A DNA stretch of 64,000 nucleotides, taken from the sequence record OR062946.1; one strand, given 5' to 3'. The stretch is from Escherichia phage 310Ecol104PP. The notes beneath the pieces were generated by a model. The model saw nothing but the letters and a program-made list of their open reading frames with translations, did not search any database and had not been told where the DNA came from. How positions within the stretch are numbered: the first letter of the stretch is position 1; the number at the start of each line of letters is the position of its first letter. Positions 1 through 64,000 of the stretch are shown here, one piece after another. The translations under genes and the position numbers were made by a program.

Positions 1-1461
1 ACTGAAATCATTTATGATAAATTAACACCTATTATCATTTATGACAAAAATATAGATAGAAACCAAGTTAAACTATACGTTGATGGAGCAGAATGGATTA
101 ACTGGACAAGAAAGTCAATGGTTCATGCTGGTTCTACATCAACAATTTACTACATGCGTGAAACTATTGATGGAAATACTGAGTTTTATTTTGGTGAAGG
201 TGAGATTTCTGTTAACGCGGCAGAAGGAGCATTGACCGCTAATTATATTGGAGGTCTTAAACCTACTCAGAACTCTACGATTGTTATTGAGTACATCAGT
301 ACTAATGGTGCAGATGCGAATGGCGCAGTCGGATTTTCATATGCAGATACATTAACAAATATAACTGTCATCAACATTAATGAAAATCCAAACGATGACC
401 TAGATTTTGTTGGGGCAGATGGCGGCGGTGATCCAGAAGATATTGAGCGTATTCGCGAATTGGGTACTATTAAACGCGAAACCCAGCAACGCTGCGTAAC
501 TGCGACTGACTATGATACATTCGTTTCAGAGAGATTTGGTTCTATTATTCAAGCAGTTCAGACTTTCACTGATTCTACTAAACCTGGTTATGCATTTATT
601 GCTGCTAAACCTAAATCAGGGTTGTATTTAACTACTGTACAACGCGAAGATATTAAAAATTATCTCAAAGACTATAATTTAGCTCCTATTACGCCATCAA
701 TTATTTCTCCTAATTATCTTTTTATTAAGACTAATTTAAAAGTCACATATGCTTTAAATAAGCTGCAAGAATCCGAACAGTGGCTCGAAGGTCAAATAAT
801 TGATAAAATTGATCGTTATTATACCGAAGACGTAGAAATTTTTAACTCATCTTTCGCTAAATCTAAGATGTTGACATATGTAGATGATGCAGATCATTCT
901 ATCATTGGCTCATCAGCGACAATTCAAATTGTTCGTGAAGTACAAAACTTCTATAAAACGCCTGAAGCAGGTATTAAATACAATAATCAAATAAAAGATC
1001 GTTCTATGGAATCTAATACGTTTTCATTTAATTCCGGACGAAAGGTTGTAAATCCTGATACTGGTTTAGAAGAAGATGTATTATATGACGTTCGCATAGT
1101 ATCAACAGACCGAGATTCTAAAGGAATTGGTAAAGTTATTATTGGTCCATTTGCTTCTGGCGATGTTACAGAAAATGAAAACATTCAGCCGTATACAGGC
1201 AACGATTTTAACAAATTAGCAAATTCTGATGGACGCGACAAATACTATGTTATCGGTGAAATAAATTATCCAGCTGATGTGATTTATTGGAATATCGCTA
1301 AAATTAATTTAACATCTGAAAAATTTGAAGTTCAGACTATTGAATTATATTCTGACCCAACCGATGATGTTATCTTTACTCGCGATGGTTCACTGATTGT
1401 ATTTGAAAATGACTTACGTCCACAATACTTAACTATCGATTTGGAGCCTATATCACAATGA
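1..1461 (+). CDS. 6: baseplate wedge protein gp6, C-terminal part (5' end lies outside the window)
   Basis: Frame is open from nt 1 with no stop until 1461; ORF track reports it from the first ATG at 118; followed by gp7 to gp12 in T4 order. Confidence 0.85.
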   Translation, partial: TEIIYDKLTPIIIYDKNIDRNQVKLYVDGAEWINWTRKSMVHAGSTSTIYYMRETIDGNTEFYFGEGEISVNAAEGALTANYIGGLKPTQNSTIVIEYISTNGADANGAVGFSYADTLTNITVININENPNDDLDFVGADGGGDPEDIERIRELGTIKRETQQRCVTATDYDTFVSERFGSIIQAVQTFTDSTKPGYAFIAAKPKSGLYLTTVQREDIKNYLKDYNLAPITPSIISPNYLFIKTNLKVTYALNKLQESEQWLEGQIIDKIDRYYTEDVEIFNSSFAKSKMLTYVDDADHSIIGSSATIQIVREVQNFYKTPEAGIKYNNQIKDRSMESNTFSFNSGRKVVNPDTGLEEDVLYDVRIVSTDRDSKGIGKVIIGPFASGDVTENENIQPYTGNDFNKLANSDGRDKYYVIGEINYPADVIYWNIAKINLTSEKFEVQTIELYSDPTDDVIFTRDGSLIVFENDLRPQYLTIDLEPISQ

Positions 1462-4400
1462 CAGTAAAAGCACCTTCAGTCACTAGTCTCAGAATTTCCA
1501 AGTTATCCGCAAATCAGGTGCAAGTACGCTGGGATGACGTTGGTGCTAATTTCTACTATTTTGTAGAAATCGCTGAGACAAAAACAAACTCGGGGGAAAA
1601 TCTCCCGAGTGATCAATATCGTTGGATTAATTTAGGGTATACAGCAAATAATAGTTTCTTTTTTGATGATGCTGATCCACTAACATCATACATCATTAGA
1701 GTAGCTACAGCTGTACAAGATTTTGAGCAATCTGATTGGGTTTATACAGAAGAGTTTGAAACTTTTGCTACGAATGCTTACACATTTCAAAACATGATTG
1801 AAATGCAATTAGCCAATAAATTCATTCAGGAAAAATTTACTCTTAACAATTCTAATTATGTCAATTTTAATAATGACACTATAATGGCTGCATTGATGAA
1901 TGAATCGTTTCAATTCAGCCCATCATATGTTGATGTTTCATCAATCAGTAATTTTATTATTGGTGAAAATGAGTATCATGAAATACAAGGTTCTATTCAG
2001 CAAGTATGTAAGGATATTAACCGAGTTTATTTGATGGAATCAGAAGGGATTCTATATCTTTTTGAGCGCTATCAACCCGTAGTTAAAGTATCCAATGATA
2101 AAGGACAAACCTGGAAAGCTGTAAAGCTCTTCAATGACCGCGTAGGATATCCTTTATCTAAGACTGTATATTACCAATCTGCGAACACAACATACGTTCT
2201 AGGATACGACAAGGTCTTCTATGGCCGTAAATCTACTGATGTTAGATGGTCAGCTGATGATGTCAGATTTAGTTCACAGGATATAACATTTGCTAAATTA
2301 GGAGACCAACTTCATTTAGGATTCGATGTTGAAATCTTCGCTACTTATGCTACTTTACCAGCGAATGTATATCGCATTGCAGAAGCTATTACTTGCACCG
2401 ATGATTACATTTACGTTGTCGCCAGAGACAAAGTTAGATACATAAAAACGAGTAATGCACCTATAGATTCTGATCCATTATCTCCAACATATTCGGAAAG
2501 ACTTTTTGAACCTGATACCATGACTATAACTGGAAATCCTAAAGCAGTATGCTATAAAATGGATTCTATCGGTGATAAAGTTTTTGCTCTTATTATTGGT
2601 GAAGTTGAAACATTAAATGCTAATCCTAGAACATCAAAAATAATTGATTCCGCTGATAAAGGAATATATGTTTTAAATCATGACGAAAAAACATGGAAAA
2701 GAGTTTTTGGTAATACCGAAGAAGAAAGAAGACGTATTCAACCCGGATATGCGAATATGTCAACTGACGGTAAATTAGTTTCTCTATCATCGAGTAATTT
2801 TAAATTTTTAAGTGATAATGTTGTTAATGACCCTGAAACTACAGCAAAATATCAGTTAATCGGTGCTGTTAAATATGAATTTCCTCGTGAATGGTTAGCT
2901 GATAAGCATTATCATATGATGGCATTTATAGCAGATGAAAAGTCTGATTGGGAAACTTTTACTCCTCAGCCGATGAAATACTATGCAGAACCATTCTTTA
3001 ACTGGTCTAAAAAATCTAACACACGTTGTTGGATAAACAACTCTGATAGGGTTGTAGTAGTTTATGCTGATTTAAAATACACTAAAGTTATAGAAAATAT
3101 TCCGGAAACATCACCAGATAGATTAGTTCATGAATACTGGGACGATGGCGATTGCACTATAGTAATGCCAAATGTTAAATTCACTGGATTTAAAAAATAT
3201 GCATCTGGGATGCTTTTCTATAAAGCCTCTGGTGAAATAATTTCTTACTATGATTTTAACTATCGTGTTAGAGACACTGTCGAAATTATTTGGAAGCCAA
3301 CTGAAGTATTTTTAAAAGCATTTTTACAAAACCAAGAGCATGAAACTCCTTGGTCGCCTGAAGAAGAGCGTGGATTAGCTGACCCTGATTTAAGACCATT
3401 GATTGGCACAATGATGCCTGATTCTTATTTGTTACAGGATTCGAATTTTGAGGCATTTTGCGAAGCATATATTCAATATCTTTCTGATGGATATGGAACT
3501 CAGTATAACAATTTACGAAATTTAATTCGTAACAAATATCCACGAGAAGAGCATGCATGGGAATATTTGTGGTCAGAGATATATAAAAGAAACATTTATT
3601 TAAATGCTGACAAACGTGATGCTGTTACAAGATTTTTCGAATCACGTAGCTATGATTTTTATTCTACTAAAGGAATTGAAGCATCATATAAATTTCTTTT
3701 TAAAGTTCTTTATAATGAAGAAGTTGAAATTGAAATTGAATCTGGGGCTGGTACTGAATATGATATAATCGTTCAATCTGATTCTTTGACTGAAGACTTA
3801 GTAGGACAAACGATTTATACAGCTACAGGAAGATGTAATGTTACTTATATAGAAAGAAGTTATTCTAACGGTAAATTGCAATGGACCGTAACTATTCATA
3901 ATCTTTTGGGAAGATTAATTGCCGGTCAAGAAGTTAAAGCAGAAAGACTCCCTAGTTTTGAAGGCGAAATTATTCGCGGGGTTAAAGGGAAGGATTTGCT
4001 TCAAAATAATATAGACTATATTAATAGAAGTCGATCATATTATGTAATGAAAATTAAATCCAATTTACCTTCTTCCCGCTGGAAATCTGACGTTATTCGT
4101 TTTGTTCATCCAGTAGGATTTGGATTTATAGCAATTACTCTTTTAACAATGTTTATTAATGTTGGTTTAACTCTTAAACATACAGAGACTATAATTAATA
4201 AATACAAAAACTATAAATGGGATTCTGGATTGCCTACTGAATATGCTGATAGAGTAGCTAAATTAACTCCAGCTGGTGAAATTGAACATGATCCAGTAAC
4301 AGGCGAAGCAATTTATGAACCTGGTCCAAAGGCTGGTGTAAAATATCCTCTTCCTGATGACTATAATGCTGAAAATAATAATTCAATATTTCAAGGTCAA

Positions 4401-4556
4401 TTGCCGTCTGAACGACGTAAATTAATGAGTCCTTTATTTGATGCATCTGGAACAACATTTGCGCAATTTAGAGATTTAGTTAATAAACGTTTAAAAGATA
4501 ATATAGGAAATCCAAGAGACCCTGAAAATCCAACACAGGTTAAAATAGATGAATGA
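1458..4556 (+). CDS. 7: baseplate wedge protein gp7
   Basis: 1032 aa ORF, same length as T4 gp7; 4-nt overlap with upstream gene; synteny. Confidence 0.9.
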   Translation: MTVKAPSVTSLRISKLSANQVQVRWDDVGANFYYFVEIAETKTNSGENLPSDQYRWINLGYTANNSFFFDDADPLTSYIIRVATAVQDFEQSDWVYTEEFETFATNAYTFQNMIEMQLANKFIQEKFTLNNSNYVNFNNDTIMAALMNESFQFSPSYVDVSSISNFIIGENEYHEIQGSIQQVCKDINRVYLMESEGILYLFERYQPVVKVSNDKGQTWKAVKLFNDRVGYPLSKTVYYQSANTTYVLGYDKVFYGRKSTDVRWSADDVRFSSQDITFAKLGDQLHLGFDVEIFATYATLPANVYRIAEAITCTDDYIYVVARDKVRYIKTSNAPIDSDPLSPTYSERLFEPDTMTITGNPKAVCYKMDSIGDKVFALIIGEVETLNANPRTSKIIDSADKGIYVLNHDEKTWKRVFGNTEEERRRIQPGYANMSTDGKLVSLSSSNFKFLSDNVVNDPETTAKYQLIGAVKYEFPREWLADKHYHMMAFIADEKSDWETFTPQPMKYYAEPFFNWSKKSNTRCWINNSDRVVVVYADLKYTKVIENIPETSPDRLVHEYWDDGDCTIVMPNVKFTGFKKYASGMLFYKASGEIISYYDFNYRVRDTVEIIWKPTEVFLKAFLQNQEHETPWSPEEERGLADPDLRPLIGTMMPDSYLLQDSNFEAFCEAYIQYLSDGYGTQYNNLRNLIRNKYPREEHAWEYLWSEIYKRNIYLNADKRDAVTRFFESRSYDFYSTKGIEASYKFLFKVLYNEEVEIEIESGAGTEYDIIVQSDSLTEDLVGQTIYTATGRCNVTYIERSYSNGKLQWTVTIHNLLGRLIAGQEVKAERLPSFEGEIIRGVKGKDLLQNNIDYINRSRSYYVMKIKSNLPSSRWKSDVIRFVHPVGFGFIAITLLTMFINVGLTLKHTETIINKYKNYKWDSGLPTEYADRVAKLTPAGEIEHDPVTGEAIYEPGPKAGVKYPLPDDYNAENNNSIFQGQLPSERRKLMSPLFDASGTTFAQFRDLVNKRLKDNIGNPRDPENPTQVKIDE

Positions 4557-5553
4557 TTCAAGTGTTATCTATCGTGCGATAGTTACTTCAAAATTTAGAA
4601 CAGAAAAAATGTTGAATTTTTATAATTCAATTGGAAGTGGTCCGGATAAAAACACTATCTTTATCACATTTGGAAGATCAGAACCGTGGTCATCAAATGA
4701 AAATGAGGCGGGCTTTGCCCCGCCTTATCCCACTGATTCTGTATTAGGTGTAACTGACATGTGGACGCATATGATGGGAACCGTGAAGGTTCTTCCATCT
4801 ATGCTTGATGCAGTTATTCCTCGTCGAGATTGGGGAGATACTCGATATCCTGATCCATACACATTTAGAATTAATGACATTGTAGTGTGTAACTCAGCTC
4901 CTTACAACGCTACTGAATCAGGCGCAGGCTGGTTAGTATATCGTTGTTTAGATGTTCCTGATACCGGAATGTGTTCAATCGCATCTTTAACTGATAAAGA
5001 TGAATGCCTTAAGTTAGGTGGAAAATGGACTCCTTCTGCTAGGTCAATGACTCCTCCTGAAGGTCGAGGAGACGCGGAAGGAACAATTGAACCTGGAGAC
5101 GGATATGTTTGGGAATATCTTTTTGAGATTCCGCCTGATGTGTCTATAAATAGATGCACGAATGAATATATCGTGGTTCCTTGGCCTGAGGAATTAAAAG
5201 AAGACCCGACTAGATGGGGATATGAAGATAATCTCACATGGCAGCAAGATGATTTTGGATTAATTTACCGGGTTAAGGCAAATACTATTCGTTTTAAAGC
5301 ATATTTAGATTCAGTTTATTTTCCTGAAGCTGCATTGCCGGGAAATAAAGGATTTAGACAAATATCAATAATCACGAATCCTCTTGAAGCTAAAGCTCAT
5401 CCAAATGACCCAAACGTTAAAGCTGAAAAGGATTATTATGATCCGGAAGATTTAATGAGGCATTCGGGCGAAATGATTTATATGGAAAATAGGCCACCTA
5501 TTATCATGGCAATGGATCAAACAGAAGAAATCAATATTCTGTTTACATTTTAA
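4549..5553 (+). CDS. 8: baseplate wedge protein gp8
   Basis: 334 aa, T4 gp8 length; synteny; followed by hairpin terminator. Confidence 0.9.
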   Translation: MNDSSVIYRAIVTSKFRTEKMLNFYNSIGSGPDKNTIFITFGRSEPWSSNENEAGFAPPYPTDSVLGVTDMWTHMMGTVKVLPSMLDAVIPRRDWGDTRYPDPYTFRINDIVVCNSAPYNATESGAGWLVYRCLDVPDTGMCSIASLTDKDECLKLGGKWTPSARSMTPPEGRGDAEGTIEPGDGYVWEYLFEIPPDVSINRCTNEYIVVPWPEELKEDPTRWGYEDNLTWQQDDFGLIYRVKANTIRFKAYLDSVYFPEAALPGNKGFRQISIITNPLEAKAHPNDPNVKAEKDYYDPEDLMRHSGEMIYMENRPPIIMAMDQTEEINILFTF

Positions 5554-5556
5554 CTT

Positions 5557-5585
5557 AAGGGAGCCCATGGGCTCCCTTTTTCTTT
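5557..5585 (+). terminator. intrinsic terminator after gene 8
   Basis: AAGGGAGCCC-ATG-GGCTCCCTT hairpin followed by a T-run. Confidence 0.7.
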
Positions 5586-5592
5586 ATAAATA
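5585..5592 (+). promoter_or_regulatory. late promoter (TATAAATA) for gene 9
   Basis: Exact TATAAATA about 25 nt upstream of the gene 9 ATG. Confidence 0.7.
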
Positions 5593-5616
5593 CTATAAAC
5601 TCATAAGGAAACCGCT

Positions 5617-6483
5617 ATGTTCATTCAAGAACCAAAGAAATTGATTGATACCGGCGAAATTGGTAACGCTTCTACTGGTGATATCTTATTCGACGGTGGT
5701 AATAAAATTAATAGTGATTTTAACGCAATTTATAATGCGTTTGGCGATCAGCGCAAAATGGCAGTAGCAAATGGCACTGGAGCAGATGGTCAAATTATCC
5801 ACGCTACTGGATATTATCAAAAACACTCTATTGCGGAGTACGCAACTCCAGTAAAAGTTGGCACTAGACATGATATTGATACCTCTACTGTAGGTGTTAA
5901 AGTTATCATTGAAAGAGGTGAACTTGGTGATTGCGTTGAATTTATTAACTCAAATGGATCTATATCAGTTACTAATCCTTTAACGATTCAAGCGATTGAT
6001 TCAATTAAAGGTGTTTCTGGTAATTTAGTAGTAACTAGCCCATATAGTAAAGTAACTTTACGTTGTATTTCATCTGATAATTCTACATCAGTTTGGAATT
6101 ATTCTATTGAAAGTATGTTTGGACAAAAGGAATCACCTGCTGAAGGTACATGGAATATTTCTACATCCGGATCAGTTGATATTCCACTATTTCATCGTAC
6201 TGAATATAACATGGCTAAATTGTTAGTTACATGTCAATCGGTAGATGGAAGAAAAATTAAAACGGCAGAAATAAATATTCTTGTGGATACTGTTAATTCA
6301 GAGGTCATTTCTTCTGAATATGCTGTCATGCGAGTTGGGAATGAAACCGAAGAAGACGAAATCGCTAATATTGCATTTAGTATTAAAGAAAATTATGTAA
6401 CGGCGACTATAAGTTCTCCAACTGTCGGTATGAGAGCAGCAGTTAAAGTTATCGCTACGCAGAAAATCGGGGTGGCTCAATAA
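5617..6483 (+). CDS. 9: baseplate wedge / long tail fiber socket protein gp9
   Basis: 288 aa, T4 gp9 length; TATAAATA late promoter about 25 nt upstream. Confidence 0.9.
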   Translation: MFIQEPKKLIDTGEIGNASTGDILFDGGNKINSDFNAIYNAFGDQRKMAVANGTGADGQIIHATGYYQKHSIAEYATPVKVGTRHDIDTSTVGVKVIIERGELGDCVEFINSNGSISVTNPLTIQAIDSIKGVSGNLVVTSPYSKVTLRCISSDNSTSVWNYSIESMFGQKESPAEGTWNISTSGSVDIPLFHRTEYNMAKLLVTCQSVDGRKIKTAEINILVDTVNSEVISSEYAVMRVGNETEEDEIANIAFSIKENYVTATISSPTVGMRAAVKVIATQKIGVAQ

Positions 6484-8291
6484 TGAAACAAAATATTAAT
6501 ATCGGTAATGTTGTTGATGATGGTACCGGTGACTACCTGCGTAAAGGTGGTATAAAAATAAATGAAAACTTTGATGAGCTTTATTACGAGCTTGGTGATG
6601 GAGATGTTCCATATTCAGCCGGTGCCTGGAAAACTTATGATGCTTCATCTGGTCAAACATTAAAAGCTGAGTGGGGAAAATCATACGCTATTAATACCTC
6701 TTCTGGAAGAGTGACTATAAATCTTCCAAAAGGAACTGTCAATGATTACAACAAGGTAATTAGAGCTAGAGACGTATTTGCTACATGGAACGTCAACCCA
6801 GTTACATTAGTAGCTGCTTCCGGCGATACGATTAAAGGGTCTGCAGTACCAGTTGAAATTAATGTTCAATTCAGCGATTTGGAATTAGTGTATTGCGCCC
6901 CAGGACGTTGGGAATATGTCAAAAATAAACAAATTGACAAAATTACCAGTTCAGACATTAGTAATGTAGCTCGTAAAGAATTTTTAGTCGAAGTCCAAGG
7001 ACAAACAGACTTTTTAGATGTTTTCCGTGGAACTAGTTATAATGTAAATAACATCAGAGTAAAACATCGTGGTAACGAATTGTATTACGGCGATGTATTT
7101 AGTGAAAACAGTGATTTTGGCTCTCCGGGCGAAAATGAAGGCGAATTAGTTCCTCTTGATGGATTTAATATTCGATTAAGACAGCCTTGTAATATTGGTG
7201 ACACTGTTCAAATTGAAACATTTATGGACGGTGTATCACAGTGGAGAAGTTCATACACAAGACGCCAAATTAGACTGTTAGATTCAAAATTAACGTCAAA
7301 AACTTCTTTAGAAGGAAGCATTTACGTTACTGATTTATCAACAATGAAATCAATTCCATTTTCAGCTTTTGGATTAATTCCAGGTGAACCTATTAATCCT
7401 AATTCTCTCGAGGTTCGTTTTAATGGAATTTTACAAGAATTGGCCGGAACAGTTGGAATGCCATTATTTCATTGTGTTGGTGCTGATTCAGACGATGAAG
7501 TAGAATGCGCTGTTCTAGGTGGAACTTGGGAACAGTCTCATACCGATTACTCAGTTGAAACTGATGAAAACGGCATACCGGAAATTTTACATTTCGATAG
7601 AGTATTTGAGCATGGTGACATTATCAATATCACCTGGTTTAATAATGATTTAGGTACATTATTAACAAAAGATGAGATTATTGATGAAACTGATAATCTC
7701 TATGTATCACAAGGACCGGGAGTAGATATTTCTGGTGATGTAAATTTAACAGACTTCGATAAAATTGGTTGGCCAAATGTAGAAGCAGTTCAATCCTATC
7801 AACGCGAATTTAATGCTGTTTCAAATATCTTTGATACGATTTATCCTATCGGAACTATATATGAAAACGCTGTTAATCCAAATAACCCTGTTACATATAT
7901 GGGATTCGGCTCATGGAAATTATTTGGGCAAGGAAAAGTTTTAGTTGGATGGAATGAAGATATTTCGGACCCTAACTTTGCTCTAAATAACAACGATTTA
8001 GATTCTGGCGGAAATCCTTCGCATACTGCAGGTGGAACAGGTGGTTCTACTTCTGTTACATTGGAAAATGCTAATCTTCCTGCAACTGAAACAGATGAAG
8101 AAGTTCTAATAGTTGATGAAAATGGATCAGTCATTGTTGGTGGGTGTCAATACGATCCAGATGAATCCGGTCCAATTTACACTAAATACCGTGAAGCTAA
8201 AGCATCTACTAACTCTACTCACACTCCGCCAACATCAATAACTAACATTCAACCATATATTACAGTTTATCGTTGGATAAGGATTGCATAA
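6483..8291 (+). CDS. 10: baseplate wedge protein gp10
   Basis: 602 aa, T4 gp10 length; synteny. Confidence 0.9.
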
Positions 8292-8950
8292 TGAGTTTAC
8301 TTAATAATAAAGCGGGAGTTATTTCCCGCTTAGCCGATTTTCTTGGTTTTAGACCTAAAACTGGCGACATCGATGTAATGAATCGTCAATCAGTTGGGTC
8401 AGTGACAATTTCTCAATTAGCGAAAGGATTTTATGAACCAAACATAGAATCAGCTATTAATGATGTTCATAATTTTTCTATAAAAGACGTTGGTACAATT
8501 ATTACTAATAAAACTGGTGTTTCTCCTGAGGGTGTTTCTCAAACTGATTATTGGGCATTTTCAGGAACTGTGACAGATGATTCGCTTCCTCCTGGTTCTC
8601 CTGTTACTGTATTAGTATTTGGTCTTCCAGTTTCAGCAACAACTGGAATGACAGCTATTGAGTTTGTCGCCAAAGTTCGTGTTGCACTGCAAGAAGCTAT
8701 TTCGTCATTTACTGCTATCAATTCATATAAAGACCATCCAACCGATGGTAGTAAATTAGAAGTTACTTATTTAGATAATCAGAAACATGTATTAAGCACA
8801 TATTCTACATATGGAATAACTATTTCCCAAGAAATTATTTCCGAATCTAAGCCTGGATATGGCACATGGAATTTGCTTGGTGCACAAACTGTAACTTTAG
8901 ATAATCAGCAAACTCCAATAGTACTTTATCATTTTGAGAGAACAGCATGA
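8291..8950 (+). CDS. 11: baseplate wedge protein gp11 (short tail fiber attachment)
   Basis: Start moved to the ATG at 8291 giving 219 aa beginning [10 protein letters not shown]; the track start at 8273 is upstream; overlaps gp10 stop (TAATG). Confidence 0.9.
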
Positions 8951-10530
8951 GTAATAATACATACCAACACGTTTCTAATGAATCTCGCTATGTAAAATTT
9001 GATCCAACTGGCACAAATTTTCCAGCAGAGATTACTGATGTTCAGGCTGCTATAGCAGCCATTTCTCCTGCTGGTGTAAATGGAGTTCCTGATGCATCAT
9101 CAACAACAAAAGGAATTTTATTTCTTGCTACAGAACAGGAAGTTATCGATGGAACTGATAATACAAAGGCAGTTACACCAGCAACATTGGCAACAAGATT
9201 ATCTTATCCAAACGCAACTGAAACTGTTTATGGATTAACAAGATATTCAACCAATGACGAAGCAATTGCGGGAGTTAATAATGAATCTTCTATAACTCCT
9301 GCTAAATTTACTGTTGCCCTTAATAATGCCTTTGAAACTCGTGTTTCAACTGAATCGAAGAATGGAGTTATTAAAATTTCATCTCTACCGCAAGCATTAG
9401 CTGGCGCAGATGATACTACTGCAATGACTCCATTAAAAACGCAGCAGTTAGCTATTAAATTAATTGCGCAAATTGCTCCTTCTGAAACCACAGCTACCGA
9501 ATCGGACCAAGGTGTTGTTCAATTAGCAACAGTAGCGCAGGTTCGTCAGGGAACTTTAAGAGAAGGCTATGCAATTTCTCCTTATACGTTTATGAATTCA
9601 TCTGCTACTGAAGAATATAAAGGCGTAATTAAATTAGGAACACAATCAGAAGTTAACTCGAATAATGCTTCTGTTGCGGTTACTGGCGCAACTCTTAATG
9701 GTCGTGGTTCTACAACGTCAATGAGAGGCGTAGTTAGATTAACAACAACGGCCGGTTCACAGAGTGGAGGAGATGCTTCATCAGCCTTAGCTTGGAATGC
9801 TGACGTTATCCACCAAAGAGGCGGTCAAACTATCAATGGAACACTTCGCATTAATAACACGCTTACAATAGCTTCAGGTGGAGCAAATATTACCGGAACA
9901 GTTAACATGACCGGTGGTTATATTCAAGGTAAGCGTGTCGTAACACAAAATGAAATTGATAGAACTATTCCTGTCGGAGCTATTATGATGTGGGCCGCTG
10001 ATAGTCTTCCTAGTGATGCTTGGCGTTTTTGCCACGGTGGAACTGTTTCAGCGTCGGATTGCCCATTATATGCTTCTAGAATTGGAACAAGATACGGCGG
10101 AAGCTCATCAAATCCCGGATTGCCTGACATGCGTGGTCTTTTTGTTCGTGGTTCTGGTCGTGGCTCTCACTTAACAAATCCAAATGTTAATGGTAATGAC
10201 CAATTTGGTAAACCTAGATTAGGTGTAGGTTGTACTGGTGGATATGTTGGTGAAGTACAGAAACAGCAGATGTCTTATCATAAACATGCTGGTGGATTTG
10301 GTGAGCATGATGATTCTGGGGCATTCGGTAATACCCGTAGATCAAATTTTGTTGGTACACGTAAAGGACTTGACTGGGATAACCGTTCATACTTCACCAA
10401 TGATGGATATGAAATTGACCCGGCATCGCAGCGAAATTCCAAATATACGTTAAATCGCCCTGAATTAATTGGAAATGAAACACGTCCATGGAACATTTCT
10501 TTAAACTACATAATTAAGGTAAAAGAATGA
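8947..10530 (+). CDS. 12: short tail fiber protein gp12
   Basis: 527 aa, T4 gp12 length; position between 11 and wac. Confidence 0.9.
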
Positions 10531-11990
10531 CAGATATTGTACTGAATGACTTACCATTCGTTGACGGCCCTCCTGCAGAGGGCCAGAGCCGCATTTCCTG
10601 GATTAAAAACGGCGAAGAAATATTAGGAGCTGACACACAGTATGGAAGCGAAGGTTCAATGAATAGACCTACAGTTTCTGTACTAAGAAATGTTGAAGTT
10701 CTTGATAAAAACATTGGAATACTTAAAACATCTTTAGAAACCGCAAATAGTGATATTAAAACAATTCAGGGCATCTTAGATGTATCTGGTGATATTGAAG
10801 CTTTGGCCCAAATAAGTATCAATAAAAATGATATTTCTGACCTTAAAACGCTAACCAGTGAACATACAGAAATATTAAATGGGACTAATAGTACAGTTGA
10901 CAGCATTCTTGCTGATATTGGTCCATTTAACTCCGAGGCCAACTCTGTATACAGAACGATCAGAAATGATTTACTATGGATAAAGCGTGAACTTGGACAA
11001 TACACAGGTCAAGATATTAATGGTCTTCCTGTTGTAGGAAATCCTAGTAGTGGAATGAAGCATCGCATTATTAATAATACTGATGTCATTACTTCACAGG
11101 GAATACGTTTAAGCGAATTAGAAACAAAATTTATTGAATCTGATGTAGGTTCTTTGACTATTGAAGTTGGTAATCTTCGCGAAGAGCTTGGACCAAAACC
11201 ACCGTCATTTTCACAGAACGTTTACAGTCGTTTAAATGAAATTGACACTAAACAGACAACAGTTGAGTCTGACATTAGTGCTATTAAGACCTCAATAGGA
11301 TATCCAGGAAATAATTCGATTATCACGAGTGTTAATACAAACACTGATAATATTGCATCTATTAATTTAGAGCTAAATCAAAGTGGAGGTATTAAACAAC
11401 GTTTAACCGTTATTGAAACTTCTATTGGTTCAGACGATATTCCTTCGAGTATTAAAGGCCAAATTAAAGATAATACAACTTCAATCGAATCTTTAAATGG
11501 AATCGTCGGTGAAAACACTTCATCTGGTTTAAGAGCGAATGTTTCATGGTTAAACCAAATTGTTGGAACTGATTCTAGTGGTGGACAACCTTCTCCTCCT
11601 GGGTCTCTTTTAAACCGAGTTTCTACAATTGAAACTTCTGTTTCAGGCTTGAATAATGATGTTCAAAACCTACAAGTAGAGATTGGTAATAACAGCACAG
11701 GAATTAAAGGGCAAGTTGTAGCGTTAAATACTTTAGTAAATGGAACTAATCCAAACGGTTCAACTGTTGAAGAACGCGGATTAACCAATTCAATAAAAGC
11801 TAACGAAACCAACATTGCATCAGTTACACAAGAAGTGAATGCAGCTAAAGGCAATATATCTTCTTTACAAGGCGATGTTCAAGCTCTCCAAGAAGCCGGT
11901 TATATTCCTGAAGCGCCAAGAGATGGGCAAGCTTACGTTCGTAAAGACGGCGAATGGGTATTGCTTTCTACCTTTTTATCACCAGCATAA
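10527..11990 (+). CDS. wac: fibritin (whisker/neck protein)
   Basis: 487 aa; C-terminal foldon sequence [27 protein letters not shown]; long repetitive coiled-coil-like body. Confidence 0.95.
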
Positions 11991-11994
11991 CATG

Positions 11995-12010
11995 GGGCCG
12001 CAAGGCCCCA
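11995..12010 (+). other. stable hairpin with GCAA loop between wac and gene 13
   Basis: GGGGCC-GCAA-GGCCCC; no T-run follows, so probably an RNA stability or processing element rather than a terminator. Confidence 0.5.
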
Positions 12011-12021
12011 AAGGATTTTAA

Positions 12022-13723
<1,702 letters not shown>

Positions 13724-13764
13724 TAAATATTATAAACTAATTAAAGCCCAGATTAGGAGAAATC

Positions 13765-16905
<3,141 letters not shown>

Positions 16906-16933
16906 TATTAAAGCATATTAAAGAGGATTAAAA

Positions 16934-18913
16934 ATGACTTTATTATCTCCGGGCATTGAGCTCAAAGAAACTACGGTTCAAAGCACCGTGGTTAATAACT
17001 CTACTGGTACAGCAGCTTTGGCCGGTAAATTCCAGTGGGGTCCTGCTTTTCAGATTAAACAGGTTACAAATGAAGTAGATTTAGTTAATACTTTTGGTCA
17101 ACCAACCGCTGAAACTGCTGACTATTTTATGTCTGCAATGAATTTCTTGCAATACGGAAATGATTTGCGAGTTGTGCGTGCTGTCGATAGAGATACCGCT
17201 AAAAACTCATCTCCAATTGCCGGTAATATTGAATACACTATTTCTACCCCAGGTAGTAACTACGCGGTTGGAGATAAAATCACGGTCAAATATGTTTCAG
17301 ATGCTATTGAAACTGAAGGTAAAATTACTGAAGTAGACACAGATGGAAAAATTAAGAAAATTAATATTCCTACTGCAAAAATTATCGCTAAAGCTAAAGA
17401 AGTCGGTGAATATCCAGAATTAGGTTCTAACTGGACCGCGGAAATTTCTTCATCTTCCTCTGGTTTAGCTGCAGTAATAACTCTTGGAAAAATTATTACT
17501 GATTCTGGTATTTTATTAGCTGAAATTGAAAATGCTGAAGCTGCTATGACAGAGGTTGGCTTTCAAGCAAATCTCGAAAAATACGGAATTCCAGGAGTAG
17601 TAGCTCTTTATCCGGGCGAATTAGGCGATAAAATTGAAATTGAAATCGTATCTAAAGCTGACTACGCAAAAGGGGCTTCTGCATTACTGCCAATTTATCC
17701 AGGCGGTGGTACTCGTGCATCTACTGCTAAAGCTGTGTTTGGATATGGACCACAAACTGATTCACAGTACGCTATTATAGTTCGTCGCAATGATGCTATT
17801 GTTCAAAGTGTTGTTCTTTCAACTAAGCGTGGTGAAAAAGATATTTACGATAGTAACATCTATATCGATGACTTTTTCGCAAAAGGTGGTTCAGAATATA
17901 TTTTCGCAACTGCACAAAACTGGCCAGAAGGCTTCTCTGGAATTTTAACTCTGTCTGGCGGATTATCATCAAATGCTGAAGTAACAGCAGGAGATTTGAT
18001 GGAAGCTTGGGACTTCTTTGCTGACCGCGAATCTGTTGATGTTCAGTTGTTTATTGCGGGTTCTTGCGCCGGCGAATCTTTAGAAACAGCATCTACTGTC
18101 CAAAAACACGTCGTTTCAATTGGTGATGCTCGCCAAGATTGCTTAGTATTGTGCTCACCGCCGCGCGAAACTGTAGTTGGAATTCCTGTAACTCGTGCTG
18201 TTGATAACTTAGTCAATTGGAGAACTGCGACAGGTTCATACACTGATAATAACTTTAATATCAGTTCAACCTATGCAGCAATTGATGGTAACTACAAGTA
18301 TCAGTATGACAAATATAATGATGTGAATCGTTGGGTTCCATTAGCAGCTGATATTGCTGGTTTATGCGCAAGAACTGATAACGTTTCTCAGACTTGGATG
18401 TCTCCAGCTGGTTATAATCGTGGCCAGATTCTTAACGTTATTAAACTTGCTATTGAAACTCGCCAGGCGCAGCGCGACCGTTTATACCAAGAAGCTATCA
18501 ACCCGGTAACCGGTACAGGTGGTGATGGTTACGTATTGTATGGTGATAAAACAGCTACTTCTGTTCCTTCTCCATTTGATCGTATTAACGTTCGTCGTCT
18601 GTTTAATATGTTGAAAACGAATATCGGACGTAGTTCAAAATATCGTTTGTTCGAATTAAACAACGCGTTTACCCGTTCATCATTCCGCACAGAAACTGCC
18701 CAGTACTTACAGGGAATTAAAGCTCTCGGTGGAATTTATGAATATCGTGTAGTTTGCGATACAACAAATAACACTCCGTCAGTAATTGATAGAAATGAGT
18801 TTGTTGCAACATTCTACATCCAACCGGCTAGAAGCATTAACTACATTACCTTGAACTTCGTAGCAACTGCTACTGGTGCAGATTTCGATGAGTTAACTGG
18901 TCTTGCAGGTTAA
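16934..18913 (+). CDS. 18: contractile tail sheath protein gp18
   Basis: 659 aa, T4 gp18 length; late promoter overlapping gene 17 stop. Confidence 0.95.
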   Translation: MTLLSPGIELKETTVQSTVVNNSTGTAALAGKFQWGPAFQIKQVTNEVDLVNTFGQPTAETADYFMSAMNFLQYGNDLRVVRAVDRDTAKNSSPIAGNIEYTISTPGSNYAVGDKITVKYVSDAIETEGKITEVDTDGKIKKINIPTAKIIAKAKEVGEYPELGSNWTAEISSSSSGLAAVITLGKIITDSGILLAEIENAEAAMTEVGFQANLEKYGIPGVVALYPGELGDKIEIEIVSKADYAKGASALLPIYPGGGTRASTAKAVFGYGPQTDSQYAIIVRRNDAIVQSVVLSTKRGEKDIYDSNIYIDDFFAKGGSEYIFATAQNWPEGFSGILTLSGGLSSNAEVTAGDLMEAWDFFADRESVDVQLFIAGSCAGESLETASTVQKHVVSIGDARQDCLVLCSPPRETVVGIPVTRAVDNLVNWRTATGSYTDNNFNISSTYAAIDGNYKYQYDKYNDVNRWVPLAADIAGLCARTDNVSQTWMSPAGYNRGQILNVIKLAIETRQAQRDRLYQEAINPVTGTGGDGYVLYGDKTATSVPSPFDRINVRRLFNMLKTNIGRSSKYRLFELNNAFTRSSFRTETAQYLQGIKALGGIYEYRVVCDTTNNTPSVIDRNEFVATFYIQPARSINYITLNFVATATGADFDELTGLAG

Positions 18914-18929
18914 TACAGTGCATTCTAAA

Positions 18930-18947
18930 GGCCTGTTTCGACAGGCC
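18930..18947 (+). terminator. hairpin after gene 18
   Basis: GGCCTGT-TTCG-ACAGGCC immediately after the gene 18 stop. Confidence 0.55.
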
Positions 18948-18948
18948 A

Positions 18949-18956
18949 TATAAATA
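18949..18956 (+). promoter_or_regulatory. late promoter (distal) upstream of gene 19
   Basis: Exact TATAAATA. Confidence 0.6.
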
Positions 18957-19009
18957 CACTATATCCTTAATTCTTTAATTCTATATGCCCTAGGTTAAAC
19001 ATAGGGATA

Positions 19010-19017
19010 TATAAATA
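19010..19017 (+). promoter_or_regulatory. late promoter (proximal) for gene 19
   Basis: Exact TATAAATA about 15 nt upstream of the ATG. Confidence 0.7.
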
Positions 19018-19031
19018 CTACAGAGGCTAAT

Positions 19032-19523
19032 ATGTTTGTAGATGATGTAACACGAGCGTTTGAATCTGGTGATTTTGCTCGACCTAACTTATTCCAAGTA
19101 GAAATTTCTTATCTTGGACAAAATTTTACGTTTCAATGTAAAGCCACTGCTTTACCAGCTGGTATTGTAGAAAAAATTCCAGTCGGATTCATGAACCGTA
19201 AAATTAACGTAGCAGGCGATCGTACATTCGATGACTGGACTGTTACAGTAATGAACGATGAGGCACATGATGCTCGTCAGAAGTTCGTTGATTGGCAAAG
19301 CATTGCTGCGGGGCAAGGAAACGAAATTACTGGTGGAAAACCTGCAGAGTATAAAAAGAGCGCTATCGTTCGTCAATATGCTCGTGACGCTAAAACAGTA
19401 ACAAAAGAAATTGAAATTAAAGGTCTGTGGCCTACTAACGTGGGTGAACTTCAATTAGATTGGGATTCAAACAATGAAATCCAAACATTTGAAGTAACTC
19501 TTGCTCTCGATTATTGGGAATAA
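19032..19523 (+). CDS. 19: tail tube protein gp19
   Basis: 163 aa, T4 gp19 length; two TATAAATA boxes upstream. Confidence 0.95.
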   Translation: MFVDDVTRAFESGDFARPNLFQVEISYLGQNFTFQCKATALPAGIVEKIPVGFMNRKINVAGDRTFDDWTVTVMNDEAHDARQKFVDWQSIAAGQGNEITGGKPAEYKKSAIVRQYARDAKTVTKEIEIKGLWPTNVGELQLDWDSNNEIQTFEVTLALDYWE

Positions 19524-19530
19524 AATGAAT

Positions 19531-21180
<1,650 letters not shown>

Positions 21181-21181
<1 letters not shown>

Positions 21182-21387
21182 TGGAAGGTTTAATTGAAGC
21201 TATTAAATCAAACGACCTCGTAGCCGCTCGTAAATTATTTGCTGAAGCCATGGCTACAAGAACGATTGATTTAATTAAAGAAGAAAAAATCGCTATCGCT
21301 CGTAATTTCTTAATCGAAGGTGAAGAACCTGAAGACGACGAAGATGATGACGAAGACGAAGATGACGAAGACGAGGATGATGAATAA
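21181..21387 (+). CDS. 67: prohead core protein gp67 with polyacidic C-terminal tail
   Basis: 68 aa; N-terminus [20 protein letters not shown]; last 23 residues almost all Asp/Glu; position between 20 and 68. Confidence 0.85.
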
Positions 21388-21812
21388 TGCTTCTGATCCC
21401 TGAAACTCATGAATTAGTTCTCGAGAATGTCGAAGCACTTATTCCTGAAGCACAGGGTCGCTTTGACGAATTGTCTTCTGCTTTAAATAAAGACGATATA
21501 AATACAATTGTCGAGAATATGCTTGATGATGAAACTGATTTAGCGGTTGCATTAGCTTCTATTAATGAAAATATGCCGTTAAATGAATTCATCGTTAAAC
21601 ATGTTTCCGCCCGTGGTGAAATTACTCGCACTAAAGACCGCAAAACGCGTGAACGTAATGCATTTCAAACCACTGGGCTGTCTAAAGCAAAACGTAGACA
21701 AATTGCTCGTAAAGCTACCAAAACGAAGATTGCCAATCCAGCAGGTCAATCTCGTGCTCAGCGTAAGCGTAAAAAAGCTCTTAAACGCCGTAAAGCATTA
21801 GGATTAAGCTAA
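21387..21812 (+). CDS. 68: prohead core protein gp68
   Basis: 141 aa, T4 gp68 length; synteny. Confidence 0.85.
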
Positions 21813-22450
21813 TGAATGAACCCCAATTACTAATTGAAACTTGGGGTCAACCTGGCGAAATTATTGATGGCGTGCCAATGCTTGAATCTCACGATGGAAA
21901 AGACTTAGGTTTAAAACCGGGTTTATACATCGAAGGAATATTCATGCAAGCGGAAGTTGTCAATAGAAATAAACGTCTTTATCCAAAACGCATATTAGAA
22001 AAAGCGGTAAAAGACTATATTAATGAGCAAGTTTTAACTAAACAAGCTCTCGGAGAATTAAATCATCCTCCACGCGCTAATGTTGACCCAATGCAAGCCG
22101 CTATCATTATAGAAGATATGTGGTGGAAAGGAAATGACGTATACGGACGAGCTCGTGTTATTGAAGGTGACCATGGTCCTGGAGATAAATTAGCAGCTAA
22201 TATTCGTGCCGGATGGATTCCAGGAGTTTCTTCTCGTGGATTAGGTTCATTGACTGACACAAATAAAGGTTATCGTATCGTAAACGAAGGATTCAAATTA
22301 ACTGTAGGTGTTGATGCAGTATGGGGTCCAAGTGCTCCAGATGCATGGGTAACTCCTAAGGAAATTACCGAATCACAGACGGCGGAAGCCGATACAAGTG
22401 CCGATGACGCCTATATGGCTCTCGCAGAGGCCATGAAAAAAGCGTTATAA
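21812..22450 (+). CDS. 21: prohead protease gp21
   Basis: 212 aa, T4 gp21 length; synteny. Confidence 0.9.
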   Translation: MNEPQLLIETWGQPGEIIDGVPMLESHDGKDLGLKPGLYIEGIFMQAEVVNRNKRLYPKRILEKAVKDYINEQVLTKQALGELNHPPRANVDPMQAAIIIEDMWWKGNDVYGRARVIEGDHGPGDKLAANIRAGWIPGVSSRGLGSLTDTNKGYRIVNEGFKLTVGVDAVWGPSAPDAWVTPKEITESQTAEADTSADDAYMALAEAMKKAL

Positions 22451-22453
22451 ATA
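22446..22453 (+). promoter_or_regulatory. late promoter for gene 22
   Basis: TATAAATA overlapping the gene 21 stop. Confidence 0.7.
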
Positions 22454-22480
22454 TTATTATCTAAACAACAGGACTACAAA

Positions 22481-23290
22481 ATGCTTAAAGAACAACTGAT
22501 TGCCGAAGCGCAGAAAATTGATGCTTCCGTTGCTCTTGATAGTATTTTCGAATCAGTTAATATTTCTCCGGAAGCAAAAGAAACTTTCGGCACTGTATTC
22601 GAAGCTACCGTCAAGCAGCACGCCGTTAAATTAGCTGAATCTCATATCGCTAAAATTGCTGAAAAAGCAGAAGAAGAAGTAGAAAAAAATAAAGAAGAAG
22701 CCGAAGAAAAAGCTGAGAAGAAAATCGCTGAGCAAGCTTCTAAATTCATTGACCATCTTGCGAAAGAATGGCTCGCTGAAAATAAATTAGCAGTTGATAA
22801 AGGCATCAAAGCCGAACTGTTTGAATCCATGCTTGGTGGATTAAAAGAGCTCTTTGTTGAACACAACGTTGTTGTTCCAGAAGAATCAGTTGATGTTGTG
22901 GCTGAAATGGAAGAAGAGCTGCAAGAACATAAAGAAGAATCAGCTCGTCTGTTCGAAGAACTCAATATGCGCGACGCATATATCAATTATGTGCAGCGTG
23001 AAGTGGCATTGAGCGAAAGTACTAAAGATCTGACTGAGTCTCAAAAAGAAAAAGTCTCTGCTCTGGTCGAAGGTATGGATTATTCAGATGAATTCTCAAA
23101 TAAATTGAGTGCCATCGTAGAAATGGTGAAGAAGTCTAATAAAGATGAAAGCACTATTACTGAGGGTATAAATACTCCTGATACTGAAGCAGCCGGACTG
23201 AATTTCGTCACTGAAGCTGTAGAAGATAAAGCTGCACCTGGTGCAGAAGATATTGTAAGTGTATATGCGAAAGTCGCATCTCGTTTCTAA
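22481..23290 (+). CDS. 22: prohead scaffolding core protein gp22
   Basis: 269 aa; highly charged, Glu/Lys/Ala-rich, helical-looking; late promoter upstream. Confidence 0.9.
   Translation: MLKEQLIAEAQKIDASVALDSIFESVNISPEAKETFGTVFEATVKQHAVKLAESHIAKIAEKAEEEVEKNKEEAEEKAEKKIAEQASKFIDHLAKEWLAENKLAVDKGIKAELFESMLGGLKELFVEHNVVVPEESVDVVAEMEEELQEHKEESARLFEELNMRDAYINYVQREVALSESTKDLTESQKEKVSALVEGMDYSDEFSNKLSAIVEMVKKSNKDESTITEGINTPDTEAAGLNFVTEAVEDKAAPGAEDIVSVYAKVASRF
23167..23174 (+). promoter_or_regulatory. late promoter for gene 23, inside the 3' end of gene 22
   Basis: Exact TATAAATA about 135 nt upstream of the gene 23 ATG. Confidence 0.6.
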
Positions 23291-23308
23291 TTTTAAAGGT
23301 TAACACAA

Positions 23309-24874
23309 ATGACTATCAAAACTAAAGCTGAACTTTTGAACAAATGGAAGCCATTACTGGAAGGTGAAGGTTTACCGGAAATTGCTAATAGCAAACAAGC
23401 GATTATCGCTAAAATCTTTGAAAACCAGGAAAAAGATTTCCAGACAGCTCCAGAGTACAAAGACGAAAAAATTGCTCAGGCATTTGGTTCTTTCTTAACA
23501 GAAGCTGAAATCGGCGGTGACCACGGTTACAATGCTACTAACATCGCCGCAGGTCAGACTTCTGGCGCAGTAACTCAGATTGGCCCAGCTGTTATGGGTA
23601 TGGTACGTCGTGCTATTCCTAACCTGATTGCTTTCGATATTTGCGGTGTTCAGCCGATGAACAGCCCGACTGGCCAGGTATTCGCACTGCGCGCAGTATA
23701 TGGTAAAGACCCAATCGCTTCCGGTGCTAAAGAAGCATTCCACCCAATGTATGGTCCAGATGCAATGTTCTCTGGTCAGGGTGCTGCTAAGAAATTCACA
23801 GCTCTGGCTGCTAGCACACAAACTACAGTAGGTGATATCTATACTCACTTCTTCCAGGACACTGGTACTGTGTATCTGCAGGCTTCTGCTCAAGTAACAA
23901 TTAGTTCTACTGCAGATGATGCAGCTAAATTAGATGCTGAAATTAAGAAACAAATGGAAGCTGGTGTACTGGTAGAAATCGCTGAAGGTATGGCTACTTC
24001 TGTCGCTGAACTTCAGGAAAGTTTCAACGGTTCTACCGATAACCCATGGAATGAAATGGGCTTCCGTATCGATAAACAAGTTATCGAAGCTAAATCTCGT
24101 CAGCTGAAAGCTGCTTACTCTATCGAATTAGCACAAGACCTCCGCGCTGTTCACGGTATGGATGCTGATGCTGAACTGTCTGGTATTCTGGCTACCGAAA
24201 TCATGCTGGAAATTAACCGTGAAGTTGTTGATTGGATTAACTACTCAGCTCAGGTTGGTAAATCTGGTATGACCCTGACTCCGGGTTCTAAAGCTGGTGT
24301 ATTTGACTTCCAGGATCCGATTGATATTCGTGGTGCTCGCTGGGCGGGTGAATCCTTTAAAGCTCTGTTGTTCCAGATTGACAAAGAAGCAGTTGAAATT
24401 GCTCGTCAGACTGGTCGTGGTGAAGGTAACTTCATTATCGCTTCCCGTAACGTAGTTAACGTTCTGGCTTCAGTTGATACCGGCATTTCTTATGCTGCAC
24501 AGGGTCTGGCTACCGGCTTTAACACTGATACTACCAAGTCAGTATTTGCTGGTGTTCTGGGTGGTAAATACCGTGTATATATCGACCAGTATGCTAAACA
24601 GGATTATTTCACTGTAGGTTATAAAGGTCCGAACGAAATGGATGCTGGTATTTACTATGCTCCATATGTAGCTCTGACTCCGCTGCGCGGTTCCGATCCG
24701 AAGAACTTCCAACCAGTAATGGGATTCAAAACTCGTTACGGTATCGGTATCAACCCATTTGCAGAATCCGCTGCTCAGGCTCCGGCTTCTCGCATTCAAA
24801 GCGGTATGCCTTCTATTCTGAATAGCCTTGGTAAAAACGCTTACTTCCGCCGTGTATATGTTAAAGGTATCTAA
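23309..24874 (+). CDS. 23: major capsid protein gp23
   Basis: 521 aa, T4 gp23 length; codon usage typical of a highly expressed gene; followed by a strong hairpin terminator. Confidence 0.95.
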   Translation: MTIKTKAELLNKWKPLLEGEGLPEIANSKQAIIAKIFENQEKDFQTAPEYKDEKIAQAFGSFLTEAEIGGDHGYNATNIAAGQTSGAVTQIGPAVMGMVRRAIPNLIAFDICGVQPMNSPTGQVFALRAVYGKDPIASGAKEAFHPMYGPDAMFSGQGAAKKFTALAASTQTTVGDIYTHFFQDTGTVYLQASAQVTISSTADDAAKLDAEIKKQMEAGVLVEIAEGMATSVAELQESFNGSTDNPWNEMGFRIDKQVIEAKSRQLKAAYSIELAQDLRAVHGMDADAELSGILATEIMLEINREVVDWINYSAQVGKSGMTLTPGSKAGVFDFQDPIDIRGARWAGESFKALLFQIDKEAVEIARQTGRGEGNFIIASRNVVNVLASVDTGISYAAQGLATGFNTDTTKSVFAGVLGGKYRVYIDQYAKQDYFTVGYKGPNEMDAGIYYAPYVALTPLRGSDPKNFQPVMGFKTRYGIGINPFAESAAQAPASRIQSGMPSILNSLGKNAYFRRVYVKGI

Positions 24875-24889
24875 GATATAACCTTATTA

Positions 24890-24920
24890 TGGGAGACTTC
24901 GGTCTCCCATTCTTGTTTCT
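24890..24920 (+). terminator. intrinsic terminator after gene 23
   Basis: TGGGAGAC-TTCG-GTCTCCCA hairpin followed by TTCTTGTTTCT. Confidence 0.8.
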
Positions 24921-24970
24921 ATACTACGCAATCTTAACTCGACGGTTGATGATATCACGGAAGTCAATAC

Positions 24971-24998
24971 GATTTTCTTGGATTTTCTTGGATTTTCA
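24971..24998. repeat. tandem direct repeat GATTTTCTTG, two full copies plus a partial third
   Basis: gattttcttggattttcttggattttca read directly; lies just 3' of the 64-aa minus-strand ORF. Confidence 0.8.
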
Positions 24999-25190
24999 GC
25001 CAGTTACCAGATTTGTCTTTGGTATGGGTAGAATATTCACCATTCCACCAGAAGTCAGTATGGTTTCATATTTCTTAACTAACGCATTCACTGCATTACC
25101 GTTAGGATTGGAACCATATTTTTCTACCAGGGCTTTAATGTCTTTATCAAGAGCGGAAAGAGTAGTACGAATAAAGTTTAACTTGTTCAT
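24996..25190 (-). CDS. hypothetical 64-aa protein, antisense to the late head genes, in the gene 23-24 intergenic region
   Basis: ATG preceded by GAGGAG at 6-nt spacing; GTTTAC-N18-TACTAT early-type promoter further upstream on the minus strand. Confidence 0.55.
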   Translation of the reverse strand: MNKLNFIRTTLSALDKDIKALVEKYGSNPNGNAVNALVKKYETILTSGGMVNILPIPKTNLVTG

Positions 25191-25219
25191 TTTAATCTCC
25201 TCATGTTTTTGATAGGTCT

Positions 25220-25249
25220 ATAGTAACATGTGATAACCTTGCTGTAAAC
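25220..25249 (-). promoter_or_regulatory. early-type promoter for the 64-aa antisense ORF
   Basis: Minus-strand GTTTAC - 18 nt - TACTAT. Confidence 0.4.
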
Positions 25250-25255
25250 AACTTT

Positions 25256-25263
25256 TATAAATA
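25256..25263 (+). promoter_or_regulatory. late promoter for gene 24
   Basis: Exact TATAAATA about 28 nt upstream of the ATG. Confidence 0.7.
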
Positions 25264-25291
25264 AACATATACCCTCAATAAGGAAAGCGCA

Positions 25292-26575
25292 ATGGCTAAA
25301 ATCAACGAACTTTTGCGCGAATCAACCACAACGAATAGCAACTCAATCGGTCGCCCAAATCTCGTTGCTTTGACTCGCGCTACCACTAAATTAATATATT
25401 CTGACATTGTAGCAACGCAAAGAACTAATCAACCTGTTGCTGCTTTTTATGGTATCAAATACCTTAACCCAGATAACGAATTTACATTTAAAACTGGTGC
25501 TACTTACGCTGGCGAAGCTGGGTACGTAGACCGAGAACAAATCACAGAATTAACAGAAGAGTCTAAATTAACTCTCAATAAAGGCGATTTATTCAAATAT
25601 AATAATATCGTTTATAAAGTATTAGAAGATACACCATTTGCTGATATTGAAGAAAGCGATTTAGAATTAGCTCTTCAGATTGCAATTGTTCTTTTAAAGG
25701 TTCGTCTATTTTCTGATGCTGCAGTAACAAGCAAATTTGAAAACTCTGATAGCGAAATTGCGGATGCTAGATTCCAGATTAATAAATGGCAAACCGCAGT
25801 TAAATCTCGTAAACTTAAAACTGGCATTACAGTTGAATTAGCACAAGATTTAGAAGCAAATGGATTCGATGCTCCTAATTTCTTGGAAGATTTGCTTGCA
25901 ACTGAAATGGCAGATGAAATCAATAAAGATATTCTGCAATCTTTGATTACAGTATCAAAACGCTATAAAGTTACAGGAATTACTGATAGTGGATTCATCG
26001 ATTTGAGTTATGCATCTGCTCCTGAAGCTGGTCGTTCATTATACCGAATGGTATGTGAAATGGTTTCGCATATCCAAAAAGAATCAACTTATACAGCAAC
26101 GTTCTGTGTTGCTTCTGCTCGTGCCGCTGCGATTCTTGCTGCATCAGGTTGGTTAAAACATAAACCAGAAGATGACAAATATCTTTCGCAAAATGCCTAT
26201 GGGTTCTTAGCTAATGGTTTACCGCTTTATTGCGATACTAACAGCCCATTAGATTATGTAATCGTTGGCGTAGTAGAAAATATTGGTGAAAAAGAAATTG
26301 TCGGATCAATTTTCTATGCTCCGTATACAGAAGGTCTTGACTTAGATGACCCTGAACATGTAGGTGCATTTAAAGTTGTAGTTGATCCAGAAAGCTTACA
26401 ACCATCTATCGGTTTATTGGTTAGATATGCTTTATCTGCAAATCCTTACACTGTAGCAAAAGATGAAAAAGAAGCAAGAATAATTGATGGTGGAGACATG
26501 GATAAAATGGCGGGTCGTTCAGATTTGTCTGTTTTATTAGGTGTTAAATTACCAAAAATTATCGTTGATGAATAA
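25292..26575 (+). CDS. 24: capsid vertex protein gp24
   Basis: 427 aa, T4 gp24 length; TATAAATA about 30 nt upstream. Confidence 0.95.
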   Translation: MAKINELLRESTTTNSNSIGRPNLVALTRATTKLIYSDIVATQRTNQPVAAFYGIKYLNPDNEFTFKTGATYAGEAGYVDREQITELTEESKLTLNKGDLFKYNNIVYKVLEDTPFADIEESDLELALQIAIVLLKVRLFSDAAVTSKFENSDSEIADARFQINKWQTAVKSRKLKTGITVELAQDLEANGFDAPNFLEDLLATEMADEINKDILQSLITVSKRYKVTGITDSGFIDLSYASAPEAGRSLYRMVCEMVSHIQKESTYTATFCVASARAAAILAASGWLKHKPEDDKYLSQNAYGFLANGLPLYCDTNSPLDYVIVGVVENIGEKEIVGSIFYAPYTEGLDLDDPEHVGAFKVVVDPESLQPSIGLLVRYALSANPYTVAKDEKEARIIDGGDMDKMAGRSDLSVLLGVKLPKIIVDE

Positions 26576-26578
26576 AAC

Positions 26579-26606
26579 AAAGGGACCGAAAGGTCCCTTT
26601 TTATTT
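26579..26606. terminator. bidirectional terminator between gene 24 and rnlB
   Basis: AAAGGGACC-GAAA-GGTCCCTTT with T-runs on both strands. Confidence 0.8.
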
Positions 26607-27609
26607 AACTTACCAGTTCAATCCAAGCCGGACGAAGTACATCTTGTACCATTTTAACTAATTCCTTTTTAATCAAAGAAGGATTATCCGCTTGAGTTAG
26701 AGTAATACCTTCACGAGAAGTTTCTTCCAAAATATCTTGAACAGTTAGTCCCATCACCTTTCCAAAATCTTTTGGACCAATTTCGCCAATTTTAGAAATA
26801 ACGTTATTTACTCGGTTCAGTGTAACGTAGCAAGCTAAAATTCCCAGCAATTTATTATCAGCTTCTGACAGTTCAACTTTAGCTTTAATAGGCTTATCAG
26901 ACTTTTTCTTTTCGCTAAATTTAGAGTTCTTGCATTTAATAGCTACACGATTGCCATTAGGCATCCAAGAAGGATAACAAGGTTTCAATACATATCCTTC
27001 AGCAGTAAATACTTCGCCTTTTGCTTCGGCATTCCAAACGCATTTATTTGCATCAACTAATCCAGCATGGTCTACTGTAAAATTATAATCCTGGACGACA
27101 GAATCTAAATCATTTGGCAATTTAATAAGCTCTTCAAATTTACCGCGACCTAAAAGTGGAGCCATTTTAAATTTGAATGTATTACAGAATGATTCCAACA
27201 TATAATCATCGACATAAGTCACATCACCACTTTCGGTAGTAACAATAATGTCAAATACATAAAAATCTTTATCACCATAATCAACATTCTTCTGAATGCC
27301 AGGTCCAGCGAATTCGCCAAAGACTTGATAAGATACAACTGCCGAAGTTTCCATAATATCTTGTACTGCTTTAATGGAATCAGCGTAATTCTTTAGAATA
27401 ATTTCATACCCAAAGAAATCTTCAGCAGGAAGAATCGGTCCAGTACGTTTAGCACAAGTTGCTTTATCGCGTTCAATAATCAGTGAGAAATTTGTGCCAT
27501 GAATCTTTTCACGAGCTACCCATTCGCCGCCAGTCAATCCTAAGCTGTAAAGTTTTTCAATGAATTTAGAATTATAATGATTTTCAAGACTGCTATACTT
27601 TTTAAACAT
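26605..27609 (-). CDS. rnlB: RNA ligase 2 (Rnl2)
   Basis: 334 aa; N-terminus [21 protein letters not shown] and nucleotidyltransferase lysine motif KIHGTN. Confidence 0.95.
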
Positions 27610-27618
27610 AATTAATCC

Positions 27619-27897
27619 TCAAAATGTAATTTCTAACCAATCACCATCACGCTGATCACTATTGACTTTAAAGCTAAATCCTTCTTTTCTCAGCCAATCA
27701 CCAATTTCTTCAGTAATCAATTTATCGCGAGCAGTACAATAATAACTAAAATATGTTTTACCTTGTTCAGCTGCTTTATTAGCAAGTTCCGAAAAATCTT
27801 TAATAAAACACTCTAGCTTGAACTGTTTGCTTTTAAGTGCTTTTTCGCGTAATTGATTAGCAAAAGATTCATTTTCATAAAGATCATACTGTTCCAT
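27619..27897 (-). CDS. hypothetical protein (T4 24.2-like position)
   Basis: 92 aa ORF between rnlB and hoc, same strand, tightly packed. Confidence 0.65.
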   Translation of the reverse strand: MEQYDLYENESFANQLREKALKSKQFKLECFIKDFSELANKAAEQGKTYFSYYCTARDKLITEEIGDWLRKEGFSFKVNSDQRDGDWLEITF

Positions 27898-28099
27898 TTT
27901 TCACCTTTTTATTAATATGTCTTTTTCTATAGACAACTTTTTCTCGAGTCTCAAATTTATTCTTAGCAGTCATAGCTCGAGCCCATAATACAGCCACTTC
28001 CTTTGCCTGTAAGTTCAATTCACGAGCAATTTCAATGAATGACTTTCCAGACTCATGGAGTGTAAACACCACAACCTCAGTTCTCATAATCAATCTCAT
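27884..28099 (-). CDS. hypothetical small protein with helix-turn-helix-like segment (T4 24.3-like position)
   Basis: 71 aa; segment GKSFIEIARELNLQAKEVAVLWARA resembles an HTH; basic C-terminus. Confidence 0.6.
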   Translation of the reverse strand: MRLIMRTEVVVFTLHESGKSFIEIARELNLQAKEVAVLWARAMTAKNKFETREKVVYRKRHINKKVKNGTV

Positions 28100-28161
28100 G
28101 TTATCGAGTTGGTGCCATTATATACATCATTTTCTGAGTGTGTTTTGTGTGCTTTCAAAAT

Positions 28162-28186
28162 GAAGAAAGGGGCCGAAGCCCCTGAG
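28162..28186 (-). terminator. terminator after hoc
   Basis: Minus-strand GGGGC-TTCG-GCCCC followed by TTTCTTCATTTT. Confidence 0.75.
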
Positions 28187-28187
28187 A

Positions 28188-29606
28188 TTATGGATAGGTA
28201 TAGATGATACCAGTTTCTAAAGCAGTTTTATGAATGATGTATCCATTACGCGATTCTTGAACATCAACTTCTGGATAGTCTTTCATCATCTTCTGAAGAG
28301 TGTAACGATGCAGGTAGTATTTACTATCTGGATCTTCAGTTTTCCAATCTTTACCTTCTTCAGTCATTTTTTGGATTTCATCCATAACCCACCAACCGCA
28401 CCAGATGTAAGCTGAGCTACGGTGTGGAAGAGGATGAACATAAGGTAATTCACCTTCTGGTTCTGGAGCAACTTTATCAGTTACCTGAACTTGACCTGTT
28501 GTTTTAACTGTTTTGCTATCATAATCAGTTGCTGTAACGACAGCAGTAACTTCAATAGTTTGACTTCCAACAGATGAAGTATCAACGGTGTATACATTAG
28601 TTGACCCTTCTACAGGAGAAGAATCTTTCTTCCATGAATATTCAATTTGCGCTTCTTCTGGAGCACCAGTAACATTAGCAGTAAATGTAGCCGAAGCATC
28701 TTGTTGAACGTTAATAGAAGGAGGAGTCAATGTAACCTGTGGATTCATTGTCTTCTTATTAACCGTTAATGATACTTCATTCGAAGTAACTTCCTTTTCA
28801 TTGTAATTTTCTGCAGTTACTTGGGCTACGCATTTAATTCTTTTTACTCCACTTGTAGTTGGAGTATAGCTAAATGTAGAGTTAGTTTCTCCACTAATTT
28901 GAGAATCATCTACATACCATTTATATGTAGCAGACGCTCCATCAGGTTGAGAAACTAAAGCAGCAGTAAATTGAACCGGGGTTCCAATTACTCCTGCTGG
29001 AGGACTATCAGGAGTTACTGCCAAAGTAGTTGTCTGCTCCTTTTTATTAACAGTCAGTGATACTTCATTAGAAGTAACGCTTAGTGCATCATAATCTGTC
29101 GCGGTTACTTGAGCTACACACTTAATTTTTTTAACTCCGCTTGTGGCAGGAGTGTAATTGAATGTAGCGCTAGTTGCTTCGTCCACAGGAGAACCGTCAA
29201 CGTACCATTGATACGTAGCAGATGCACCTGATGGCTGTGAAGCTAAAGCGGCAGTAAATTCAATAGCTGTTCCGATTACTCCAGCATCAGGGCTACCAGG
29301 AGTTACGGCTAAAGTAGTTGTTTGTGTCTTATTTTGAATTGTGATAGTTGTACTAATTTCAGCTGTTTCGGGACTACTATCGGCAACTTGATTTGTTGCA
29401 ACTACTTTAATAGTCTTTTGACCGGCAGGTCCTTTTAGTACATAACTAAAAGTTGCTGACGTTTCTTCCTGTTGAACATTATCTACAGTCCAAGCATATG
29501 TAATAGGTCCATCTCCAGTTTGACCACTGGGTGTAGCAGTAAACTGCTGAGTCTGATCTATAACTCCAGTAGGTGTTTTAGGAGTTATATCAACTGTAAA
29601 AGTCAT
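28188..29606 (-). CDS. hoc: Hoc outer capsid decoration protein, 472 aa, with an extra Ig-like domain
   Basis: N-terminus MTFTVDITPKTPTGVID and C-terminal capsid-binding region; two adjacent ~96-aa repeats in the middle; hairpin terminator just downstream. Confidence 0.9.
   Translation of the reverse strand: MTFTVDITPKTPTGVIDQTQQFTATPSGQTGDGPITYAWTVDNVQQEETSATFSYVLKGPAGQKTIKVVATNQVADSSPETAEISTTITIQNKTQTTTLAVTPGSPDAGVIGTAIEFTAALASQPSGASATYQWYVDGSPVDEATSATFNYTPATSGVKKIKCVAQVTATDYDALSVTSNEVSLTVNKKEQTTTLAVTPDSPPAGVIGTPVQFTAALVSQPDGASATYKWYVDDSQISGETNSTFSYTPTTSGVKRIKCVAQVTAENYNEKEVTSNEVSLTVNKKTMNPQVTLTPPSINVQQDASATFTANVTGAPEEAQIEYSWKKDSSPVEGSTNVYTVDTSSVGSQTIEVTAVVTATDYDSKTVKTTGQVQVTDKVAPEPEGELPYVHPLPHRSSAYIWCGWWVMDEIQKMTEEGKDWKTEDPDSKYYLHRYTLQKMMKDYPEVDVQESRNGYIIHKTALETGIIYTYP
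28755..29330 (-). repeat. tandem duplication (2 x ~288 bp) inside hoc encoding two adjacent Ig-like domains
   Basis: Residues ~93-188 and ~189-284 align end to end (KTQTTTLAVTPGSPDAGVIGT... vs KEQTTTLAVTPDSPPAGVIGT...). Confidence 0.8.
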
Positions 29607-29615
29607 AAGTTATCC

Positions 29616-30296
29616 TTATTTTAATGTTACGAAAGAAGAATTGCGTGTTTCACGAATTAAAACTGATCCGTCACGGTTAATGTAATAAATTAAGCTAAAT
29701 AAAGTTTGGTGTGCTGACGCATGCTCAAAACTTGTTGGGTGAGATTTCCAATCCGGAGTTTCAGCAATCCATTGATAAATCCACCAAGGAACAGTGCAGA
29801 ATCCTGGATTTTTTCCAATCAGCTGAAGATTCGGACTAAAGTTTTCCGGAAGAGTAAATACAGACGGCTTTTCAGATTCAATAATCTCAGCTACAGCCTG
29901 TTCAAACTTTTCTTCAACAAAGGGAGTATCTTCAATCAAAACATCGGTATTTTCAGGAATTTTATCCGTTTCTACTACTTCAATTTTAATGTCAGATTTA
30001 ACCGGAGAATCAATCAGAAGTGCTGCTTCTGGATTGACTTCTTCATCGTCATATTTTAACCCCTCTGCAGCATCAGCAGCATCAATTAAGTCTTTAATAG
30101 ATAACCCATCAGTCTCCGGCATAGGTTCACTAGCGAGCTTCTGGAGGGCTTCTTCAATATCAACAACGATATTATCAAAAGATTTATTCTTTTTGACCTT
30201 TATACCAAACTGTTCAGCGTATTCAGCTAATTTAGCTTTAGCTTCTTTATTATCATCAAGAGCCTTCAGCTCTGCAATATAATCTTTATCTATCAT
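29616..30296 (-). CDS. inh: Inh, inhibitor of prohead protease gp21
   Basis: 226 aa, T4 Inh length; 9 nt upstream of hoc. Confidence 0.85.
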   Translation of the reverse strand: MIDKDYIAELKALDDNKEAKAKLAEYAEQFGIKVKKNKSFDNIVVDIEEALQKLASEPMPETDGLSIKDLIDAADAAEGLKYDDEEVNPEAALLIDSPVKSDIKIEVVETDKIPENTDVLIEDTPFVEEKFEQAVAEIIESEKPSVFTLPENFSPNLQLIGKNPGFCTVPWWIYQWIAETPDWKSHPTSFEHASAHQTLFSLIYYINRDGSVLIRETRNSSFVTLK

Positions 30297-30309
30297 AATA
30301 TTTCCTCAG

Positions 30310-30317
30310 TATAAATA
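30310..30317 (+). promoter_or_regulatory. late promoter for uvsW
   Basis: Exact TATAAATA about 30 nt upstream of the ATG. Confidence 0.7.
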
Positions 30318-30346
30318 TAGATATATTTATTACATGGTATTTAGAC

Positions 30347-31858
30347 ATGACTGACATTAAAGTACATTTTTATGATTTTAGTCACGTGAGAATTGATTGT
30401 GAAGAAAGTACATTTCATGAACTCCGTGATTTCTTTAGCTTTGAAGCTGATGGGTATCGTTTTAATCCGAAATACAAATATGGTCACTGGGATGGACGAA
30501 TCCGTCTTTTAGATTATAATCGTCTTCTTCCATTTGGCTTAGTCGGGCAAATTAAAAAGTTCTGTGATAACTTTGGCTATAAAGCCTGGATTGACCCGCA
30601 AATTAACGAAAAAGAAGAATTATCAAGAAAAGATTTTGATGAATGGCTTTCTAAATTAGAAATCTATTCAGGAAATAAAAGAATTGAACCGCATTGGTAT
30701 CAAAAAGATGCAGTGTTCGAAGGATTAGTTAATCGTCGTAGAATTCTTAATCTTCCAACATCCGCTGGTAAATCTTTAATTCAAGCTTTGCTTGCGCGAT
30801 ATTATTTGGAAAATTATGAAGGTAAAATTCTTATCATTGTTCCAACAACTGCTCTGACAACTCAGATGGCTGATGACTTTGTTGACTATCGTTTATTCAG
30901 TCATGCAATGATAAAGAAAATTGGTGGCGGAGCATCAAAAGATGATAAATATAAAAATGATGCACCAGTCGTTGTTGGTACATGGCAAACTGTAGTTAAA
31001 CAACCGAAAGAATGGTTCTCACAGTTTGGAATGATGATGAATGATGAATGCCATCTTGCTACAGGAAAAAGTATTTCATCTATCATATCAGGTTTAAATA
31101 ACTGCATGTTCAAATTCGGTTTGTCTGGTTCATTACGTGATGGCAAAGCCAATATCATGCAGTATGTTGGAATGTTTGGTGAAATATTTAAGCCAGTAAC
31201 GACTTCTAAATTAATGGAAGATGGACAAGTAACTGAGCTAAAAATTAATAGTATTTTTCTTCGCTATCCCGATGAGTTCACTACTAAATTAAAGGGAAAA
31301 ACTTACCAAGAAGAAATAAAAATTATTACTGGGCTCAGTAAAAGAAATAAATGGATCGCTAAATTAGCTATTAAGCTTGCGCAAAAAGATGAAAACGCTT
31401 TTGTCATGTTTAAACATGTATCGCATGGTAAAGCTATTTTCGATTTAATTAAAAATGAGTACGATAAAGTTTATTACGTATCAGGGGAAGTTGATACCGA
31501 AACCCGCAATATAATGAAAACCTTAGCTGAAAATGGTAAAGGAATAATTATAGTAGCTAGTTATGGTGTATTTTCTACTGGTATTTCAGTTAAAAATCTG
31601 CATCACGTTGTTTTAGCGCACGGTGTTAAATCAAAAATCATTGTATTACAAACAATCGGTCGTGTATTACGTAAGCATGGTTCTAAAACAATCGCAACAG
31701 TCTGGGACCTCATAGATGATTGTGGCGTTAAGCCAAAATCTGCTAATACGAAAAAGAAATATGTTCATTTGAACTATCTTTTAAAACACGGCATTGATCG
31801 TATTCAGCGCTACGCAGATGAAAAATTTAATTACGTAATGAAAACAGTTAATTTATAA
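30347..31858 (+). CDS. uvsW: UvsW DNA/RNA helicase
   Basis: 503 aa; helicase motifs PTSAGKS and DECH; TATAAATA about 30 nt upstream. Confidence 0.95.
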   Translation: MTDIKVHFYDFSHVRIDCEESTFHELRDFFSFEADGYRFNPKYKYGHWDGRIRLLDYNRLLPFGLVGQIKKFCDNFGYKAWIDPQINEKEELSRKDFDEWLSKLEIYSGNKRIEPHWYQKDAVFEGLVNRRRILNLPTSAGKSLIQALLARYYLENYEGKILIIVPTTALTTQMADDFVDYRLFSHAMIKKIGGGASKDDKYKNDAPVVVGTWQTVVKQPKEWFSQFGMMMNDECHLATGKSISSIISGLNNCMFKFGLSGSLRDGKANIMQYVGMFGEIFKPVTTSKLMEDGQVTELKINSIFLRYPDEFTTKLKGKTYQEEIKIITGLSKRNKWIAKLAIKLAQKDENAFVMFKHVSHGKAIFDLIKNEYDKVYYVSGEVDTETRNIMKTLAENGKGIIIVASYGVFSTGISVKNLHHVVLAHGVKSKIIVLQTIGRVLRKHGSKTIATVWDLIDDCGVKPKSANTKKKYVHLNYLLKHGIDRIQRYADEKFNYVMKTVNL

Positions 31859-31874
31859 GGGCTTCGGCCCTTTG
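31858..31874 (+). terminator. hairpin after uvsW
   Basis: AGGGC-TTCG-GCCCT followed by a short T-run; weak. Confidence 0.4.
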
Positions 31875-31883
31875 GAGAAAAAG

Positions 31884-32114
31884 ATGTTACTAGAATTTAA
31901 ACAATTTCTTTATGAAGCTTCTATTGATGAATTTATGGGTAAAATTGCCTCTTGTCAAACATTAGAAGGTTTAGAAGAACTTGAAGCTTATTATAAGAAA
32001 AGAGTTAAAGAAACTGAATTAAAAGATACTGATGACATCTCTGTGAGAGATGCTTTGGCAGGAAAAAGAGCTGAATTAGAAGATTCAGACGATGAAGTAG
32101 AAGAAAGCTTTTAA
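31884..32114 (+). CDS. uvsW.1: UvsW.1 small acidic protein
   Basis: Start set to the ATG at 31884 (MLLEFKQF) with GGAG upstream; the track ORF begins at a non-ATG codon at 31872. Confidence 0.75.
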   Translation: MLLEFKQFLYEASIDEFMGKIASCQTLEGLEELEAYYKKRVKETELKDTDDISVRDALAGKRAELEDSDDEVEESF

Positions 32115-32169
32115 ATTAAAAAAGGCCCAACCAAAAAGGAAGGGCCAAAACTATAGACTAAAGGTCACA

Positions 32170-32337
32170 CTATAGCAAAAGTTGTGTTTCATTTAATTGT
32201 TCTTCCGAACTTTCTGAAACTGGTAGTTCTTTAATGTAATTATAGCAAGGCCCAGGATGTACAGGACCTTTGTCTGTTTCAACAACCAATGCAGAATCGA
32301 TTGGAGTTTTACAGACAACACAAATCTTATCTGACAT
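32170..32337 (-). CDS. hypothetical 55-aa cysteine-containing protein (T4 uvsY.-2-like position), not in the ORF track
   Basis: Hand translation MSDKICVVCKTPIDSALVVETDKGPVHPGPCYNYIKELP...; GAGGAG Shine-Dalgarno upstream; below the 60-aa track cutoff. Confidence 0.55.
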   Translation of the reverse strand: MSDKICVVCKTPIDSALVVETDKGPVHPGPCYNYIKELPVSESSEEQLNETQLLL

Positions 32338-32365
32338 GATTGTCTCCTCTGAATTATATATCTAT

Positions 32366-32590
32366 TTATACAACTCTCATATGCATATCAATGCCCATAT
32401 CTTTAGAATAAAAATATTCATCAAGATATCCGGCAAATTTTCCTTTAATATAAAGGACATCTTCACCACACGGGTGGTCGGCCAGGATACGAATATCCTG
32501 ACGCTTAAGATTATACTTTTTCATTAAGAATTGAATCTCAGTTTCAAATTCTTCTTCATAATTAAAAGCATCATCAATGCTATATCTCAT
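32366..32590 (-). CDS. hypothetical protein (T4 uvsY.-1-like position)
   Basis: 74 aa ORF immediately downstream of uvsY, same strand, stop/start adjacent. Confidence 0.7.
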   Translation of the reverse strand: MRYSIDDAFNYEEEFETEIQFLMKKYNLKRQDIRILADHPCGEDVLYIKGKFAGYLDEYFYSKDMGIDMHMRVV

Positions 32591-33003
32591 TATTTTCCAG
32601 CCTCAAATGCTCGCATGTCTTGAATATGCTTAATAGCAAATCCACGTGATTTAATAGCATCAAGAGCTCCGCTACAAAAATCCAATAAAATTCCCCAATA
32701 TTGTAATGAAGTATCAACCTTTAAAACATCCTTATCAGCTGATAGAACTGTCTTCATTTCTGATTTCTCGTAACGATCCATACTAAATTCATCACCATCT
32801 CCTCGTCCCGAGTAGTAGTCTAATTTAGCTTTAAGAGCAACTTTTTTCTGTGCATCAATTCTAAGCATTTCCTTTTTAATACTTGAATGCTTATTAAGCC
32901 ATTTACTATATAACATCACATTATTAGCTGCTTCATACTGTAATTTAGTCGAATCTATAAACACATCTTTCTTCAATTCTTCTTGAAGATCTTCTAATCT
33001 CAT
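32590..33003 (-). CDS. uvsY: UvsY recombination mediator protein
   Basis: 137 aa; N-terminus MRLEDLQEELKKDVFIDSTKLQYEAANNVMLYSKWLNKH; MotA-box middle promoter upstream. Confidence 0.95.
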   Translation of the reverse strand: MRLEDLQEELKKDVFIDSTKLQYEAANNVMLYSKWLNKHSSIKKEMLRIDAQKKVALKAKLDYYSGRGDGDEFSMDRYEKSEMKTVLSADKDVLKVDTSLQYWGILLDFCSGALDAIKSRGFAIKHIQDMRAFEAGK

Positions 33004-33043
33004 ATTGTTCTCTATTCAATTGTTATTGGATGGACTTAGATTC

Positions 33044-33069
33044 ATTATACCACGTTTTAACGTGAAGCA
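33044..33069 (-). promoter_or_regulatory. MotA-dependent middle promoter for uvsY
   Basis: Minus-strand MotA box aTGCTTcA, 13-nt spacer, TATAAT; matches the known T4 middle promoter architecture. Confidence 0.65.
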
Positions 33070-33468
33070 TTATACTCTATTACTAGAAGCTAACTGCAGT
33101 TTTATCTGCTCAATATCATCAGGATTATCAATGACCGAAAAGCGTATTTCTACTATCAGAGTATAATCATCATAAACTGGTATCACATTAACTGCTAATT
33201 TATCAATACGTGGCTCATAGTTTCTTACTGCGCTTTCGATGTTACGCTCAACCGTATCAGCAGTAAGAGGAGTCATATTTTCAAAAAGCTGATCTGATAA
33301 ATCACATCCAAATTCAGGGTCAAACGGTCTTGAACCTTTTCTTGTTGTAATAATTCCCAAAAGACTGTTTTTAATTGACCTTAATCCAAGCGATCTGGAA
33401 ACGTCTTTGTTCCAATCCATTTTCATTTCCGGGTCAATGTCAGAATAAAGCTTATTAATATTTGACAT
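33070..33468 (-). CDS. 25: baseplate wedge protein gp25
   Basis: 132 aa, T4 gp25 length; downstream of gene 26 on the same strand. Confidence 0.9.
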   Translation of the reverse strand: MSNINKLYSDIDPEMKMDWNKDVSRSLGLRSIKNSLLGIITTRKGSRPFDPEFGCDLSDQLFENMTPLTADTVERNIESAVRNYEPRIDKLAVNVIPVYDDYTLIVEIRFSVIDNPDDIEQIKLQLASSNRV

Positions 33469-34094
33469 TATAGTAACTCAAAGAACTCTTTGAGGCCTCT
33501 TATTACGTGAGCATGGGTTTTTCCACACTCTGGACACTTAATTGGAACAGCCAAATAAACAGTAGGCTTTAAAAGCATATCTTTTATAGCTACAATATCT
33601 GACTCTGTGATGATAGAATATAAATCTTCCAGTTCCTTTTCATTTAAGTCTTCAACTGGAATGCTTTCCCCGTTAGCATGAATCGTTTCTATGCATGATA
33701 CTATCATGTGGGCTATATTTTTATCATCAAAAATTTTAGGGTAATGGAACTTAATTTTAATGTCACCCAGTGTATACCAGAGGTCTTCTGGTGTATCTAT
33801 TTGTGTATGTAATAGATTTATATGGGTTGGTATTTCAGTTCCACAGGTGCACTTCCAGGAGTTTTCGTGATTAACTTCTCCAAGAGAATGTGCCCATAAA
33901 TGAATCAGCAGTAGTTCTGATTCTTGGCGGTTTAAATCTTTTGCATTTGTACAGTCTTTAATTAGCTTTTTAACGATCTCTTCTACTGAACCGTTCTTTT
34001 TAGCAGTAATAAGTTCTAGATATTCTTTAAGAGTAAATGCGCGACAGTTGATTATTTTAGAACCAACTCTCACATCAAATTTGTATTCATACAT
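33468..34094 (-). CDS. 26: baseplate hub protein gp26
   Basis: 208 aa, T4 gp26 length; divergent from gene 51. Confidence 0.85.
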
Positions 34095-34115
34095 ATTTAG
34101 CTCCTTTATTTATCA

Positions 34116-34127
34116 TATTTATAAATA
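34116..34127. promoter_or_regulatory. overlapping divergent late promoters for gene 26 (minus) and gene 51 (plus)
   Basis: Plus-strand TATTTATAAATA contains TATAAATA in both orientations. Confidence 0.6.
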
Positions 34128-34144
34128 GAATAAAAGGAGCATCT

Positions 34145-34894
34145 ATGGCAAACATTATTCGTTGTAAATTACCAGATGGTGTTCATCGTTTTAAACCATT
34201 TACGGTAGAAGATTATCGAGATTTTTTGTTAGTTCGAAACGATATAGAACATCGGTCACCACAAGAACAAAAAGAAATAATTGCTGATTTAATTGCTGAT
34301 TATTTTGGAGACTATCCGAAGACTTGGCAACCATTTATATTTTTGCAGGTATTTGTAGGGTCAATAGGTAAAACTAAAGTACCAGTCACATTTGTGTGTC
34401 CAAAATGTAAAAAAGAAAAGACAGTTCCATTTGAAATATATCAAAAAGAATTAAAGGAACCTGTTTTTGATGTAGCTAATGTTAAAATTAAATTAAAGTT
34501 TCCTTCTGAGTTTTATGAAAATAAAGCAAAGATGATTACTGAAAATATTCATTCTGTTCAAGTAGATGAAATGTGGTATGATTGGAAGGAAATTAGCGAG
34601 TCCAGTCAAATAGAACTCGTTGACGCCATCGAGATAGAAACATTAGAAAAAATTCTCGATGCAATGAATCCTATTAATTTAACTCTACATATGTCATGCT
34701 GTAATAAGTACATTAAAAAATACACTGATATAGTAGACGTGTTTAAGCTATTAGTTAACCCAGATGAGATATTTACTTTTTATCAAATTAATCACACACT
34801 CGTAAAAAGCAATTATAGCTTAAATTCAATAATGAAAATGATTCCTGCTGAGCGCGGATTCGTATTAAAACTGATTGAGAAGGATAAACAATAA
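34145..34894 (+). CDS. 51: baseplate hub assembly catalyst gp51
   Basis: 249 aa, T4 gp51 length; late promoter upstream. Confidence 0.85.
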
Positions 34895-36069
34895 TGAGTA
34901 TGTTGCAACGCCCCGGATATCCAAATCTCAGCGTTAAATTATTTGATAGCTACGACGCTTGGAGTAATAATAGATTTGTTGAATTAGCTGCTACTATTAC
35001 CACATTAACTATGCGTGATTCTCTTTATGGCCGAAATGAAGGAATGCTGCAGTTTTATGATTCTAAAAACATCCATACAAAAATGGATGGAAATGAAATA
35101 ATTCAGATTTCTGTAGCTAATGCAAATGATATTAATAATGTTAAAACACGAATTTATGGATGTAAGCATTTTTCCGTGTCAGTAGATTCAAAAGGTGATA
35201 ACATCATTGCTATTGAATTGGGAACTATTCATTCTATAGAAAATCTTAAATTTGGTAGACCATTTTTCCCTGATGCAGGTGAATCTATAAAAGAAATGCT
35301 TGGTGTCATTTATCAGGATCGCACATTATTAACTCCAGCAATAAATGCTATAAATGCTTATGTTCCTGATATTCCATGGACTAGCACATTTGAAAACTAT
35401 TTGTCATATGTAAGAGAAGTTGCTCTAGCTGTAGGAAGCGACAAATTTGTATTTGTATGGCAAGACATCATGGGAGTTAACATGATGGACTATGATATGA
35501 TGATAAATCAAGAACCATATCCAATGATTGTCGGTGAGCCATCTTTAATAGGTCAATTCATCCAAGAATTAAAATACCCATTAGCATATGATTTTGTTTG
35601 GTTGACTAAATCGAATCCTCACAAACGCGACCCAATGAAAAATGCTACTATCTATGCTCATTCATTTTTAGATTCTTCATTGCCAATGATTACTACAGGA
35701 AAGGGTGAAAACTCTATTGTAGTGTCAAGGTCAGGTGCTTATTCTGAAATGACTTATAGGAATGGATATGAAGAAGCTATTCGTCTTCAAACTATGGCAC
35801 AATATGACGGTTATGCTAAATGTTCTACTGTCGGTAATTTTAACTTGACTCCTGGCGTTAAAATTATTTTTAATGATAGTAAAAACCAATTTAAAACAGA
35901 ATTTTACGTTGATGAAGTTATCCATGAATTATCCAATAATAATTCAGTAACTCATCTATATATGTTCACTAATGCAACGAAACTGGAAACAATAGACCCA
36001 GTTAAGGTTAAAAATGAATTTAAATCTGATACTACCACTGAAGAAAGTAGTTCTTCCAATAAGCAATAA
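34894..36069 (+). CDS. 27: baseplate hub protein gp27
   Basis: 391 aa, T4 gp27 length. Confidence 0.9.
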
Positions 36070-36547
36070 AGAAGTTTCTATTCCTAAAATGGGTCTTAAA
36101 CATTATAACATTTTAAAGGATGTTAAAGGTCCTGATGAAAATTTAAAACTTCTTATTGATTCTATTTGTCCGAATTTGTCACCAGCAGAAGTTGATTTCG
36201 TTTCTATTCATTTATTGGAATTTAATGGAAAGATTAAATCTCGTAAAGAAATAGATGGCTATACTTATGACATTAATGATGTTTATGTATGCCAAAGATT
36301 GGAATTTCAATACCAAGGAAATACATTTTATTTTAGACCTCCTGGAAAATTTGAACAATTTTTAACGGTGAGCGATATGTTATCTAAATGCTTGCTTAAG
36401 GTCAATGATGAAGTTAAAGAAATTAATTTTCTTGAGATGCCAGCATTCGTTTTAAAATGGGCAAATGATATTTTTACAACTTTAGCAATTCCTGGCCCTA
36501 ATGGTCCAATAACCGGAATTGGCAATATTATTGGATTATTTGAATGA
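36014..36547 (+). CDS. 28: baseplate hub distal subunit gp28
   Basis: 177 aa, T4 gp28 length; overlaps the end of gene 27. Confidence 0.85.
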
Positions 36548-38316
36548 AAAAGCCACAAGAAATGCAAACGATGCGTAGAAAAGTTATTTCAGATAATAAA
36601 CCAACACAGGAAGCGGCTAAATCCGCTTCTAACACTTTATCTGGACTTAACGATATATCTACGAAATTGGATGATGCTCAAGCTGCTTCTGAGTTAATTG
36701 CTCAAACTGTCGAAGAAAAATCGAATGAAATAATTGGAGCAATTGACAACGTAGAAAGCGCAGTGAGTGATACTACTGCTGGTTCTGAGTTAATTGCTGA
36801 AACCGTTGAAATTGGCAATAATATTAATAAAGAAATCGGTGAATCACTCGGGAGCAAATTAGATAAATTAACAAGTTTACTAGAGCAAAAAATTCAGACA
36901 GCTGGAATTCAACAAACAGGAACTAGTTTAGCCACGGTTGAAAGCGCTATTCCTGTTAAAGTTGTTGAGGACGATACAGCTGAATCTGTGGGTCCTTTAT
37001 TACCGGCTCCTGAAGCAGTTAATAATGATCCTGATGCTGATTTTTTCCCTACCCCTCAGCCAGTCGAACCTAAACAAGAATCGCCAGAAGAAAAACAGAA
37101 AAAAGACGCATTTAACTTAAAATTATCTCAAGCTTTAGATAAATTAACAAAGACTGTTGATTTCGGATTTAAGAAATCTATTTCAATTACTGATAAAATA
37201 TCAAGCATGCTATTTAAGTATACCGTCAGTGCTGCTATTGAAGCTGCTAAAATGACTGCAATGATATTGGCTGTTGTTGTTGGAATAGATCTACTGATGG
37301 TTCACTTTAAATATTGGTCAGATAAATTTTCAAAAGCCTGGGATTTATATAGTACTGATTTTACTAAATTCTCTAGCGAAACCGGAACATGGGGTCCTTT
37401 ATTACAGAGCATCTTTGATTCTATTGATAAAATTAAACAACTTTGGGAAGCGGGAGATTGGGGTGGATTGACAACAGCTATCATAGAAGGACTTGGAAGT
37501 GTTCTTTTTAATTTAGGAGAGCTTATTCAATTAGGTATGGCTAAATTATCTGCAGCAATTCTTCGAGTCATTCCTGGTATGAAGGATACTGCTGATGAAG
37601 TAGAAGGAAGAGCATTGGAAAATTTCCAAAATTCTACTGGAGCATCTCTCAATAAAGAAGACCAAGAAAAAGTTGCAAATTATCAAGATAAACGAATGAA
37701 CGGAGACCTTGGTCCGATAGCAAAAGGATTAGATAAAATTGCTAATTGGAAAACTCGTGCATCTAATTGGATTCGCGGTGTTGATAATAAAGAAGCACTA
37801 ACTACCGACGAAGAACGTGCAGCAGAAGAAGAAAAATTAAAGCAGCTTTCACCTGAAGAAAGAAAAAATGCTTTAATGAAGGCTAATGAAGCACGTGCCG
37901 CGATGATTCGTTTTGAAAAATATGCTGATTCAGCTGATATGAGTAAAGACTCAACGGTTAAATCTGTTGAATCTGCCTATGAAGACCTTAAAAAACGGAT
38001 GGATGACCCGGATTTAAACAATTCACCGGCAGTTAAAAAAGAACTTGCTGCTAGATTTTCTAAAATTGATGCTACTTATCAAGAGCTCAAGAAAAATCAG
38101 CCTAATGCCAAACCTGAAACTTCTGCTAAATCGCCAGAAGCGAAACAGGTCCAGGTTATTGAAAAGAACAAAGCACAGCAAGCTCCTGTTCAGCAAGCAT
38201 CTCCTTCAATCAATAATACTAATAATGTTGTTAAGAAAAATACTGTCGTTCATAATATGACACCTGTAACAAGCACAACTGCTCCTGGTGTATTTGATGC
38301 GACTGGAGTTAATTAA
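36544..38316 (+). CDS. 29: tail length tape measure / hub protein gp29
   Basis: 590 aa, T4 gp29 length. Confidence 0.9.
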   Translation: MKKPQEMQTMRRKVISDNKPTQEAAKSASNTLSGLNDISTKLDDAQAASELIAQTVEEKSNEIIGAIDNVESAVSDTTAGSELIAETVEIGNNINKEIGESLGSKLDKLTSLLEQKIQTAGIQQTGTSLATVESAIPVKVVEDDTAESVGPLLPAPEAVNNDPDADFFPTPQPVEPKQESPEEKQKKDAFNLKLSQALDKLTKTVDFGFKKSISITDKISSMLFKYTVSAAIEAAKMTAMILAVVVGIDLLMVHFKYWSDKFSKAWDLYSTDFTKFSSETGTWGPLLQSIFDSIDKIKQLWEAGDWGGLTTAIIEGLGSVLFNLGELIQLGMAKLSAAILRVIPGMKDTADEVEGRALENFQNSTGASLNKEDQEKVANYQDKRMNGDLGPIAKGLDKIANWKTRASNWIRGVDNKEALTTDEERAAEEEKLKQLSPEERKNALMKANEARAAMIRFEKYADSADMSKDSTVKSVESAYEDLKKRMDDPDLNNSPAVKKELAARFSKIDATYQELKKNQPNAKPETSAKSPEAKQVQVIEKNKAQQAPVQQASPSINNTNNVVKKNTVVHNMTPVTSTTAPGVFDATGVN

Positions 38317-38324
38317 GGAATAAT

Positions 38325-39419
38325 ATGGCAATTGTTAAAGAAATAACTACTGATTTAATTAAAAAGTCCGGTGAGAAAATTTCAGCCGGACAGAGCACTA
38401 AATCAGAAGTAGTAACTAAAACATACACTGCCCAGTTTCCAACTGGGCGTGCTAGTGGTAATGACACTACAGGGGACTTCCAGGTAACAGATCTATATAA
38501 GAATGGATTATTATTTACTGCATACAATATGTCATCTAGGGATTCTGGAAGTCTTAGATCGATGAGATCTAACTACTCTTCTTCATCTTCGAGTATTTTA
38601 AGTACAGCTAGAAACACTATTAGTAGTACAGTATCAAAACTATCAAATGGATTAATATCAAATAATAATTCAGGAACAATAAGTAAAGCTCCTGTGGCAA
38701 ATATTCTTTTGCCGAGATCTAAATCTGACGTTGATACATCATCACATAGATTTAATGATGTTCAAGAAAGTCTTATCAGCAGAGGCGGAGGTACTGCTAC
38801 TGGTGTGCTAAGTAATATTGCTTCAACTGCAGTATTTGGAGCACTGGAAAGTATAACACAAGGTATAATGGCTGATAATAATGAACAAATATACACTACG
38901 GCTCGAAGTATGTATGGTGGTGCTGAAAATAGAACTAAAGTGTTTACTTGGGATTTGACTCCACGTTCAACAGAAGATTTAATGGCTATTATTAATATCT
39001 ATCAATATTTTAACTATTTTTCTTATGGTGAAACTGGTAAATCTCAATATGCTGCTGAAATAAAGGGGTATTTAGATGATTGGTATCGTTCTACGTTAAT
39101 TGAACCTTTATCTCCGGAAGACGCAGCTAAAAATAAAACACTATTTGAGAAAATGACATCGAGTTTAACTAACGTTCTAGTAGTTTCAAACCCGACAATT
39201 TGGATGGTGAAAAACTTTGGTGCAACATCTAAGTTTGATGGAAAAACGGAAATATTTGGCCCATGCCAAATACAGAGCATCAGATTTGATAAAACACCTA
39301 ATGGTAACTTTAACGGATTAGCTATTGCTCCAAACCTCCCTAGTACATTTACTCTTGAGATTACTATGAGAGAAATTATTACGTTAAACCGTGCTTCTTT
39401 ATATGCGGGGACTTTTTAA
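38325..39419 (+). CDS. 48: baseplate-tail tube junction protein gp48
   Basis: 364 aa, T4 gp48 length. Confidence 0.9.
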   Translation: MAIVKEITTDLIKKSGEKISAGQSTKSEVVTKTYTAQFPTGRASGNDTTGDFQVTDLYKNGLLFTAYNMSSRDSGSLRSMRSNYSSSSSSILSTARNTISSTVSKLSNGLISNNNSGTISKAPVANILLPRSKSDVDTSSHRFNDVQESLISRGGGTATGVLSNIASTAVFGALESITQGIMADNNEQIYTTARSMYGGAENRTKVFTWDLTPRSTEDLMAIINIYQYFNYFSYGETGKSQYAAEIKGYLDDWYRSTLIEPLSPEDAAKNKTLFEKMTSSLTNVLVVSNPTIWMVKNFGATSKFDGKTEIFGPCQIQSIRFDKTPNGNFNGLAIAPNLPSTFTLEITMREIITLNRASLYAGTF

Positions 39420-40384
39420 TGTATTCTTTAGAGGAATTTAATAATCAAGCAATAAACGCAGATTTCCAACGTAATAATATGTTTAGCTGCGTTTTTGCAA
39501 CAACTCCATCAACTAAAAGCTCTTCGTTGATAAGTTCAATTAGCAACTTTTCTTATAATAACTTGGGCCTAAATTCAGATTGGTTAGGATTAACTCAAGG
39601 TGATATTAATCAGGGAATTACTACGCTAATTACAGCTGGCACACAAAAACTGATAAGAAAATCAGGGGTTAGTAAATATCTTATTGGTGCCATGAGTCAA
39701 CGTACAGTTCAAAGTTTATTAGGCTCATTTACAGTTGGTACATATTTAATTGACTTCTTTAACATGGCATATAACTCATCTGGATTGATGATATACTCTG
39801 TAAAAATGCCAGAGAATAGATTATCCTATGAAACTGACTGGAACTACAATTCTCCTAATATTCGCATAACCGGGAGAGAATTAGACCCTTTGGTTATTTC
39901 ATTTAGAATGGATTCAGAAGCTTGTAACTATCGTGCAATGCAAGACTGGGTTAACTCCGTTCAAGACCCAGTAACTGGATTACGTGCTTTGCCACAAGAT
40001 GTCGAGGCAGATATTCAGGTTAATCTTCATTCTCGTAATGGATTACCTCATACTGCGGTGATGTTCACTGGATGCATTCCAATATCAGTGAGCGCTCCTG
40101 AGTTATCATATGATGGAGATAACCAAATAACTACATTTGACGTTACTTTTGCGTATAGAGTGATGCAGGCTGGAGCAGTTGATAGGCAAGCTGCGCTTGA
40201 ATGGCTTGAATCTGCTGCTATAAATGGTATTCAAAGCGTTCTCGGAAATAGTGGAGGTGTTACTGGACTATCTAATTCGCTTTCACGACTCAGTAGATTA
40301 GGGGGAACTGCAGGAAGCATTTCAAACATTAATACTATGACAGGAATTGTCAATTCGCAAAGTAAAATATTAGGAGCAATATAA
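39419..40384 (+). CDS. 54: baseplate-tail tube initiator gp54
   Basis: 321 aa; synteny; followed by hairpin terminator. Confidence 0.9.
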   Translation: MYSLEEFNNQAINADFQRNNMFSCVFATTPSTKSSSLISSISNFSYNNLGLNSDWLGLTQGDINQGITTLITAGTQKLIRKSGVSKYLIGAMSQRTVQSLLGSFTVGTYLIDFFNMAYNSSGLMIYSVKMPENRLSYETDWNYNSPNIRITGRELDPLVISFRMDSEACNYRAMQDWVNSVQDPVTGLRALPQDVEADIQVNLHSRNGLPHTAVMFTGCIPISVSAPELSYDGDNQITTFDVTFAYRVMQAGAVDRQAALEWLESAAINGIQSVLGNSGGVTGLSNSLSRLSRLGGTAGSISNINTMTGIVNSQSKILGAI

Positions 40385-40386
40385 CA

Positions 40387-40418
40387 ATGGGGACCTTTCG
40401 GTCCCCATATTTTTATTT
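40387..40418 (+). terminator. intrinsic terminator after gene 54
   Basis: ATGGGGACC-TTTC-GGTCCCCAT followed by ATTTTTATTT. Confidence 0.8.
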
Positions 40419-40703
40419 ACGGAATGAAATAAAAGCAGCAACTGAAGCAACTAAACTGTCTTCAATATAAACCTCAATTTTTACCGGAGCTTCTGACTCA
40501 AATTTACCTGTTACTACACCTTGGAAAATACTTTCAGTCTGTTCTGGCTTTAAAAAATTTTCAGAAGGAAAAATTCCGAACTTTTTATCTGTTCCAAAAA
40601 TTTTGATAAATTCATCGTAAACTGCTTCATTAAAAGCATTATCAGCAGGAATAACGCCTTCAACTACAAGTTCTTGACCTAAAAAGCGCAAAGAAGATTT
40701 CAT
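40413..40703 (-). CDS. hypothetical protein (T4 alt.-3-like position)
   Basis: 96 aa ORF with GAGGAA Shine-Dalgarno; early-type promoter cassette upstream. Confidence 0.65.
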   Translation of the reverse strand: MKSSLRFLGQELVVEGVIPADNAFNEAVYDEFIKIFGTDKKFGIFPSENFLKPEQTESIFQGVVTGKFESEAPVKIEVYIEDSLVASVAAFISFRK

Positions 40704-40709
40704 TTTGTG

Positions 40710-40765
40710 TTCCTCATGTTATGTCAGTAAGACTACTATAACACAACACGAGGGACTTGTAAACT
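40710..40765 (-). promoter_or_regulatory. early promoter/leader cassette, copy A, upstream of the alt.-3-like ORF
   Basis: Minus-strand GTTTAC - 18 nt - TATAGT then leader with GAGGAA; about 51 of 53 nt identical to copy B. Confidence 0.5.
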
Positions 40766-42821
40766 ACATCTTGAACTTTTTAGACATTCCGTTGATGTTA
40801 ATCAAAGAAGCCAAGATTTGAGAAACTTCGTTTTCCTCTTCTTTTGATTCTTCTACAAGGAATTGATTAAATCCAGCCATTGGACGAACTTCACCAGTTT
40901 CCATTAAATGGTCGCCATCATATACTGATTCTTCTAATTGTTCAGAAGGAGGAACGATTGTACCTTCGATTAGATACTTGTTATAAGCAGTTTCTTTCAT
41001 AAAGTACGTACTTACTTTATTAATCTTCAGTAAAATTCCACGCGGTAGAATAACTTCAGCTTCTGATGGAAATCCTGATAAATGACCTGGAACGATAACT
41101 TTGATTCGCTCAGCTCCTTTAATTACCATACCCACGCTAGTTTCAGCATCTTCAATGGCATATGTAGAATGACTACCCATATGCATTAAATCTTCTGCAT
41201 CAACGGAACCTTCTCCTTCGCCAGAAAATACTGCGCCGGAATCATCTAGAGCCATATAGTTTTTACCATGCTCACCGAAGATATTTGGTTTAAGTGATGT
41301 CGATACGAAGTTCTTGAAATAGAACATTTTGTTTTCAATGTTATGACGCAAAGTTTTAAAGGTAACTTCTTGTCCACGGTAAAGTGTAGTTCCTGGAGGA
41401 AGAACTGATCCTTTGGCAAAGGCAGAATCCAACGTCTCGATGTGCTTAATAGCTCGTTCCATATATTCTTCACGGGTAGAATCTGGTTTACCCAAAAGGA
41501 ACGAGTTCATTTCAACATATGAATCTGCACAATAATCTTCAATTACATCAGATTCAGCTTGGGTTAATCCTTTTGGAGTTACTTCGGTGCTTGCGTATTC
41601 ATATGCCTGGGCAGCAGATTCATTAATCAATTTATAAATGCCATTCATGACAAATTGAATAATAGCTGTCTTTTCATCTGGCGTAGCTTTAGAACCTTTA
41701 ACTAAATCATTAATAATTTTCTTAATAACATCAAAGCTATTAGAAATATTAATGTCAGCAAGATCGCTTAAAATTTTATCAGTTTTATAATCAAAGAATT
41801 CTTTATTCTTTAAATATTCTTGAGAACCTTGATATGTTATATCGCTCTGCAACTTGATAGATGGATCACGTAAACGTGCATGGGCTAATGCAATATGATT
41901 TCGGAAGTTTTCTAGTTCGTAATCGCTAGATTTAAAACGAGAAGCACTTCTCATACCACCAATAGCTCCTTTGCTGAAGTTTGAACCAATCTGAATAACG
42001 CCAGAGTTCATTGGTCCTTCTGCTTTATACACCGGAACTTTAGATTCAAACTCTTGATATTTCTTAGCAGCGAAGCTATCACCATGAAGTGAAGCATCGA
42101 CAGTAGAATATTGAGCTTGTGCTGCTAATCGACGACTAATTTTAGTTTTCTGAATAACAGCTTGATCAGTGCGCTTATCATTTTCTAAAGCAATAGAAGC
42201 AGCAACAGCGACAGCTTTAGGAACAGCATTACCTGTTTTAACGTCTACATAAACATCACCAACCTTTGATTCAACTTTTGTGAATAACTCAGTTGAAATA
42301 GGAGGTACACCTGGAATGTCTTCTAAATTGGCATTTTTACGGTAAACCATAATATATGCATATTTCTTATCATAGTCCCAGATTTCCTTTAAGAGAACAT
42401 ATCGACCTGCTCCTTTAGTACGTACTAAACGGTCAGCAATAACTTGCATTTGACGAGCTGCGCCATTTGTTTTACTCTTTAGTACGCGGAATAGGCATGC
42501 GTCGATTTTATACTGTTTCATTGTTTGAAGAGCAGTATCAAAAACAGCATTAATGACGCCAATTGGATTTCCACCCAAGTTTCTAAGCTTAACCAGCGAT
42601 AATTTCTCGTTGACACCTATCATTACGATATGCATCATTTTATCGCCCGGCTTAACGTTTTTATTTGTATCACCGCCAGAGGTGTATGTACAAAATCTAA
42701 ATCCAGGAAGCACGCTTTCTTCACCGGCTTGAATAGCAAAAATTTGAGGTATTTTATGCTTAGGATTTAAGTTAACAACCGGCGCCGAAGCGCCGTCAAA
42801 TAATTCTGTAATAAGTTCCAT
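40764..42821 (-). CDS. Alt-family ADP-ribosyltransferase paralog (685 aa), probable packaged internal protein
   Basis: N-terminus MELITELFDG; C-terminal R (TTLYRGQ), STS (FVSTSL) and EAE (SEAEVILPRG) motifs. Confidence 0.85.
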   Translation of the reverse strand: MELITELFDGASAPVVNLNPKHKIPQIFAIQAGEESVLPGFRFCTYTSGGDTNKNVKPGDKMMHIVMIGVNEKLSLVKLRNLGGNPIGVINAVFDTALQTMKQYKIDACLFRVLKSKTNGAARQMQVIADRLVRTKGAGRYVLLKEIWDYDKKYAYIMVYRKNANLEDIPGVPPISTELFTKVESKVGDVYVDVKTGNAVPKAVAVAASIALENDKRTDQAVIQKTKISRRLAAQAQYSTVDASLHGDSFAAKKYQEFESKVPVYKAEGPMNSGVIQIGSNFSKGAIGGMRSASRFKSSDYELENFRNHIALAHARLRDPSIKLQSDITYQGSQEYLKNKEFFDYKTDKILSDLADINISNSFDVIKKIINDLVKGSKATPDEKTAIIQFVMNGIYKLINESAAQAYEYASTEVTPKGLTQAESDVIEDYCADSYVEMNSFLLGKPDSTREEYMERAIKHIETLDSAFAKGSVLPPGTTLYRGQEVTFKTLRHNIENKMFYFKNFVSTSLKPNIFGEHGKNYMALDDSGAVFSGEGEGSVDAEDLMHMGSHSTYAIEDAETSVGMVIKGAERIKVIVPGHLSGFPSEAEVILPRGILLKINKVSTYFMKETAYNKYLIEGTIVPPSEQLEESVYDGDHLMETGEVRPMAGFNQFLVEESKEEENEVSQILASLININGMSKKFKM

Positions 42822-42824
42822 GAT

Positions 42825-44921
42825 TTATCCTTGAACGAACTTGTAAGGCATGTTTGTAATATCTATGCAAGACGCAATAATTCCAAGAGATGATTCTACT
42901 TTCTGTTTAATATTTGATGAAACAAATGATGCAAAGTCAACTCTGTCTTCTATTTCAATATCACCTGTCATTGCAACTACTTCGCCGGTTTCCATTAAAT
43001 GGTCTCCGTCATAGATTACCGATTCAGTGAGTTCTTCTGTGGTCATAACTTCAGCTTGAATGAGTTTTGTATTATTAGACGTGGTTCCGTCATTATTAGA
43101 AGCATCAGTTATTTTATTAACTTTAACCATCAATCCGCGCGGTAGAATAACTTCAGCTTCTGTTGCTATTCCGAGACTTCCTGGATATACAACATTAACT
43201 TTATGAGCTCCATCAATTGCCCATCCTATTTGAACTTTAACGTATTCAGGATTTTCTTTATACGCTCTTATTTCGTTTGGATTAATAGTTATTCCTTCTT
43301 CATTTTTATCAACCGTTAATTCGTTACGAGCTTCTGGTTCTAAAAGACCAATACCAGCATGTGTAATTCCAAAACGCCCAAAAATGATAGGAGTTAAAGA
43401 AGTAGATACAAAATTTCTGAAATAGAACACTTTATTTTTAACTAGTGCTTCGTATATAGGAGCAGTCATACTTTGAGCACGATAAACTGTGATGCCTTCC
43501 GGTATGCGGTCACCATTTTCAAAAGCTGAATCTAAGTTATTTATAGCAGATTCAATTTCTTTTTCACTCATTACATCATATCGTTCTGGATTGTAACGAC
43601 CTAAAAGAAGATTATTAATGTCAGTATATCCTGAACCACAATACTCTCTAATGCCGCGCTTTTGTGATGGAGTATATTTAGAACCATCACGGGCAATAGT
43701 AATATCAATCATTGGACCTGCACCAATTCCAGAAAAACTATAAATCATTCTTTTGAGGAATTTAGTTTTTGCTGCGTTCCAGGAATTTTTAGTCATTTCT
43801 TCCCAGACTTCATCTGGCTGCCCTTTACGAGTTTTATTATGTTTATCAAGCCAATTATCTTTATATTCTTCAAAGAGTTGATTAACAGCTGCTGCGTATT
43901 TCTCTAAACATTTTATTGAAGTAGTTGGTTCATTTTTAATCGCATTAAGAATTACATCTTTAATTTTTTCAGAAACTTCATTAACCTCACTTTTTGAAAA
44001 GAATTTATAGTCATAATGAAGTTCATTCGCAGTTCCTTCGGCAATAATTTTTGCTGCCTTAGTTTTAGAAGCTAATGAATTAATTCCAAGCTTCATTTCT
44101 TCTGCTTCGGGAATTAAAGGAGCGGTAGCAGGTTTATTGAAATTAGCTGCGGTAGATTCATACTTCTGGAATAATTCACTTTCAAATCTAGAAGATTCCA
44201 ATGATTGACTTTGCGCAATTGCTCTACGGGAAATTTTAACTTTAACGATTACAGCTTGGTCAGAACGTTTATCATTTTCTTGTGCAATAGATGCTGCAAT
44301 TGCCTCATTTTTAGTTACTTGAGCTCCAGTATCTTTATTGATATAAACATCGCCGACTTTCGATTCAACTTTAGTAAAGAGCTCGGTACTAATTTCCGGA
44401 ACTCCTGGAATGTCTTCTAGTGATACATTTTTGCGATGTATAAGAATATATGCATACTTTTTATCATAATCCCAGAGTTCCTTAAGAAGGACGTATCTGC
44501 CACCTGAACGACTACGGATAAGTCTATCAGCAATAACTTGAATTTGTCGAGCTTGACCAGCGGTTTTAGACTTAAGAATACGAAGCATACAAGCATCAAT
44601 TTTATACTGACGCATTGTTTGCATTGCAACAGTAAAAACTGAATTGATATAATTAATTGGGCTTGGACCGAGACCTTTTAATTTAGCAATTGAACCTTTG
44701 GCAGTTAATGTAAAAGGAACAATATGCATCATTTTATCGCCCATCTTTAAATCGCGATTAGTATCACCTCCAGATGTATAGGTGCATAAACGAAAGCCTG
44801 GTTGTTCAATTGCATCATCAACACGAACTGAAAAAATTTGCGGTATTTTCTTCTTTGGATTTAAGTTTGTAATCGGAAGAGTAGTATCTTCGTCAAATAA
44901 TTCTGTAATAAGTTCCATCAT
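42825..44921 (-). CDS. alt: Alt ADP-ribosyltransferase (698 aa), packaged internal protein
   Basis: N-terminus MMELITELFDED; motifs R (ITVYRAQ), STS (FVSTSL), EAE (TEAEVILPRG); TATAAATA-type late promoter on the minus strand about 20 nt upstream. Confidence 0.8.
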   Translation of the reverse strand: MMELITELFDEDTTLPITNLNPKKKIPQIFSVRVDDAIEQPGFRLCTYTSGGDTNRDLKMGDKMMHIVPFTLTAKGSIAKLKGLGPSPINYINSVFTVAMQTMRQYKIDACMLRILKSKTAGQARQIQVIADRLIRSRSGGRYVLLKELWDYDKKYAYILIHRKNVSLEDIPGVPEISTELFTKVESKVGDVYINKDTGAQVTKNEAIAASIAQENDKRSDQAVIVKVKISRRAIAQSQSLESSRFESELFQKYESTAANFNKPATAPLIPEAEEMKLGINSLASKTKAAKIIAEGTANELHYDYKFFSKSEVNEVSEKIKDVILNAIKNEPTTSIKCLEKYAAAVNQLFEEYKDNWLDKHNKTRKGQPDEVWEEMTKNSWNAAKTKFLKRMIYSFSGIGAGPMIDITIARDGSKYTPSQKRGIREYCGSGYTDINNLLLGRYNPERYDVMSEKEIESAINNLDSAFENGDRIPEGITVYRAQSMTAPIYEALVKNKVFYFRNFVSTSLTPIIFGRFGITHAGIGLLEPEARNELTVDKNEEGITINPNEIRAYKENPEYVKVQIGWAIDGAHKVNVVYPGSLGIATEAEVILPRGLMVKVNKITDASNNDGTTSNNTKLIQAEVMTTEELTESVIYDGDHLMETGEVVAMTGDIEIEDRVDFASFVSSNIKQKVESSLGIIASCIDITNMPYKFVQG

Positions 44922-44941
44922 AGCCTCTCTAGTGTTTATTC

Positions 44942-44949
44942 TATTTATA
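44942..44949 (-). promoter_or_regulatory. late promoter for alt
   Basis: Minus-strand TATAAATA about 20 nt upstream of the alt ATG. Confidence 0.6.
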
Positions 44950-44954
44950 AAATT

Positions 44955-44972
44955 AAAGGCCCGAAGGCCTTT
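44955..44972 (-). terminator. hairpin between gene 30 operon and alt
   Basis: AAAGGCC-CGAA-GGCCTTT. Confidence 0.55.
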
Positions 44973-45159
44973 AATAATCTATTGGTAAGAGAGTACGATA
45001 TATTTCAAACTTTGGACCTTTTTCATAAGCATCAAAAGTTTCTGTGAATTTATTATAAGCATATGCATCTATAAATTCAATCATGATTTGTGATACAGAA
45101 GTAGAAACATCTCCACCTTCTTTTTGAGCCACGACAATTGTTTCTAAGTAAGCTTTCAT
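44971..45159 (-). CDS. hypothetical protein (T4 alt.1-like position)
   Basis: 62 aa ORF whose start overlaps the gene 30 stop (ATGA). Confidence 0.6.
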   Translation of the reverse strand: MKAYLETIVVAQKEGGDVSTSVSQIMIEFIDAYAYNKFTETFDAYEKGPKFEIYRTLLPIDY

Positions 45160-46619
45160 AGACCAGTTACCTCATGAAAATCACCAAATACATCTTCGAA
45201 TGTATTAGCTTTAGTTTTATCTTCACGTAAACGAATCGCAATCGGAAGAAATAATTTAACGTAATCAGTGCGGCCATCGGATTTTAACCAACCGTTGCAT
45301 TCGCACTCTAGAATTTTTCCAATATAATAATTTTGGTTTTCCATAATGCGAGTACGGTCAAGTTCATGTGATTTTACACCGGCTTTATCTTTTAAGCCTG
45401 AACCAGCATTTACTTTAATTTTTCCACACTCTGATTCAAGAATAAATCCACCTGCTTTAGTAGGGTCTTTACGGTGAGGATAAATTCCTACAATTTTTAA
45501 ATCAACATCAATTACTTCTTTAAATTTATAGAGATTTTTTGAACGAGCATTTTCCCACAATCCATCGGTATTTTTGAGAATAATACCTTCAAGACCTTGG
45601 TCAATATACTTTTTATAAATTACCTTAGCTTCATCTAGGTTATTTACTACCTGGTTTTCAATTAAAATTACTTTATCATATCCTGATGTCATTTGTTCTA
45701 GTTTAGAAAAACGTACATCATATTTTAAACGAAATGCTGGAAGACCGTATATTTCTACCAACGGAACATAATCCCAGACCTGAAACTTCATGCATTGAGC
45801 TTCTTTTTCTGAAATAGTTCCCTTTAAAGATTTATTAGCGATTCCATTAGAAGTAGTACGTGATTCAGCTACTTCAGCAAACTCTTTAGCTTTACTAATT
45901 TCAGGATAAGCATCAAAAAGAAAATCTAGGCCTTCTGGCTCCTTTTTAACTTGCTCATGGTATACCAATTCGCCATCAATTAACACACCTTCTGGATGAA
46001 TCTGGCGGGCTTCAGCGGTCATTTTGATTAACTCTTCCTTAAGAAGATCTAATCCTAGATATTCATTACCAGCTCGTGATAAAAGACGGACATCATCTAA
46101 TTCATCACCTCTAACTTCAGCAAAACACCGAGCTCCATCTGCTTTTAATTGTGCAAAGGCTGGAAATTTGATATTCTTACTAATGCCTTTTTCATCATAA
46201 GAACTTGCGAGCATTTGAGGTTGTTCAGGAATTAAACCTGGCCAAACTTTGTTCGCAATAGATACTGAAGCGCCACATTCAAGATCTCGCATCATCACTC
46301 GACGCAAAACTTCAACATCATCTTTTTTACCATCGGTGATGTATCCAGTTAATTCCTCAATTGCAGCATTTCCAGTCAATTTCCGAGTAGCTAACGTGAA
46401 TTCAATGAAGTCAAGCATATCGGTAATAGTCAGCATTCCAAAACTCTGGGTAGCAATACCAGGTTTAGGCCATTTCTTTATATAATACTGTAACCCACGA
46501 GAATAAGTCAGACGATATACTCGTTTAAGCAATTCATTATCTTTATTCTTTTCAAGAATTGCTTGCTTCTGCTTAGTTGAACCAATAGATGCTATTTCGT
46601 TCAGAATTTTAAGAATCAT
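45156..46619 (-). CDS. 30: ATP-dependent DNA ligase gp30
   Basis: 487 aa; N-terminus MILKILNEIASIGSTKQKQAILEKN; adenylation motif KADGAR. Confidence 0.95.
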   Translation of the reverse strand: MILKILNEIASIGSTKQKQAILEKNKDNELLKRVYRLTYSRGLQYYIKKWPKPGIATQSFGMLTITDMLDFIEFTLATRKLTGNAAIEELTGYITDGKKDDVEVLRRVMMRDLECGASVSIANKVWPGLIPEQPQMLASSYDEKGISKNIKFPAFAQLKADGARCFAEVRGDELDDVRLLSRAGNEYLGLDLLKEELIKMTAEARQIHPEGVLIDGELVYHEQVKKEPEGLDFLFDAYPEISKAKEFAEVAESRTTSNGIANKSLKGTISEKEAQCMKFQVWDYVPLVEIYGLPAFRLKYDVRFSKLEQMTSGYDKVILIENQVVNNLDEAKVIYKKYIDQGLEGIILKNTDGLWENARSKNLYKFKEVIDVDLKIVGIYPHRKDPTKAGGFILESECGKIKVNAGSGLKDKAGVKSHELDRTRIMENQNYYIGKILECECNGWLKSDGRTDYVKLFLPIAIRLREDKTKANTFEDVFGDFHEVTGL

Positions 46620-46885
46620 TGTTCATCCTTTAGAGTTTGGTTTACAGCTCTATTATAAATCAATTCATCATTAAGCTCAGTCAAAGACCTATGGTACGTG
46701 GTTCTAACTTTATTTCCTTGCATCCAGTGTTTGACGTAAATGAAACCTTGCTCTACACATTTTTTAAAAATTCGTTCGTCTTTTTGAGCTCGGAATTCTG
46801 GATTGCATCTAAAAAATTGATTTACGTGACCGTAATCACGTGTAGTATTACCTTCATTTTCATAAATAGTGTGAACGACAAACAT
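46616..46885 (-). CDS. hypothetical protein (T4 30.1-like position)
   Basis: 89 aa ORF; stop overlaps gene 30 start (ATGA). Confidence 0.65.
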   Translation of the reverse strand: MFVVHTIYENEGNTTRDYGHVNQFFRCNPEFRAQKDERIFKKCVEQGFIYVKHWMQGNKVRTTYHRSLTELNDELIYNRAVNQTLKDEQ

Positions 46886-47748
46886 TAGAATGCTCCTTGG
46901 AAAATATTATCACCACTAGTAAATCTATTAAAATACCCTGCATCACCAGGCTTAGTATAACTCCACGTATGGAATGGATTCATATGATACGGGTGTGTAT
47001 AATATGGATTATATGGATGTGTATAATATGGATTATACGGATTAAATCCAGGAGTTCTCCAGGTAGTGTTCCAACGAAAAGAATCGTTTTTAACCATCTT
47101 CTCAATTACATCTTTTATAGCTTTTTCACTATCAAAACTTTCTTTATTTTCCTTCGGTGAAAAAAGCTTATTTTCTACATCATTCCATGTATAAACTCGC
47201 TGAGCGGTTTTTGGAATATTGTCACGCTCTCCTCGCGCCATCCAATAAACAGGAACATTTAATATTTCACTCGCATGATCGCAGTGGTGAGCGAGATCGT
47301 CAATATAACAAATTACGTTATATTTCTCTTTTGCCTTTTTGAACAACTCTTCTTTTGAAGAATCATGACCACACATCATTACTTCTGAGAAGGCACCAGG
47401 AAAAAGAGCATTCAAATTAAATTGACGATTCAACAGAGCGTCAATAGAATCACCCAACGCTGTAACAGCTACAAAATTATAATCTTCTTTTAATTTGTTA
47501 ATTACGCACAGGGCGTCTTTATATGGAGACAAATAACGAATAAAATCTGAACGATTGTATTTTTCAATTAACTTGACGCCAAGTTCTTCATCACAATTAA
47601 AGAGTTTACCCGGAGAAATAAATTTCTCATCTTGAATCATTTTTAAAATATGTTCTAACGGAAGATTATATTTCTGAGCAAAATAAGGAAGGCCTGATTG
47701 CCAGCTTAAACATACTCCATCAATATCAGTTAAAATAGTAGGCTTCAT
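46885..47748 (-). CDS. HAD-superfamily phosphatase-like protein with Pro/Tyr-rich repeat tail (T4 30.2-like position)
   Basis: 287 aa; N-terminal motif ILTDIDGVCL (HAD motif I, DxDGV); C-terminal NPYNPYYTHPYNPYYTHPY encoded by a 24-bp tandem repeat. Confidence 0.7.
   Translation of the reverse strand: MKPTILTDIDGVCLSWQSGLPYFAQKYNLPLEHILKMIQDEKFISPGKLFNCDEELGVKLIEKYNRSDFIRYLSPYKDALCVINKLKEDYNFVAVTALGDSIDALLNRQFNLNALFPGAFSEVMMCGHDSSKEELFKKAKEKYNVICYIDDLAHHCDHASEILNVPVYWMARGERDNIPKTAQRVYTWNDVENKLFSPKENKESFDSEKAIKDVIEKMVKNDSFRWNTTWRTPGFNPYNPYYTHPYNPYYTHPYHMNPFHTWSYTKPGDAGYFNRFTSGDNIFQGAF
46993..47040 (-). repeat. 24-bp tandem direct repeat (2 copies) inside the HAD-like gene
   Basis: ggtgtgtataatatggattata / ggatgtgtataatatggattata; encodes YTHPYNPY twice. 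Confidence 0.7.
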
Positions 47749-48209
47749 AGAGAGTCTCTTAATAGATTTAACACATCAATAAATTCAGCTTCGGTTAGTA
47801 TTGTATCATCTTTTGTTAGACCACTAGCCATGCTGTGCTTCAAAACTTTTCCTTTCGAGGCTTGTAATGCATCGCGAAAGCCCTTGTTTTGGAACGCTGC
47901 TTCAAAATATGCATTTGTGTATAATTCTTTCCATGCTTCGGAATATCTTGAAAACGGAGTTCCAAGCCAGAACAACGTGCCACGGTCCTGAGCTCTAGCA
48001 TAAGCTCGTCCAGCTTGTTGGGCGGCAAGCCCGGATAACCCAAATATACGACGCTGTTGTTCAACATTTTTCACCTTGCATCCTTGGAGGAATCCTTCGA
48101 GACCTCCAAATTGAATACCATCCATAACGAAAGGCCATTGGGCGAAATTACTTAATGCGCATGATGGCCATCTAAAATTGCTTCTTATCTCTAGCTCAGA
48201 CATTTTCAA
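47745..48209 (-). CDS. NADAR / YbiA-like (DUF1768) domain protein (T4 30.3-like position)
   Basis: 154 aa; LSNFAQWPF...MDG...LEGFLQGCK matches the FSNFAxWP...DG...SEHYFQAxK pattern of E. coli YbiA from memory. Confidence 0.6.
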   Translation of the reverse strand: MKMSELEIRSNFRWPSCALSNFAQWPFVMDGIQFGGLEGFLQGCKVKNVEQQRRIFGLSGLAAQQAGRAYARAQDRGTLFWLGTPFSRYSEAWKELYTNAYFEAAFQNKGFRDALQASKGKVLKHSMASGLTKDDTILTEAEFIDVLNLLRDSL

Positions 48210-48402
48210 TACTTATAATTTCAACATCAGCCCAATGACCATAGCAAGGAAGACGAAATTCAACTGGCCAGTTAGGGTCCTTTTCTAATATAATAGACTG
48301 AACTTGTGGCTCTTCATATTCATCGGTATACGGACCTTTATACGTTACTTTATATGTGACCTTAATGTACTGAATTCCAAAAATCTTATTAATTATATTC
48401 AT
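48196..48402 (-). CDS. hypothetical protein
   Basis: 68 aa ORF in the operon-like array between gene 30 and rIII. Confidence 0.55.
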   Translation of the reverse strand: MNIINKIFGIQYIKVTYKVTYKGPYTDEYEEPQVQSIILEKDPNWPVEFRLPCYGHWADVEIISIENV

Positions 48403-48596
48403 ACTAATTCCTTTAATCCGTAAATAGGAGATAATTCATCACCCATACGAAGGTCTTCATTTCCATCTACCCAGGAAACAATATAAGCCTCTTTTATTTG
48501 AATACCACTCCATTTAAATGGAGGTAGAACCTTAGAAATTAATCCAGGTATACCAACTCCCTTTAATTCAACAGTTTGACCTAAAAAGAATTTCAT
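48399..48596 (-). CDS. hypothetical protein
   Basis: 65 aa ORF; start/stop overlaps with neighbours. Confidence 0.55.
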   Translation of the reverse strand: MKFFLGQTVELKGVGIPGLISKVLPPFKWSGIQIKEAYIVSWVDGNEDLRMGDELSPIYGLKELV

Positions 48597-48883
48597 TAGA
48601 ACCTCATCTGAAAACCATGCGATTTAACATTACCGCCGCCAATATCAGAAATGTTAATTTCACGCGCAATTGAAGGGTCAATGTCAATTTCACGATTAAG
48701 TTTAGTGATAGCTAAAGTATCGCGGCCATTTACAGTACGGAACTCTAAAGGGCAGACTATATTAACATAGTTTTTAATCGATTCACTAGTAGGCTGCAAA
48801 TGAGCAGGAAGGTCTTTAGGTGCCTTAGAGAAAACCACTTCACAGAAATTTTTGCGGGTATCAAAATAAGTAGTCATAAACAT
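48596..48883 (-). CDS. hypothetical protein
   Basis: 95 aa ORF; GAGGT Shine-Dalgarno; intercistronic hairpin upstream. Confidence 0.6.
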   Translation of the reverse strand: MFMTTYFDTRKNFCEVVFSKAPKDLPAHLQPTSESIKNYVNIVCPLEFRTVNGRDTLAITKLNREIDIDPSIAREINISDIGGGNVKSHGFQMRF

Positions 48884-48900
48884 AGTATTTACCTCAGTAA

Positions 48901-48914
48901 GGGGCCGAAGCCCC
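48901..48914 (-). other. intercistronic hairpin
   Basis: GGGGC-CGAA-GCCCC between an upstream stop and the next gene's Shine-Dalgarno. Confidence 0.5.
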
Positions 48915-48924
48915 TCATTTTATT

Positions 48925-49290
48925 TTAAATATCAAATTCGTTAAGAACTACATCAAAGATTGCTTCAAGATGCTCAGGTTTAGCTCTGTTACTCAGAATA
49001 TGACGAATCCAAGTTTTAACCAGAAGCTTGCGATTAACGCCATTCCAGCAAGGATGAGTCCCTAAATCGCGTTGACGAAAATCATCATCCAATGCGATTT
49101 TAAAAGAAGAACCTTCTTTCGTGATTGAAACCGTGATGCCATTTTCAAATCGCATATAAACGTAGTTAGGAGTCATATACTGTTCAATTTCGCATACTGA
49201 TCCATTTTGATGTTTCCAAAGGCAGATAGTATCAATAGAACCTGCAATACCGTTAGAAACATATTTACGTTCAAAGTTGATGTAATTCAT
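48925..49290 (-). CDS. hypothetical protein
   Basis: 121 aa ORF in the same array. Confidence 0.6.
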   Translation of the reverse strand: MNYINFERKYVSNGIAGSIDTICLWKHQNGSVCEIEQYMTPNYVYMRFENGITVSITKEGSSFKIALDDDFRQRDLGTHPCWNGVNRKLLVKTWIRHILSNRAKPEHLEAIFDVVLNEFDI

Positions 49291-49317
49291 TTTTATTCTC
49301 CGAGATGTTTAATTGCG

Positions 49318-49347
49318 GTACAGGTATATAATATCATATCCTGTACC
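49318..49347. other. perfect 8-bp inverted repeat GGTACAGG / CCTGTACC around a 14-nt A+T loop
   Basis: Read directly; intergenic between two minus-strand ORFs. Confidence 0.6.
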
Positions 49348-49360
49348 AAAGTAAACTATT

Positions 49361-49729
49361 TTATGCAACTTTAATCCAATTATCTAAATTTAATTCACCT
49401 TTGGCTTTCATTTTTTCAATCAAGAGGTCAGCGGTAATACGACCATTTTGATACCACGTAACATCTTCAGAGTAACCAGTTTCTTTATCTTCATAAGTCT
49501 CACAGCGAATTTTACCAAGAATCAAAGTTTTTAATTCGTATGTATCTCCAGTAAAAAAGTTAGTTAACATTATTTTCCAAGAGAAATCATCAGAAGGACC
49601 TTCAGGAGTCATGCAACCTACAAATTCAAATTGTTCTTTGTATAAGTGCCACTGAAGTTCTTTAGTTTCGATAGCTTTATAGCCGTCGTGGTCTTTACCT
49701 TTGATGTATGAGTTAAGATTGATTTTCAT
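49361..49729 (-). CDS. hypothetical protein
   Basis: 122 aa ORF; AAGGAG Shine-Dalgarno; GTTTAC-N18-TAGTAT promoter upstream. Confidence 0.65.
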   Translation of the reverse strand: MKINLNSYIKGKDHDGYKAIETKELQWHLYKEQFEFVGCMTPEGPSDDFSWKIMLTNFFTGDTYELKTLILGKIRCETYEDKETGYSEDVTWYQNGRITADLLIEKMKAKGELNLDNWIKVA

Positions 49730-49756
49730 TTTATTCTCCTTTGTTTGTGTAAGATA

Positions 49757-49786
49757 ATACTATCACAAAGGAGCCATACTGTAAAC
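49757..49786 (-). promoter_or_regulatory. early-type promoter for the 122-aa ORF
   Basis: Minus-strand GTTTAC - 18 nt - TAGTAT. Confidence 0.45.
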
Positions 49787-49800
49787 AACTTTGTGCAATC

Positions 49801-49838
49801 TTTGGAAAATAAAAAAGGACTCCCGAAGGAGTCCTTAA
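49801..49838 (-). terminator. intrinsic terminator after the small basic-protein ORF
   Basis: AAGGACTCC-TTCG-GGAGTCCTT followed by TTTTTTATTTTCC on the minus strand. Confidence 0.8.
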
Positions 49839-49839
49839 C

Positions 49840-50016
49840 TTATGCTTTCTGCTTACCAAAACGAGAAGCATCATCTCGAAGAACCGCACGTGCTCGGCGC
49901 ATGATCTTCTCAACAGTTTGATTGATACGAGAGTTCGACCCACGCTTGTAACCAGCGCGTTTAGAATCACCAACTTTCTTTTCAACTGCTTTCTTTGCTT
50001 TAGCTTGTTTTGCCAT
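49840..50016 (-). CDS. hypothetical small highly basic protein (58 aa from the internal ATG)
   Basis: MAKQAKAKKAVEKKVGDSKRAGYKRG...; strong hairpin plus T-run terminator immediately downstream; track ORF extends to 50058. Confidence 0.45.
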   Translation of the reverse strand: MAKQAKAKKAVEKKVGDSKRAGYKRGSNSRINQTVEKIMRRARAVLRDDASRFGKQKA

Positions 50017-50210
50017 TATAAATTCTCTTTTAAATGAAAATGCAGGACTTATTGGCATTGCCTGCGCAAGCCCTCAAGGGGTACTTAGGTTTTAAATATT
50101 TACCGACAGGATAACCATAAACCTCGTCAACATTCAAGAGGTACACCGTAAAACAAAGTTCGACGGCTCCTCGATTTTAGCTCACACTAAGGCAGTGACT
50201 CTCCAATAAA

Positions 50211-50459
50211 TTACTTCAGTGTTACCACAAAGTGACGAACTGCTTTTCGTGCGGCAGAAGCCAGAGGCTTAGCATACTTAAGTTCATCTTTTTCCTGGAG
50301 CTCAGCGGCTAATGCAGTTTGAGCAGGATTCAGATGTTTGAAATAACGCAGGATTTCAAGAGCTTCGGCTTCAACATCAATAGATGCGCCATAGTTTTCG
50401 TGACCATTATTCCATGCGTTTCGTTGCAGTTCAAGAGCGTATTGTAATTGTTTAATCAT
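50211..50459 (-). CDS. rIII: rIII lysis-inhibition accessory protein
   Basis: 82 aa, T4 rIII length; position next to gene 31. Confidence 0.85.
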   Translation of the reverse strand: MIKQLQYALELQRNAWNNGHENYGASIDVEAEALEILRYFKHLNPAQTALAAELQEKDELKYAKPLASAARKAVRHFVVTLK

Positions 50460-50598
50460 TTAAAAATTCTCGTTAGAGATTAAAACTCGGTAGTCACGTT
50501 CTTCTGAATTTCATCTTCTTTCGACAGATCTCTCAGTTGTAGACTACCACGTAGAATTGTTCGGTTAACTTATTATTCCGACACCCAATTCATATTAT

Positions 50599-50606
50599 TA
50601 TTTATA
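50599..50606 (-). promoter_or_regulatory. late promoter upstream of rIII
   Basis: Minus-strand TATAAATA immediately after the gene 31 stop. Confidence 0.5.
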
Positions 50607-50942
50607 TCACTTATAAAGACACGGAATAGCTTTATAGTGACAAGTAACGAATTTTTGTTTAATTTCTTTTGGCTGCTTAAGACCCAGAGCTACAAAAGGA
50701 TGCGGAACGTTTCGAATTTGACCAACTGGAAGAGAAGTCAAATCACCAACTTCGCAGAAACCTTCAGGAACATCAGGACCAACAGAGTGAACTACACACA
50801 GTTCAGGAACTTCACCTTGGACACGTTTACCGATAATAAGTCCTGATTCTGTAACTTCTTCATCGCCGGCTTGTGCAGGTTCAGAAACTAAAATAACATA
50901 TTCACCGACAGCACGAATTGGTAGCTGTTGTACTTCAGACAT
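50607..50942 (-). CDS. 31: gp31 co-chaperonin (GroES-like) for capsid protein folding
   Basis: 111 aa, T4 gp31 length; MotA-box middle promoter upstream. Confidence 0.9.
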
Positions 50943-50972
50943 CGTTTTTCCTTTTTGTTAACAGATGAATTA

Positions 50973-50997
50973 ATAATAACAAATAATTCTTAAAGCA
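50973..50997 (-). promoter_or_regulatory. MotA-dependent middle promoter for gene 31
   Basis: Minus-strand aaaTGCTTtA, 12-nt spacer, TATTAT, then AAGGAA Shine-Dalgarno. Confidence 0.45.
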
Positions 50998-50998
50998 T

Positions 50999-51307
50999 TT
51001 ATTTACCAATAAATTGAAGCAAATGCTCAACTTTCATACCATTAACGGAAATCAATTTGTCAATAGAAAAACCTCGCCATGCACCTAGTTCAACATCAAA
51101 TACTGGAATCATATCAGTAGATTCTTTCCGAGTAGATTCAGTCAATTTACCGGTTTGCATAGTTGGCATAAAGTCAGCATCACGAGTGCCTTTCATAGTA
51201 CGAATAGTACCATCAGACTTTTCAAAAACCACGTTTGAAATACCCATGGACAATTTAGTTTTCAAAATTTCACGAATTGCTACTTTCTGTTCAGTTGTCA
51301 ATTTCAT
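50999..51307 (-). CDS. hypothetical protein (T4 31.1-like position)
   Basis: 102 aa ORF. Confidence 0.65.
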   Translation of the reverse strand: MKLTTEQKVAIREILKTKLSMGISNVVFEKSDGTIRTMKGTRDADFMPTMQTGKLTESTRKESTDMIPVFDVELGAWRGFSIDKLISVNGMKVEHLLQFIGK

Positions 51308-51544
51308 TTATTTACCTATTACAGTTTTAATATGGGTTGTTCCACGTTCTTTAAGAGTGGAAAGCAATTTTTGGCATTTTTCTAGATCAGATTTCCAACT
51401 ATACGGTTTATCAATACAAACCCATTCTGACTTATAATACTGCTTCCATTTAGAGAAAAAATACTTCTTATACTCTACAGCAAATGAAATGTTCTCGTTA
51501 GAATAAGAACTAATTGCTGTGAGCTGTACCAAACGAAATTTCAT
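51308..51544 (-). CDS. hypothetical protein (T4 31.2-like position)
   Basis: 78 aa ORF; Lys/Tyr/Trp-rich. Confidence 0.6.
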   Translation of the reverse strand: MKFRLVQLTAISSYSNENISFAVEYKKYFFSKWKQYYKSEWVCIDKPYSWKSDLEKCQKLLSTLKERGTTHIKTVIGK

Positions 51545-52125
51545 TATTCACCACAGAATTCGTTGATATTTTCCCAATTTAACTTATTCAAGTTTTTCTT
51601 AGGAACATTAAACACTTCAATACCTGCATTTCGCAGAATATCATCCCAGCCAGGTTTATTCTTATCGTATGTTTCGCAATAAACCAGCTTTTTAATTCCA
51701 GATTGAGCTATCGCTTTTGCACAATCTGGGCAAGGAGAAAGTGTTACATACATAGTAGCACCTTCAATTGAAGAACCGTTTCGTGCAGCAAACAAAATCG
51801 CATTTAGTTCAGCATGAATTTCATTTTTAGACGACCATTCAGAGTGAGCGCTACGGTGTTCTTTCGCCAAGACAAAGCGATCAGTTGAACCAAACGATAC
51901 ACATTCAGGCTTATGACCTTGAATGATAGTATGTTTAGGCTTATTCAGCAACCAGCCTTGTTCAGCAGCATAATCACAGCAATTCACACCGCCTGCAGGC
52001 GAACCATTATATCCGGTAGAAATAATACGTCCATTCTTTTCAATTACTGCTCCTACCTTCCAGGAGCAACATTTGGATTCTTGTGATACTAAATATGCAA
52101 TTTGAAGTACTGTACTCGCTTTCAT
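51544..52125 (-). CDS. cd: dCMP deaminase
   Basis: 193 aa; zinc-binding deaminase motifs HAELNAI and SPCPDCAKAI. Confidence 0.95.
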   Translation of the reverse strand: MKASTVLQIAYLVSQESKCCSWKVGAVIEKNGRIISTGYNGSPAGGVNCCDYAAEQGWLLNKPKHTIIQGHKPECVSFGSTDRFVLAKEHRSAHSEWSSKNEIHAELNAILFAARNGSSIEGATMYVTLSPCPDCAKAIAQSGIKKLVYCETYDKNKPGWDDILRNAGIEVFNVPKKNLNKLNWENINEFCGE

Positions 52126-52460
52126 TTCATAATCACCAGATAAGCAGATTTAGCAGTTTCAACACGATAAATTTCGTGACGAAGTTTAGTTATACTTTTA
52201 ATAACAGAACTAATTATATTCTGCCCATCTTTAAAGCGGTTTTTCTTATCAATAAAAATTGCGCCAGTCATCTTTTTGTGAAGCTCAACTGGATACTTCG
52301 TCACAATAATAGCATCATACACAGAAGGATGAATACTATTCACTAGAGTATCATTCATTAAAGTTATTCTAATGAACTGTGCTGTTTCAGAATCAAGCGC
52401 TCTATGATCGCCAGTATCATTTTCAAGACAATTATCAATTATATCAGTTAAATTCATCAT
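52122..52460 (-). CDS. hypothetical protein (cd.1-like)
   Basis: 112 aa ORF, start overlaps downstream gene. Confidence 0.6.
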   Translation of the reverse strand: MMNLTDIIDNCLENDTGDHRALDSETAQFIRITLMNDTLVNSIHPSVYDAIIVTKYPVELHKKMTGAIFIDKKNRFKDGQNIISSVIKSITKLRHEIYRVETAKSAYLVIMK

Positions 52461-52693
52461 AGTACGCCATACACCCTTTGTGCTTCAACTAATCCATCAA
52501 AATCCAGTTTGAGATGTGTTATTTGGTCACCATCACTTGGATTCACAATTACTAATACTGAACGAGGAGTTTCGGTAATAACACGAACCGATGTTTCAGG
52601 AAATCGTTCAGAAACTTTATTTACCAATTCCTGAGCAAATAGTTTAACTTTTTCTTGGAATTCTTTAACAGTAATTGGTTTTTCACTTAGCAT
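52457..52693 (-). CDS. hypothetical protein
   Basis: 78 aa ORF. Confidence 0.55.
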   Translation of the reverse strand: MLSEKPITVKEFQEKVKLFAQELVNKVSERFPETSVRVITETPRSVLVIVNPSDGDQITHLKLDFDGLVEAQRVYGVL

Positions 52694-52755
52694 TTCAATT
52701 TCCTCATTTATTTTGGTAGAGCTATAATATCACAACTCTACCGTAAAGTAAACTG

Positions 52756-53031
52756 TTAAATTGCCTTGAATTCTGATGTCTGTGATTCAAAGCGAATATC
52801 GCCTTTGATGACTAGCTCAGCATCAAGACCGAATACGACAATAATATGAGCAGAACCTGGATACAGCGTAATGGCAATAGAATCAACCTGGTCTGGAAGC
52901 AAAGTATTCAATACATGAGTCACTTGAGCATGAATTCGAAGCTCAGCTGCATTATCAAACTTTTCAAACATATTATTAGCGATAATTTGGCTAAACACTA
53001 CTTCTACGATTTTAGAATAAGTCGGAAACAT
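52756..53031 (-). CDS. hypothetical protein
   Basis: 91 aa ORF. Confidence 0.55.
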   Translation of the reverse strand: MFPTYSKIVEVVFSQIIANNMFEKFDNAAELRIHAQVTHVLNTLLPDQVDSIAITLYPGSAHIIVVFGLDAELVIKGDIRFESQTSEFKAI

Positions 53032-53033
53032 AT

Positions 53034-53234
53034 TTACCTCACATAATTTTCTTCAAGCCAATCAATAACATCCAACGCACTATCAAAAATTGAACCATCT
53101 ACTTTGTCTTCTGTTTCATAATCAAGAACATCTAAGCCTACTCTTCCGTCAACAATAGGCCATAGACAAAATAGATATTTCTTTTCTTTTTCAATTTTAT
53201 CACAAAGTCGATAAATCTTTTCTATGTTATTCAT
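53034..53234 (-). CDS. hypothetical protein
   Basis: 66 aa ORF. Confidence 0.5.
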   Translation of the reverse strand: MNNIEKIYRLCDKIEKEKKYLFCLWPIVDGRVGLDVLDYETEDKVDGSIFDSALDVIDWLEENYVR

Positions 53235-53423
53235 AAGTTTTCCATGGTAAAGGCAGTTTAGTTTTCTTTACTGTTAGTTCAACATTAGGATTCTTTTCTC
53301 TTAATTTAAGACATTCCTCCCAAGCTCTGTATTCACTAGTGAATACACAAAATTGCCCATTACTAGTACCAACTAAACCGCTATTTACAATAACAATAGA
53401 CCAAGTTTCATGATGCCAAGCCA

Positions 53424-53424
<1 letters not shown>
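53227..53424 (-). CDS. hypothetical protein
   Basis: 65 aa ORF. Confidence 0.5.
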
Positions 53425-54645
<1,221 letters not shown>

Positions 54646-54649
<4 letters not shown>

Positions 54650-54876
54650 TTATTTTTCTCAACCAGTGATTGAATATAATCATGCAGGTCTTTAGATGCT
54701 TTGCCCCACTTATTTTGATATTCATTTTTGAGATTAGCACGTGATTGAGCTAATAAAACATCATTAGTTGGAGGTAAAGATTCTAACCGCTGAATCTGGC
54801 GTCCATAAATCATTGCAGCCATCTCGGATTCATAAATCAATCCTTTGAGATGTTCAAATTGATGCCATGAAATCAT
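54646..54876 (-). CDS. hypothetical protein
   Basis: 76 aa ORF. Confidence 0.55.
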
Positions 54877-55172
54877 TTACATTTATCCTCTTTTAGCTCT
54901 TGACGATAATAACATATCATAGTTTTCTGATCATGCACATATCGTTTTACATCATTAAGCCAAATACGAAATTCCTGGGAATCTTCAAATGGCATACCGA
55001 CCCAAGCTTTACCATCAATAACTTTAACTTGCCAAGATAGTTTAGCTTCGTCATATGACTTTATTTGCACAGGCCAATTAGGATGAACTGTTTCTTTCTT
55101 TACTTCTAGAGGCTTTGTCGAACAACCAACTAGAAGACCAATAGATAATATTACTGCTGATAGTTTAATCAT
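54873..55172 (-). CDS. outer-membrane spanin (o-spanin) lipoprotein
   Basis: 99 aa; signal peptide ending in lipobox LLVGC; immediately downstream of the i-spanin. Confidence 0.75.
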   Translation of the reverse strand: MIKLSAVILSIGLLVGCSTKPLEVKKETVHPNWPVQIKSYDEAKLSWQVKVIDGKAWVGMPFEDSQEFRIWLNDVKRYVHDQKTMICYYRQELKEDKCK

Positions 55173-55522
55173 TTAGAAAGGTCCTGGATGTCTTCTGCGA
55201 ACTTGTTGAAGGAGTTGTTGATTTGTTTTTCAACCAATCCTGGCTTATGAGCCACCACATCCGCCTTCTTTGCATCTTTGCGCAGTTTTTCATTTTCACG
55301 CTCAATAGCAGCAATTGCCTCACGATTTTTATTATTCATCGCATCAATATAATTATACTGAATTCGCAAATTATTTAATGCTAAGGCGTTTTCATTGGCC
55401 GTTTTTGTAATTTCTACAACAGACGTTTCTAATCTTTCAATTTTACTTTTTAAAATTAAAGAAGTTCCGCCCAATGCAATTACAATTAATAACAAGCCTG
55501 CTGTCGTATTACTTAATTGCAT
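55169..55522 (-). CDS. inner-membrane spanin (i-spanin), Rz-like
   Basis: 117 aa; N-terminal hydrophobic segment AGLLLIVIALGGTSLIL then charged helical region. Confidence 0.75.
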   Translation of the reverse strand: MQLSNTTAGLLLIVIALGGTSLILKSKIERLETSVVEITKTANENALALNNLRIQYNYIDAMNNKNREAIAAIERENEKLRKDAKKADVVAHKPGLVEKQINNSFNKFAEDIQDLSK

Positions 55523-56007
55523 AAAGTTTTAATAACCTCTATAATATCGTCTTGAGAAAGACCGTTAATTAAAATATGATGTTCAGCCGAAGATTTAGAA
55601 ATTTTAAAGCATGCCTCAACATCTTCTGCCATATCTGATGCGCTACGATTTGGATTACTAATTCCAAGACGATGTTTTCCCGTCAAAGGATTAACGATGA
55701 TGTAGCATTTACAGTTGTTAATATGAACATTAGGTTGAGTCTGATTAATGAACACATCACAATCATATTTCGCAAGCTGATTTTCTAAAAAGACTTTCAT
55801 CTCCTCAACTGCATCAGGAAGCATATCACGGGCTTGCTCAAGACGACGATTTCGATATTCTTTAATGGTCGTTTTCTTAGCTAAATCTTTCTTAAGATCG
55901 GTGATATATCCAACTCGACGATTTCCTTTAAATACAGAAATCCCATCTGTAGTATCACCGTATGCTTCAACGACCATCTCAGTAGTAATAAGCTGCAAAT
56001 CCATCAT
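55513..56007 (-). CDS. alc: Alc (host transcription termination / unfolding protein)
   Basis: 164 aa; position between pseT region and rnlA; early promoter cassette upstream. Confidence 0.65.
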   Translation of the reverse strand: MMDLQLITTEMVVEAYGDTTDGISVFKGNRRVGYITDLKKDLAKKTTIKEYRNRRLEQARDMLPDAVEEMKVFLENQLAKYDCDVFINQTQPNVHINNCKCYIIVNPLTGKHRLGISNPNRSASDMAEDVEACFKISKSSAEHHILINGLSQDDIIEVIKTLCN

Positions 56008-56009
56008 AA

Positions 56010-56065
56010 AGTCCTCATGTTATGTCAGTAAGACTACTGTAACACATCACGAGGGACTTGTAAAC
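56010..56065 (-). promoter_or_regulatory. early promoter/leader cassette, copy B, upstream of alc
   Basis: Minus-strand GTTTAC - 18 nt - TACAGT and GAGGA leader; near-identical to copy A. Confidence 0.5.
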
Positions 56066-56068
56066 AGC

Positions 56069-57655
<1,587 letters not shown>

Positions 57656-57656
<1 letters not shown>

Positions 57657-57686
57657 AATAAAATGGGCCTTGCGGCCCACTCCTTA
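57656..57686 (-). promoter_or_regulatory. denA translation initiation region: Shine-Dalgarno, hairpin, then AUG
   Basis: AAGGAG (overlapping the nrdB stop), hairpin GGGCC-GCAA-GGCCC, then TTTTATT-ATG. Confidence 0.5.
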
Positions 57687-58853
57687 AAAATATTTTTTAA
57701 AACTCATCATAACTTTATCATCAACGTCATTATCAATCTGTGCTACAAGATAAGATGACAGTTCTACTTCTTGCGGTGCAGATTGAACATTATCAGAATT
57801 AAGATATTCACGAATCCAAGGATACGGATGTTTAACCGGAGCATCAGTAATTGGGCATGGAAGACCACACTGTTTCATACGAGATACAGTTAAGTAATCA
57901 ATAAAGCTCCACATGCTATTTGTATTTAATCCAGGAACATCGCCATCTTTAAATAAATGAACTGCCCAGTCTTTTTCTTGACGGTTAACTTCCATGAAAA
58001 TATCAACTGCTTCTTGTTCACACTCTTGAGCAATTTTAACCCATTCATCACCATCAGTGCCAAGTTGAAGTTGACGAATAATATATTGGGTGCCTTTAAG
58101 GTGAAGCTGCTCATCACGTGCAATGAACTTCATAATCTTGGCATTACCTTCCATGATTTCCATGTTCTTATGGAAGTTAAAGGTACATGCGAAAGATACA
58201 TAAAAACGAATAGCTTCCAATGCGTTGATTACGTGCAGGCAGAGGTAAAGAGATTTCATTAGTGCTCGTTTAGTACATTCAACAACTTTGCCTAGCTCTT
58301 CTTTACGAAATCCTTCTGATAAAATTCCTTCATAATCTTCAACCGCATTCTGATATTCACGAGTCTTAACTAGAACGTCATCATAATAACGACCAATAGA
58401 TTCAGCACGTTTCATGATAGCTTTATCTAATACAATCTCATCAAATACCTTTGATGGATCAGTATAAAGATTTCGCATGATATGAGTATATGAACGACTG
58501 TGAATAGTTTCGCTAAAAGTCCATGTAGCAACCCATGTATCAAGGCTTGGATCTGAAATTAATGACATAAGTACAGCAGACGGTGCACGACCCTGAATGC
58601 TATCTAGAAGTGATTGATACTTCAGGTTATTAGTAAAAATATCTTGCTGATACTGAGGAAGCTTGTTAAATTGTGCAGCATCCATCATCAAGTTTACTTC
58701 TTCAGGACGCCAGAAAAATGATAATTGCTTTTCGGTTAAATCTTCAAAAACTTTATGGCGTTGAATATCATAACGCGCAATACCAAGACCTGAACCGAAG
58801 AACATAGGTTCTTTTAAAACATCAACTGGATTTGTATTAAAAACTGTGCTCAT
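57684..58853 (-). CDS. nrdB: ribonucleotide reductase small subunit, uninterrupted
   Basis: 389 aa continuous ORF; diiron motifs FSETIHSRSY and RDEQLHLKG. Confidence 0.95.
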   Translation of the reverse strand: MSTVFNTNPVDVLKEPMFFGSGLGIARYDIQRHKVFEDLTEKQLSFFWRPEEVNLMMDAAQFNKLPQYQQDIFTNNLKYQSLLDSIQGRAPSAVLMSLISDPSLDTWVATWTFSETIHSRSYTHIMRNLYTDPSKVFDEIVLDKAIMKRAESIGRYYDDVLVKTREYQNAVEDYEGILSEGFRKEELGKVVECTKRALMKSLYLCLHVINALEAIRFYVSFACTFNFHKNMEIMEGNAKIMKFIARDEQLHLKGTQYIIRQLQLGTDGDEWVKIAQECEQEAVDIFMEVNRQEKDWAVHLFKDGDVPGLNTNSMWSFIDYLTVSRMKQCGLPCPITDAPVKHPYPWIREYLNSDNVQSAPQEVELSSYLVAQIDNDVDDKVMMSFKKYF

Positions 58854-58880
58854 AAATTTTCCGCTTAGTTAATAGATAGT

Positions 58881-58898
58881 GACTCGTCCGTGAGTCAA
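58881..58898 (-). other. hairpin in the short nrdA-nrdB intergenic region
   Basis: TGACTC-GTCCGT-GAGTCA inverted repeat. Confidence 0.45.
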
Positions 58899-58904
58899 AT
58901 TATA

Positions 58905-61169
58905 TCATAATTTACAGGATGAACAATCTTCAGCTTTTGGAGTTTCTATTTCATAATCATCAGTACCAGAACCATCGCGGGTATTATGATAATAGAAATT
59001 TTTTCCGCCAAAATACCAAAAATACAAAAGGTCATCAATCATTATTGACATTGGAACCTTTCCTTTTGGAAAAATCTGCGGGTCATAATATGTATTCGCT
59101 GAAGCTGATTGACATACCCATTTCAGCATAATAGCTACCTGCGTAAGATAAGGTTTATTACCTTTCTTAGCTAATTTCCACGTATAATCATAGAGGTCTA
59201 TGTTATGCTCAATATTGGGCACGACTTGATTAAAGGAACCCTCTTTTGATTCTTTAACAGAGACTGGTCCACGTGGAGGCTCGATACCGTTTGTACTGTT
59301 AGAAACTTGGGAAGATGACTCACATGGCATAAGTGCTGATAATGTGCTATTACGGATGCCAAAGAGCTTAAGGTCTTCCCGCAGCGACGACCAGTCACAA
59401 ACGTATTTTGGAGCTGCGATTTGGTCAATCTTTTTATTGTACCAGTCGATAGGTAATTCGCCTCGAGACCAACGAGTGTCTGAATAATATTCGCAAGGTC
59501 CTTTTTCTTTGGCGAGCTTAATGGATGCTTTAATGAGTCCATACTGTAATCTCTCAAATAGTTCATGTGTTAAATCGTTAGCATCTTCATAAGAAGCAAA
59601 GTTACTTGCCAGCCAAGCTGCATAGTTGGTAACACCTACGCCAAGGTTTCGACGCTTTTTAGCTTTTTCTGCTTCAGGAACTGGATATCCTTGGTAATCC
59701 AAAAGATTATCAAGAGCACGAACTTGAACTTCTGCCAATTCATTAATTTTATCTTGGTCTTGCCAGTCAAAATTATCTAGTACGAATGCAGAGAGAGTAC
59801 ACAATCCAATTTCAGCATCAGGACTATTCACATCATTTGTTGGAATAGCAATTTCACAGCACAAGTTGCTCTGACGAATAGGTGCCTTTTCACGAATAAA
59901 CGGAGTATAGTTATTCGTATTATCAATGAATTGTACATAAATCCTTGCTGTTCCTGAGCGTTCAGTCATGAGCAATTCAAATAGTTCACGGGCTTTAATA
60001 CGCTTTTTACGAATATTAGGGTCTTTTTCTGCTGCTTCGTATAATTCACGGAAACGGTCTTGGTCTTTAAAATAAGAATAATAAAGCTCGCCACCCATTT
60101 CATGCGGACTGAACAAAGTAATGTAATCGTTCTTTCCGAATCGTTCCATCATCAAATCATTCAGCTGAACACCATAATCCATATGACGAATGCGGTTTTC
60201 TTCTACGCCTTTGTTATTTTTCAAAACGAGAAGATTTTCAACTTCCAAATGCCAAATAGGATAATAAGCAGTAGCTGCGCCGCCACGAATTCCACCCTGT
60301 GAGCATGATTTAACTGCAGTCTGAAAATGTTTCCAAAAAGGAATAACACCAGTATGACGTACTTCACCCATGCCAATCTTAGAACCTTCGGCACGAATCA
60401 TACCAACGTTAATACCAATTCCAGCGCGTTTAGAGATATATTCAACAATTGAAGCAGAAGCCTTATTGATAGACTTCAGTGAATCACCTGCCTCAATAAC
60501 AACACATGAACTAAACTGTCGAGTCGGAGTACGACAACCAGCCATAATAGGAGTTGGTAATGAAATCTGTCGAGTAGATACTGCTTCATAAAAACGAATA
60601 ACATGTTTTAATCTATCAACAGGTTCATCTTGATGCAGTGCCATTCCAATAGCCATAAATGCAAACTGTGGAGTTTCATAAATTTGACCAGTGGTTTTAT
60701 CTTTAACTAAATATTTTTCTTTTAATTGCATCGCCCCGGAATAAGTAAATTCCATATCCCGTTCGTGCTTAATTTTTGATTCTAAAAATGTAATTTCTTC
60801 TGCTGAATATTTTGACAATAATTCAGGGTCGTATTTACCTGCATTTACACAGTAAGAAATATGGTCAATAAATGAACGTGGTTCATACTGCCCATAAACA
60901 TGCTTACGAAGAGCAAACATTAAACAGCGTGCAGCTACATATTGATAATCAGGTTCTTCAACCGAAATAGAATTCGCAGCAGCCTTAATGACAATAGTCT
61001 GAATATCATCAGTTGTCATTCCATCACGGAGATAAGATTTAATATTTTCATATAATTCATAAGGATCTACTGATGTTCCCTCAGCTGCCCAAGATAAAAC
61101 TTTAATAATTTTTTGTGGGTCAAAGCTCTGAGAAACACCACTACTTTTGATAACATTAATTAATTGCAT
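58905..61169 (-). CDS. nrdA: ribonucleotide reductase large subunit
   Basis: 754 aa; active-site segment SNLCCEIA. Confidence 0.95.
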   Translation of the reverse strand: MQLINVIKSSGVSQSFDPQKIIKVLSWAAEGTSVDPYELYENIKSYLRDGMTTDDIQTIVIKAAANSISVEEPDYQYVAARCLMFALRKHVYGQYEPRSFIDHISYCVNAGKYDPELLSKYSAEEITFLESKIKHERDMEFTYSGAMQLKEKYLVKDKTTGQIYETPQFAFMAIGMALHQDEPVDRLKHVIRFYEAVSTRQISLPTPIMAGCRTPTRQFSSCVVIEAGDSLKSINKASASIVEYISKRAGIGINVGMIRAEGSKIGMGEVRHTGVIPFWKHFQTAVKSCSQGGIRGGAATAYYPIWHLEVENLLVLKNNKGVEENRIRHMDYGVQLNDLMMERFGKNDYITLFSPHEMGGELYYSYFKDQDRFRELYEAAEKDPNIRKKRIKARELFELLMTERSGTARIYVQFIDNTNNYTPFIREKAPIRQSNLCCEIAIPTNDVNSPDAEIGLCTLSAFVLDNFDWQDQDKINELAEVQVRALDNLLDYQGYPVPEAEKAKKRRNLGVGVTNYAAWLASNFASYEDANDLTHELFERLQYGLIKASIKLAKEKGPCEYYSDTRWSRGELPIDWYNKKIDQIAAPKYVCDWSSLREDLKLFGIRNSTLSALMPCESSSQVSNSTNGIEPPRGPVSVKESKEGSFNQVVPNIEHNIDLYDYTWKLAKKGNKPYLTQVAIMLKWVCQSASANTYYDPQIFPKGKVPMSIMIDDLLYFWYFGGKNFYYHNTRDGSGTDDYEIETPKAEDCSSCKL

Positions 61170-61486
61170 AAGTCCTCAACTTGAAAATCGTCTTTAAACA
61201 ATCGGTTAACTATATGAGCTATTATATCACCATGACACGGCTTTGGTTTACATGTGCATCCTAGCCTCATTCCACGTAAAGGCTCTAAATGTGCTTTAGT
61301 TATTTCTCCGGATTTAATTCGACGTATAAAATCTTTTTTGAATAATTCAATGGCAGCCTCCCGGCTGCCAGCATCTTTACCGACGTAATTTCCCCAAAAT
61401 GTACCGCGGTGAATATTAACATCAAAGTCGGATTTGTATTTATTCACTACCCGGCATAGACGGCCCACGCTGGAATAATTCGTCAT
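61160..61486 (-). CDS. hypothetical Cys/His-motif protein (nrdA.1-like)
   Basis: 108 aa; motif [17 protein letters not shown]. Confidence 0.6.
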
Positions 61487-61703
61487 ATTGTTTTTCCGTT
61501 AAAACAGTAATATCGTAGTAACAGTCAGAAGAAGTTTTAACTGTGGAAATTTTATTATCAAAATACTCACGAGTCATTTTATGAGTATAATATTTTTTAC
61601 CATAAATGATAATAGGCTGTTCTGGTCCTGGAACTTCTAACTCGCTTGGGTTAGGAAGTGTAAAAAGAACAACGCCAGAAGTATCTTTAAATCGTAAAAT
61701 CAT
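61440..61703 (-). CDS. hypothetical protein (nrdA.2-like)
   Basis: 87 aa ORF overlapping the neighbour's start. Confidence 0.55.
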
Positions 61704-62560
61704 ATTGCCATTTTCCCTTTAATTGCTGGATGCGATTCATAATTTTCAAGGATAAAATCTTTCGGTTTCATGTATTCAGTTAACCAGTAAAGCTGTGTTT
61801 CGGTGTCACAATTTCCAAACTCTATAGGCCAATCAATTTTAAGTTCACACAGTTCTTTAGGCTCACGACGTAAAATTTCTTTACATTGCTCAGTATGATT
61901 CATATAGATGTGAGTATTACCACCAGAAAATATCAAATCTCCTGGGATAAGATTACACATCTTAGCCACAATATGCGCCAAGGCAGCGTACGAGGCAATG
62001 TTGAATGGCAAGCCCAAGAAAACATCTACACTTCTTTGGTACCATTGTAAATCAAGATAACCATTACGCACATTAAACTGATAGAACATATGACAGGGCG
62101 GTAATGCCATTTGATTGATTTCAGCTGGATTCCATGCTGAAACGATTTGACGTCGATCAGTTGGTAATTTTTTAATACGATCAATAGTTTCAACTAATTG
62201 ATCCACACCACCGAAATCACGCCATTGTTTACCGTATATAGGACCAAGTTCACCACTATGATATCCTAGGTCTTTAGCCTGGTTTTCATAGTTATCGTCC
62301 CAAATAGTTTTACCTTGAATAAGACTACCATGTGTGCGAAGACGTAAATCATTAACATTGGTAGAACCGGAAATAAACCATAGAAGCTCAGCAATGCATG
62401 CATTCCAGGCGAACTTCTTAGTTGTTACTGCAGGAAAACCTTTAGTTAAATCCCAGCGTAATTTAGTACCGAACAAAGCAATTGTTCCTGTGCCTGTTCG
62501 GTCATCGGTTTCATAGCCATTTTCAAAAATGTCTTTAATTAAATCTTGGTATTGTTTCAT
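61700..62560 (-). CDS. td: thymidylate synthase, uninterrupted
   Basis: 286 aa continuous ORF; active-site segment [12 protein letters not shown]. Confidence 0.95.
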
Positions 62561-62604
62561 TTAGTACCTTATATAAATTATAATACATTTTATGAAGCTA
62601 ATAA

Positions 62605-62964
62605 TCAATACGGTTTAGCATCAAATTTTCTTTCGATTTCAGGAGTGAAATATAATTCTTTACCACGTTTGGAAAAACGACCAATAATATGATAATTATT
62701 CTCATCAAACGTGATATTACCAATATCCATAGCTTTCAACCAAATATCGATATTTCTATCTAGTTTTATATCAAAATTCCAATACGGAGAACTATTACCA
62801 AAAATACTACAAGCGGATTCAGTGAAACAACTGCTATAAATCTTGTCTTTAGGAACTACTAATTGATAGACGCCTTTAATAAACTGAGGACCCTGCCATT
62901 TTGGTTGTTTCGCGTCTTTTTCTAATAGAATAGGGTAATAATTAAAATTCATATTTTCCGCCAC
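62605..62964 (-). CDS. hypothetical 119-aa protein located between frd and td
   Basis: Complete ORF MAENMNFNYYPILLEKDAKQPKWQGPQF...; no motif recognised. Confidence 0.6.
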   Translation of the reverse strand: MAENMNFNYYPILLEKDAKQPKWQGPQFIKGVYQLVVPKDKIYSSCFTESACSIFGNSSPYWNFDIKLDRNIDIWLKAMDIGNITFDENNYHIIGRFSKRGKELYFTPEIERKFDAKPY

Positions 62965-62972
62965 GTGTTATT

Positions 62973-63802
<830 letters not shown>

Positions 63803-63813
63803 ATTATCTCCTA

Positions 63814-64000
63814 TTAAAAAGGATCAGGAACATATCCACTAGCTTTAATCATTTTAACTAATGTTACCATTCCTTTGTTAACTGCTTGTGAGATTTCATC
63901 AAAAACTTCATCATTAAAAAGTTCTAGCACACCCTTCTGAACTTTTAATTTACAGCCAACAATTTCGTCATCGCCTATAGTAAATTCATTACCGCCAATT
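63814..64000 (-). CDS. hypothetical protein, C-terminal part only (gene continues beyond the window end)
   Basis: Open frame from the window edge to a stop at about 63814; hand translation ends ...MIKASGYVPDPF. Confidence 0.45.
   Translation of the reverse strand, partial: IGGNEFTIGDDEIVGCKLKVQKGVLELFNDEVFDEISQAVNKGMVTLVKMIKASGYVPDPF

Follow-up and report, generated by a model that had tools for sequence, protein, structure and literature searches.

The spacer between gene 23, which encodes the major capsid protein, and gene 24 in the genome of Escherichia phage 310Ecol104PP raises the question of what a small open reading frame (ORF) on the minus strand, accompanied by a tandemly repeated decamer, represents. 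The phage (OR062946) is a member of Tequatrovirus isolated from wastewater in Poland (PMC11510089). A preliminary description made from the DNA alone took the ORF for a small antisense gene, and suggested that it could be an early gene or a remnant of an excised element. We analyzed the spacer in the context of the window, namely the whole stretch of 64,000 nucleotides in which the spacer resides, and compared it with the corresponding loci of related phages. We conclude that the locus harbors a broken member of a protein family that is catalogued but uncharacterised, and the initial observation is real but ordinary. The locus is unrelated to segD, is not an RNA element, and offers no evidence for a recoding site.

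Organization of the gene 23-gene 24 spacer

The spacer spans positions 24875-25291 (417 bp, as defined by the sequence and the ORF list) and indeed contains the 64-aa minus-strand ORF and the GAGGAG Shine-Dalgarno sequence that had been described (Table 1). From left to right, the terminator of gene 23, the antisense gene, its ribosome-binding site (RBS), its promoter, and the late promoter of gene 24 are arranged in this order. The two promoters are placed back to back on opposite strands, only six bases apart from each other. The consensus of the late promoter is established knowledge in T4.

Table 1. Coordinates of the features in and around the gene 23-gene 24 spacer.
Feature	Position	Strand	Basis or remark
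Gene 23 (major capsid)	23309-24874	+	TAA stop at 24872-24874
Cassette attributed to horizontal exchange (terminator, small gene, promoters)	24872..25260		Sliding identity, 100-nt windows
Intrinsic terminator of gene 23	24889..24910	+	ATGGGAGAC-TTCG-GTCTCCCAT then TCTTGTTTCT; terminator scan
Ancestral 88-codon frame (JS98 orf173 / PHROG 6003 family)	24924..25190	-	Interrupted; alignment to JS98, G28, and IME08, and translation
Decamer repeat GATTTTCTTG, x2.7	24971..24997		TRF; copies 100% identical
64-aa ORF	24996..25190	-	ORF list; TGA stop at 24996-24998
Junction of the 10-bp deletion	25059..25060		Alignment, list of indels against G28, and reconstruction
Shine-Dalgarno GAGGAG	25197..25202 (25202->25197)	-	6 nt 5' of ATG
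Putative sigma-70 early-type promoter of the small gene	25220..25249	-	Scan; -35 GTTTACA 25249->25243, -10 TACTAT 25225->25220
T4-type late promoter of gene 24, TATAAATA	25256..25263	+	Sequence; kept in all spacer types
RBS of gene 24, AAGGAAAG	25280-25287		Sequence
Gene 24	25292-26575	+	ATG at 25292
rnlB	26605-27609	-	ORF list

The terminator of gene 23 folds into a hairpin with a UUCG loop (-15.2 kcal/mol, z = -3.7 by RNA folding), which is also marked as a terminator in the annotation of G28 and is kept in the T4-like phages of Enterobacter, Serratia, and Erwinia. As the tail of the hairpin on the minus strand is AUAAUAAGG, the terminator is weaker for the antisense gene. The search of the spacer against Rfam gave no match except a sub-threshold one at this hairpin. 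The stretch around the terminator (24886-24922) has a counterpart of 35-37 bp in the distant phages of Enterobacter, Serratia, and Erwinia mentioned above with 97-100% identity, while the rest of the spacer found no match there. A 107-aa ORF on the plus strand (24889..25212) was rejected as an antisense shadow, as all of the substitutions are synonymous in the minus frame.

The 64-aa ORF as a truncated allele

When the junction of genes 23 and 24 was aligned to those of the relatives, an 88-codon ORF and 1.7 copies of the decamer were found at the corresponding positions in JS98 and G28. The 64-aa ORF is not annotated in T4. It is annotated in 310Ecol104PP, and over 200 genomes in addition to JS98 carry annotations of the full-length gene. 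Three differences from the relatives were recognized in the alignment with JS98, G28, and IME08 and in the list of gaps against G28, namely a 10-bp deletion, a 10-bp duplication, and a single nucleotide in the T-run between the RBS and ATG (6 nt in the window versus 7 nt in the relatives). The window copy and JS98 orf173/G28_00177 share position, strand, promoter, RBS, and terminator, and the DNA sequences are 96-100% identical apart from the indels. On the other hand, the window allele is distinguished by the 10-bp deletion and the 10-bp duplication, and by an ORF of 64 aa versus 88 aa in the intact homologues.

The translation of 24924-25190 comprises, in order, MNKL...KKYET, ILTSGGMVNILPIPKTNLVTG followed by a stop, KSK, and KIQENRIDFRDIINRRVKIA followed by a second stop. 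The 64-aa ORF consists of the 5' 43 codons of the 88-codon gene and 21 out-of-frame codons. Residues 1-43, which cover helix 1 and the greater part of helix 2, keep the conserved sequence of the family and are identical to those of G28, while residues 44-64 are missense due to the frameshift. Consistently, phrog_6003 matched the window ORF only over residues 1-44 (E = 4.7e-20), and matched the repaired form or the G28 form over residues 1-88 (E = 5.8e-50). The window copy resembles the family in the profile similarity and in synteny, being antisense between genes 23 and 24 and downstream of a divergent promoter, but it lacks the intact ORF of 84-93 codons with an alpha-alpha-beta-beta-alpha fold, as the frame is shifted at codon 44 and stops at codon 65. 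Judging from these comparisons, we regard the window copy as a disrupted allele of PHROG 6003, effectively a pseudogene and not a functional member. The interpretation as a small antisense gene in the preliminary description holds insofar as the ORF is derived from a real protein-coding gene, but the gene is not intact.

Six point differences were found between the window and G28, and all of them are synonymous in the ancestral frame, including two (codons 53 and 79) downstream of the frameshift. That the six substitutions are all synonymous in the old frame shows that the break is recent, and the gene was therefore under selection in this frame until very recently.

The 64-aa protein is identical to WLY86363.1, a hypothetical protein of 310Ecol104PP, which is the sole member of its own cluster among ~15 billion proteins. 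The contig lookup for this protein returned no recorded contig encoding it. We suggest that the annotation of this 'hypothetical protein' of 64 aa mark it as a fragment of a JS98 orf173 family member, generated by a frameshift.

The truncated product has lost the fold elements past helix 2, namely the beta-hairpin and the C-terminal helix, and is most likely inactive. In the AF2 model of the 64-mer, the helical hairpin is kept and the tail is disordered. The two-helix hairpin is predicted with confidence, so that partial activity could be retained. In favor of a functional, shortened protein, of which N-terminal helical hairpin would carry the old activity or a new one, the start codon, RBS, and promoter are intact, and residues 3-47 were modeled as a helical hairpin with a pLDDT of 80-89 even from the single sequence. 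The conserved NGNA loop (residues 30-33) is kept as well. Nevertheless, the shortened protein lacks W51, Q71, I80, the whole beta-hairpin, and helix 3, bears a new tail of 21 residues predicted to be disordered, and forms the single-member cluster described above. The synonymous-only change past the break shows that selection still acted on the lost part in the recent past, and the 237 records of the family with single-piece coverage of at least 80% (see below) argue against comparable truncations in the middle of the gene. We thus consider a functional shortened protein unlikely.

The family of JS98 orf173, G28_00177, and PHROG 6003

The members of the family are 88-93 aa in length and annotated as hypothetical proteins (JS98 orf173 is AAU29301.2). 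The family was detected by tblastn in 237 phage records belonging to Dhakavirus, Gaprivervirus, Mosigvirus, and, in a few cases, Tequatrovirus. Identity to the query was at least 90% in 86 records (Dhakavirus and a few Tequatrovirus among those sampled), 60-80% in 32 records (Gaprivervirus), and below 60% in 119 records (Mosigvirus). In each of the 237 records, a single aligned piece covers 80% or more of the 88-aa query. The gene is antisense between genes 23 and 24 in every locus examined, i.e., those of JS98, G28, IME08, Shf125875, VR26, and mogra. Pairwise dN/dS values among the alleles ranged from 0.03 to 0.13, and the family is therefore under strong purifying selection.

The intact protein is a basic protein of 88 aa (10.3 kDa, pI 9.6), and the conserved residues of the family are the NGNA loop (30-33), W51, Q71, and I80. 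The AF2 model of the intact protein, which was built with 10 sequences, showed a helix-helix-beta-hairpin-helix arrangement (alpha-alpha-beta-beta-alpha) with a pLDDT of 92. The fold search with this model found no informative match, and none of the matches of the 88-aa protein in Pfam, NCBIfam, and the PDB sequences was significant or passed the cutoff. The profile search against 1.84 billion representatives retrieved only 10 proteins, which were family members and spurious repeat proteins. Our best guess is that the intact protein may be an accessory protein made early, which the phage can do without and which acts on some component of the host.

The gene has been broken on another occasion. 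In Mosigvirus mogra (MN850579.1; positions 488-756 of locus L023), a natural frameshift was found in the gene of the same family residing in the gene 23-gene 24 slot. One nucleotide was lost from an A5 run at approximately codon 23, unlike the 10-bp indels in the window, and the mogra gene belongs to a different subfamily with ~37% identity. The split allele of the mogra type, which comprises ORFs of 38 and 51 aa, was found in 8 contigs including metagenome assemblies. Furthermore, some Dhakaviruses lack the small gene altogether. The independent frameshift in mogra and the absence of the gene in some Dhakaviruses argue that the gene is dispensable, and this comparison supports conditional dispensability. 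Altogether, we see here an orphan gene that is strongly constrained where it is intact, and yet has been inactivated independently at least two times and is absent from many relatives. The combination of constraint with recurrent inactivation or absence leads us to propose a conditionally useful accessory gene, and this small gene is a reasonable candidate for screens related to host interaction or defence.

Two 10-bp indels and the decamer repeat

The 10-bp deletion, found relative to all of the relatives, lies between 25059 and 25060 in codon 44. The lost sequence is AGCATAAGCC on the plus strand, corresponding to GGCTTATGCT on the strand of the gene, and 1-nt microhomology is associated with it. 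The deletion is followed by the 21 out-of-frame codons and then TGA (24996-24998). Relative to the conserved N-W-L-K codons, this TGA is in the -1 frame, and all of the relatives have it; the duplication could therefore never reopen the frame. In fact, the duplication brings back the ancestral frame one codon past the premature TGA and leaves the terminated product unchanged.

The decamer repeat is located 3' of the ORF on the minus strand and overlaps its stop codon. Its copy number is 1.7 in the relatives and 2.7 in the window, and one of the units (e.g., 24971-24980) is a tandem duplication. The repeat occurs nowhere else in the window, and 0 matches were found in the shuffles. GATTTTC-N3-GATTTTC, a repeat with a 10-nt period of the kind on which replication commonly slips, already exists in the ancestral sequence. 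No intact allele departs from 1.7 copies, because gaining or losing 10 bp at this place would throw the gene out of frame. No RNA or regulatory signature of the repeat was detected (fold z = -1.4 for the region). The repeat reported in the preliminary description is thus present, but not as a separate element; the comparison with the relatives identifies it as a 10-bp slippage duplication inside a dead gene. It has no regulatory role, and the tandem decamer should not be counted as a regulatory repeat.

Is either of the indels, or are both of them, an artefact of sequencing or assembly, leaving the gene of the actual phage intact at 88 codons? The variant was seen in one genome only, both indels are absent from IMG/VR, the triple decamer was found in metagenomes only in 5 contigs, all of which are unrelated microsatellites, and assemblers can miscount short tandem repeats. 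The GenBank protein record gives no check on the duplication, since the duplication follows the stop codon. Yet the 10-bp deletion occurred in non-repetitive sequence, where such an error is atypical, and the tail derived from the deletion is independently present in WLY86363.1. General sloppiness of the assembly was rejected as well, as ~46 kb of the flanking sequence aligned to G28 contained no other indel larger than 3 bp and all of the large genes are intact. Consequently, an artefact is very unlikely in our assessment.

The two indels are equal and opposite in size and 79 nt apart from each other. The equality is probably a coincidence, although a match of -10 and +10 has, by a rough estimate, an a priori chance of roughly 5-10%, and a linked event or past selection may be behind it. 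A more elaborate possibility is a compensated frameshift, in which UGA at 24996-24998 would be read through or otherwise recoded; the resulting protein of 88 aa would have its middle segment of 24 residues replaced and the C-terminal helix restored. The exact restoration of the ancestral frame one codon past the TGA agrees with this possibility, which would also spare us the coincidence in size, and of the E. coli stop codons, UGA is the one most prone to read-through. What makes it extremely improbable is that the TGA was already in that frame in all of the ancestors and that, once the deletion is there, the terminated product is the same with or without the duplication. Besides, the predicted beta-hairpin would not survive the replacement of the segment, neither a slippery site nor a stimulatory structure was evident (see the z value above), and the arrangement is unique to this genome and is not kept in the relatives.

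Promoter of the antisense gene

The promoter described initially as GTTTAC-N18-TACTAT is the same site as that recovered in our scan, TTTACA-17-TACTAT with a TGn extended -10 (25248->25220 on the minus strand; 9/12 matches). An AT-rich region lies upstream of this site, and the start is predicted near 25213. As a bare pattern, the promoter is not above chance, as 2 sites were found against 2.2 expected in the shuffles. However, the -35 element and TAnnAT exactly 17 nt downstream are kept in JS98 (Dhakavirus), VR26 (Gaprivervirus), and Shf125875 (Mosigvirus), while the spacer between the two elements has diverged. We regard the conservation of the same spacing in four diverged lineages as the real evidence for the promoter.

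The early promoters of T4 are of the UP/-35/TGn/-10 architecture (PMC2988021), and the antisense promoter fits this class in the -35-like hexamer, the spacer of 16-18 nt, the TGn, and the -10 of TAnnnT. The MotA box, of which consensus is (a/t)(a/t)(a/t)TGCTTtA, is located 12 +/- 1 bp upstream of -10 (PMC2988021). No MotA box was found 12 bp from the -10 of the antisense promoter, where the sequence is ...TTTACAGCAAG... without TGCTT. We infer the timing of the small gene and even its translation; the promoter would be used early by the unmodified host RNA polymerase. The idea that the ORF is an early gene running against late genes is thus reasonable for the family, in which the sigma-70 early-type promoter is kept across genera, but the 64-aa ORF itself is broken. 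The small gene is similar to the small, non-essential early proteins of T4 (PMC2988021) in the promoter architecture, small size, dispensability, and polymorphism between related phages, but differs from them in residing inside the cluster of late structural genes instead of early regions.

The same promoter arrangement was found upstream of segD in T4-type phages. In T4 (NC_000866), TTTACA-17-TATTAT with TGn lies immediately upstream of segD on the minus strand at about 107,281->107,253 (5282..5254 of locus L007). This promoter-like site has a 10/12 match, the best in the region, and its position matches that of the promoter of the small gene in the window. Edgell et al. (2010) already noted the antisense orientation of segD relative to genes 23 and 24, and reported that bioinformatic searches gave no segD-specific promoter (PMC2988022). 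The good sigma-70 match directly upstream of T4 segD is a small discrepancy with that review, and our literature search found no T4 transcriptome paper mentioning segD.

Polymorphism of the slot and horizontal exchange

The slot between genes 23 and 24 is polymorphic in content. It is empty (83 bp) in the Tequatroviruses of the Shfl2 type, which are the majority, and ~119 bp in some Dhakaviruses. As stated in the preliminary description, T4 carries segD on the minus strand in this slot, while IME08 and many Dhakaviruses carry the small gene and segD placed 3 nt downstream of it. RPN226 (OL770073.2) possesses a 503-aa ORF on the minus strand (1617-3128 of locus L006) with weak matches to REase_MTES_1575, the Vsr endonuclease domains, and a Mom-family region, suggesting that its product is possibly another free-standing nuclease. 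In the examples examined, all of the cargo genes are on the minus strand.

The product of T4 segD (NP_049788.2) is a free-standing GIY-YIG endonuclease of 223 aa. The gene shares the slot and the antisense orientation with the small gene, and its promoter-like site (TTTACA-17-TAnnAT with TGn) is also back to back with the late promoter of gene 24. Nevertheless, no similarity in sequence or domain was found between segD and the window ORF, which has neither a GIY-YIG motif nor a Pfam match.

It was suspected that the spacer is a remnant of an excised element, and one version of this idea is a scar of an excised segD-type element, with the repeat marking excision or target-site duplication. The presence of segD in the same slot in T4 and many Dhakaviruses, including IME08 in which it lies 3 nt downstream of the homologous ORF, would fit this idea, and insertions of mobile elements can be flanked by short direct repeats. 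Against this idea, the spacer aligned end to end with those of JS98 and G28, which are devoid of segD, and tblastn with the T4 and IME08 SegD sequences found nothing in the spacer or in the whole 64-kb window (E > 1). The segD gene of IME08 has the terminator on one side and the stop codon of the ORF on the other, at a place that corresponds to a position near 24923 in the window and is 48 bp away from the repeat. The repeat is inside the conserved coding sequence, and the segD-less JS98 and G28 already have 1.7 copies of it. To our knowledge, free-standing GIY-YIG endonucleases make no target-site duplications. Altogether, we assign a probability close to nil to a scar of this kind.

The analysis in 100-nt windows revealed that the identity between the window and JS98 is 95-100% from 24872 to 25260, versus 58-92% in the flanking gene 23 and 53-85% in gene 24. 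The whole spacer is ~93% identical, with gaps counted, to those of JS98 and the Tequatroviruses G28, KIT06, W143, EP01, GEP001, JE01, and HZ_ZJUN4. The high identity of the cassette against the diverged flanking genes indicates that the whole intergenic module was exchanged horizontally between two genera, Dhakavirus and Tequatrovirus, and its sharp boundaries coincide with the ends of the head genes.

Proposed history of the locus

We find it highly probable that a cassette of the JS98 type resides in the gene 23-gene 24 spacer of this Tequatrovirus, that its small gene was recently broken by the 10-bp deletion, and that the repeat arose by slippage. The cassette consists of the terminator of gene 23, the small antisense accessory gene, its RBS and sigma-70 early-type promoter, and the late promoter of gene 24. 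The intact protein would be made early, from the gap between the terminator and the late promoter, thereby avoiding collision with the late transcription of the head genes. This gap would be the only stretch in the head-gene cluster that late transcription largely skips, which would account for the tolerance of antisense cargo at this place. The deletion of 10 bp in codon 44 would have occurred first, shifting the frame into the TGA and leaving a null or truncated allele, i.e., a dead gene. The slippage from 1.7 to 2.7 copies would have come second; the repeat expansion would not have been removed by selection, because the gene was already dead and the expansion was neutral. We regard this order of the two events as the most likely one.

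A broader reading, to which we give a low but appreciable probability, has two independent parts. The first is that the gene 23-gene 24 gap may be a conserved, insulated 'expression dock', with the terminator on one side and the early-type promoter back to back with the late promoter of gene 24 on the other, of which cargo (the PHROG 6003 gene, segD, and the nuclease-like ORF of 503 aa) may have been swapped between genera. The second is that loss of the PHROG 6003 gene by the double hit may have been selected for, e.g., because it lets the phage evade a host defence system by which the protein is sensed, or that the -10 and +10 indels may be one linked mutational event. The matched indels, the recurrent loss of a constrained gene, and the promoter-equipped slot with interchangeable cargo are the residual curiosities of the locus.

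Other differences in the surrounding regions

Two GIY-YIG/homing-endonuclease genes flank uvsW in G28 (31657-32274 and 33782-34474 of locus L021), and both are absent from the window (30333-30353 and 31841-31843), where the alignment skips them. Gene 24 is present as two paralogues in tandem (24a and 24b) downstream of the small gene in Dhakavirus and Gaprivervirus members (JS98, IME08, and VR26), while the window has a single gene 24 as T4 does. Finally, a 288-bp tandem repeat of 2.0 copies with 75% identity was found at 28752-29321. Its position relative to G28 suggests that it lies in the hoc-like 'PKD domain protein' gene and represents duplicated Ig-like domains.

Follow-up and report, generated by a model that had tools for sequence, protein, structure and literature searches.

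In bacteriophage T4, the highly immunogenic outer capsid protein Hoc (376 amino acids; PDB 5VF3 chain Z, 8T1X, and 8T9R) binds through its C-terminal domain to the center of the gp23* hexamers, with 155 copies per capsid, and forms a linear fiber of approximately 180 Å that consists of 3 Ig-like domains (PMC10385173). The number of Ig-like domains in Hoc homologues ranges from 1 to 10, the largest number being present in the 1174-amino acid Hoc protein of Serratia phage Muldoon (PMC10385173), and loss of domain 3 has been reported for the Hoc protein of PhiPNJ-9 (PMC11853027). A variable number of Ig-like domains in Hoc is thus already published. The protein is not essential in the laboratory (PMC9958956), and several studies have related it to mucin binding. 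In PhiPNJ-6, mucin binding involves residues E29 and G33 of domain 1 (D1) (PMC11150434), while the Hoc protein of PhiPNJ-9 binds MUC2/fucose via residues S183, L184, and T185 of domain 2 (D2) (PMC11853027). A D246N change in domain 3 (D3) of evolved T4 has also been linked to mucin binding, according to a paper that cites this work. In a full-text literature search we did not find an explicit description of a 472-amino acid Hoc with a duplicated D2, or of a one-, two-, and three-unit D2 polymorphism and mosaicism in Tequatrovirus, and the domain structure of hoc is not discussed in PMC10580926. The 472-amino acid form is nevertheless deposited in hundreds of GenBank records, where it is named Hoc, "PKD domain protein", or "capsid and scaffold protein". 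The population-level pattern of D2 copy number presented below may be undescribed, but it is an unsurprising extension of the known variability of Hoc and of the high rate of recombination among T4-type phages.

Here we analyze the hoc gene present in a stretch of 64,000 nucleotides from Escherichia phage 310Ecol104PP (OR062946.1), referred to as the window. The Hoc protein that it encodes is produced from the same locus as T4 Hoc and is collinear with it in D1, D3, and the capsid-binding domain, but contains 2 D2 units where T4 Hoc contains a single one. Taking all the evidence together, we consider it very probable that this is an intact Tequatrovirus hoc gene carrying a common two-unit allele, that the D2 pair is old, and that D2 behaves in this genus as a recombining cassette of variable copy number.

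The hoc gene and its genomic context

According to the list of open reading frames of the window, a single reading frame of 472 amino acids covers positions 28188–29606 on the minus strand. The protein matched T4 Hoc (PDB 5vf3_Z, 376 amino acids) in a phmmer search of PDB sequences with an E value of 1e-215, in 2 stretches, and the exact 472-amino acid sequence is deposited at NCBI as the Hoc protein of Escherichia phage 310Ecol104PP (WLY86368.1). Upstream of hoc lies inh (29616–30296, minus strand), which encodes the prohead protease inhibitor and is found in this order in T4 and other Tequatroviruses, and beyond inh lies uvsW (30347–31858). The downstream neighbor is a small 24.3-like reading frame (27884–28099, minus strand) with annotated equivalents in phages 235Ecol030PP and W143. 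The gene is thus located between inh and 24.3/24.2/rnlB of a T4-type genome, and the gene order rnlB, 24.2, 24.3, hoc, inh, uvsW is the one found in T4, 235Ecol030PP, Solly, and W143. The 20 kb around hoc are 96–97% identical to many Tequatrovirus genomes. This gene is therefore an ordinary, intact hoc of a Tequatrovirus. As a separate observation, the gap between inh and uvsW (30297–30346) does not contain the homing-endonuclease gene segE that is present at this place in the T4 record MT984581; segE is likewise missing from the inh-uvsW gap in 235Ecol030PP, Solly, and W143.

Domain organization of the Hoc protein

The 2 stretches of the phmmer alignment pair residues 1–113 of T4 Hoc with residues 1–113 of the window protein, and residues 95–376 of T4 Hoc with residues 191–472. 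This means that the window protein is T4 Hoc plus exactly one extra 96-amino acid D2 unit. D1 (amino acids 1–94, positions 29325–29606, minus strand) corresponds to residues 1–94 of T4 Hoc. It is followed by D2 unit 1 (amino acids 95–190, 29037–29324, minus strand), the additional one when compared with T4, which we named type 1, and by D2 unit 2 (amino acids 191–286, 28749–29036, minus strand), which we named type 2 and to which T4 domain 2 corresponds most closely. D3 (amino acids 287–376, 28479–28748, minus strand) corresponds to residues 191–280 of T4 Hoc, and the capsid-binding domain at the C terminus (amino acids 377–472, 28191–28478, minus strand) to residues 281–376.

An AlphaFold2 (AF2) model built from a 34-sequence alignment predicted 4 beta-sandwich domains with boundaries near residues 94, 190, and 286 and block pLDDT values mostly of 88–96 over residues 1–378 (approximately 90 for D1 and D3 and above 90 for D2 unit 1). 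The inter-domain geometry of the model is uncertain (pTM 0.55) and its C-terminal domain is poor, with pLDDT values below 50 at residues 380–405 and 445–472, which makes it unsuited to measuring the length of the fiber. The top Foldseek matches in the PDB were strings of 4 Ig domains, namely Sidekick-2 Ig1–4, Dscam1 Ig1–4, and ICAM-5 D1–D4. Pfam searches placed a PKD domain at amino acids 195–267, within D2 unit 2 (35.1 bits, cut-off 23.5), and 2 matches scoring just under their cut-offs, Ig_3 and I-set, at amino acids 289–356, within D3. The protein therefore starts with the string of Ig-like (PKD/I-set type) beta-sandwiches that is characteristic of Hoc. The identity between domains of the same protein was 42–44% for D1 and the D2 units, 34–42% for the D2 units and D3, and 25% for D1 and D3. 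Judged from these identities and the 74% between the 2 D2 units, the whole Ig string arose by older serial duplications, of which the D2 pair is the youngest layer.

At the other end of the protein, residues 377–472 differ from residues 281–376 of T4 Hoc at one position, a D to E change in KTDDPD. All residues that Fokine et al. 2023 (PMC10385173) list as gp23* contacts are kept, namely Y293, H295, R300, W309, W310, D313, and E355-S-R-N-G359 in T4 numbering. The protein thus has both the conserved capsid-binding domain and the Ig-like string of a Hoc protein. The Hoc proteins of RB49 (PDB 3SHS) and Serratia phage Muldoon follow the same design of a conserved capsid-binding domain and a variable Ig string, but their sequences are far more distant and their arrays are not made of the Tequatrovirus D2 unit. 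RB49 Hoc was not recovered at E ≤ 0.01 in the PDB sequence search, which returned T4 Hoc and titin only.

The initial annotation of this DNA had described 2 adjacent repeats of approximately 96 amino acids at 28755–29330, and had proposed, taking T4 Hoc as a 376-amino acid protein with 3 Ig-like domains and a capsid-binding domain, that an in-frame tandem pair of 288 bp gives the 472-amino acid protein 4 Ig-like modules. The repeat is real and these coordinates lie within 6 nt of our domain-based bounds. The T4 entries (PDB 5vf3_Z and MT984581) agree with this length and organization, so T4 Hoc does not have the length or the 4 Ig repeats of the window protein. The alignment, the AF2 model, and the Foldseek matches all bear out that the duplicated domain is D2 and that the protein has 4 Ig-like modules.

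Divergence and conservation of the two domain 2 units

Tandem Repeats Finder detected 2.0 copies of a 288-nt period at positions 28752–29321 (75% matches, score 644), and a second repeat search delimited the copies at 28752–29039 and 29040–29327 with 73% identity. Compared domain by domain, the 2 units share 70 of 96 residues (approximately 73–74%; BLASTP E = 3e-49, and against 10,000 shuffles the best reached 20 identities in 96) and are 73.3% identical at the nucleotide level. They differ at 77 of 288 nucleotides, with 17, 17, and 43 differences at codon positions 1, 2, and 3, respectively, and the longest in-register run of identical sequence is 12 nt. Using the Nei-Gojobori method we obtained a dS of 1.13 between the units, which is near saturation, a dN of 0.186, and a dN/dS of approximately 0.16. 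This low ratio over a long divergence indicates that each unit has been retained as a folded, coding domain; both D2 units are under purifying selection.

We then compared the window gene with those of 5 other Tequatroviruses. The dS values were 0.03–0.35 for D1, 0.0–0.36 for D2 units in the same position, 0.13–0.29 for D3 plus the C-terminal domain, and 0.05–0.17 for the neighboring inh gene. Unit 1 showed 90–98% nucleotide identity to the first units of 3 multi-unit phages and 80% to the single unit of T4, while unit 2 showed 87–100% identity to the second units of the same 3 phages and 88% to T4 domain 2. The same positional relationship was observed in a larger set of 167 units taken from 120 protein-cluster representatives. 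In two-unit proteins, the nearest neighbor of the first unit was the first unit of another phage in 30 of 31 cases, and the second unit was nearest to a second unit in 28 of 31, the other 3 resembling the third unit of three-unit proteins. Adjacent units within one protein were at most 85% identical in amino acids in all 47 pairs. The copies are thus neither near-identical, nor low in dS, nor closer to each other than to their orthologues, as copies from a recent tandem duplication would be. The high dS between units together with their positional clustering indicates that the event took place before the sampled Tequatroviruses diverged.

Number of domain 2 units in related phages

To count D2 units we used a one-unit tblastn query (E ≤ 1e-25), in which the total number of matching places equals the unit count, together with the spans of matches in evenly spaced records. 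The coverage of a two-unit DNA query was unusable for counting because overlapping pieces are joined and single-unit records also reach 100%. The tblastn search found 613 phage records with a D2 unit and 886 units in total, 273 more than one per record. Of 60 evenly spaced records, 35 had one unit, 23 had 2, and 2 had 3; the equivalent sample of 60 from the DNA search gave 34, 21, and 3. Extrapolation from both samples and the total unit count yields approximately 360 one-unit genomes (approximately 59% of the 613 records, as in T4), 220 two-unit genomes (approximately 37%), and 25 three-unit genomes (approximately 4%, with a 568-amino acid Hoc). Within the best 120 protein clusters, 81 were of 376 amino acids, 30 of 472 or 468, 8 of 568 or 570, and one of 567 (P0044). 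The two-unit Hoc is therefore a common allele and nothing special to this genome. W143, with one unit, and Solly, with 2, both match the window at 96–97% identity across 20 kb, which shows that copy number varies independently of the genome backbone.

The 472-amino acid Hoc proteins of 235Ecol030PP, PP01, ime09, Yersinia phage PST, and vB_EcoM_G4500 have an architecture identical to that of the window Hoc, from which the 472-amino acid Tequatrovirus proteins show only allelic differences, located mainly in D1 and the D2 loops. In the 568-amino acid proteins (clusters P0001–P0008), found in vB-Eco-KMB26 (1222–2928, a coding sequence of 1707 nt), UGKSEcP1, and Shigella phage ESh36, the first 2 units are positional orthologues of those of the window (92% and 87% nucleotide identity, respectively), and a third unit, which we named type 3, brings the number of Ig-like domains to 5, compared with 4 in the window Hoc. 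The 567-amino acid protein P0044, which is metagenome-derived and represents a cluster of 24 members, has a D1 and a C-terminal domain of the Tequatrovirus type, and its array consists of one type-1 unit and, after it, 2 D2-like units that have diverged much further (55% and 40% identity). From its sequence, this array is a separate or older expansion.

Judged by record name, the 613 matches belong almost wholly to Escherichia, Shigella, Enterobacteria, Yersinia, Tequatrovirus, Salmonella, and Citrobacter phages. Import of the extra unit from outside the genus is not favored, since nearly all records matched by the D2 unit at E ≤ 1e-25 bear the names of T4-type enterobacterial phages. Some records deserve a comment. 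In MZ501066.1 (FriedrichMiescher), MK327940.1 (G29), LC465543.1 (SfPhi01), and OR887633.1 (vb_GEC_SH_GT), hoc is annotated as 2 coding sequences ("Hoc part 1 / part 2" or "x2"), and the matches in these split-hoc records show 1-nt length differences that represent natural frameshifts or sequencing errors. The 32-kb record MG010123.1, named "Staphylococcus phage SAJK-IND", bears a Tequatrovirus hoc (93.7% identity) and looks mislabelled, as do the Hoc clusters P0024 and P0060, which are named "endonuclease [Shigella sonnei]" and "endonuclease [Bacillus cereus]".

Variability and mosaicism of domain 2

D2 varies more than any other part of Hoc, with a mean column entropy of 0.42, compared with 0.31 in D1, 0.16 in D3, and 0.04 in the C-terminal domain. 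The variability clusters in 4 or 5 short segments, mostly predicted loops, and among 130 distinct units the entropy was 0.60 in predicted loops and 0.25 in strands (p = 0.01, one-sided Mann-Whitney test). The diagnostic segments of D2 occur in many combinations. The nearest unit of the 81 single-unit representatives was of type 2 in 46, type 1 in 33, and type 3 in 2, and in 21 of the 81 the N-terminal third is of type 1 and the middle third of type 2, as expected after loss of one unit of a type-1/type-2 array by unequal crossover. The T4 unit (MT984581, hoc at 1737–2867) is type-2-like except for a 36-nt patch at unit codons 73–84, encoding TDYDALSV, which reproduces window unit 1 exactly but agrees with window unit 2 at only 22 of 36 positions. 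This patch suggests either a past gene conversion or that the T4 allele derives from a multi-unit array, and many single-unit alleles, that of T4 included, look like products of deletion or recombination from a type-1/type-2 array. A further case is 235Ecol030PP (hoc at 1501–2919), in which unit 2 is identical to that of the window at 288 of 288 nucleotides and D1 has a dS of 0.03, while greater divergence than in other phages was seen in inh (dS 0.166) and in the part of hoc covering D3 and the C-terminal domain (dS 0.158). An identical unit 2 next to a divergent D3, C-terminal domain, and inh indicates a recombination breakpoint inside hoc. Altogether, the nearly constant order of the units (type 1, type 2, type 3) speaks for an array that arose once and then went through repeated rounds of contraction and gene conversion. 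The polarity of this scenario, an ancestral array with repeated losses as opposed to an ancestral single unit, would follow from nearest-neighbor painting of approximately 120 cluster representatives rather than from a formal, recombination-aware phylogeny.

Origin and possible role of the domain 2 array

Tandem repeats can be mis-assembled and no reads were at hand for the window, yet a spurious expansion of the repeat, which the initial annotation had named as a possible trap, is so implausible that its chance is practically negligible. With 77 differences and no shared run longer than 12 nt, reads place uniquely in the 2 copies; the reading frame is unbroken and both units fold confidently in the AF2 prediction. 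The 90% protein cluster that contains the identical NCBI-deposited protein holds further 472-amino acid members from independent assemblies, 235Ecol030PP carries a two-unit hoc at about 97% (97.2%) nucleotide identity, and hundreds of independent genomes have the same architecture. The age that had been given to the event did not hold. A recent in-frame 288-bp duplication in this phage or its immediate lineage would fit the fact that the units adjoin in frame, measure exactly 288 nt each, and face a single unit in T4, but it is very improbable given that the copies are only 73% identical with a dS of 1.13 (against 0.0–0.36 between orthologous units), that each is 87–100% identical to the unit in the same position of other phages, and that roughly a third of the 613 records share this architecture. 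The array might instead have formed at co-infection by unequal, out-of-register recombination between hoc alleles that had already diverged, in which case the units already differed when they were first joined. Recombination is frequent among T4-type phages, the mosaic tracts and the breakpoint inside the gene show it for hoc alleles, and both type-1-like and type-2-like single-unit alleles circulate. We regard this origin as rather unlikely, however, because repeated formation should also produce arrays in the 2-1 order, whereas type 1 nearly always comes before type 2 (30/31 and 28/31), pointing to one origin. An ancient duplication in place and unequal recombination make the same prediction for the present data, and either way the event is old and shared.

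Whether the extra unit matters to the phage is a separate question. It may be neutral, with the copy number of a dispensable protein drifting without effect on fitness or adherence, and there is some chance that this is so. The dispensability of Hoc in the laboratory (PMC9958956), the coexistence of one-, two-, and three-unit forms among otherwise 96–97% identical genomes, and the split hoc genes of several records agree with neutrality. The key mucin-binding residues map to D1, D2, and D3 in 3 different studies, so that the dosage of D2 may not matter. On the other side, the dN/dS of approximately 0.16 in both units shows that each was kept as a folded domain over a long divergence, and the concentration of variability in predicted loops is what is expected of a surface under selection. 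A tentative proposal, which we hold as possible rather than probable, is that the D2 cassette, with its 1, 2, or 3 copies, mosaic structure, and variable loops, tunes the length of the fiber and its glycan-binding valency or specificity to mucosal or environmental niches, and that the three-Ig Hoc of T4 is a derived, shortened recombinant and not the ancestral form.

Under the reading that we prefer, a D2 pair derived from an old tandem duplication or old unequal recombination was in place before the sampled Tequatroviruses diverged. The unit acts as a cassette present in 1, 2, or 3 copies across the genus (proteins of 376, 472, and 568 amino acids), with homologous recombination, both among units and among alleles, generating mosaics and altering the copy number. 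By analogy with T4, one Hoc molecule would sit at each gp23* hexamer center (155 per capsid) and would be dispensable for growth. Its conserved C-terminal domain would provide the anchor and its Ig-like string would project outward, in the order D1, D2 (type 1), D2 (type 2), D3 instead of the D1, D2, D3 of T4. Such a fiber would be longer by approximately one Ig domain, about a quarter, or 4–5 nm on the approximately 18 nm of T4, and would expose 2 D2 surfaces. That a longer fiber alters adherence, as had been suggested at the outset, is plausible by extension from the work on T4, RB49, PhiPNJ-6, and PhiPNJ-9.

For the window itself these findings have little consequence, as it carries a normal Hoc allele that was already in GenBank. 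For the genus, they mean that the 376-amino acid Hoc of T4 is unrepresentative, since approximately 40% of sequenced relatives encode a Hoc that is one or two Ig domains longer. This bears on the extrapolation of results on mucus adherence, immunogenicity, and display platforms from T4 Hoc to therapeutic T4-like phages, and the one-, two-, and three-unit series offers a natural experiment on the effect of fiber length or domain dosage in mucus binding. The Hoc protein of PhiPNJ-9 is, like that of the window, a natural Tequatrovirus-type Hoc with an altered number of Ig domains, but it has lost a domain (domain 3) where the window Hoc has an additional one. Its binding stretch NEVSLT is present in both D2 units of the window Hoc, at residues 180–185 and 276–281, so that each fiber would carry 2 such stretches. 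The window Hoc also has G33, has Q29 as in T4 and not E as in PhiPNJ-6, and keeps the D equivalent to T4 D246; by sequence comparison these are candidate residues for adherence to mucin glycans.

Follow-up and report, generated by a model that had tools for sequence, protein, structure and literature searches.

Two intact, tandem Alt-family ADP-ribosyltransferase genes with predicted prohead-protease processing sites in Escherichia phage 310Ecol104PP

Escherichia phage 310Ecol104PP carries two intact, selectively maintained Alt paralogues in tandem, whose products are probably (we would put the probability at about 0.6) packaged, processed by the prohead protease gp21, and injected as active enzymes with different targets. 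The observations behind this reading are that both genes are intact and paralogous, keep catalytic and cleavage motifs, lie behind a late promoter, evolve under purifying selection, and occur in many related phages.

Results

The window analysed, a stretch of 64,000 nucleotides from record OR062946.1, is that of a Tequatrovirus with T2, RB32, and AdolfPortmann as near relatives. A sequence-only reading had proposed a tandem pair of Alt-family ADP-ribosyltransferase genes here, and this was borne out: both ORFs are present on the minus strand, are full-length (697 and 685 aa), match PF03496, and have complete catalytic motifs. Copy 1 (42825..44918), the T2/RB32-type allele of Alt, adjoins alt.1 and gene 30, like T4 alt. 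Copy 2 (40764..42821), which is Alt2 and equivalent to RB32 alt.-2, begins 3 nt past the copy 1 stop codon, and its start lies 6 nt beyond an AAGGA Shine-Dalgarno sequence. The slot occupied by both copies, from gene 30/alt.1 to alt.-3/gene 54, is syntenic with T4 and RB32; alt.-3 (DUF5498, 96 aa; 40413..40703, minus strand) is the final gene of the cluster. Also in the window are the genes for scaffold protein gp22 (22481-23290) and gp21 (Peptidase_S77; 21812..22450, plus strand), the latter the expected, trans-acting cutter of both Alt proteins.

The upstream ORF, counted from its first ATG, was listed as 42825..44921 and 698 aa. Its most likely start is the second ATG (44918), giving a 697-aa protein that begins MELITE, because a GAGAGG Shine-Dalgarno sequence lies 5 nt upstream and RB32 and T4 annotate the same start. 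Once the start is moved, the N-terminal sequence MELITELFD, previously noticed as common to the pair, is identical in both proteins.

An exact match to the T4-type late promoter box TATAAATA (44942..44949, minus strand) precedes the Alt start codon by ~20 nt; 9.6 such matches would be expected in the window, which contains 18. Transcriptome and proteome data place T4 alt among the late genes (PMC9697503). A GC-rich hairpin, AAAGGCC-TTCG-GGCCTTT, followed by AATTTT (44955..44972, minus strand), was read in the sequence where it overlaps the alt.1 stop codon; it is not listed by a consensus terminator scan, and is likely a terminator or RNA-end element for upstream early/middle transcripts. The terminator scan found no terminator-like sites between copy 1, copy 2, and alt.-3. 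A bidirectional hairpin terminator lies between alt.-3 and gene 54 (40387..40408), and a sigma-70-like promoter match occurs near alt.-3 (40735-40763).

Both proteins match PHROG 802, 'Alt-like RNA polymerase ADP-ribosyltransferase', end to end, and PF26846 is listed among precomputed annotations of homologues. Pairwise alignments of the two ORFs, and of each with T4 Alt, had been put forward as a check and were run; between the copies, BLASTP aligned the whole length at 41% identity (E 8e-163, far beyond chance). Identity is unevenly spread: the N-terminal ~240 aa agree at 65-66%, the centre at 11-17%, the ADP-ribosyltransferase (ART) domain at 31-35%, and the C-tail at 38%, so that the earlier remark that the central regions differ is correct.

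Complete R, STS, and EAE motifs had also been claimed for each copy, and locating and translating them on the minus strand confirmed this. The copy 1 ART domain (43038..43787; PF03496, E 6e-20) has R480 (YRAQ; 43479-43481), STS 505-507 (43398-43406), and EAE 587-589 (43152-43160); that of copy 2 (40962..41576; PF03496, E 1e-37) has R482 (YRGQ; 41376-41378), STS 507-509 (41295-41303), and EAE 587-589 (41055-41063). Thus the catalytic Arg and Glu, whose absence from one copy would have spoken against a pair of active enzymes, are present in both, and the R, STS, and ExE residues are invariant in family alignments of 20 and 7 sequences. The ART fold matches that of arginine-specific Vis and of the C3, iota, and VIP2 toxins. 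Against PDB sequences, copy 2 gave no match, and copy 1 and the family profile gave weak matches only, to binary-toxin ARTs; no solved Alt structure was found. The conserved N-terminal α/β domain of copy 2 (residues 1-239; 42105..42821, minus strand) has no confident relative among solved structures, and neither Alt copy matched NCBIfam models.

Copy 1 is 99.9% identical to the AdolfPortmann 'ADP-ribosyltransferase Alt'; dN/dS for copy 1 is 0.085. Its conserved N-terminal domain (residues 1-239; 44202..44918, minus strand) is 66% identical to that of copy 2 and 99-100% identical to those of Alt from T4, SH7, and AR1. Beyond this domain, the upstream copy differs from T4-type Alt: a 1.2-kb divergent cassette (42920..44175, minus strand) takes the place of the centre and catalytic domain, extending over the central helical region and the larger part of the ART domain. 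Nucleotide identity to T4 alt is 94-100% upstream of 44176, 41-72% across 44175-43189, 68-86% across 43188-42922, and 96-97% beyond; the corresponding protein identities are 35% for the centre, 60% for the ART domain, and 91% for the tail.

In both copies, translation gives MELITE followed by LFD. The predicted N-terminal propeptides (copy 1, 44901..44918; copy 2, 42804..42821; minus strand) would be cut by gp21 after Glu6, which is invariant in Alt homologues of four other Straboviridae lineages; that of copy 1 equals residues 1-6 of T4 Alt. The proposal that MELITE is a prohead-protease processing signal is well founded, as T4 Alt has the same propeptide and loses it when gp21 cuts at ITE-6 (Ali et al. 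2017, PMC5694885). T4 Alt undergoes a second cut at LTE-619 (PMC5694885), and both copies keep an aligned (L/I)-x-E motif that the sequence-only reading had not mentioned: LTE in copy 1 (43023..43031) and LEE in copy 2 (40929..40937), both candidate gp21 sites on the minus strand. Cleavage there would release predicted C-terminal propeptides of 65 residues (42828-43022) and 54 residues (40767-40928), respectively. The two cleavage-motif positions are likewise conserved in homologues from Klebsiella, Acinetobacter, Aeromonas, and other E. coli phages.

The capsid-targeting signal was defined on IPIII (Mullaney and Black 1996), where, as cited in PMC9026906 and PMC5694885, it is sufficient for entry into the prohead core. 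Reviews take for granted that the six-residue Alt propeptide is such a signal; Ali et al. left open whether the Alt propeptides serve in targeting, tethering, or activity control (PMC5694885).

About 400 phage records, T2 and T6 among them, have copy 2 at at least 90% amino acid identity, and identity across phages is 96-99.6%. Copy 2 differs from its RB32 counterpart by 46 synonymous and 5 non-synonymous substitutions (dN/dS 0.028) and is under strong purifying selection. That copy 2 is a pseudogene or inactive duplicate is ruled out, because its ORF is intact, its catalytic residues are invariant, and its dN/dS is so low.

Whether T4 carries the second copy had been left as a question; it has no intact one, only the alt.-1/alt.-2 remnant. 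This remnant is the orthologue of the opening ~117 codons of copy 2; its nucleotide identity is 94.8% to copy 2 versus 67.3% to copy 1. Two deletions disrupted the T4 gene: one took 1 nt out of an A-run, and the other took out 1699 nt between CTAAAGAGT and CTAAAAAGT, leaving a junction with a 9-bp microhomology. According to the T4 record, alt.-1/alt.-2 duplicate the beginning of T4 alt, a view that we reject given the closer match to copy 2 and the microhomology at the junction; the comparison fits the decayed remains of a once full-length paralogue. Copy 2 has been lost by deletion in T4 and ~100 related records, and is therefore dispensable on some hosts at least.

The literature search turned up one virion LC-MS/MS data set for a phage with both genes, SH7; it lists the upstream copy, on the strength of 2 peptides at 3% coverage, and not the second copy, SH7_0188 (PMC5238451). 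The data set is shallow, comprising 13 proteins, so that the absence of SH7_0188 is a weak negative. This full-text search found no publications on Alt2 packaging, no study of alt.-2/Alt2 or of the second Alt of T2 or T6, no virion proteome in which both proteins appear, and no biochemical data for the T2-type Alt allele or Alt2. A 2006 paper did remark on alt paralogy (PMC1524935).

Discussion

In the mechanism that we favour, late transcription of both genes would begin at the TATAAATA promoter ahead of copy 1, and both proteins would enter the prohead core. There, gp21 would trim both ends at the (L/I)-x-E motifs to give products of ~70 kDa (copy 1) and ~69 kDa (copy 2), which would remain in the head and then leave it together with the DNA. 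Inside the newly infected cell, Alt and Alt2 would act as arginine-specific (E-x-E type) ADP-ribosyltransferases and modify different sets of host proteins. Different target sets are probable because the central helical region and active-site loops of the two proteins are almost unrelated. Packaging of copy 2 and distinct targets of the two copies are plausible on sequence grounds, and we infer both, together with catalytic activity, in this phage, of each of the two proteins.

Copy 2 might instead be an active ART, produced late yet left unpackaged or present in virions only in traces, that works within the producing cell as a late-acting Mod-type enzyme or has some other non-virion role. The SH7 virion report and the silence of the literature on Alt2 packaging are in keeping with this. 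However, copy 2 retains an identical MELITE, the C-terminal (L/I)-x-E site with a YDGDHLMETGE block, and the N-terminal domain at 65% identity, and the only known use of these retained elements is in head assembly; the SH7 data set is, moreover, too shallow to exclude packaging. We therefore regard a non-virion role as unlikely. [quoted passage not shown] The copies do have family, ExE (arginine-type) motif, probable transcription unit, and processing signals in common, but the low identities of their ART domains and centres sit poorly with a common target, as do differences in the STS-to-ExE segment, which include indels and a change from GFPSEAE to GIATEAE before and at ExE. Nor would a dosage duplicate be expected to be so divergent and yet individually so conserved across phages.

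The frameshifted, deleted remnant in T4 and ~100 records, and the fact that T4 Alt itself is non-essential (PMC9026906), could suggest that copy 2 is a dispensable duplicate without distinct function, headed for the loss already seen in T4. This seems highly improbable for a gene that is intact and full-length in ~400 records, whose catalytic residues are all invariant, and whose differences from RB32 are so predominantly synonymous. Two packaged and injected enzymes with different targets thus remain our preferred reading.

The closest characterized system is T4 Alt (gpAlt, NP_049811), a head-packaged, injected mono-ADP-ribosyltransferase. Both copies share with it the family, PF03496, the N-terminal domain, PHROG 802, the genomic slot, the late promoter type, the MELITE propeptide, and the aligned LTE/LEE site. 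They differ from it in the centre (35%) and ART domain (60%) in the case of copy 1, and in overall identity (41-42%, with 65% over residues 1-239) in the case of copy 2. At such distances, the known T4 Alt targets cannot simply be transferred to copy 1 or copy 2. The alt.-2/Alt2 genes of RB32, T2, T6, AR1, and BASEL phages (for example, ABI95018, QXV75308, and BAI83209) are copy 2 itself, with 96-99.6% identity, equal length and position, and no difference of substance; the public records give annotation only, and no function.

The T4 internal proteins IPI-IPIII resemble both Alt copies in having an N-terminal propeptide that ends in (L/I)-x-E and, in T4, is removed by gp21; they become part of the prohead core and leave the head along with the DNA (PMC9026906, PMC5694885). 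The Alt propeptide is shorter, however, with 6 residues versus 10-20, and Alt adds a C-terminal propeptide. The R-S-E clade toxins (Vis, C3bot, iota Ia, CDTa, VIP2, Certhrax) are just 14-26% identical to the Alt copies and, unlike Alt, are secreted bacterial proteins without phage-head delivery modules. Mod proteins are small, at ~200 aa, and have neither the N-terminal domain nor the propeptides of Alt. Like the Alt copies, T4 ModA and ModB belong to the R-S-E ART clade, are phage-encoded, and have host-protein targets, but they are made after infection and are not head-injected (PMC5512222).

More tentatively, and at somewhat under even odds, the Alt locus may be akin to a polymorphic-toxin system, in which constant delivery modules flank swappable 'warheads', with two warheads injected here that each have their own host targets. 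The delivery modules would be the N-terminal domain and the two gp21-cleaved propeptides, and the warhead the central region plus ART domain. If so, T2-type Alt and Alt2 would both be unlike the warhead studied in T4, defence systems would be possible targets, and T4 would be the reduced case, having lost one warhead.

The tandem pair is real but ordinary at the gene level: it is not new as a genomic observation, because both genes are annotated already in hundreds of records, under the names alt/alt.-2 or Alt/Alt2. Its value is as a well-defined, reasonable experimental lead. Nearly all knowledge of injected phage ADP-ribosyltransferases rests on T4 Alt, while most T4 relatives, including T2 and T6, keep a strongly conserved second Alt paralogue that T4 has lost, and many also have another version of Alt. 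Should the two proteins both be injected, these phages would begin their takeover of the host with two uncharacterised enzymes, whose targets could help explain why T-even phages differ in host range or in how sensitive they are to defence systems.

The tandem alt genes and their genomic setting

The two adjacent reading frames at 40764-44921 are paralogous Alt-family genes, as the sequence-only reading had proposed. Copy 1 (42825-44921, minus strand; 698 aa counted from the first ATG) and copy 2, here called Alt2 (40764-42821, minus strand; 685 aa), encode proteins that are 41% identical over their full length (E 8e-163); both match the ADP-ribosyltransferase exoenzyme family PF03496 above its curated threshold and, end to end, PHROG 802, 'Alt-like RNA polymerase ADP-ribosyltransferase'. 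The R, STS and EAE motifs, which had been described as complete in both, could be located by residue as the R-S-E clade catalytic triad: R480, S505-T-S507 and E587-A-E589 in copy 1, and R482, S507-T-S509 and E587-A-E589 in Alt2. None of these residues varies in an alignment of 20 homologous sequences or in one of 7 sequences that includes Klebsiella, Acinetobacter and Aeromonas phages. Translation of copy 1 probably starts at the second ATG (44918), to which the spacing of a GAGAGG Shine-Dalgarno sequence is better suited and whose equivalent is the annotated alt start in T4 and RB32; read from there, MELITELFD opens both proteins, in line with the common N-terminus already noticed.

Upstream of the pair lie alt.1 (44971-45159) and DNA ligase gene 30 (45156-46619); downstream is alt.-3 (40413-40703; DUF5498), beyond which baseplate genes 48 and 54 run in convergent orientation. 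The 5-kb alt region matches that of Escherichia phage AdolfPortmann at 99.4% identity and those of RB32, RB27 and T2 at 97-98%, and at least 80% of it is covered in 343 phage records, which identifies the window as a Tequatrovirus of T2/RB32 type. It is distinct from AdolfPortmann, identity outside the alt region being 94-98%. Two inserts of ~630 bp in AdolfPortmann (putative homing endonucleases), one between inh and uvsW and the other between nrdB and nrdA, are absent from the window, at ~30333-30353 and ~58853-58909. The gene pair is real, was correctly identified, and is ordinary for the Tequatrovirus group of this type.

Divergence between the copies and cassette structure of the locus

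Pairwise alignment of the copies with each other and with T4 Alt revealed two divergent full-length paralogues whose similarity is very unevenly distributed. Between copy 1 and Alt2, identity is 65-66% over residues 1-239 (a domain carrying the precomputed Pfam label PF26846 in homologues), 31-35% in the ADP-ribosyltransferase (ART) domain and 38% in the C-terminal tail; the central helical regions, which had been said to differ, are only 11-17% identical. Within the ART domain, the stretch from STS to ExE contains indels and has no recognisable similarity between the copies, and the residues leading into ExE differ as well (Alt2, GFPSEAE; copy 1, GIATEAE; T4, APSNEME). In C3-like ARTs, the region between STS and ExE (ARTT loop) contributes to substrate choice. 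It is plausible from these alignments that copy 1 and Alt2 act on different targets.

Copy 1 itself is not a T4-type Alt: its identity to T4 Alt is 99% within the first 239 residues and 91% in the tail, but no more than 35% in the centre and 60% across the ART domain. In nucleotide terms it is 94-100% identical to T4 alt down to window position 44176; identity then drops sharply to 41-72% until ~43190, rises to 68-86% and, beyond 42921, reaches 96-97%. This delimits a divergent cassette of ~1.2 kb inside the upstream alt gene (42920-44175, minus strand; 41-86% nucleotide identity to T4) with a sharp boundary at ~44175. Alt of the window type occurs at ≥90% identity in 318 phage records, and a further 211 fall in a band of 60-80% identity that includes T4-type alleles such as that of T4 (68.5%). 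Phages SH7 and AR1 differ from the window in carrying a T4-type cassette in alt together with an intact Alt2. From these identities and alleles, the locus can be described as constant ends enclosing at least three distinct centre-plus-ART cassettes, those of T4-type Alt, T2-type Alt and Alt2. Because the cassette boundaries are sharp, exchange between the T4-type and T2-type Alt cassettes by recombination is suggested.

Maintenance of Alt2 and its loss from T4

Alt2 is clearly maintained by selection. It differs from its RB32 orthologue by 46 synonymous and 5 non-synonymous changes (dN/dS 0.028; the corresponding value for copy 1 is 0.085), and a tblastn search yielded 401 phage records with it at ≥90% identity, among them T2, T6, RB9, RB27, RB32, AR1 and PP01.

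Whether T4 carries the second copy had been left uncertain. Where the window has an intact Alt2, T4 has only the small ORFs alt.-1 and alt.-2 downstream of alt (682 aa). The T4 record (NC_000866) attributes these ORFs to an old partial duplication of alt, covering its first part. Alignment of the segment (5066-5451 in the T4 sequence compared) identifies it instead as the 5' end of Alt2, with nucleotide identities of 94.8% to Alt2 versus 67.3% to copy 1. A 1-nt deletion within an A-run disrupts this remnant, and a further deletion of 1699 nt, lying between near-repeats (CTAAAGAGT and CTAAAAAGT; microhomology CTAAA(G/A)AGT), fuses it directly to the final 20 nt of the gene. The match to the 5' end of Alt2, together with both deletions, indicates that T4 has lost a full-length paralogue and retains only this remnant. 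The large deletion appears to be common to roughly 100 of some 500 related records, an estimate rather than an exact count, and some of those ~100 lack the 1-nt frameshift.

Expression

A T4 late-promoter box, TATAAATA, occupies 44942-44949 (minus strand), ~20 nt before the copy 1 start; just ahead of it is a GC-rich hairpin overlapping the stop codon of alt.1. Alt2 has its own AAGGA Shine-Dalgarno sequence and starts 3 nt past the copy 1 stop; a terminator scan detected no terminator-like site between the copies, the first convincing terminator being at 40387-40408, past alt.-3. In T4, time courses of the transcriptome and proteome place alt among the late genes (PMC9697503). Given this late timing, the 3-nt gap and the lack of an intervening terminator, Alt2 is likely to be co-transcribed with copy 1 when proheads are built. 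A second exact TATAAATA box is present inside the copy 1 coding sequence (43538-43545, minus strand), ~720 nt upstream of the Alt2 start codon, and may have arisen by chance or serve as an internal late promoter for Alt2. Between Alt2 and alt.-3, directly following the Alt2 stop, there is a good sigma-70-like promoter match (40735-40763, minus strand; TTTACA, 17-nt spacer, TATAGT, upstream TG), from which alt.-3 might be expressed independently as well, possibly at an early stage.

Predicted processing and packaging

The best-supported reading, to which we assign a probability of about 0.6, is that both proteins are packaged, processed and injected. By mass spectrometry, T4 Alt was found to lose six residues from its N-terminus, at ITE-6, and 63 from its C-terminus, at LTE-619; the prohead protease gp21 makes the two cuts, which leave a mature protein of 68.2 kDa (Ali et al. 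2017, PMC5694885; PMC9026906). In the T4 Alt numbering used here LTE occupies residues 617-619, in agreement with the published site. At the positions aligned with these cleavage sites, copy 1 has MELITE and LTE, and Alt2 has MELITE and LEE; the conserved block (S)V(I)YDGDHLMETGEV directly follows LTE or LEE. The sequence-only reading had thus recognised the N-terminal processing signal but overlooked the C-terminal (L/I)-x-E site. The predicted masses after both cuts are 70.1 kDa for copy 1 (residues 7-632) and 69.2 kDa for Alt2 (residues 7-631), against 78 and 76 kDa for the uncut proteins; mature Alt2 would begin with LFDGASAPVVNLNPK and end in ...PPSEQLEE. Genes for a prohead protease (Peptidase_S77) and a scaffold protein lie within the window.

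Both (L/I)-x-E positions are retained in every aligned homologue from other Straboviridae lineages, the two glutamates being invariant; since the motifs persist in such distant proteins, double-ended gp21 processing appears to be a family-wide trait of Alt. In the Klebsiella, Acinetobacter, Aeromonas and E. coli phage homologues, the motifs stand at residues 4-6 and at the T4 LTE-619 position, the latter followed by YDGD. Analogy with the internal protein IPIII has led authors to regard the short Alt propeptide as a capsid targeting sequence, and targeting, tethering or activity control were put forward as candidate roles for the two propeptides (PMC5694885). Because the N-terminal domain is 65% conserved between such divergent paralogues, it, rather than the six residues, may carry a shared function in assembly or ejection.

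The sole relevant virion data come from Shigella phage SH7, in which LC-MS/MS of CsCl-purified particles detected 13 structural proteins and one 'ADP-ribosylase' (2 peptides, 3% coverage), a protein also reported for AR1 virions (PMC5238451). The coordinates of the SH7 protein (119150-121210) identify it as SH7_0189, the T4-type Alt encoded upstream. SH7_0188, which is orthologous to Alt2, is missing from the list (PMC5238451), a weak negative in so shallow a set, and no direct evidence for copy 2 in virions was found in the literature searched.

Standing of the findings

The tandem pair is already known as a genomic feature, since paralogy of alt with neighbouring ORFs was remarked on in 2006 (PMC1524935) and public annotations reflect it: the RB32 record has 'alt.-2 ... 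similar to alt', the AR1 record calls both genes alt, RefSeq applies 'Alt-like RNA polymerase ADP-ribosyltransferase' to both, and the BASEL phage closest to the window has 'Alt' and 'Alt2'. We found no study of the function of Alt2 or of the T2-type Alt allele in the literature searched. What is added here is modest and does not amount to discovery: that the C-terminal processing site is conserved, that Alt2 is under strong purifying selection, that T4 alt.-1/alt.-2 can be reread as a deletion remnant, and that the alt locus has a cassette structure.

Follow-up and report, generated by a model that had tools for sequence, protein, structure and literature searches.

The genes alt.-3 and alc of Escherichia phage 310Ecol104PP are each preceded by an almost identical 54-nt cassette, in which an early promoter of the T4 type overlaps an inverted repeat whose 3' arm includes the Shine-Dalgarno (SD) sequence. 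The window analysed here is a stretch of 64,000 nt of this phage (sequence record OR062946.1). We think it fairly probable that the early promoter is nested in a hairpin that occludes the SD and limits expression to the early period, and that the alc cassette was copied to alt.-3. The relevant features of the window are listed below.

40711-40764, minus strand: cassette copy 1, 5' of alt.-3, with -35 GTTTAC at 40764-40759, TGn at 40743-40741 and -10 TATAGT at 40740-40735.
40753-40712, minus strand: hairpin of copy 1, with 5' arm 40753-40740, 3' arm 40725-40712 and SD GAGG at 40715-40712.
56012-56065, minus strand: cassette copy 2, 5' of alc, with -35 GTTTAC at 56065-56060 and -10 TACAGT at 56041-56036.
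56054-56013, minus strand: hairpin of copy 2, with SD GAGG at 56016-56013.
56047 and 56039: positions at which copy 2 differs from copy 1 (A for T in the 5' arm, and C for T at the third base of the -10, respectively).
40413-40703, minus strand: alt.-3 ORF (96 aa), with copy 1 in front; 100% identical to Alt.-3 of phage ime09.
55513-56007, minus strand: alc ORF (164 aa), inhibitor of host transcription, with copy 2 in front.
40764-42821, minus strand: second alt paralogue ('Alt2'), an ADP-ribosyltransferase of 685 aa; its TAG stop codon (40766-40764) gives the G of the -35 of copy 1.
56069-57229, minus strand: rnlA (RNA ligase 1), with its stop codon 3 nt before the -35 of copy 2.
49727-49786, minus strand: third cassette, of the same design and different sequence, with a GTTTAC promoter, 5' of the orthologue of gene 30.8.
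52691-52753, minus strand: early promoter at the site equivalent to T4 Pe133295, between cd.2 and cd.3, with GGTAGAG/CTCTACC flanking the -10.
40387-40408, no strand assigned: GC-rich hairpin between the convergent genes 54 and alt.-3, terminator-like on both strands in the terminator scan.

A pattern search allowing up to three mismatches found two matches only, at 40712-40764 (no mismatches) and 56013-56065 (two mismatches), both on the plus strand as written. The expected number of matches by chance is zero, none being found in 100 dinucleotide shuffles, which rules out a chance repeat. Extension with a repeat finder gives a repeat of 54 nt (40711-40764 and 56012-56065) with 52 of the 54 positions identical (96%); the two copies are in direct orientation and 15,301 nt apart. 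The preliminary description, which had reported two copies in the same orientation with 51 of 53 positions identical, was correct in its coordinates and identity. Its assignment of a GTTTAC -35, a -10 and an SD to both copies was correct as well; in the promoter consensus scan they read as TTTACA-17-TATAGT and TTTACA-17-TACAGT, each with TG before the -10. It had taken them for T4-type early promoter-plus-leader cassettes resembling the promoter-early stem-loops (PeSLs), and the defining parts of a PeSL are indeed present.

In gene sense (the genes of this region are all on the minus strand), the cassette reads GTTTAC-AAGTCCCTCGTG[T/A]TGTGT-TA[T/C]AGT-AGTCTTACTGACATAACATGAGGA. Both copies end with the SD GAGGA, and the start codon follows 4 to 8 nt further on: the ATG of alt.-3 lies 8 nt past copy 1 (ACACAAAATG) and that of alc 4 nt past copy 2 (CTTTATG). 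In alignments with relatives, the similarity between the two sites starts at the G of GTTTAC and stops sharply past GAGGA. Each cassette is contained in a stop-to-start gap of 57-60 bp, where GTTTAC adjoins the stop codon of the upstream gene, at a distance of 0 nt for alt2 and 3 nt for rnlA. The DNA 5' of the cassettes is coding; A-runs are present (AAAAAGTTCAAGATGTA; AAAAATTATAAAAAATTT), without a separate AT-rich spacer.

The window belongs to a Tequatrovirus. Its alt.-3 region is 99.9% identical to that of phage AdolfPortmann, whereas no record exceeds 97.2% identity to its alc region. The Alc protein of this phage is a divergent allele, with no more than 92.9% protein identity among the 1,131 phage records that have an alc homologue; the best DNA matches to the alc region run 12 nt longer than the window.

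Phage T4 has both copies, with one mismatch between them. BLAST analysis of 50,697 phage records placed the 54-mer in 499 records at 997 places, a set of records that practically coincides with the roughly 500 matched by the flanking genes. With essentially two copies per genome in about 500 records, the pair is a fixed genus feature at two syntenic sites and not a dispersed multi-copy element. A mobile element of the multi-copy type is ruled out on the same grounds, with exactly two copies per genome at fixed positions. An exact-word scan of IMG/VR returned nine stretches only. The whole window matched no Rfam family at gathering thresholds, the GenBank and RefSeq records of T4 have no promoter features at either cassette site, and our literature search found no genome-wide maps of T4 transcription start sites.

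Folding of the read-through RNA gives an 18-bp hairpin, composed of 14 bp and 4 bp around a 2-nt bulge and including three G-U pairs. The alt.-3 copy folds with a free energy of -23.0 kcal/mol (z -4.0) and the alc copy with one of -21.4 kcal/mol (z -3.4); the alc copy of the window has an A-A mismatch within the stem. The promoter spacer forms the 5' arm (CCUCGUGUUGUGUU) and the leader, with the SD at its end, forms the 3' arm (GACAUAACAUGAGG); the -10 lies near the apex. A leader RNA begun about 7 nt past the -10 retains the 3' arm alone and is unstructured (-2.5 and -5.0 kcal/mol for alt.-3 and alc, z about 0). The computed cost of opening the segment from the SD to the AUG is 13.3 (alt.-3) and 9.8 kcal/mol (alc) in read-through RNA, compared with 2.4 and 1.8 kcal/mol in RNA from the cassette's own promoter. 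These opening energies replaced the mean probability of being unpaired, which is misleading for the alt.-3 leader through weak pairing with the coding region. The computation thus predicts that the SD is hidden in transcripts derived from upstream and free in those started at the cassette's own promoter.

The sites were then compared across Tevenvirinae. The 75-80 nt 5' of alc and alt.-3 were gathered from eight annotated genomes representing seven genera, and about 40 IMG/VR genomes were added, with alc and alt.-3 sites paired by contig. The alt.-3 sites were located through the neighbouring gene 54, the Alt.-3 protein being too poorly conserved for a locus search. In nearly all genomes a GTTTAC promoter adjoins the upstream stop codon at both sites. 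The exceptions are three related genomes of 170 kb (L030, L031 and L056; IMG/VR 2706795401, 2706795408 and 2706795394), in which alc has no promoter cassette. There, the SD of alc lies at the end of an apparent upstream ORF (translational coupling), and the promoter of alt.-3 is retained.

The spacer at the alc site almost always opens with an arm complementary to the SD region, and the sequence of the arm varies by lineage. The 5' and 3' arms are as follows.

T4: CCTCGTGTT / AACATGAGG.
Marfa: CCTCGTTTGTT / AACAAACGAGG.
Karamvirus and Moonvirus: TCTCCATTTGGTT / AACCAAATGGAGA.
Kanagawavirus: CTCCATTTCGTT / AACGAAATGGAG.
Dhakavirus: TCTCCTCAT / ATGAGGAGA.
Others: TCCTCATTTTGTT / AACAAAATGAGGA; AACCTCTCATTTT / AAAATGAGAGGTT; CCTCTCGTTTTTG / CAAAAACGAGAGG.

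A covariance model built from 12 cassettes recovers the alc sites of other genera as well as both Tequatrovirus copies. Its alignment was used in place of a plain MAFFT alignment of the alc cassettes, in which the 3' arms were out of register. In this model-fitted alignment 85.8 per cent of the pairing cells can pair, compared with 63 per cent in shuffles and 34-46 per cent with a slid partner. For the 28 distinct sense-strand alc rows the value is 94.2 per cent (67 per cent in shuffles, 40-50 per cent in slides), and double changes are found at 13 of the 13 pairs. G-U and A-C cells are about equally frequent in the stems of these rows (8 versus 7), so the pairs do not tell on which strand, RNA or DNA, selection has acted.

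Since the covariation alignment was made to follow the structure in the model, helix formation was also tested without any alignment. A contiguous helix of at least 9 nt between spacer and leader is present in 27 of the 33 distinct alc-site cassettes and absent from the other six. The 3' arm lies over the SD in 24 of these 27 helices (22 flagged by the script and two with a GGGG SD), and in three more the hairpin ends just short of it. The median helix is 11 nt for arms of the same genome versus 6 nt for arms mixed between genomes, the 95th percentile of the shuffles being 8. The promoter-in-hairpin design recurs 5' of alc in most of the sampled Tevenvirinae lineages, and these sequence comparisons indicate that its structure is kept by compensatory change across genera.

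The same hairpin might be read in another way, which we consider unlikely: it would serve mainly as an attenuator of transcription, or insulator, by halting or pausing polymerases from the upstream gene, and the pairing with the SD would be a by-product of fitting all the elements into an intergenic region of 60 bp. PeSL stem-loops have been proposed to act in this way, and a stem-loop of RB49 reduced lacZ expression like a strong terminator (Arbiol et al. 2010, PMC2839356). The early promoters at 52753, 49356, L035 and L041 also have hairpins that flank the -10 and do not touch the SD. However, no U-tract is found 3' of the hairpin in either copy (AACACAAAAUG and ACUUUAUGAUG) or at the alc sites of other genera, which have A-rich tails. 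The terminator scan, which flags true terminators nearby (the hairpin between gene 54 and alt.-3, and one 5' of the 30.8 promoter), passes over the cassettes. These two observations make an intrinsic terminator improbable, and the position of the SD under the 3' arm in the large majority of the alc-site helices argues further against a role confined to attenuation.

In the cassette of the 30.8 orthologue, the spacer arm CTCCTTTGT pairs with ACAAAGGAG (the SD), and the covariance model also matches this site in T4, Marfa, EnC15, Melville and Kosakonia phage 305. A terminator hairpin (49836-49815, AAGGACTCC-TTCG-GGAGTCCTT followed by a T-run) lies 28 nt before this GTTTAC promoter. In the promoter at 52691-52753 the 3' arm of the inverted repeat ends before the SD. 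The same holds for a GTTTAC promoter at 49288-49356 (minus strand), where GGTACAGG/CCTGTACC flank the -10 and the 3' arm falls short of the SD. There are at least four GTTTAC promoters in the window besides the pair, three of them with a hairpin over the -10, so that such a hairpin looks like a general habit of the early promoters of this region (five of the six found). The terminator-like hairpin at 40387-40408 would close the alt.-3 transcription unit.

Outside this region, a 472-aa ORF (28188-29606, minus strand) carries a unit of 288 nt twice in tandem at 28752-29327; the two units are 73% identical and encode two repeats of 96 aa.

At the alt.-3 site, the SD-pairing hairpin is found in Tequatrovirus only. 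In the other genera the spacer-leader helices of alt.-3 are of 4-7 nt, which is the background level, without an anti-SD arm. There alt.-3 does without an occluded SD, and gating is therefore dispensable at this site. As the hairpin design belongs to alc and occurs at alt.-3 in Tequatrovirus alone, the simplest explanation is that the alc cassette was copied over the alt.-3 promoter, and the alt.-3 cassette of Tequatrovirus probably derives from that of alc through an ancestral copying event. We infer both the direction and the single occurrence of this event; our confidence in the direction from alc to alt.-3 is moderate and is based on a structural character, the anti-SD arm. Overall identity does not decide the donor site: for the T4 cassette, the best foreign match has an identity of 0.76 among alc cassettes and of 0.73 among alt.-3 cassettes.

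The alt.-3 promoters outside Tequatrovirus (L013, L014, L016-L018 and L065-L103) have a short palindrome within the spacer, for example CCACA-AGGA-TGTGG, GCAC-AAGGAA-GTGC or ACATCC-ATGGAA-GGATGT. The stems vary and complementarity is kept; the palindrome might form a small hairpin in RNA or serve to bind a protein.

The identity between the alc and alt.-3 cassettes of one genome is 0.56-0.73 in most genomes. It reaches 0.84-0.91 in Tequatrovirus, 0.87 in a chimeric Dhakavirus-like genome and 0.79 in moha. The Dhakavirus-like genome (IMG/VR 2706795356_000001; alc cassette at L042:347-407, alt.-3 cassette at L080:1976-2037) carries an alc cassette whose 5' half is of the Dhakavirus alc type. The 3' 32 nt (ACCTTACACAAACATGAGGAGAACATTATGAA), from the end of the -10 to ATGAA, are those of its own alt.-3 leader, unlike in other Dhakaviruses. 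The alc cassettes of Mosigvirus moha and of a related contig are nearest to alt.-3 cassettes, their own coming first at 0.81; in Mosigvirus mar005P1 the alc cassette is quite different and the alc gene is divergent. These comparisons suggest that cassette sequence moved between the alc and alt.-3 promoters more than once with unchanged gene order, and exchanges appear to have taken place in Tequatrovirus, in one Dhakavirus-like genome and in some Mosigviruses.

A more general proposal would be that a 'reverse', early-only gate at alc exists throughout Tevenvirinae and is maintained by compensatory change, with repeated copying in either direction between alc and alt.-3, 13-16 kb apart, in different genera. 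We put this forward tentatively and recognize that it may well prove too broad. If true, it would be a case of promoter-cassette gene conversion without any gene rearrangement.

The history of the pair within Tequatrovirus was examined with eight alc and eight alt.-3 copies. The average number of differences per 54 nt is 1.3 and 1.75 between orthologues and 1.6 between paralogues. Every variant in these 16 copies is confined to one copy, none being common to both copies of the same genome, and T27C is inherited orthologously at alc only. Conservation at the alc site is 0.976 for the cassette and 0.965 for the flanking coding DNA. Of the six stem substitutions, G16A (twice), G40A and C15U maintain pairing or make it better, and T19A (in the alc copy of the window) and C12A break it. 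A single event in the ancestor and slow drift of the ordinary kind since then account for these data, and neither ongoing conversion nor unusual constraint is required.

The 15.3-kb interval between the copies contains genes 30 (DNA ligase), 31, rIII, cd and pseT, and its deletion would also remove alc. The preliminary description had proposed that the pair could be a substrate for deletion or inversion. Direct repeats cannot invert the interval between them, and both copies are retained in essentially every one of the 499 records. Among the relatives no rearrangement has an endpoint inside the cassette; the comparison of gene content revealed a single difference beside it. In T4, the alt.-1/alt.-2 remnant results from a 1.69-kb deletion inside the second alt paralogue (40784-42473 in the window), which ends 19 nt upstream of the -35 with an overlap of about 9 nt at the junction. 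This endpoint lies outside the cassette, which therefore did not mediate the origin of the remnant. The link to modular shuffling, also part of the preliminary description, agrees with the comparative signs of exchange between the alc and alt.-3 sites in three genera; it does not extend to a multi-copy family, the cassette being restricted to two fixed syntenic sites. The initial interpretation was thus partly supported: right in kind, incomplete in that the hairpin had not been seen, and wrong on inversion.

The window carries two full-length alt paralogues in tandem on the minus strand (40764-42821, 685 aa, and 42825-44921, 698 aa), separated by 3 nt. T4 retains only an N-terminal remnant of the second paralogue.

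It is quite improbable, in our opinion, that the near-identity of the copies results from frequent, ongoing gene conversion and that the cassette is an active recombination module, a hotspot for shuffling of the PeSL type, for mini-circles or for deletion. Short homologies do suffice for T4 recombination, and the PeSL pairs of RB49 and phi1 recombine. The 32 nt shared by the alc and alt.-3 leaders of the Dhakavirus-like genome seem to reflect an independent exchange, and some Mosigviruses, in which the alc cassette is nearest to the genome's own alt.-3 cassette (0.81), may offer a parallel. Against this, the variants in the 16 Tequatrovirus copies are private to one copy, divergence is the same between paralogues as between orthologues, and T27C has been passed on orthologously at alc only. 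No genome has a rearrangement ending in the cassette, and excision products would be dead ends because the interval holds genes 30 and 31.

We likewise give little credence to the idea that identity is kept by co-regulation through a sequence-specific regulator, for which Alt-modified RNA polymerase, RegA and RegB are candidates. RegB has GGAG as its target, and the SD of the cassette is GAGG, not GGAG. Between orthologues, the cassette (0.97-0.98) is not better conserved than the coding DNA flanking alc (0.965), so no extra constraint is visible, and the cassettes of the two sites are clearly different in other genera (0.56-0.73 identical). These points outweigh those in favour, namely that alc and alt.-3 are both early in T4 at the RNA and protein levels, that one copy lies directly 3' of alt, and that early promoters depend on bases beyond the -35, TGn and -10 for their stimulation by Alt (Hinton 2010, PMC2988021).

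We infer both the use of the promoters and the translational gating, and the reading that we prefer, a promoter nested in an SD-occluding hairpin, would operate as follows. Each cassette would act as an early promoter of the T4 type with a short leader, comprising GTTTAC, a spacer of 17/18 bp, a TGn-extended -10 and a leader ending with the SD. Polymerase starting about 7 nt past the -10 would produce an mRNA without the 5' arm, the SD would be open, and alc and alt.-3 would be translated. RNA derived from upstream (alt/alt2 or denA-rnlA) would contain both arms, fold into the hairpin and hide the SD; the read-through RNA entering alt.-3 would come from the Alt2 gene and that entering alc from rnlA. 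The synthesis of Alc and Alt.-3 would be confined in this way to the immediate-early period and insulated from the upstream unit. The alc cassette would be the older one, copied over the resident alt.-3 promoter in an ancestor of Tequatrovirus, with exchange points in the blocks common to both promoters (GTTTACA and ATGAGGA), and the two copies would have drifted independently since then.

In T4 omics data, alc, alt.-3 and 30.8 have early RNA and early protein, alt has middle RNA and late protein, and alt.-1 and alt.-2 have middle RNA; rnlA has early RNA and late protein, and denA is middle at the RNA level and late at the protein level (PMC9697503). This timing is consistent with the gating model without proving it.

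The results account for the nearly complete identity of promoter and leader in two unrelated early genes of T4, and they define a compact regulatory module of 54 nt composed of promoter, hairpin and ribosome-binding site. If the gating is real, alc, alt.-3 and probably 30.8 would join the T4 genes with promoter-dependent translation, in the opposite temporal sense (early-only). The comparative data also illustrate how, in nature, regulatory cassettes can pass between remote sites of a genome under a constant gene order, and support the idea of modular shuffling by PeSLs. In practical terms, the cassette could be a ready-made, insulated early expression module for the engineering of T4-type phages, and a direct repeat of 54 bp is a possible trap in recombineering and assembly. 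The findings mainly tidy a detail of a very well studied phage.

Hairpins that occlude the SD of the genes e, soc, 49 and I-TevI are an accepted mechanism in T4 (Uzan and Miller 2010, PMC3014915). The likeness lies in a promoter situated within a hairpin or next to it, with the SD or AUG bound up in the structure, so that only transcripts from the proximal promoter are translated. In those genes the internal promoter is late (or middle) and early read-through RNA is silenced, whereas the reverse is predicted here, with an early promoter and middle or late read-through. Neither alc nor alt.-3 is among the hairpin examples in that review (PMC3014915). In the literature accessible to us we did not find the covarying SD-occluding hairpin of alc, its spread to alt.-3 or the repeated exchange between the two sites, three points of moderate interest to T4 specialists.

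As promoters, the two copies resemble the T4 Pe promoters, whose -35, TGn and -10 are recognized by the host sigma-70 polymerase and which are active right after infection (Hinton 2010, PMC2988021); the downstream genes alc and alt.-3 are early in the T4 omics data. There is no difference in kind from the Pe promoters, and what is special is that spacer and leader are common to two promoters almost base for base.

The closest relatives in design are the PeSLs. Arbiol et al. (2010, PMC2839356) showed that these elements are active as promoters, that one of their stem-loops behaves like a terminator, and that PeSLs recombine with crossovers 3' of the -10 and 5' of the ATG; the stem-loop may overlap the -10, as the present hairpin does, or lie between it and the -35. 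The class has since been extended to the T4/PST pair (Comeau et al. 2014, PMC4122927). The order of elements is the same, with an upstream stop codon, a sigma-70-like early promoter, a stem-loop at one of these positions, and an SD and start codon. Repetition within the genome, location in an early region rich in small non-essential ORFs, and exchange points that appear to lie 3' of the -10 and 5' of the ATG, as the chimeric cassette of L042 indicates, are further common traits. The cassette described here differs in having only two near-identical copies at fixed syntenic sites, without an associated indel or mini-circle. Its stem is not of the GGGG/CCCC type, reaches the SD and is not followed by a U-tract, and the published function of PeSLs is termination or attenuation, not occlusion of the SD. 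With a sigma-70-like early promoter in a same-strand gap, a stable stem-loop, and an SD and start codon at its 3' end, the cassette is a member of the PeSL class. It exists in T4 and is an ordinary but well-built element of this class.

Follow-up and report, generated by a model that had tools for sequence, protein, structure and literature searches.

Escherichia phage 310Ecol104PP carries a near-identical ortholog of the T4 anti-DarT factor NADAR (AdfN)

T4 30.3 was reportedly listed among the NADARs by De Souza and Aravind. Guanine ADP-ribosylation by DarT1 is reversed by NADARs (Schuller et al., 2023, PMC11543638), and in a 2024 study T4 gp30.3 removed guanosine-linked, but not thymidine-linked, ADP-ribose in vitro (PMC11125620). 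Johannesman et al. (2025, PMC11825919) mapped resistance to DarTG1 to this gene by recombination and renamed it adfN (anti-DarT factor NADAR). Deletion of adfN sensitized T4 and T2 to DarTG1, RB69 was rescued by ectopic adfN expression, and the gene was found to be both necessary and sufficient for T-even resistance; E36A, K43A, and a C-terminal truncation each impaired T4 AdfN (PMC11825919). In a T4 transposon screen (HIDEN-SEQ preprint, bioRxiv 10.1101/2025.11.20.689424), insertions in 30.3/adfN were lost specifically on DarTG1 hosts. On K-12, a host without DarTG1, adfN is non-essential (PMC11825919; bioRxiv 10.1101/2025.11.20.689424). AdfN was identified by bioinformatics between 2012 and 2023, and experimental proof followed in 2024–2025.

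T4 AdfN does not neutralize DarT1 when cells are uninfected and gives very little rescue of phages other than T-even phages (PMC11825919; PMC11125620), and the published mechanism is therefore incomplete. As T4-type AdfN is fully active only in T-even infection, either a partner encoded by the phage or a DNA state specific to it is implied. These results suggest a T-even-specific partner, which would be a matter for the whole family and not special to the DNA described here.

The window analyzed in this study is a stretch of 64,000 nucleotides of Escherichia phage 310Ecol104PP (OR062946.1). An earlier note, made from the letters of this DNA alone, had pointed to an ORF of 154 aa with the motif LSNFAQWPFVMDG...LEGFLQGCK as a NADAR/YbiA-like protein. 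We assign a probability of about 95% to the reading that this ORF is the ortholog of T4 adfN and encodes a stand-alone NADAR-fold ADP-ribosylglycohydrolase countering host DarTG1. AdfN is a textbook-style phage 'orphan antitoxin' that undoes a DNA-modifying defense of the host, and the window allele adds little to that picture. The practical value lies in annotation: many database records, including the best DNA matches, label the gene 'hypothetical protein'.

Gene 30.3 of a T4-like phage

The gene and its direct neighbors are located as follows.

47745..48203, minus strand: coding sequence of adfN (gene 30.3), 152 aa from ATG, stop included (ORF list and sequence)
46885..47748, minus strand: gene 30.2, 287 aa, directly downstream of adfN (ORF list, synteny)
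48196..48402, minus strand: gene 30.4, 68 aa, directly upstream of adfN, with its stop within the first adfN codons
47840..48067, minus strand: 30.3' ORF, 75 codons, in the +1 frame inside adfN; the annotated 30.3' of T4, with a match to PHROG 14037
49815..49836, minus strand: strong terminator-like hairpin AAGGACTCCTTCGGGAGTCCTT followed by a T-run, on the coding strand

The ORF with the quoted motif is real and lies on the minus strand, where it can be read from TTG 48209 (154 aa) or from ATG 48203 (152 aa) to the stop at 47745. The TTG start adds two codons, and both residues fall outside the T4 annotation. ATG 48203 is more likely to be the start, since the same start is annotated in both T4 and Shigella phage A2 and its numbering reproduces the published T4 residues E36 and K43. 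TTG 48209 was dropped; the ORF and motif of the earlier note stand, and its length of 154 aa is less likely than 152 aa. Read from this ATG, adfN and the stop of upstream 30.4 have 8 nt in common, and there is a 4-nt overlap between the adfN stop and the ATG of downstream 30.2; translation of 30.2 is possibly coupled to that of adfN through this 4-nt overlap. A promoter and terminator scan of 46500..50700 was uninformative, with 17 promoter-like sites compared to 13.6 expected. The hairpin listed above overlaps the 3' end of a 72-aa ORF (49840..50058) and lies upstream of 30.8.

The protein matched Pfam PF08010, Phage_30_3 ('Bacteriophage protein GP30.3'), over model positions 1–138 of 138 with an E-value of 1.5e-68 and 229.3 bits, and the 465-bp stretch matched at least 665 phage records at 80–99% DNA identity. 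Given the curated PF08010 cut-off of 36 bits and this number of records, the ORF is far beyond chance. Nearly all matches were Escherichia, Shigella, or Yersinia T4-like phages, with Shigella phage A2 as the best (98.9%); the A2 protein is 100% identical to the window protein. A match to PHROG 652, labeled as function unknown in that database, was also obtained. Compared to T4 gp30.3, 147 of 152 residues are identical (97%) over the full length with no gaps. The five substitutions (T4 residue first) are S67A, V82T, P89E, I104F, and I125M, all of them outside the conserved columns of a family alignment of 55 sequences that extends down to 35% identity.

The gene order of the window is that of T4: 27, 28, 29, 48, 54, alt.-3, alt, alt.1, 30 (DNA ligase), 30.1, 30.2, 30.3, 30.4 ... 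rIII, 31, cd. In T4, in A2, and in 13 T-even loci from IMG/VR, adfN has the same position, flanked by 30.4 and 30.2 and lying upstream of ligase gene 30 and alt. Based on the DNA matches and the T4 gene order, the window is assigned to a Tequatrovirus (T4-like) genome and the ORF to gene 30.3, the ortholog of T4 30.3/adfN. By sequence comparison, the gene is thus one already known, a near-identical and apparently functional allele of the characterized anti-defense enzyme AdfN.

The region 46885..48600 is mosaic with respect to T4 and A2. The 30.2 and 30.3 proteins are 100% identical to those of A2, and 30.4 and 30.5 are T4-like (93% and 100%, respectively); in A2, 30.4 is a different one (50%) and 30.5 was not detected.

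The T4 annotation describes 30.3' as 'internal translation in a different reading frame'. This frame is open in 14 of 15 close relatives (down to 79% nucleotide identity). Its ATG is replaced in seven of the 15, six of which have an ATG one codon later. The peptide drifts freely, which together with the replaced start codons argues against strong selection on 30.3'.

At the N-terminus of gp30.2, the HAD-like motif TDIDGV was found; searches of Pfam, NCBIfam, PADLOC, and PDB sequences gave no match for this protein. Some GenBank records name it phosphatase or 5'-3' deoxyribonucleotidase. Its C-terminus has a stretch of 10 residues more than the T4 protein (278 aa), which produces a tandem duplication of YNPYYTHP.

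NADAR fold and catalytic residues

The Pfam NADAR model (PF08719, formerly DUF1768) did not match the window protein alone at E ≤ 1, and phmmer against the PDB gave no match at E ≤ 10. NCBIfam and PADLOC models did not match AdfN either. Pfam places gp30.3 proteins in a family of their own, apart from PF08719. As these single-sequence searches with the NADAR model and against the PDB gave nothing, the link to NADARs needs profile or structure methods. A profile of 55 AdfN homologs against the PDB gave a single match, E. coli YbiA (2b3w), with an E-value of 0.009. The match spans the motif given in the earlier note and aligns E36 with YbiA E48 and K43 with YbiA K55. Of these 55 gp30.3-family members, 22 individually matched PF08719 (best E-value 1.5e-7), and several metagenomic AdfN homologs carry the JGI name 'YbiA (DUF1768 family)'.

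An AlphaFold2 model generated from the alignment had a mean pLDDT of 93.9 and a pTM of 0.89. In a Foldseek search of the PDB with this model, the top three matches were YbiA, the Phytophthora nicotianae NADAR with ADP-ribose (8bau), and the Geobacter lovleyi NADAR (8bat), and all further matches had a probability of 0.01. The predicted structure has the alpha+beta fold of NADARs, and only NADAR structures matched it. Taking together the profile match to YbiA, the PF08719 matches of 22 of the 55 members, and the model with its Foldseek matches, the predicted fold of AdfN is unambiguously that of a NADAR. The NADAR/YbiA assignment was thus borne out by the family profile and Foldseek, not by the single sequence.

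Large viral contigs (≤424 kb) in IMG/VR (loci L018–L082) also encode gp30.3-family NADARs, at approximately 40% identity and without Alt, 30.2, or ligase neighbors. Some gp30.3-family homologs (P0028, P0032, and P0033) are 201 aa long and have an N-terminal extension.

The residues and the structural element relevant for activity are encoded at the following positions.

48096..48098, minus strand: Glu36, the catalytic glutamate, codon GAA (sequence; aligned with YbiA E48, PDB chain numbering)
48075..48077, minus strand: Lys43, codon AAG (sequence; aligned with YbiA K55)
47835..47837, minus strand: His123, codon CAC, in the last beta-strand (sequence; model strand 120–122)
47751..47792, minus strand: C-terminal alpha-helix, residues 138–151 (AlphaFold2 model)

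Both E36 and H123 are invariant among the 55 family sequences, with K43 conserved in 90% or more; in the model, His123 is located at the end of the predicted strand 120–122. The presence of the catalytic residues, which the earlier note had left to be checked, was therefore confirmed. E36 was described as a conserved NADAR catalytic residue in the AdfN study (PMC11825919). The glutamate and the lysine of NADARs (E88 and K95 in the E. coli C7 enzyme) act in ADP-ribose binding and hydrolysis, and the lysine (P. nicotianae K50, E. coli C7 K95) was linked to phosphate coordination (PMC11543638). The E36A variant of T4 AdfN was inactive in vitro, and K43A was impaired (PMC11825919). A third, charged catalytic residue is located in the last strand: Glu in YbiA, Asp in DarT-linked NADARs (BC4488), and His, the hallmark of phage NADARs, in gp30.3 (PMC11543638; PMC11125620).

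Based on the published work, the following course of infection is proposed. In a DarTG1 host, the DarT1 toxin ADP-ribosylates guanines of the phage DNA and blocks replication. AdfN would then hydrolyze the bond between guanine and ADP-ribose by means of Glu36, Lys43, and the phage-specific His123, with the C-terminal helix required for full activity, and, acting as an 'orphan antitoxin', would restore phage replication. Removal of DarT-written ADP-ribose from guanine by NADARs, which the earlier note had mentioned, has been shown (PMC11543638; PMC11125620), and the counter-defense against DNA ADP-ribosylation that it considered has been shown for the 97%-identical T4 ortholog (PMC11125620; PMC11825919; bioRxiv 10.1101/2025.11.20.689424). 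For the window protein itself, this analysis established that it is an ortholog, that it has the fold and the conserved catalytic residues, and that its length is intact. With its five substitutions at non-conserved positions, we infer that the window allele behaves like T4 AdfN.

As YbiA is the top sequence-level relative of AdfN in the PDB, the protein might instead act on small soluble ADP-ribose derivatives or riboflavin intermediates, either as a YbiA-like N-glycosidase or by degrading an NAD-derived immune signal. We consider this highly improbable. The idea was put forward before the experiments were done, T4 gp30.3 strips DNA of ADP-ribose in vitro, loss of gp30.3 has a DarTG1-specific phenotype, and the last-strand glutamate of the YbiA family is a histidine in AdfN.

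Inactivating frameshifts do arise in gene 30.3. RB69, the one DarTG1-sensitive T-even phage, has lost the last 15 residues, and with them the C-terminal helix, through a frameshift (PMC11825919). The window copy could likewise be decayed and without current function, a reading that is scarcely credible here: the frame is full length with neither a gap nor a frameshift relative to T4, none of the catalytic or invariant residues is missing, and the C-terminal helix (residues 138–151) is predicted with high confidence. At the sequence level, decay was refuted. This copy of adfN is intact, having both the catalytic residues and the C-terminal helix, and plaque formation by the phage on E. coli or Shigella with DarTG1 is therefore predicted.

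Alt-type neighbors and a possible partner

Two genes for ADP-ribosyltransferases are found on the same strand as adfN.

42825..44921, minus strand: Alt-type ADP-ribosyltransferase, 698 aa (PF03496, E-value 1.3e-37)
40764..42821, minus strand: second full-length Alt paralog, 685 aa (PF03496, E-value 6.1e-20)

The paralogs are arranged in tandem and are 41% identical to each other. The protein encoded at 42825..44921 shares only 70% identity with T4 Alt but 98% with the A2 copy. In T4, the slot of the second gene contains no more than the remnants alt.-1 and alt.-2. Motifs of the R / STS / ExE type are present in both paralogs, and the layout with two Alts is common to Shigella phage A2 and some T-even genomes in IMG/VR. 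Between adfN and the Alt gene at 42825..44921 lie 30.2, 30.1, DNA ligase gene 30, and alt.1, so the distance of four genes from two ADP-ribosyltransferases had been given correctly.

This proximity could mean that AdfN reverses or tunes ADP-ribosylation by the phage's own two Alt-type transferases, instead of or besides countering DarT1. The two intact PF03496 genes, at a distance of four genes and on the strand of adfN, speak for such a role, and T4-like phages express NADAR genes early, together with their ARTs (Iyer et al., 2022). Neither Alt nor ModA or ModB is named in the AdfN paper (PMC11825919), and the literature examined held no direct test of Alt tuning. We nevertheless judge it very unlikely, for several reasons. 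In the published assays examined, NADARs including T4 gp30.3 take guanosine-linked, not thymidine-linked, ADP-ribose off DNA, and Alt is a protein modifier according to the annotation of the T4 record. The phenotype of adfN deletion is wholly explained by DarTG1, and the gene is dispensable on K-12, which lacks DarTG1.

Alt ADP-ribosylates proteins. Synteny was compared in 80 viral loci encoding gp30.3-family proteins, 65 of them distant, by tblastn, which has limited sensitivity for divergent ARTs. Only T-even-like genomes had Alt, ligase, and 30.2 alongside the NADAR gene. Approximately 50 of the 65 distant loci had none of the three within 6 kb, as far as tblastn detects them, since very divergent ARTs would be missed. 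The proximity of Alt to adfN therefore looks like T-even synteny. The proximity was rejected as evidence of functional coupling of Alt and NADAR, as it held only in T-even-like loci. The idea that the gene tunes the phage's own Alt-type modifications, raised in the earlier note, is thus unsupported and is not needed to explain adfN.

A further possibility combines the DarTG1-directed role with a partner of AdfN encoded nearby, for example gp30.2, and with editing by AdfN of nucleic-acid ADP-ribosylation by the phage's own transferases in two-Alt phages; we regard it as quite unlikely. The text of the HIDEN-SEQ preprint never names 30.2. This silence, together with the lack of 30.2 and Alt at most distant loci, argues against a non-redundant role of gp30.2.

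Comparison with known systems

The closest described system is T4 gp30.3/AdfN. The window protein shares with it 97% identity over 152 residues, the start, E36, K43, His123, and the C-terminal helix. The neighbors are also the same, with 30.4 upstream, 30.2 downstream, and ligase and alt beyond. The two phages differ in that the window phage has two full-length Alts, whereas T4 has one and remnants.

In contrast to DarG1 (the DarT1-associated NADAR antitoxin of the BC4488 family, for example the NADARs of Geobacter lovleyi, 8bat, and E. coli C7), the window AdfN is an orphan with no adjacent darT; its neighbors are 30.4 and 30.2, with no DarT gene among them. It is shorter than the DarG1-type NADAR (152 compared to 219 aa) and has His123 where DarG1 has Asp at the last-strand catalytic position. 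T4 AdfN cannot substitute for the DarG1 antitoxin in uninfected cells.

E. coli YbiA (2b3w, PF08719) is the best match to AdfN both at the sequence level and by Foldseek and has the same motif, SNFxxxP...DG...E.F.Q..K. Both YbiA and T4 gp30.3 remove guanosine-linked ADP-ribose in vitro (PMC11125620). However, YbiA is only approximately 20% identical to AdfN and has Glu in place of the phage His123. It belongs to a LexA-controlled host operon and was linked to N-glycosidase activity on riboflavin intermediates.

The AdfN proteins of Bas32 and Bas60 (T5-like and Vequintavirinae phages) are likewise phage-borne orphan NADARs that counter DarTG1. They belong to other NADAR branches and were acquired independently, and they neutralize DarT1 without phage infection, whereas the T4-type protein does not.

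Follow-up and report, generated by a model that had tools for sequence, protein, structure and literature searches.

The td-nrdB region of phage 310Ecol104PP

The DNA analysed here, referred to as the window, is a 64-kb stretch of Escherichia phage 310Ecol104PP (OR062946.1), which by BLAST corresponds to 81.6-146 kb of T4, from gene 6 to frd.1. Its source is very probably a Tequatrovirus. The 9 kb surrounding td and nrdB are matched by 906 phage records in a BLAST search, the closest being Shigella phage KRT47 (Tequatrovirus ime09), 97.6% identical across the full length, followed, as the next-best distinct genome, by KAW1E185 at 97.7%. The genes and spacers considered below are these:

61700..62560, minus strand: td (thymidylate synthase), uninterrupted, 286 aa
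61440..61703, minus strand: nrdA.2 homologue (DUF5496), its start overlapping the td stop
61160..61486, minus strand: nrdA.1 homologue (DUF4326)
58905..61169, minus strand: nrdA, 754 aa
58854..58904, minus strand: nrdA-nrdB spacer, the empty mobE site, 51 nt from nrdA stop to nrdB start
57684..58853, minus strand: nrdB, uninterrupted, 389 aa
24875..25291, strand not given: spacer between genes 23 and 24 without segD, 417 nt; the T4 equivalent holds segD
30297..30346, strand not given: inh-uvsW spacer without segE, 50 nt; the T4 equivalent holds segE

As judged from ORF translations and alignment, td and nrdB are both intact, in-frame reading frames that are collinear with the spliced T4 genes. 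A first-pass annotation had described the two genes as continuous (286 aa and 389 aa) and had put the gap between nrdB and nrdA at about 50 bp, with no endonuclease gene inside it. Both descriptions are accurate, the exact gap being 51 nt.

Homing elements of T4 absent from the window

T4 has the same gene order as the window, but carries five endonuclease genes and two introns across the equivalent region, where the window has none. In the T4 reference (NC_000866.4), td is annotated as a two-piece join with I-TevI inside, nrdB as a two-piece join with I-TevIII inside, and nrdB.1 and mobE sit between nrdA and nrdB. The introns, I-TevI, I-TevIII and mobE had been ascribed to T4 in the first-pass annotation, and the reference indeed carries all of them. 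Gene-level alignment resolves the difference into discrete T4-only blocks, one of 1017 nt after td nt 549 and one of 598 nt after nt 664 of T4 nrdB (nt 667 of the window gene), while an nrdB.1/mobE block of 696 nt stands where the window has its 51-nt spacer. The absence of segD and segE, also part of the earlier description, is evident from the spacers in which they lie in T4: that between genes 23 and 24 measures 417 nt in the window versus 812 nt in T4, and that between inh and uvsW 50 nt versus 669 nt. Compared end to end with the spliced T4 products, Td is 84.6%, NrdB 91.3% and NrdA 98.5% identical.

Searches for displaced or degraded elements were negative. Eleven endonuclease proteins of the Seg, Mob, I-Tev and Hef-position (nrdA-nrdB site) kinds, queried by tblastn against the whole window, returned noise only (E of at least 0.3), and alignment of the window td and nrdB to T4 revealed no intron-sized insertion relative to the spliced genes. 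An Rfam scan at gathering thresholds reported no group I intron in the window, but as it reported none in the T4 two-intron locus that served as positive control either, it carries no weight. Small ORFs that the window has and T4 lacks (24996-25190, 54329-54649, 62605-62964 and 63557-63802) were considered as endonuclease remnants and rejected. None of the four has a Pfam match, their PHROGs matches are solely to families of unknown function, and a 64-aa ORF among them has no similarity to SegD.

Sequence determinants at the unoccupied sites

Alignment of the window to T4, as proposed in the first-pass annotation, placed the empty intron insertion sites between 62012 and 62011 in td and between 58187 and 58186 in nrdB, with the putative target determinants kept. 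The relevant positions are as follows:

62011..62012, minus strand: empty td intron insertion site, between td nt 549 and 550, GGC/TTG
62001..62038, minus strand: equivalent of the 38-bp I-TevI homing site, td nt 523-560, identical to T4 at 28 of 38 positions
58186..58187, minus strand: empty nrdB intron insertion site, between nrdB nt 667 and 668, GCAT/GTAC
58190..58215, minus strand: I-TevIII site region, cut positions -14/-16 at about 58200-58203, unchanged
58264..58357, minus strand: nrdB hypervariable patch, nt about 497-590, 40-60% identical between allele types
58698..58740, minus strand: MobE target equivalent in nrdB, comprising the nt 114-131 block and the FFWRPEE codons (nt 136-156)

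I-TevI has a 38-bp site, with its cuts 23 and 25 nt upstream of the insertion point and a preference for 5'-CNNNG-3' (PMC2988022). In the window td this motif is kept as CAAAG (62034-62038, -27 to -23, td nt 523-527), the critical C (-27) and G (-23) both being in place at the natural distance. The primary binding region, 20 bp centred on the insertion site, is identical to T4 at 15 positions, the same level of identity as that of the I-TevI operator; the enzyme tolerates substitutions and binds this 15/20 operator with equal affinity (PMC2988022). Around the site, 15 of 54 nt differ from T4, all of them synonymously, and 10 of these fall inside the 38-bp site. Cutting could be less efficient here, since the site differs from that of T4 at 10 of its 38 positions. 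These differences are no denser than the background, because td as a whole is only about 83% identical to T4; the window gene belongs to an allele class that differs to this extent (DNA level, whole gene) from the class of T2, T4 and T6. An apparent drop in identity to T4 beginning exactly at the td intron site was rejected as an artefact of the splitting of BLAST matches, finer alignment showing the whole-gene allele class instead.

From -26 to +40 around its insertion site, the window nrdB is identical to the intron-deleted T4 sequence at all positions except -2 and -5, and I-TevIII is known to cut at -14 and -16 (PMC1865063). Upstream of the insertion site, the drop in identity to T4 is real, as finer alignment confirms.

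The free-standing endonuclease MobE nicks T2 DNA at nrdB nt 122-126, with two of the nicks in codon 42, which is AAG in all mobE-lacking phages; the polymorphism that discriminates lies in nt 114-131, and binding has been proposed to involve the FFWRPEE codons (PMC2790892). In the window the nick-site positions correspond to 58728-58732 and codon 42 is AAG. Over nt 114-131 the window agrees with T2 at 17 of 18 positions and with T4 at nine, and the FFWRPEE codons at nt 136-156 are present, the same as in T2.

Phages that lack mobE have no intrinsic terminator in the nrdA-nrdB spacer (PMC2790892), and none was found in the spacer of the window, which has a 6-bp hairpin at 58880-58897 whose tail, CTATCTATTA, is without a T-run. 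A middle promoter has been placed at the nrdA end or in the spacer of mobE-lacking phages (PMC2790892). A TATAAT hexamer directly follows the nrdA stop of the window; a sigma-70 consensus scan gave sites no more numerous than in shuffled sequence and supports no specific promoter. Presumably, transcription of nrdB starts at a promoter located at the end of nrdA or in the spacer.

To judge from sequence, then, the features used by the endonucleases persist at the empty sites, namely the CAAAG motif for I-TevI, nt 114-131 and the AAG codon for MobE, and the cut positions for I-TevIII. They are probably susceptible targets, and we infer that these exact sequences would be cut.

Occupied counterparts and natural conversion tracts

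Phage vB_EcoM_KAW1E185 (NC_054922) is a mobE-filled sister of the window, with flanks 97-100% identical to it and with the same td allele and the same 3' part of nrdB, but where the window has its 51-nt spacer it carries a 642-nt mobE. Over 56650-58450 the two sequences are 100% identical, and identity falls to 76-88% across the opening 200 nt of nrdB. We scored KAW1E185 as donor-type or window-type wherever the window and T6 have different bases. The 35 such sites in nrdB nt 6-129 are donor-type with a single exception; from nt 141 the sequence is window-type save for a few patchy sites up to nt 309, and it is window-type at 107/107 sites from nt 342 on. In nrdA, donor-type bases are confined to the final five sites, nt 2248-2264. 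The uninterrupted donor tract thus ends between nrdB nt 129 and 141, adjoining the mapped nick, as would be expected of repair from a break at nt 122-126.

For the td intron, chimeric probes were built in which window-type exon is joined to an end of the T4 intron. With the 5' junction probe, 13 records gave at least 95% identity, U5, G8 and vB_EcoM_112 among them, and the 3' junction probe identified about 31 records that combine window-type td exon with the intron. Among the roughly 117 records with window-type exon 1, about 13 carry the intron; td introns are much more frequent on T4-type than on window-type exon 1, and long conversion tracts in exon I would give the same skew in occupancy.

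Three of the filled phages, U5, G8 and Pu-Krd-SF4, have a 1016-nt td intron with I-TevI that is absent from the window, and were classified as window-type or T4-type at 121 informative td sites. In the case of U5 (AY262155), td is window-type at 112 of these, and 19 of 861 positions differ from the window over the whole gene. The T4-type tracts are as follows:

U5: nt 522-550, about 30 nt into exon 1
G8: nt 505-552, about 48 nt into exon 1
Pu-Krd-SF4: about nt 300-552, about 250 nt into exon 1

All three begin at or upstream of the I-TevI cut and end at +3 in exon 2, the sequence being window-type again from +6. This pattern matches the known bias of co-conversion toward exon I. A corresponding chimeric probe for nrdB, with the exon-1/patch type of the window joined to the nrdB intron, had no counterpart in 50,697 phage records, its best full-length matches being at most 86.6% identical.

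Prevalence of the empty configuration

A 171-nt probe across nrdA, the spacer and nrdB was used to survey the junction, which was scored as contiguous when at least 80% of the probe was covered. By this measure, 373 of the 495 phage records that match the probe have a contiguous junction. The T4 td intron query is covered to at least 80% in 197 records, besides some tens of shortened, ORF-less forms, and the same threshold yields 118 records for the T4 nrdB intron and 20 for the nrdB.1/mobE block. At any length the latter block matches 143 records, and the matches listed among these are mostly partial mobE variants.

The empty configuration is the common, majority, T2-like state of T4 relatives. 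The first-pass annotation had implied that empty sites are unusual, which is not borne out; the finding is an ordinary one, because 373 of the 495 junctions are contiguous and because a review already names T4 as the outlier (PMC2988022).

Interpretation

The best explanation, which we hold with considerable confidence, is that td, nrdB and the nrdA-nrdB junction of the window are target alleles left unoccupied by three known homing systems, and that this T2-like state is the common one among relatives. These systems are the td intron with I-TevI, the nrdB intron with I-TevIII, and free-standing MobE. There is no functional gap, Td and NrdB being made from continuous genes. On co-infection with an element-bearing phage, cleavage at the sites of the window would be the most likely outcome, MobE producing a nick, and donor-templated repair would bring in the element along with a short donor stretch from the cut to the insertion point.

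A different history is that introns and/or mobE were ancestral and were removed precisely by recombination with the empty alleles of co-infecting phages. Such loss would accord with the cycle of gain, decay and loss that is the accepted model for homing endonuclease genes (PMC2988022); the region is, moreover, visibly mosaic between close relatives, in which decayed elements occur as ORF-less td introns and truncated I-TevIII. However, the window has no donor-type marker tracts at td nt 522-552, nrdB nt 6-129 or nrdA nt 2248-2264, and at these markers it agrees with empty phages, with KRT47 at all three, with T2 in nrdA and nrdB, and with KAW1E185 in td. The missing donor marks argue only weakly against loss, because loss by recombination would erase them as well, and never-invaded and lost-by-recombination histories look alike in sequence. 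On balance, we regard secondary loss as unlikely. That the assembly or consensus simply collapsed the introns can be given almost no credence, given that hundreds of independent genomes have the same contiguous junctions and that the ORFs are intact and in frame.

The td allele itself invites another reading, in which synonymous recoding has made it a target partly resistant to I-TevI, and selection against invasion keeps the intron out. The wholly synonymous nature of the 15 differences among 54 nt, 10 of them in the 38-bp site, and the lower intron occupancy of window-type relative to T4-type exon 1 are points in its favour. Yet the critical C and G keep their natural spacing, I-TevI is tolerant of substitutions and has equal affinity for a 15/20 operator (PMC2988022), and the local differences are no denser than those of a gene about 83% identical to T4 throughout. 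Otherwise window-type exons do carry the intron, in 13 records at the 5' junction and about 31 at the 3' junction. This reading therefore seems quite improbable to us. There is likewise a slim chance that the window-type td and nrdB alleles together could be selected for reduced susceptibility to homing. If so, the backbone would be endonuclease-poor through resisting invasion and not through chance history. The idea of reduced susceptibility draws on the 10 synonymous changes in the 38-bp site and on the nrdB patch never seen with an intron.

The value of the locus is modest. It supplies a reference empty haplotype, and pairing it with near-identical filled phages reveals natural conversion tracts. 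The usefulness of empty sites for reconstructing homing events, anticipated in the first-pass annotation, was realised with KAW1E185, U5, G8 and Pu-Krd-SF4. The natural tracts start from the MobE nick as mapped by experiment and from the I-TevI cut site, with hardly any extension into td exon 2, and in this respect field isolates corroborate laboratory findings on homing tracts.

Comparison with T2 and T6

The backbone had earlier been likened to T2 or T6; the T2 part of this comparison stands, with all five sites empty in T2, and the T6 part does not. T6 (AP018814), unlike the window, has a SegD 100% identical and a SegE 99.5% identical to those of T4, a Mob-like gene adjoining uvsW, a 213-aa MobE, and a td intron with I-TevI (100%). 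T2 (AP018813) is collinear with window positions 55000-63812 in one single alignment, and its nrdA-nrdB spacer, also 51 nt, is identical to that of the window at 49 positions. Like the window, T2 has an intronless td (286 aa) and an intronless nrdB, lacks segD and segE, and has an inh-uvsW spacer of 50 nt. It carries the same MobE target haplotype, and shares with the window two alt paralogues and an extra ORF between frd and td. A tblastn search of the equivalent T2 region (68 kb, gene 6 to beyond frd) gave no endonuclease match.

The two phages are not identical in every respect. T2 td is of the T4 allele class, about 83% identical to that of the window, T2 NrdB has 392 aa and the nrdB hypervariable patch is of another type, and the spacer between genes 23 and 24 is 83 nt in T2 versus 417 nt in the window. 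That most relatives of T4 are without its introns and free-standing endonucleases is already known, and T2, the recipient phage in the classical T4 x T2 crosses on homing and marker exclusion, is the textbook empty recipient (PMC2988022, PMC2790892). The backbone of the window is T2-like and not T6-like.

Sequence variability within nrdB and td

Two short stretches, one in nrdB and one in td, diverge strongly between phages. Within nrdB, a patch of ~95 nt (window 58264-58357, about nt 497-590 of the gene) shares only 40-60% identity among the window, T2, T4, T6 and G8 types, whereas the regions flanking it are >90% identical among the same types. The patch lies 75-170 nt upstream of the nrdB intron site. 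A search of phage records with a chimeric probe, made of window-type nrdB exon 1 and the intron, found no record that combines the patch type of the window with an nrdB intron.

The 3' end of td behaves similarly. Its last 47 codons (nt 721-861, window 61700-61840) occur in at least three strongly divergent versions, with 48-63% DNA identity. The version in the window is also found in KRT47, KAW1E185 and 235Ecol030PP, while T2 and T4 share a second and T6 and ECML-134 a third. This pattern points to the td/nrdA.2 junction as a recombination hot spot.

Homing elements in the comparison records

As a control, the whole T4 locus (L001) was scanned with Rfam release 15 at gathering thresholds, which reported neither the td nor the nrdB group I intron of T4. 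A negative Rfam scan is therefore no ground for excluding ORF-bearing phage introns.

Between nrdA and nrdB, G8 carries a gene annotated as a homing endonuclease (530 aa, 13440-15032 of the G8 locus L012). This protein is much larger than MobE, has no similar sequence anywhere in the window and, judging by the literature, could be of the hef type described for U5. MobE itself is a single 213-aa ORF in T6 and KAW1E185; in the T4 RefSeq record (NC_000866, L001 7717-8417) it appears as two genes, mobE with 141 aa and nrdB.1 with 83 aa, in a block that is 2 nt shorter in other T4 records. The T6 record AP018814 (loci L005 and L014) has annotation quirks as well: its I-TevI gene goes under the name 'RNA polymerase sigma factor for late transcription', and its SegE gene under 'tail tape measure protein'.

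Gene content relative to T2, T4 and T6

Further window features considered in the comparison (coordinates, strand, description)
24996-25190, -, 64-aa ORF inside the gene 23-24 spacer; matches phrog_6003, N-terminal half only
28188-29606, -, hoc homologue, 472 aa
40764-42821, -, full-length alt paralogue, one of a tandem pair (685 and 698 aa)
42825-44921, -, full-length alt paralogue, the other of the pair
54329-54649, -, 106-aa ORF between pseT and pseT.1; phrog_2364; absent from T4
62605-62964, -, 119-aa ORF with GTG start between frd and td; phrog_1928
63557-63802, -, 81-aa ORF between frd and frd.1; phrog_3183; absent from T4

The gene 23-24 spacer (24875-25291) is 417 nt long. In T2 this spacer measures 83 nt and in T4, where it includes segD, 812 nt. 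The 64-aa ORF in the window's spacer shows no similarity to SegD and may be a remnant of another, distinct insert. Neither the 106-aa nor the 81-aa ORF has any endonuclease likeness. The hoc homologue is longer than T4 hoc (376 aa), and the overlap pattern of the BLAST pieces suggests an additional repeated domain.

T2, like the window, has two full copies of alt, whereas T4 has a single alt gene plus the duplication remnants alt.-1 and alt.-2. The frd-td ORF, annotated at 115 aa in KRT47 and without a match in a Pfam search, is common to T2, T6, G8, KRT47 and the window; T4 lacks it, its frd and td overlapping instead. On the sequences compared, T4 is thus the exception at this junction too.

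Follow-up and report, generated by a model that had tools for sequence, protein, structure and literature searches.

The open reading frame between frd and td in Escherichia phage 310Ecol104PP (OR062946.1), hereafter X1, is, judging by how its codons have changed, a genuine and strongly conserved protein-coding gene and not a chance frame. On balance, we favour the view that X1 encodes a dispensable, non-catalytic binding protein at a polymorphic frd-td slot, a gene that was lost in the E. coli T-even clade and probably re-introduced in part of Tequatrovirus. X1 is not novel as a feature. It is an ordinary, annotated gene that T4 lacks, and it already stands as "hypothetical protein" in the records of T2, T6 and hundreds of relatives.

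The window, i.e., the whole 64,000-nt stretch of DNA that was analysed, belongs to a Tequatrovirus. Its 2.3-kb region around X1 shares 98.6-99% identity with Shigella phage KRT47 and 94-98% with many further Tequatroviruses, and all genes across this region lie on the minus strand (Table 1), with the ATG of td at 62558-62560. In T4 (NC_000866), frd occupies 145109-145690 and td ends at 145112, which gives a 4-nt ATGA overlap with no intervening ORF; the earlier note thus described the T4 junction correctly. The longest frd ORF in the window begins at 63584, and alignment with frd of T4, T2 and T6 puts the start at ATG 63557 (MIELVFAY, where relatives have MIKLVFAY), which overlaps the stop of the upstream 81-aa ORF. 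This 81-aa ORF is present in T6, T2 and KarlGJung, and T6 and KarlGJung carry an additional 119-aa ORF between it and frd.1. Both are missing from T4, whose gap between frd.1 and frd is 71 nt only. Since T4 lacks both upstream ORFs as well as X1, it represents a reduced state on both sides of frd. Further downstream, nrdA.2 and nrdA.1 overlap by 47 nt in different frames (61440-61486), as they do in T4 (142951-142997). An Rfam scan of 61000-64000 returned only a below-threshold chance match to a Drosophila lncRNA.

Table 1. Features around the frd-td junction of the window, followed by the positions of X2 and gene Y in other records.
Feature	Position	Strand	Basis or remark
nrdA	58905-61169	minus	ORF list
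nrdA.1 (DUF4326)	61160-61486	minus	ORF list and Pfam match
nrdA.2 (DUF5496)	61440-61703	minus	ORF list and Pfam match
td (thymidylate synthase), 286 aa, uninterrupted, without group I intron	61700-62560	minus	ORF list, comparison with T4 td
X1-td spacer, 44 nt	62561-62604	minus	sequence
X1, most likely 115 aa (MNFNYYPILLEKD...FDAKPY), stop TGA 62605-62607	62605-62952	minus	ORF list, PHROG 1928, dN/dS
Leader from frd stop to X1 ATG, 20 nt, AATAACACGTGGCGGAAAAT	62953-62972	minus	direct reading and comparison with L011, L012 and F2
Mini-frame ATG AAA TAA, overlapping the frd stop (ATGA)	62968-62976	minus	T4 alignment and junction comparisons
frd (dihydrofolate reductase), 194 aa, ending VYK-stop, stop TGA 62973-62975	62973-63557	minus	ORF list and alignment with T4, T2 and T6 frd
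81-aa ORF (PHROG 3183, function unknown), abutting the frd start	63557-63802	minus	ORF list
X2, 113-119 aa	L003 2817-3176; L004 2790-3143; L011 4332-4673; L012 4344-4688		directly after X1
Gene Y	L023 1185-1391 (phage IME537); L019 (Ec2-ASingh); L011 4670-4879; L020 and L022 3378-3590		

The longest X1 frame covers 62605-62964 on the minus strand and reads 119 aa from a GTG (62964 to 62962). This is the complete 119-aa ORF of the earlier note; it exists and is complete, but its length is likely to be 115 aa. The corresponding leader in L006, L007, L010 and Pu-Krd-SF1 is GGCGGAAATATG, one A shorter, so that the GTG is no longer in frame there, and the distant homologues all align from an MNFNYY (or equivalent) start. 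Because the GTG frame is broken in relatives and the homologues begin at MNFNYY, translation most likely starts from the ATG at 62952. This ATG is preceded by GGCGGA (62962 to 62957), i.e., window-type X1 has its own Shine-Dalgarno-like site. The resulting 115-aa protein is mildly basic (pI 8.5) and has a mass of 13.6 kDa. It matches PHROG 1928 (function unknown) at E 9.5e-36, with residues 8-115 aligned to profile positions 2-125 of 126. Compared with some PHROG 1928 relatives, the window leader differs by the one extra A that opens the spurious GTG-extended frame, and otherwise in nothing of substance.

The selection analysis leaves little doubt that X1 is a protein-coding gene under constraint. 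Among Tequatrovirus copies its dN/dS is 0-0.05 at dS values of up to 0.9. All 13 nucleotide differences from T6 are synonymous (dN 0, dS 0.25), as are 10 of 10 from T2, and the protein is 100% identical in T2, T6 and IMG/VR contigs. Omega is 0.049 (dS 0.76) against F2, whose allele is the furthest removed within Tequatrovirus, and 0.10-0.14 against two metagenomic homologues of 63-66% identity, L011 and L012. X1 is under stronger purifying selection than frd, and frd and td are no more constrained than X1 (omega 0.11-0.22 for frd, computed on a codon alignment, and 0.03-0.11 for td). Neither an equivalent ORF in T4 nor unselected disruption in close relatives, both named in the earlier note as counter-evidence, was found: T4 has no such ORF, the relatives show strong purifying selection, and of the 12 other Tequatrovirus-type copies that were read completely, one is frameshifted. 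That the ORF is a non-functional remnant or a chance frame in a variable region has next to no probability. T4 manages without X1 and the Pu-Krd-SF1 copy is frameshifted, which would fit such a remnant, but the low dN/dS at high dS effectively refutes it. Moreover, once the window is counted, 12 of these 13 copies keep an intact frame, and homologues of down to 20% identity are still found in the same position. The sole disrupted copy seen, that of Pu-Krd-SF1 (PQ249395; L015 1504-1850), is unannotated and loses its frame after residue 54, which might reflect a mistake in sequencing or recent decay into a pseudogene.

The region is also mosaic, as seen when frd, X1 and td of the window, T2, T6, F2 and KarlGJung are compared. 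Both frd and td of the window are separated from T2 and T6 by a dS of 0.5-0.86, whereas X1 is separated from them by only 0.18-0.25. The opposite is seen for F2, where the window frd is near (dS 0.22) and X1 distant (dS 0.76). These contrasting dS values indicate recombination breakpoints at or near the borders of X1.

A tblastn search with X1 found 554 phage records. In 362 of them, T2 and T6 included, the copy is at least 90% identical, and the 192 below 60% identity are from phages of Klebsiella, Enterobacter, Citrobacter and Raoultella. As 703 records matched the region by megablast, the 362 close copies correspond to about half of the Tequatrovirus-level genomes. Hence, the ORF is extra with respect to T4, as the earlier note had it, but is not peculiar to this genome. 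The PHROG 1928 proteins of T2 (BBF63391.1), T6 (YP_010067382.1), and RB3-like and KRT47-like Tequatroviruses are identical or nearly identical to X1 and have the same position and orientation. The family as a whole is small, as an exhaustive profile search of 1.8 billion cluster representatives gave only 37 clusters (50% identity), nearly all of 95-139 aa; the purpose-built family HMM scores X1 itself at E 2e-35. A word-indexed protein search, also when run with a 43-sequence profile, yielded few relatives, and none of their names was informative. Two long repetitive proteins from the profile search, P0036 and P0046, were rejected as low-complexity or Ig-repeat artefacts. The 195-aa NCBI protein P0013 was likewise rejected as a family member, since the record is chimeric or fused and only its last ~40 residues belong. 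These residues form a perfect X1-family C-terminus of the Jiaodavirus type behind a 155-aa unrelated N-terminal part without Pfam match, and P0013 represents a fused gene or else a chimera that arose in assembly or annotation.

In the window and in nine other lineages, X1 lies between frd and td on the same strand. The contexts read were Jiaodavirus Mineola, Kanagawavirus IME523, Marfavirus F48, Serratia phage 4S, four metagenomic T4-like contigs and Tequatrovirus F2. The distant homologues are 20-66% identical to X1 and directly 3' of frd in every other lineage examined, and the frd stop is overlapped by 1-17 nt in Mineola, IME523, F48, L011, L012, L020, L021, L022 and F2. IME523, F48, L011 and L012 additionally carry a tandem paralogue, X2, after X1 (HMM E 1e-17 to 1e-21), in which an additional stretch (...PTIAEYK..P..Y...) separates the first conserved block from the second. 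Since homologues occupy the slot in Jiaodavirus, Kanagawavirus, Marfavirus, Serratia phage 4S and the metagenomic contigs, the family belongs to the slot and T4 represents a loss. At the level of the T4 superfamily, the comparison thus clearly points to an X1 family that is ancestral to the frd-td slot, with the empty state as a loss. The earlier note had described the ORF as inserted; this is apt in that it is extra relative to T4, but the family is old in this slot across T4-like phages and it is T4 that shows the loss state. When all six frames of the complete T4 genome were searched with the HMM, no member of the family was found (best E 1.4), and the family therefore has no T4 name and no genetics. 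Our literature search, RB32/RB14 comparative papers included, found no named gene between frd and td.

Within Tequatrovirus, the frd-td slot has at least four states: empty (T4), X1 with a spacer (window, T2, T6), X1 overlapping frd (F2), and gene Y (IME537). PaulHMueller (74% nucleotide identity) and Gaprivervirus TH44 (67%) likewise have the empty junction, in which frd ends in VYK-stop and overlaps td by ATGA. X1 is dispensable, because T4, PaulHMueller and TH44 lack it. Gene Y of IME537 is 68 aa (MSNKLKVKDVP...YSWMN), unrelated to X1, and uses the same VYK-stop/ATGA junction of frd. In more distant T4-like phages gene Y comes after X1/X2; a Y of 69-71 aa precedes td in L011, L020 and L022, and F48 has a truncated Y-like ORF there.

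The sequences at both borders of X1 bear on how these states arose. At the left junction of the window, frd ends GTA TAT AAA TGA, followed by AATAACAC GTGGCGGAAAAT ATG. Of the first 8 nt after the frd stop, 6 agree with td codons 2-4 in the window, 5 in T2/T6 and 3-4 in F2. The mini-frame at 62968-62976 may be what is left of a T4-type frd/td junction, or it may form a 9-nt direct repeat (TAAATGAAA) with the actual start of td, and because the match is weaker in T6/T2 and F2 this evidence is suggestive only. The next 12 nt of the leader resemble the 3' end of frd in X1-bearing outgroups (GGTGAAAAGCG-ATG in L011, GGTGAAAAACGTG in L012). F2 has two extra A's, so that frd reads through to VYKNEIATGGKYEF and a stop (...GGKYEF-stop), and thus ends on the same EF-stop overlap with X1 as L012 (...VYGEKREF-stop). 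At the right junction, X1 and td of F2 are separated by just 13 nt, which resemble the last X2 codons of IME523 (TTAGGTGCAGAATG vs ATAGGTGCTAAATG). Compared with F2, the window-type allele has 31 additional nt (62570-62600), which bear the promoter-like elements discussed below.

Two histories would account for these junctions. X1 might have been re-inserted into a T4-type ATGA junction by illegitimate and homologous recombination, from a donor of the X1-X2-td type and in part of Tequatrovirus, leaving behind a td-start remnant and a piece of the donor frd tail. Alternatively, the F2-like arrangement would be ancestral, and a 2-nt loss would have created both the VYK-stop ending and the 9-nt direct repeat with the td start; T4 would then have arisen via deletion between the two repeats. 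The empty junction of PaulHMueller and TH44, together with the VYK-stop/ATGA allele of gene Y in IME537, indicates that the empty state is old in the E. coli T-even clade. We mildly favour re-insertion in Tequatrovirus as the somewhat likelier course, and the F2 allele could equally be a retained ancestral arrangement.

The td gene of T4 carries a 1017-nt intron, while that of the window is intron-less. An anticorrelation between X1 and the td intron was considered and rejected, as all four combinations exist. X1 occurs with the intron in T6, KarlGJung and FL34 (with I-TevI) and without it in the window, T2 and F2, and T4-type empty junctions are found both with and without it. There is accordingly no link of X1 to the intron. 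The window td has its intron-site equivalent at about 62012. Over the 73 nt that correspond to the I-TevI homing site of T4, it departs from the spliced T4 sequence at 20 positions, and only one of these changes is non-synonymous. Some of them fall in the cleavage-motif region (CAACG to CAAAG) and on the exon-2 side, which may affect susceptibility to I-TevI.

Neither X1 nor any of 43 family members has a match in Pfam or NCBIfam. In PADLOC, which covers defence proteins and not anti-defence proteins, 0 families match X1 at E up to 1. Across the X1 family, W19, G91, K95 and G97 are invariant and Q16, G27, Y29, F93 and F102 nearly so, and there is no conserved Asp/Glu/His catalytic set. Single-sequence AlphaFold gave a pLDDT of 40, and a 13-sequence alignment was used instead, which gave a model with pLDDT 84 and pTM 0.79. 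The model is beta-rich, with seven short strands, two helices and a terminal conserved hairpin (IIGRFxKxGxxxxF). Foldseek against the PDB gave nothing better than E 0.48, and in a viral structure library all matches of the model are to proteins from other T4-like phages that are themselves uncharacterised. OB-fold single-stranded nucleic-acid-binding domains (SSB, RPA, Teb1, S1, HIN) are among the nearest systems considered for X1.

Some records name X1 more specifically. The BASEL records MZ501089, MZ501046, MZ501113 and MZ501066 label it "putative homing endonuclease", and SF2-1 (PQ571308) labels it "putative glucose-1-phosphate adenylyltransferase". As X1 has no Pfam or NCBIfam match, no conserved catalytic set and no significant fold match, both labels are unsupported by sequence, profile or fold comparison. 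We consider it very improbable that X1 is a free-standing homing endonuclease or another selfish mobile gene that promotes its own spread. Apart from the label in MZ501089, MZ501046 and others, this explanation could draw on the variable presence of X1 between close relatives and on its distance of ~590 bp from the I-TevI cleavage region of td, from which we infer that X1 could be co-converted during intron homing. Additionally, the T4 Seg (GIY-YIG) and Mob (HNH) endonucleases are, like X1, encoded by optional genes between conserved T-even genes, and some X1 records share their label. However, none of the 43 family members has a GIY-YIG, HNH, LAGLIDADG, PD-(D/E)XK or other Pfam/NCBIfam match, nor did these libraries reveal a His-Cys box in X1. 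The earlier note's observation that GIY-YIG, HNH and LAGLIDADG motifs are missing is thereby confirmed and extended to the profile and fold level. Unlike Seg and Mob, X1 also lacks a conserved Asp, Glu or His set, its confident model matches no nuclease fold, and at 115 aa it is the shorter protein. Its fixed synteny over deep divergence is unlike that of homing genes, and the phages that carry it may have the td intron (T6, KarlGJung) or lack it (window, T2). A homing endonuclease is essentially excluded on present evidence.

With no conserved acidic/His catalytic set and a fold that matches no enzyme, X1 is most likely a non-catalytic binding protein, where "non-catalytic" is argued from the absence of motifs. 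Of the readings of its role, a generic non-catalytic binder is the best-supported statement. Sequence and model together suggest that X1 would bind a partner early in infection, without catalysis of its own. As X1 lies between frd and td and usually overlaps the frd stop, it is expected to be co-transcribed with them, and this arrangement suggests that it is probably also translationally coupled to them.

The spacer between X1 and td holds further candidate signals. The short gap with a TATAAT-like box described in the earlier note is a 44-nt gap with a perfect TATAAT on the minus strand (62582 to 62577), and it also contains TAATTT (62580 to 62575), a MotA-box-like ATTAGCTTCA (62602 to 62593) and the td Shine-Dalgarno AAGG (62570 to 62567). 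The MotA box has the consensus (a/t)(a/t)(a/t)TGCTTtA and lies 12 +/- 1 bp upstream of the TAtaaT -10 element (PMC2988021). ATTAGCTTCA departs from this consensus at one position of the TGCTT core, reading TAGCTT where TTGCTT is expected, and carries C in place of the weakly conserved t; it lies 10 bp from TATAAT and 12 bp from TAATTT. A putative td-proximal promoter of MotA (middle) or sigma-70 type in the spacer is plausible. The TATAAT box is not statistically distinctive, with 10 sites in a sigma-70 promoter scan of the region and 11 +/- 3 in shuffled sequence, i.e., no excess. Phage F2 lacks the promoter-like segment altogether.

Two classes of partner can be proposed for X1. The first would be the phage thymidylate/dNTP module (Frd/Td), for which the single argument is strict linkage. 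Conserved order is common for small T4-like ORFs (frd.1-3, nrdA.1-2), and adjacency to frd and td is for that reason weak evidence of a functional link. Like X1, T4 frd.1/DUF5417, frd.2, frd.3, nrdA.1/DUF4326 and nrdA.2/DUF5496 are small, uncharacterised early-region genes with a fixed position between nucleotide-metabolism genes, but they have no sequence relationship to X1, which is absent from T4. In its most specific form, this proposal would make X1 (and X2) a non-covalent accessory subunit of the phage DHFR-thymidylate synthase pair with a new fold, which we regard as doubtful. X1 would then bridge Frd and Td, or tether both to the dNTP-synthesising complex, and T4 would have lost it secondarily. 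The place of X1 between the two genes corresponds exactly to that of the junction peptide in the fused DHFR-TS enzymes of protozoa and plants. On the other hand, Frd and Td work without X1 in T4.

The second class would be a host target or an immune sensor, the usual binding partners of the products of optional early genes. X1 could accordingly be a host-takeover or anti-defence effector unrelated to nucleotide metabolism, i.e., a small early protein that would bind and neutralise a host protein or immune sensor, with the junction merely tolerating such cargo. We judge this possible, although on the unlikely side. X1 is small, encoded in the early region, polymorphic in presence among close relatives, dispensable in T4 and without enzymatic motifs, and its slot also takes the unrelated gene Y. 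Such a profile (small, early, optional, no enzymatic motif) is typical of accessory genes in variable T4-like regions. Against this, every lineage examined has the family in this one slot, even where identity has fallen to ~20%, whereas counter-defence genes are usually patchier and more mobile.

Collectively, our analysis fixes the start codon of X1 and corrects misleading labels that are spreading through T-even phage records, the practical value of which is small. The reduced frd-td junction of the T4 reference accounts for the lack of any study of a gene that T2, T6 and about half of the sequenced Tequatroviruses possess. If the frd-X1-td linkage reflects function, X1 would be a new component of the phage thymidylate/dNTP machinery with an unrecognised fold.
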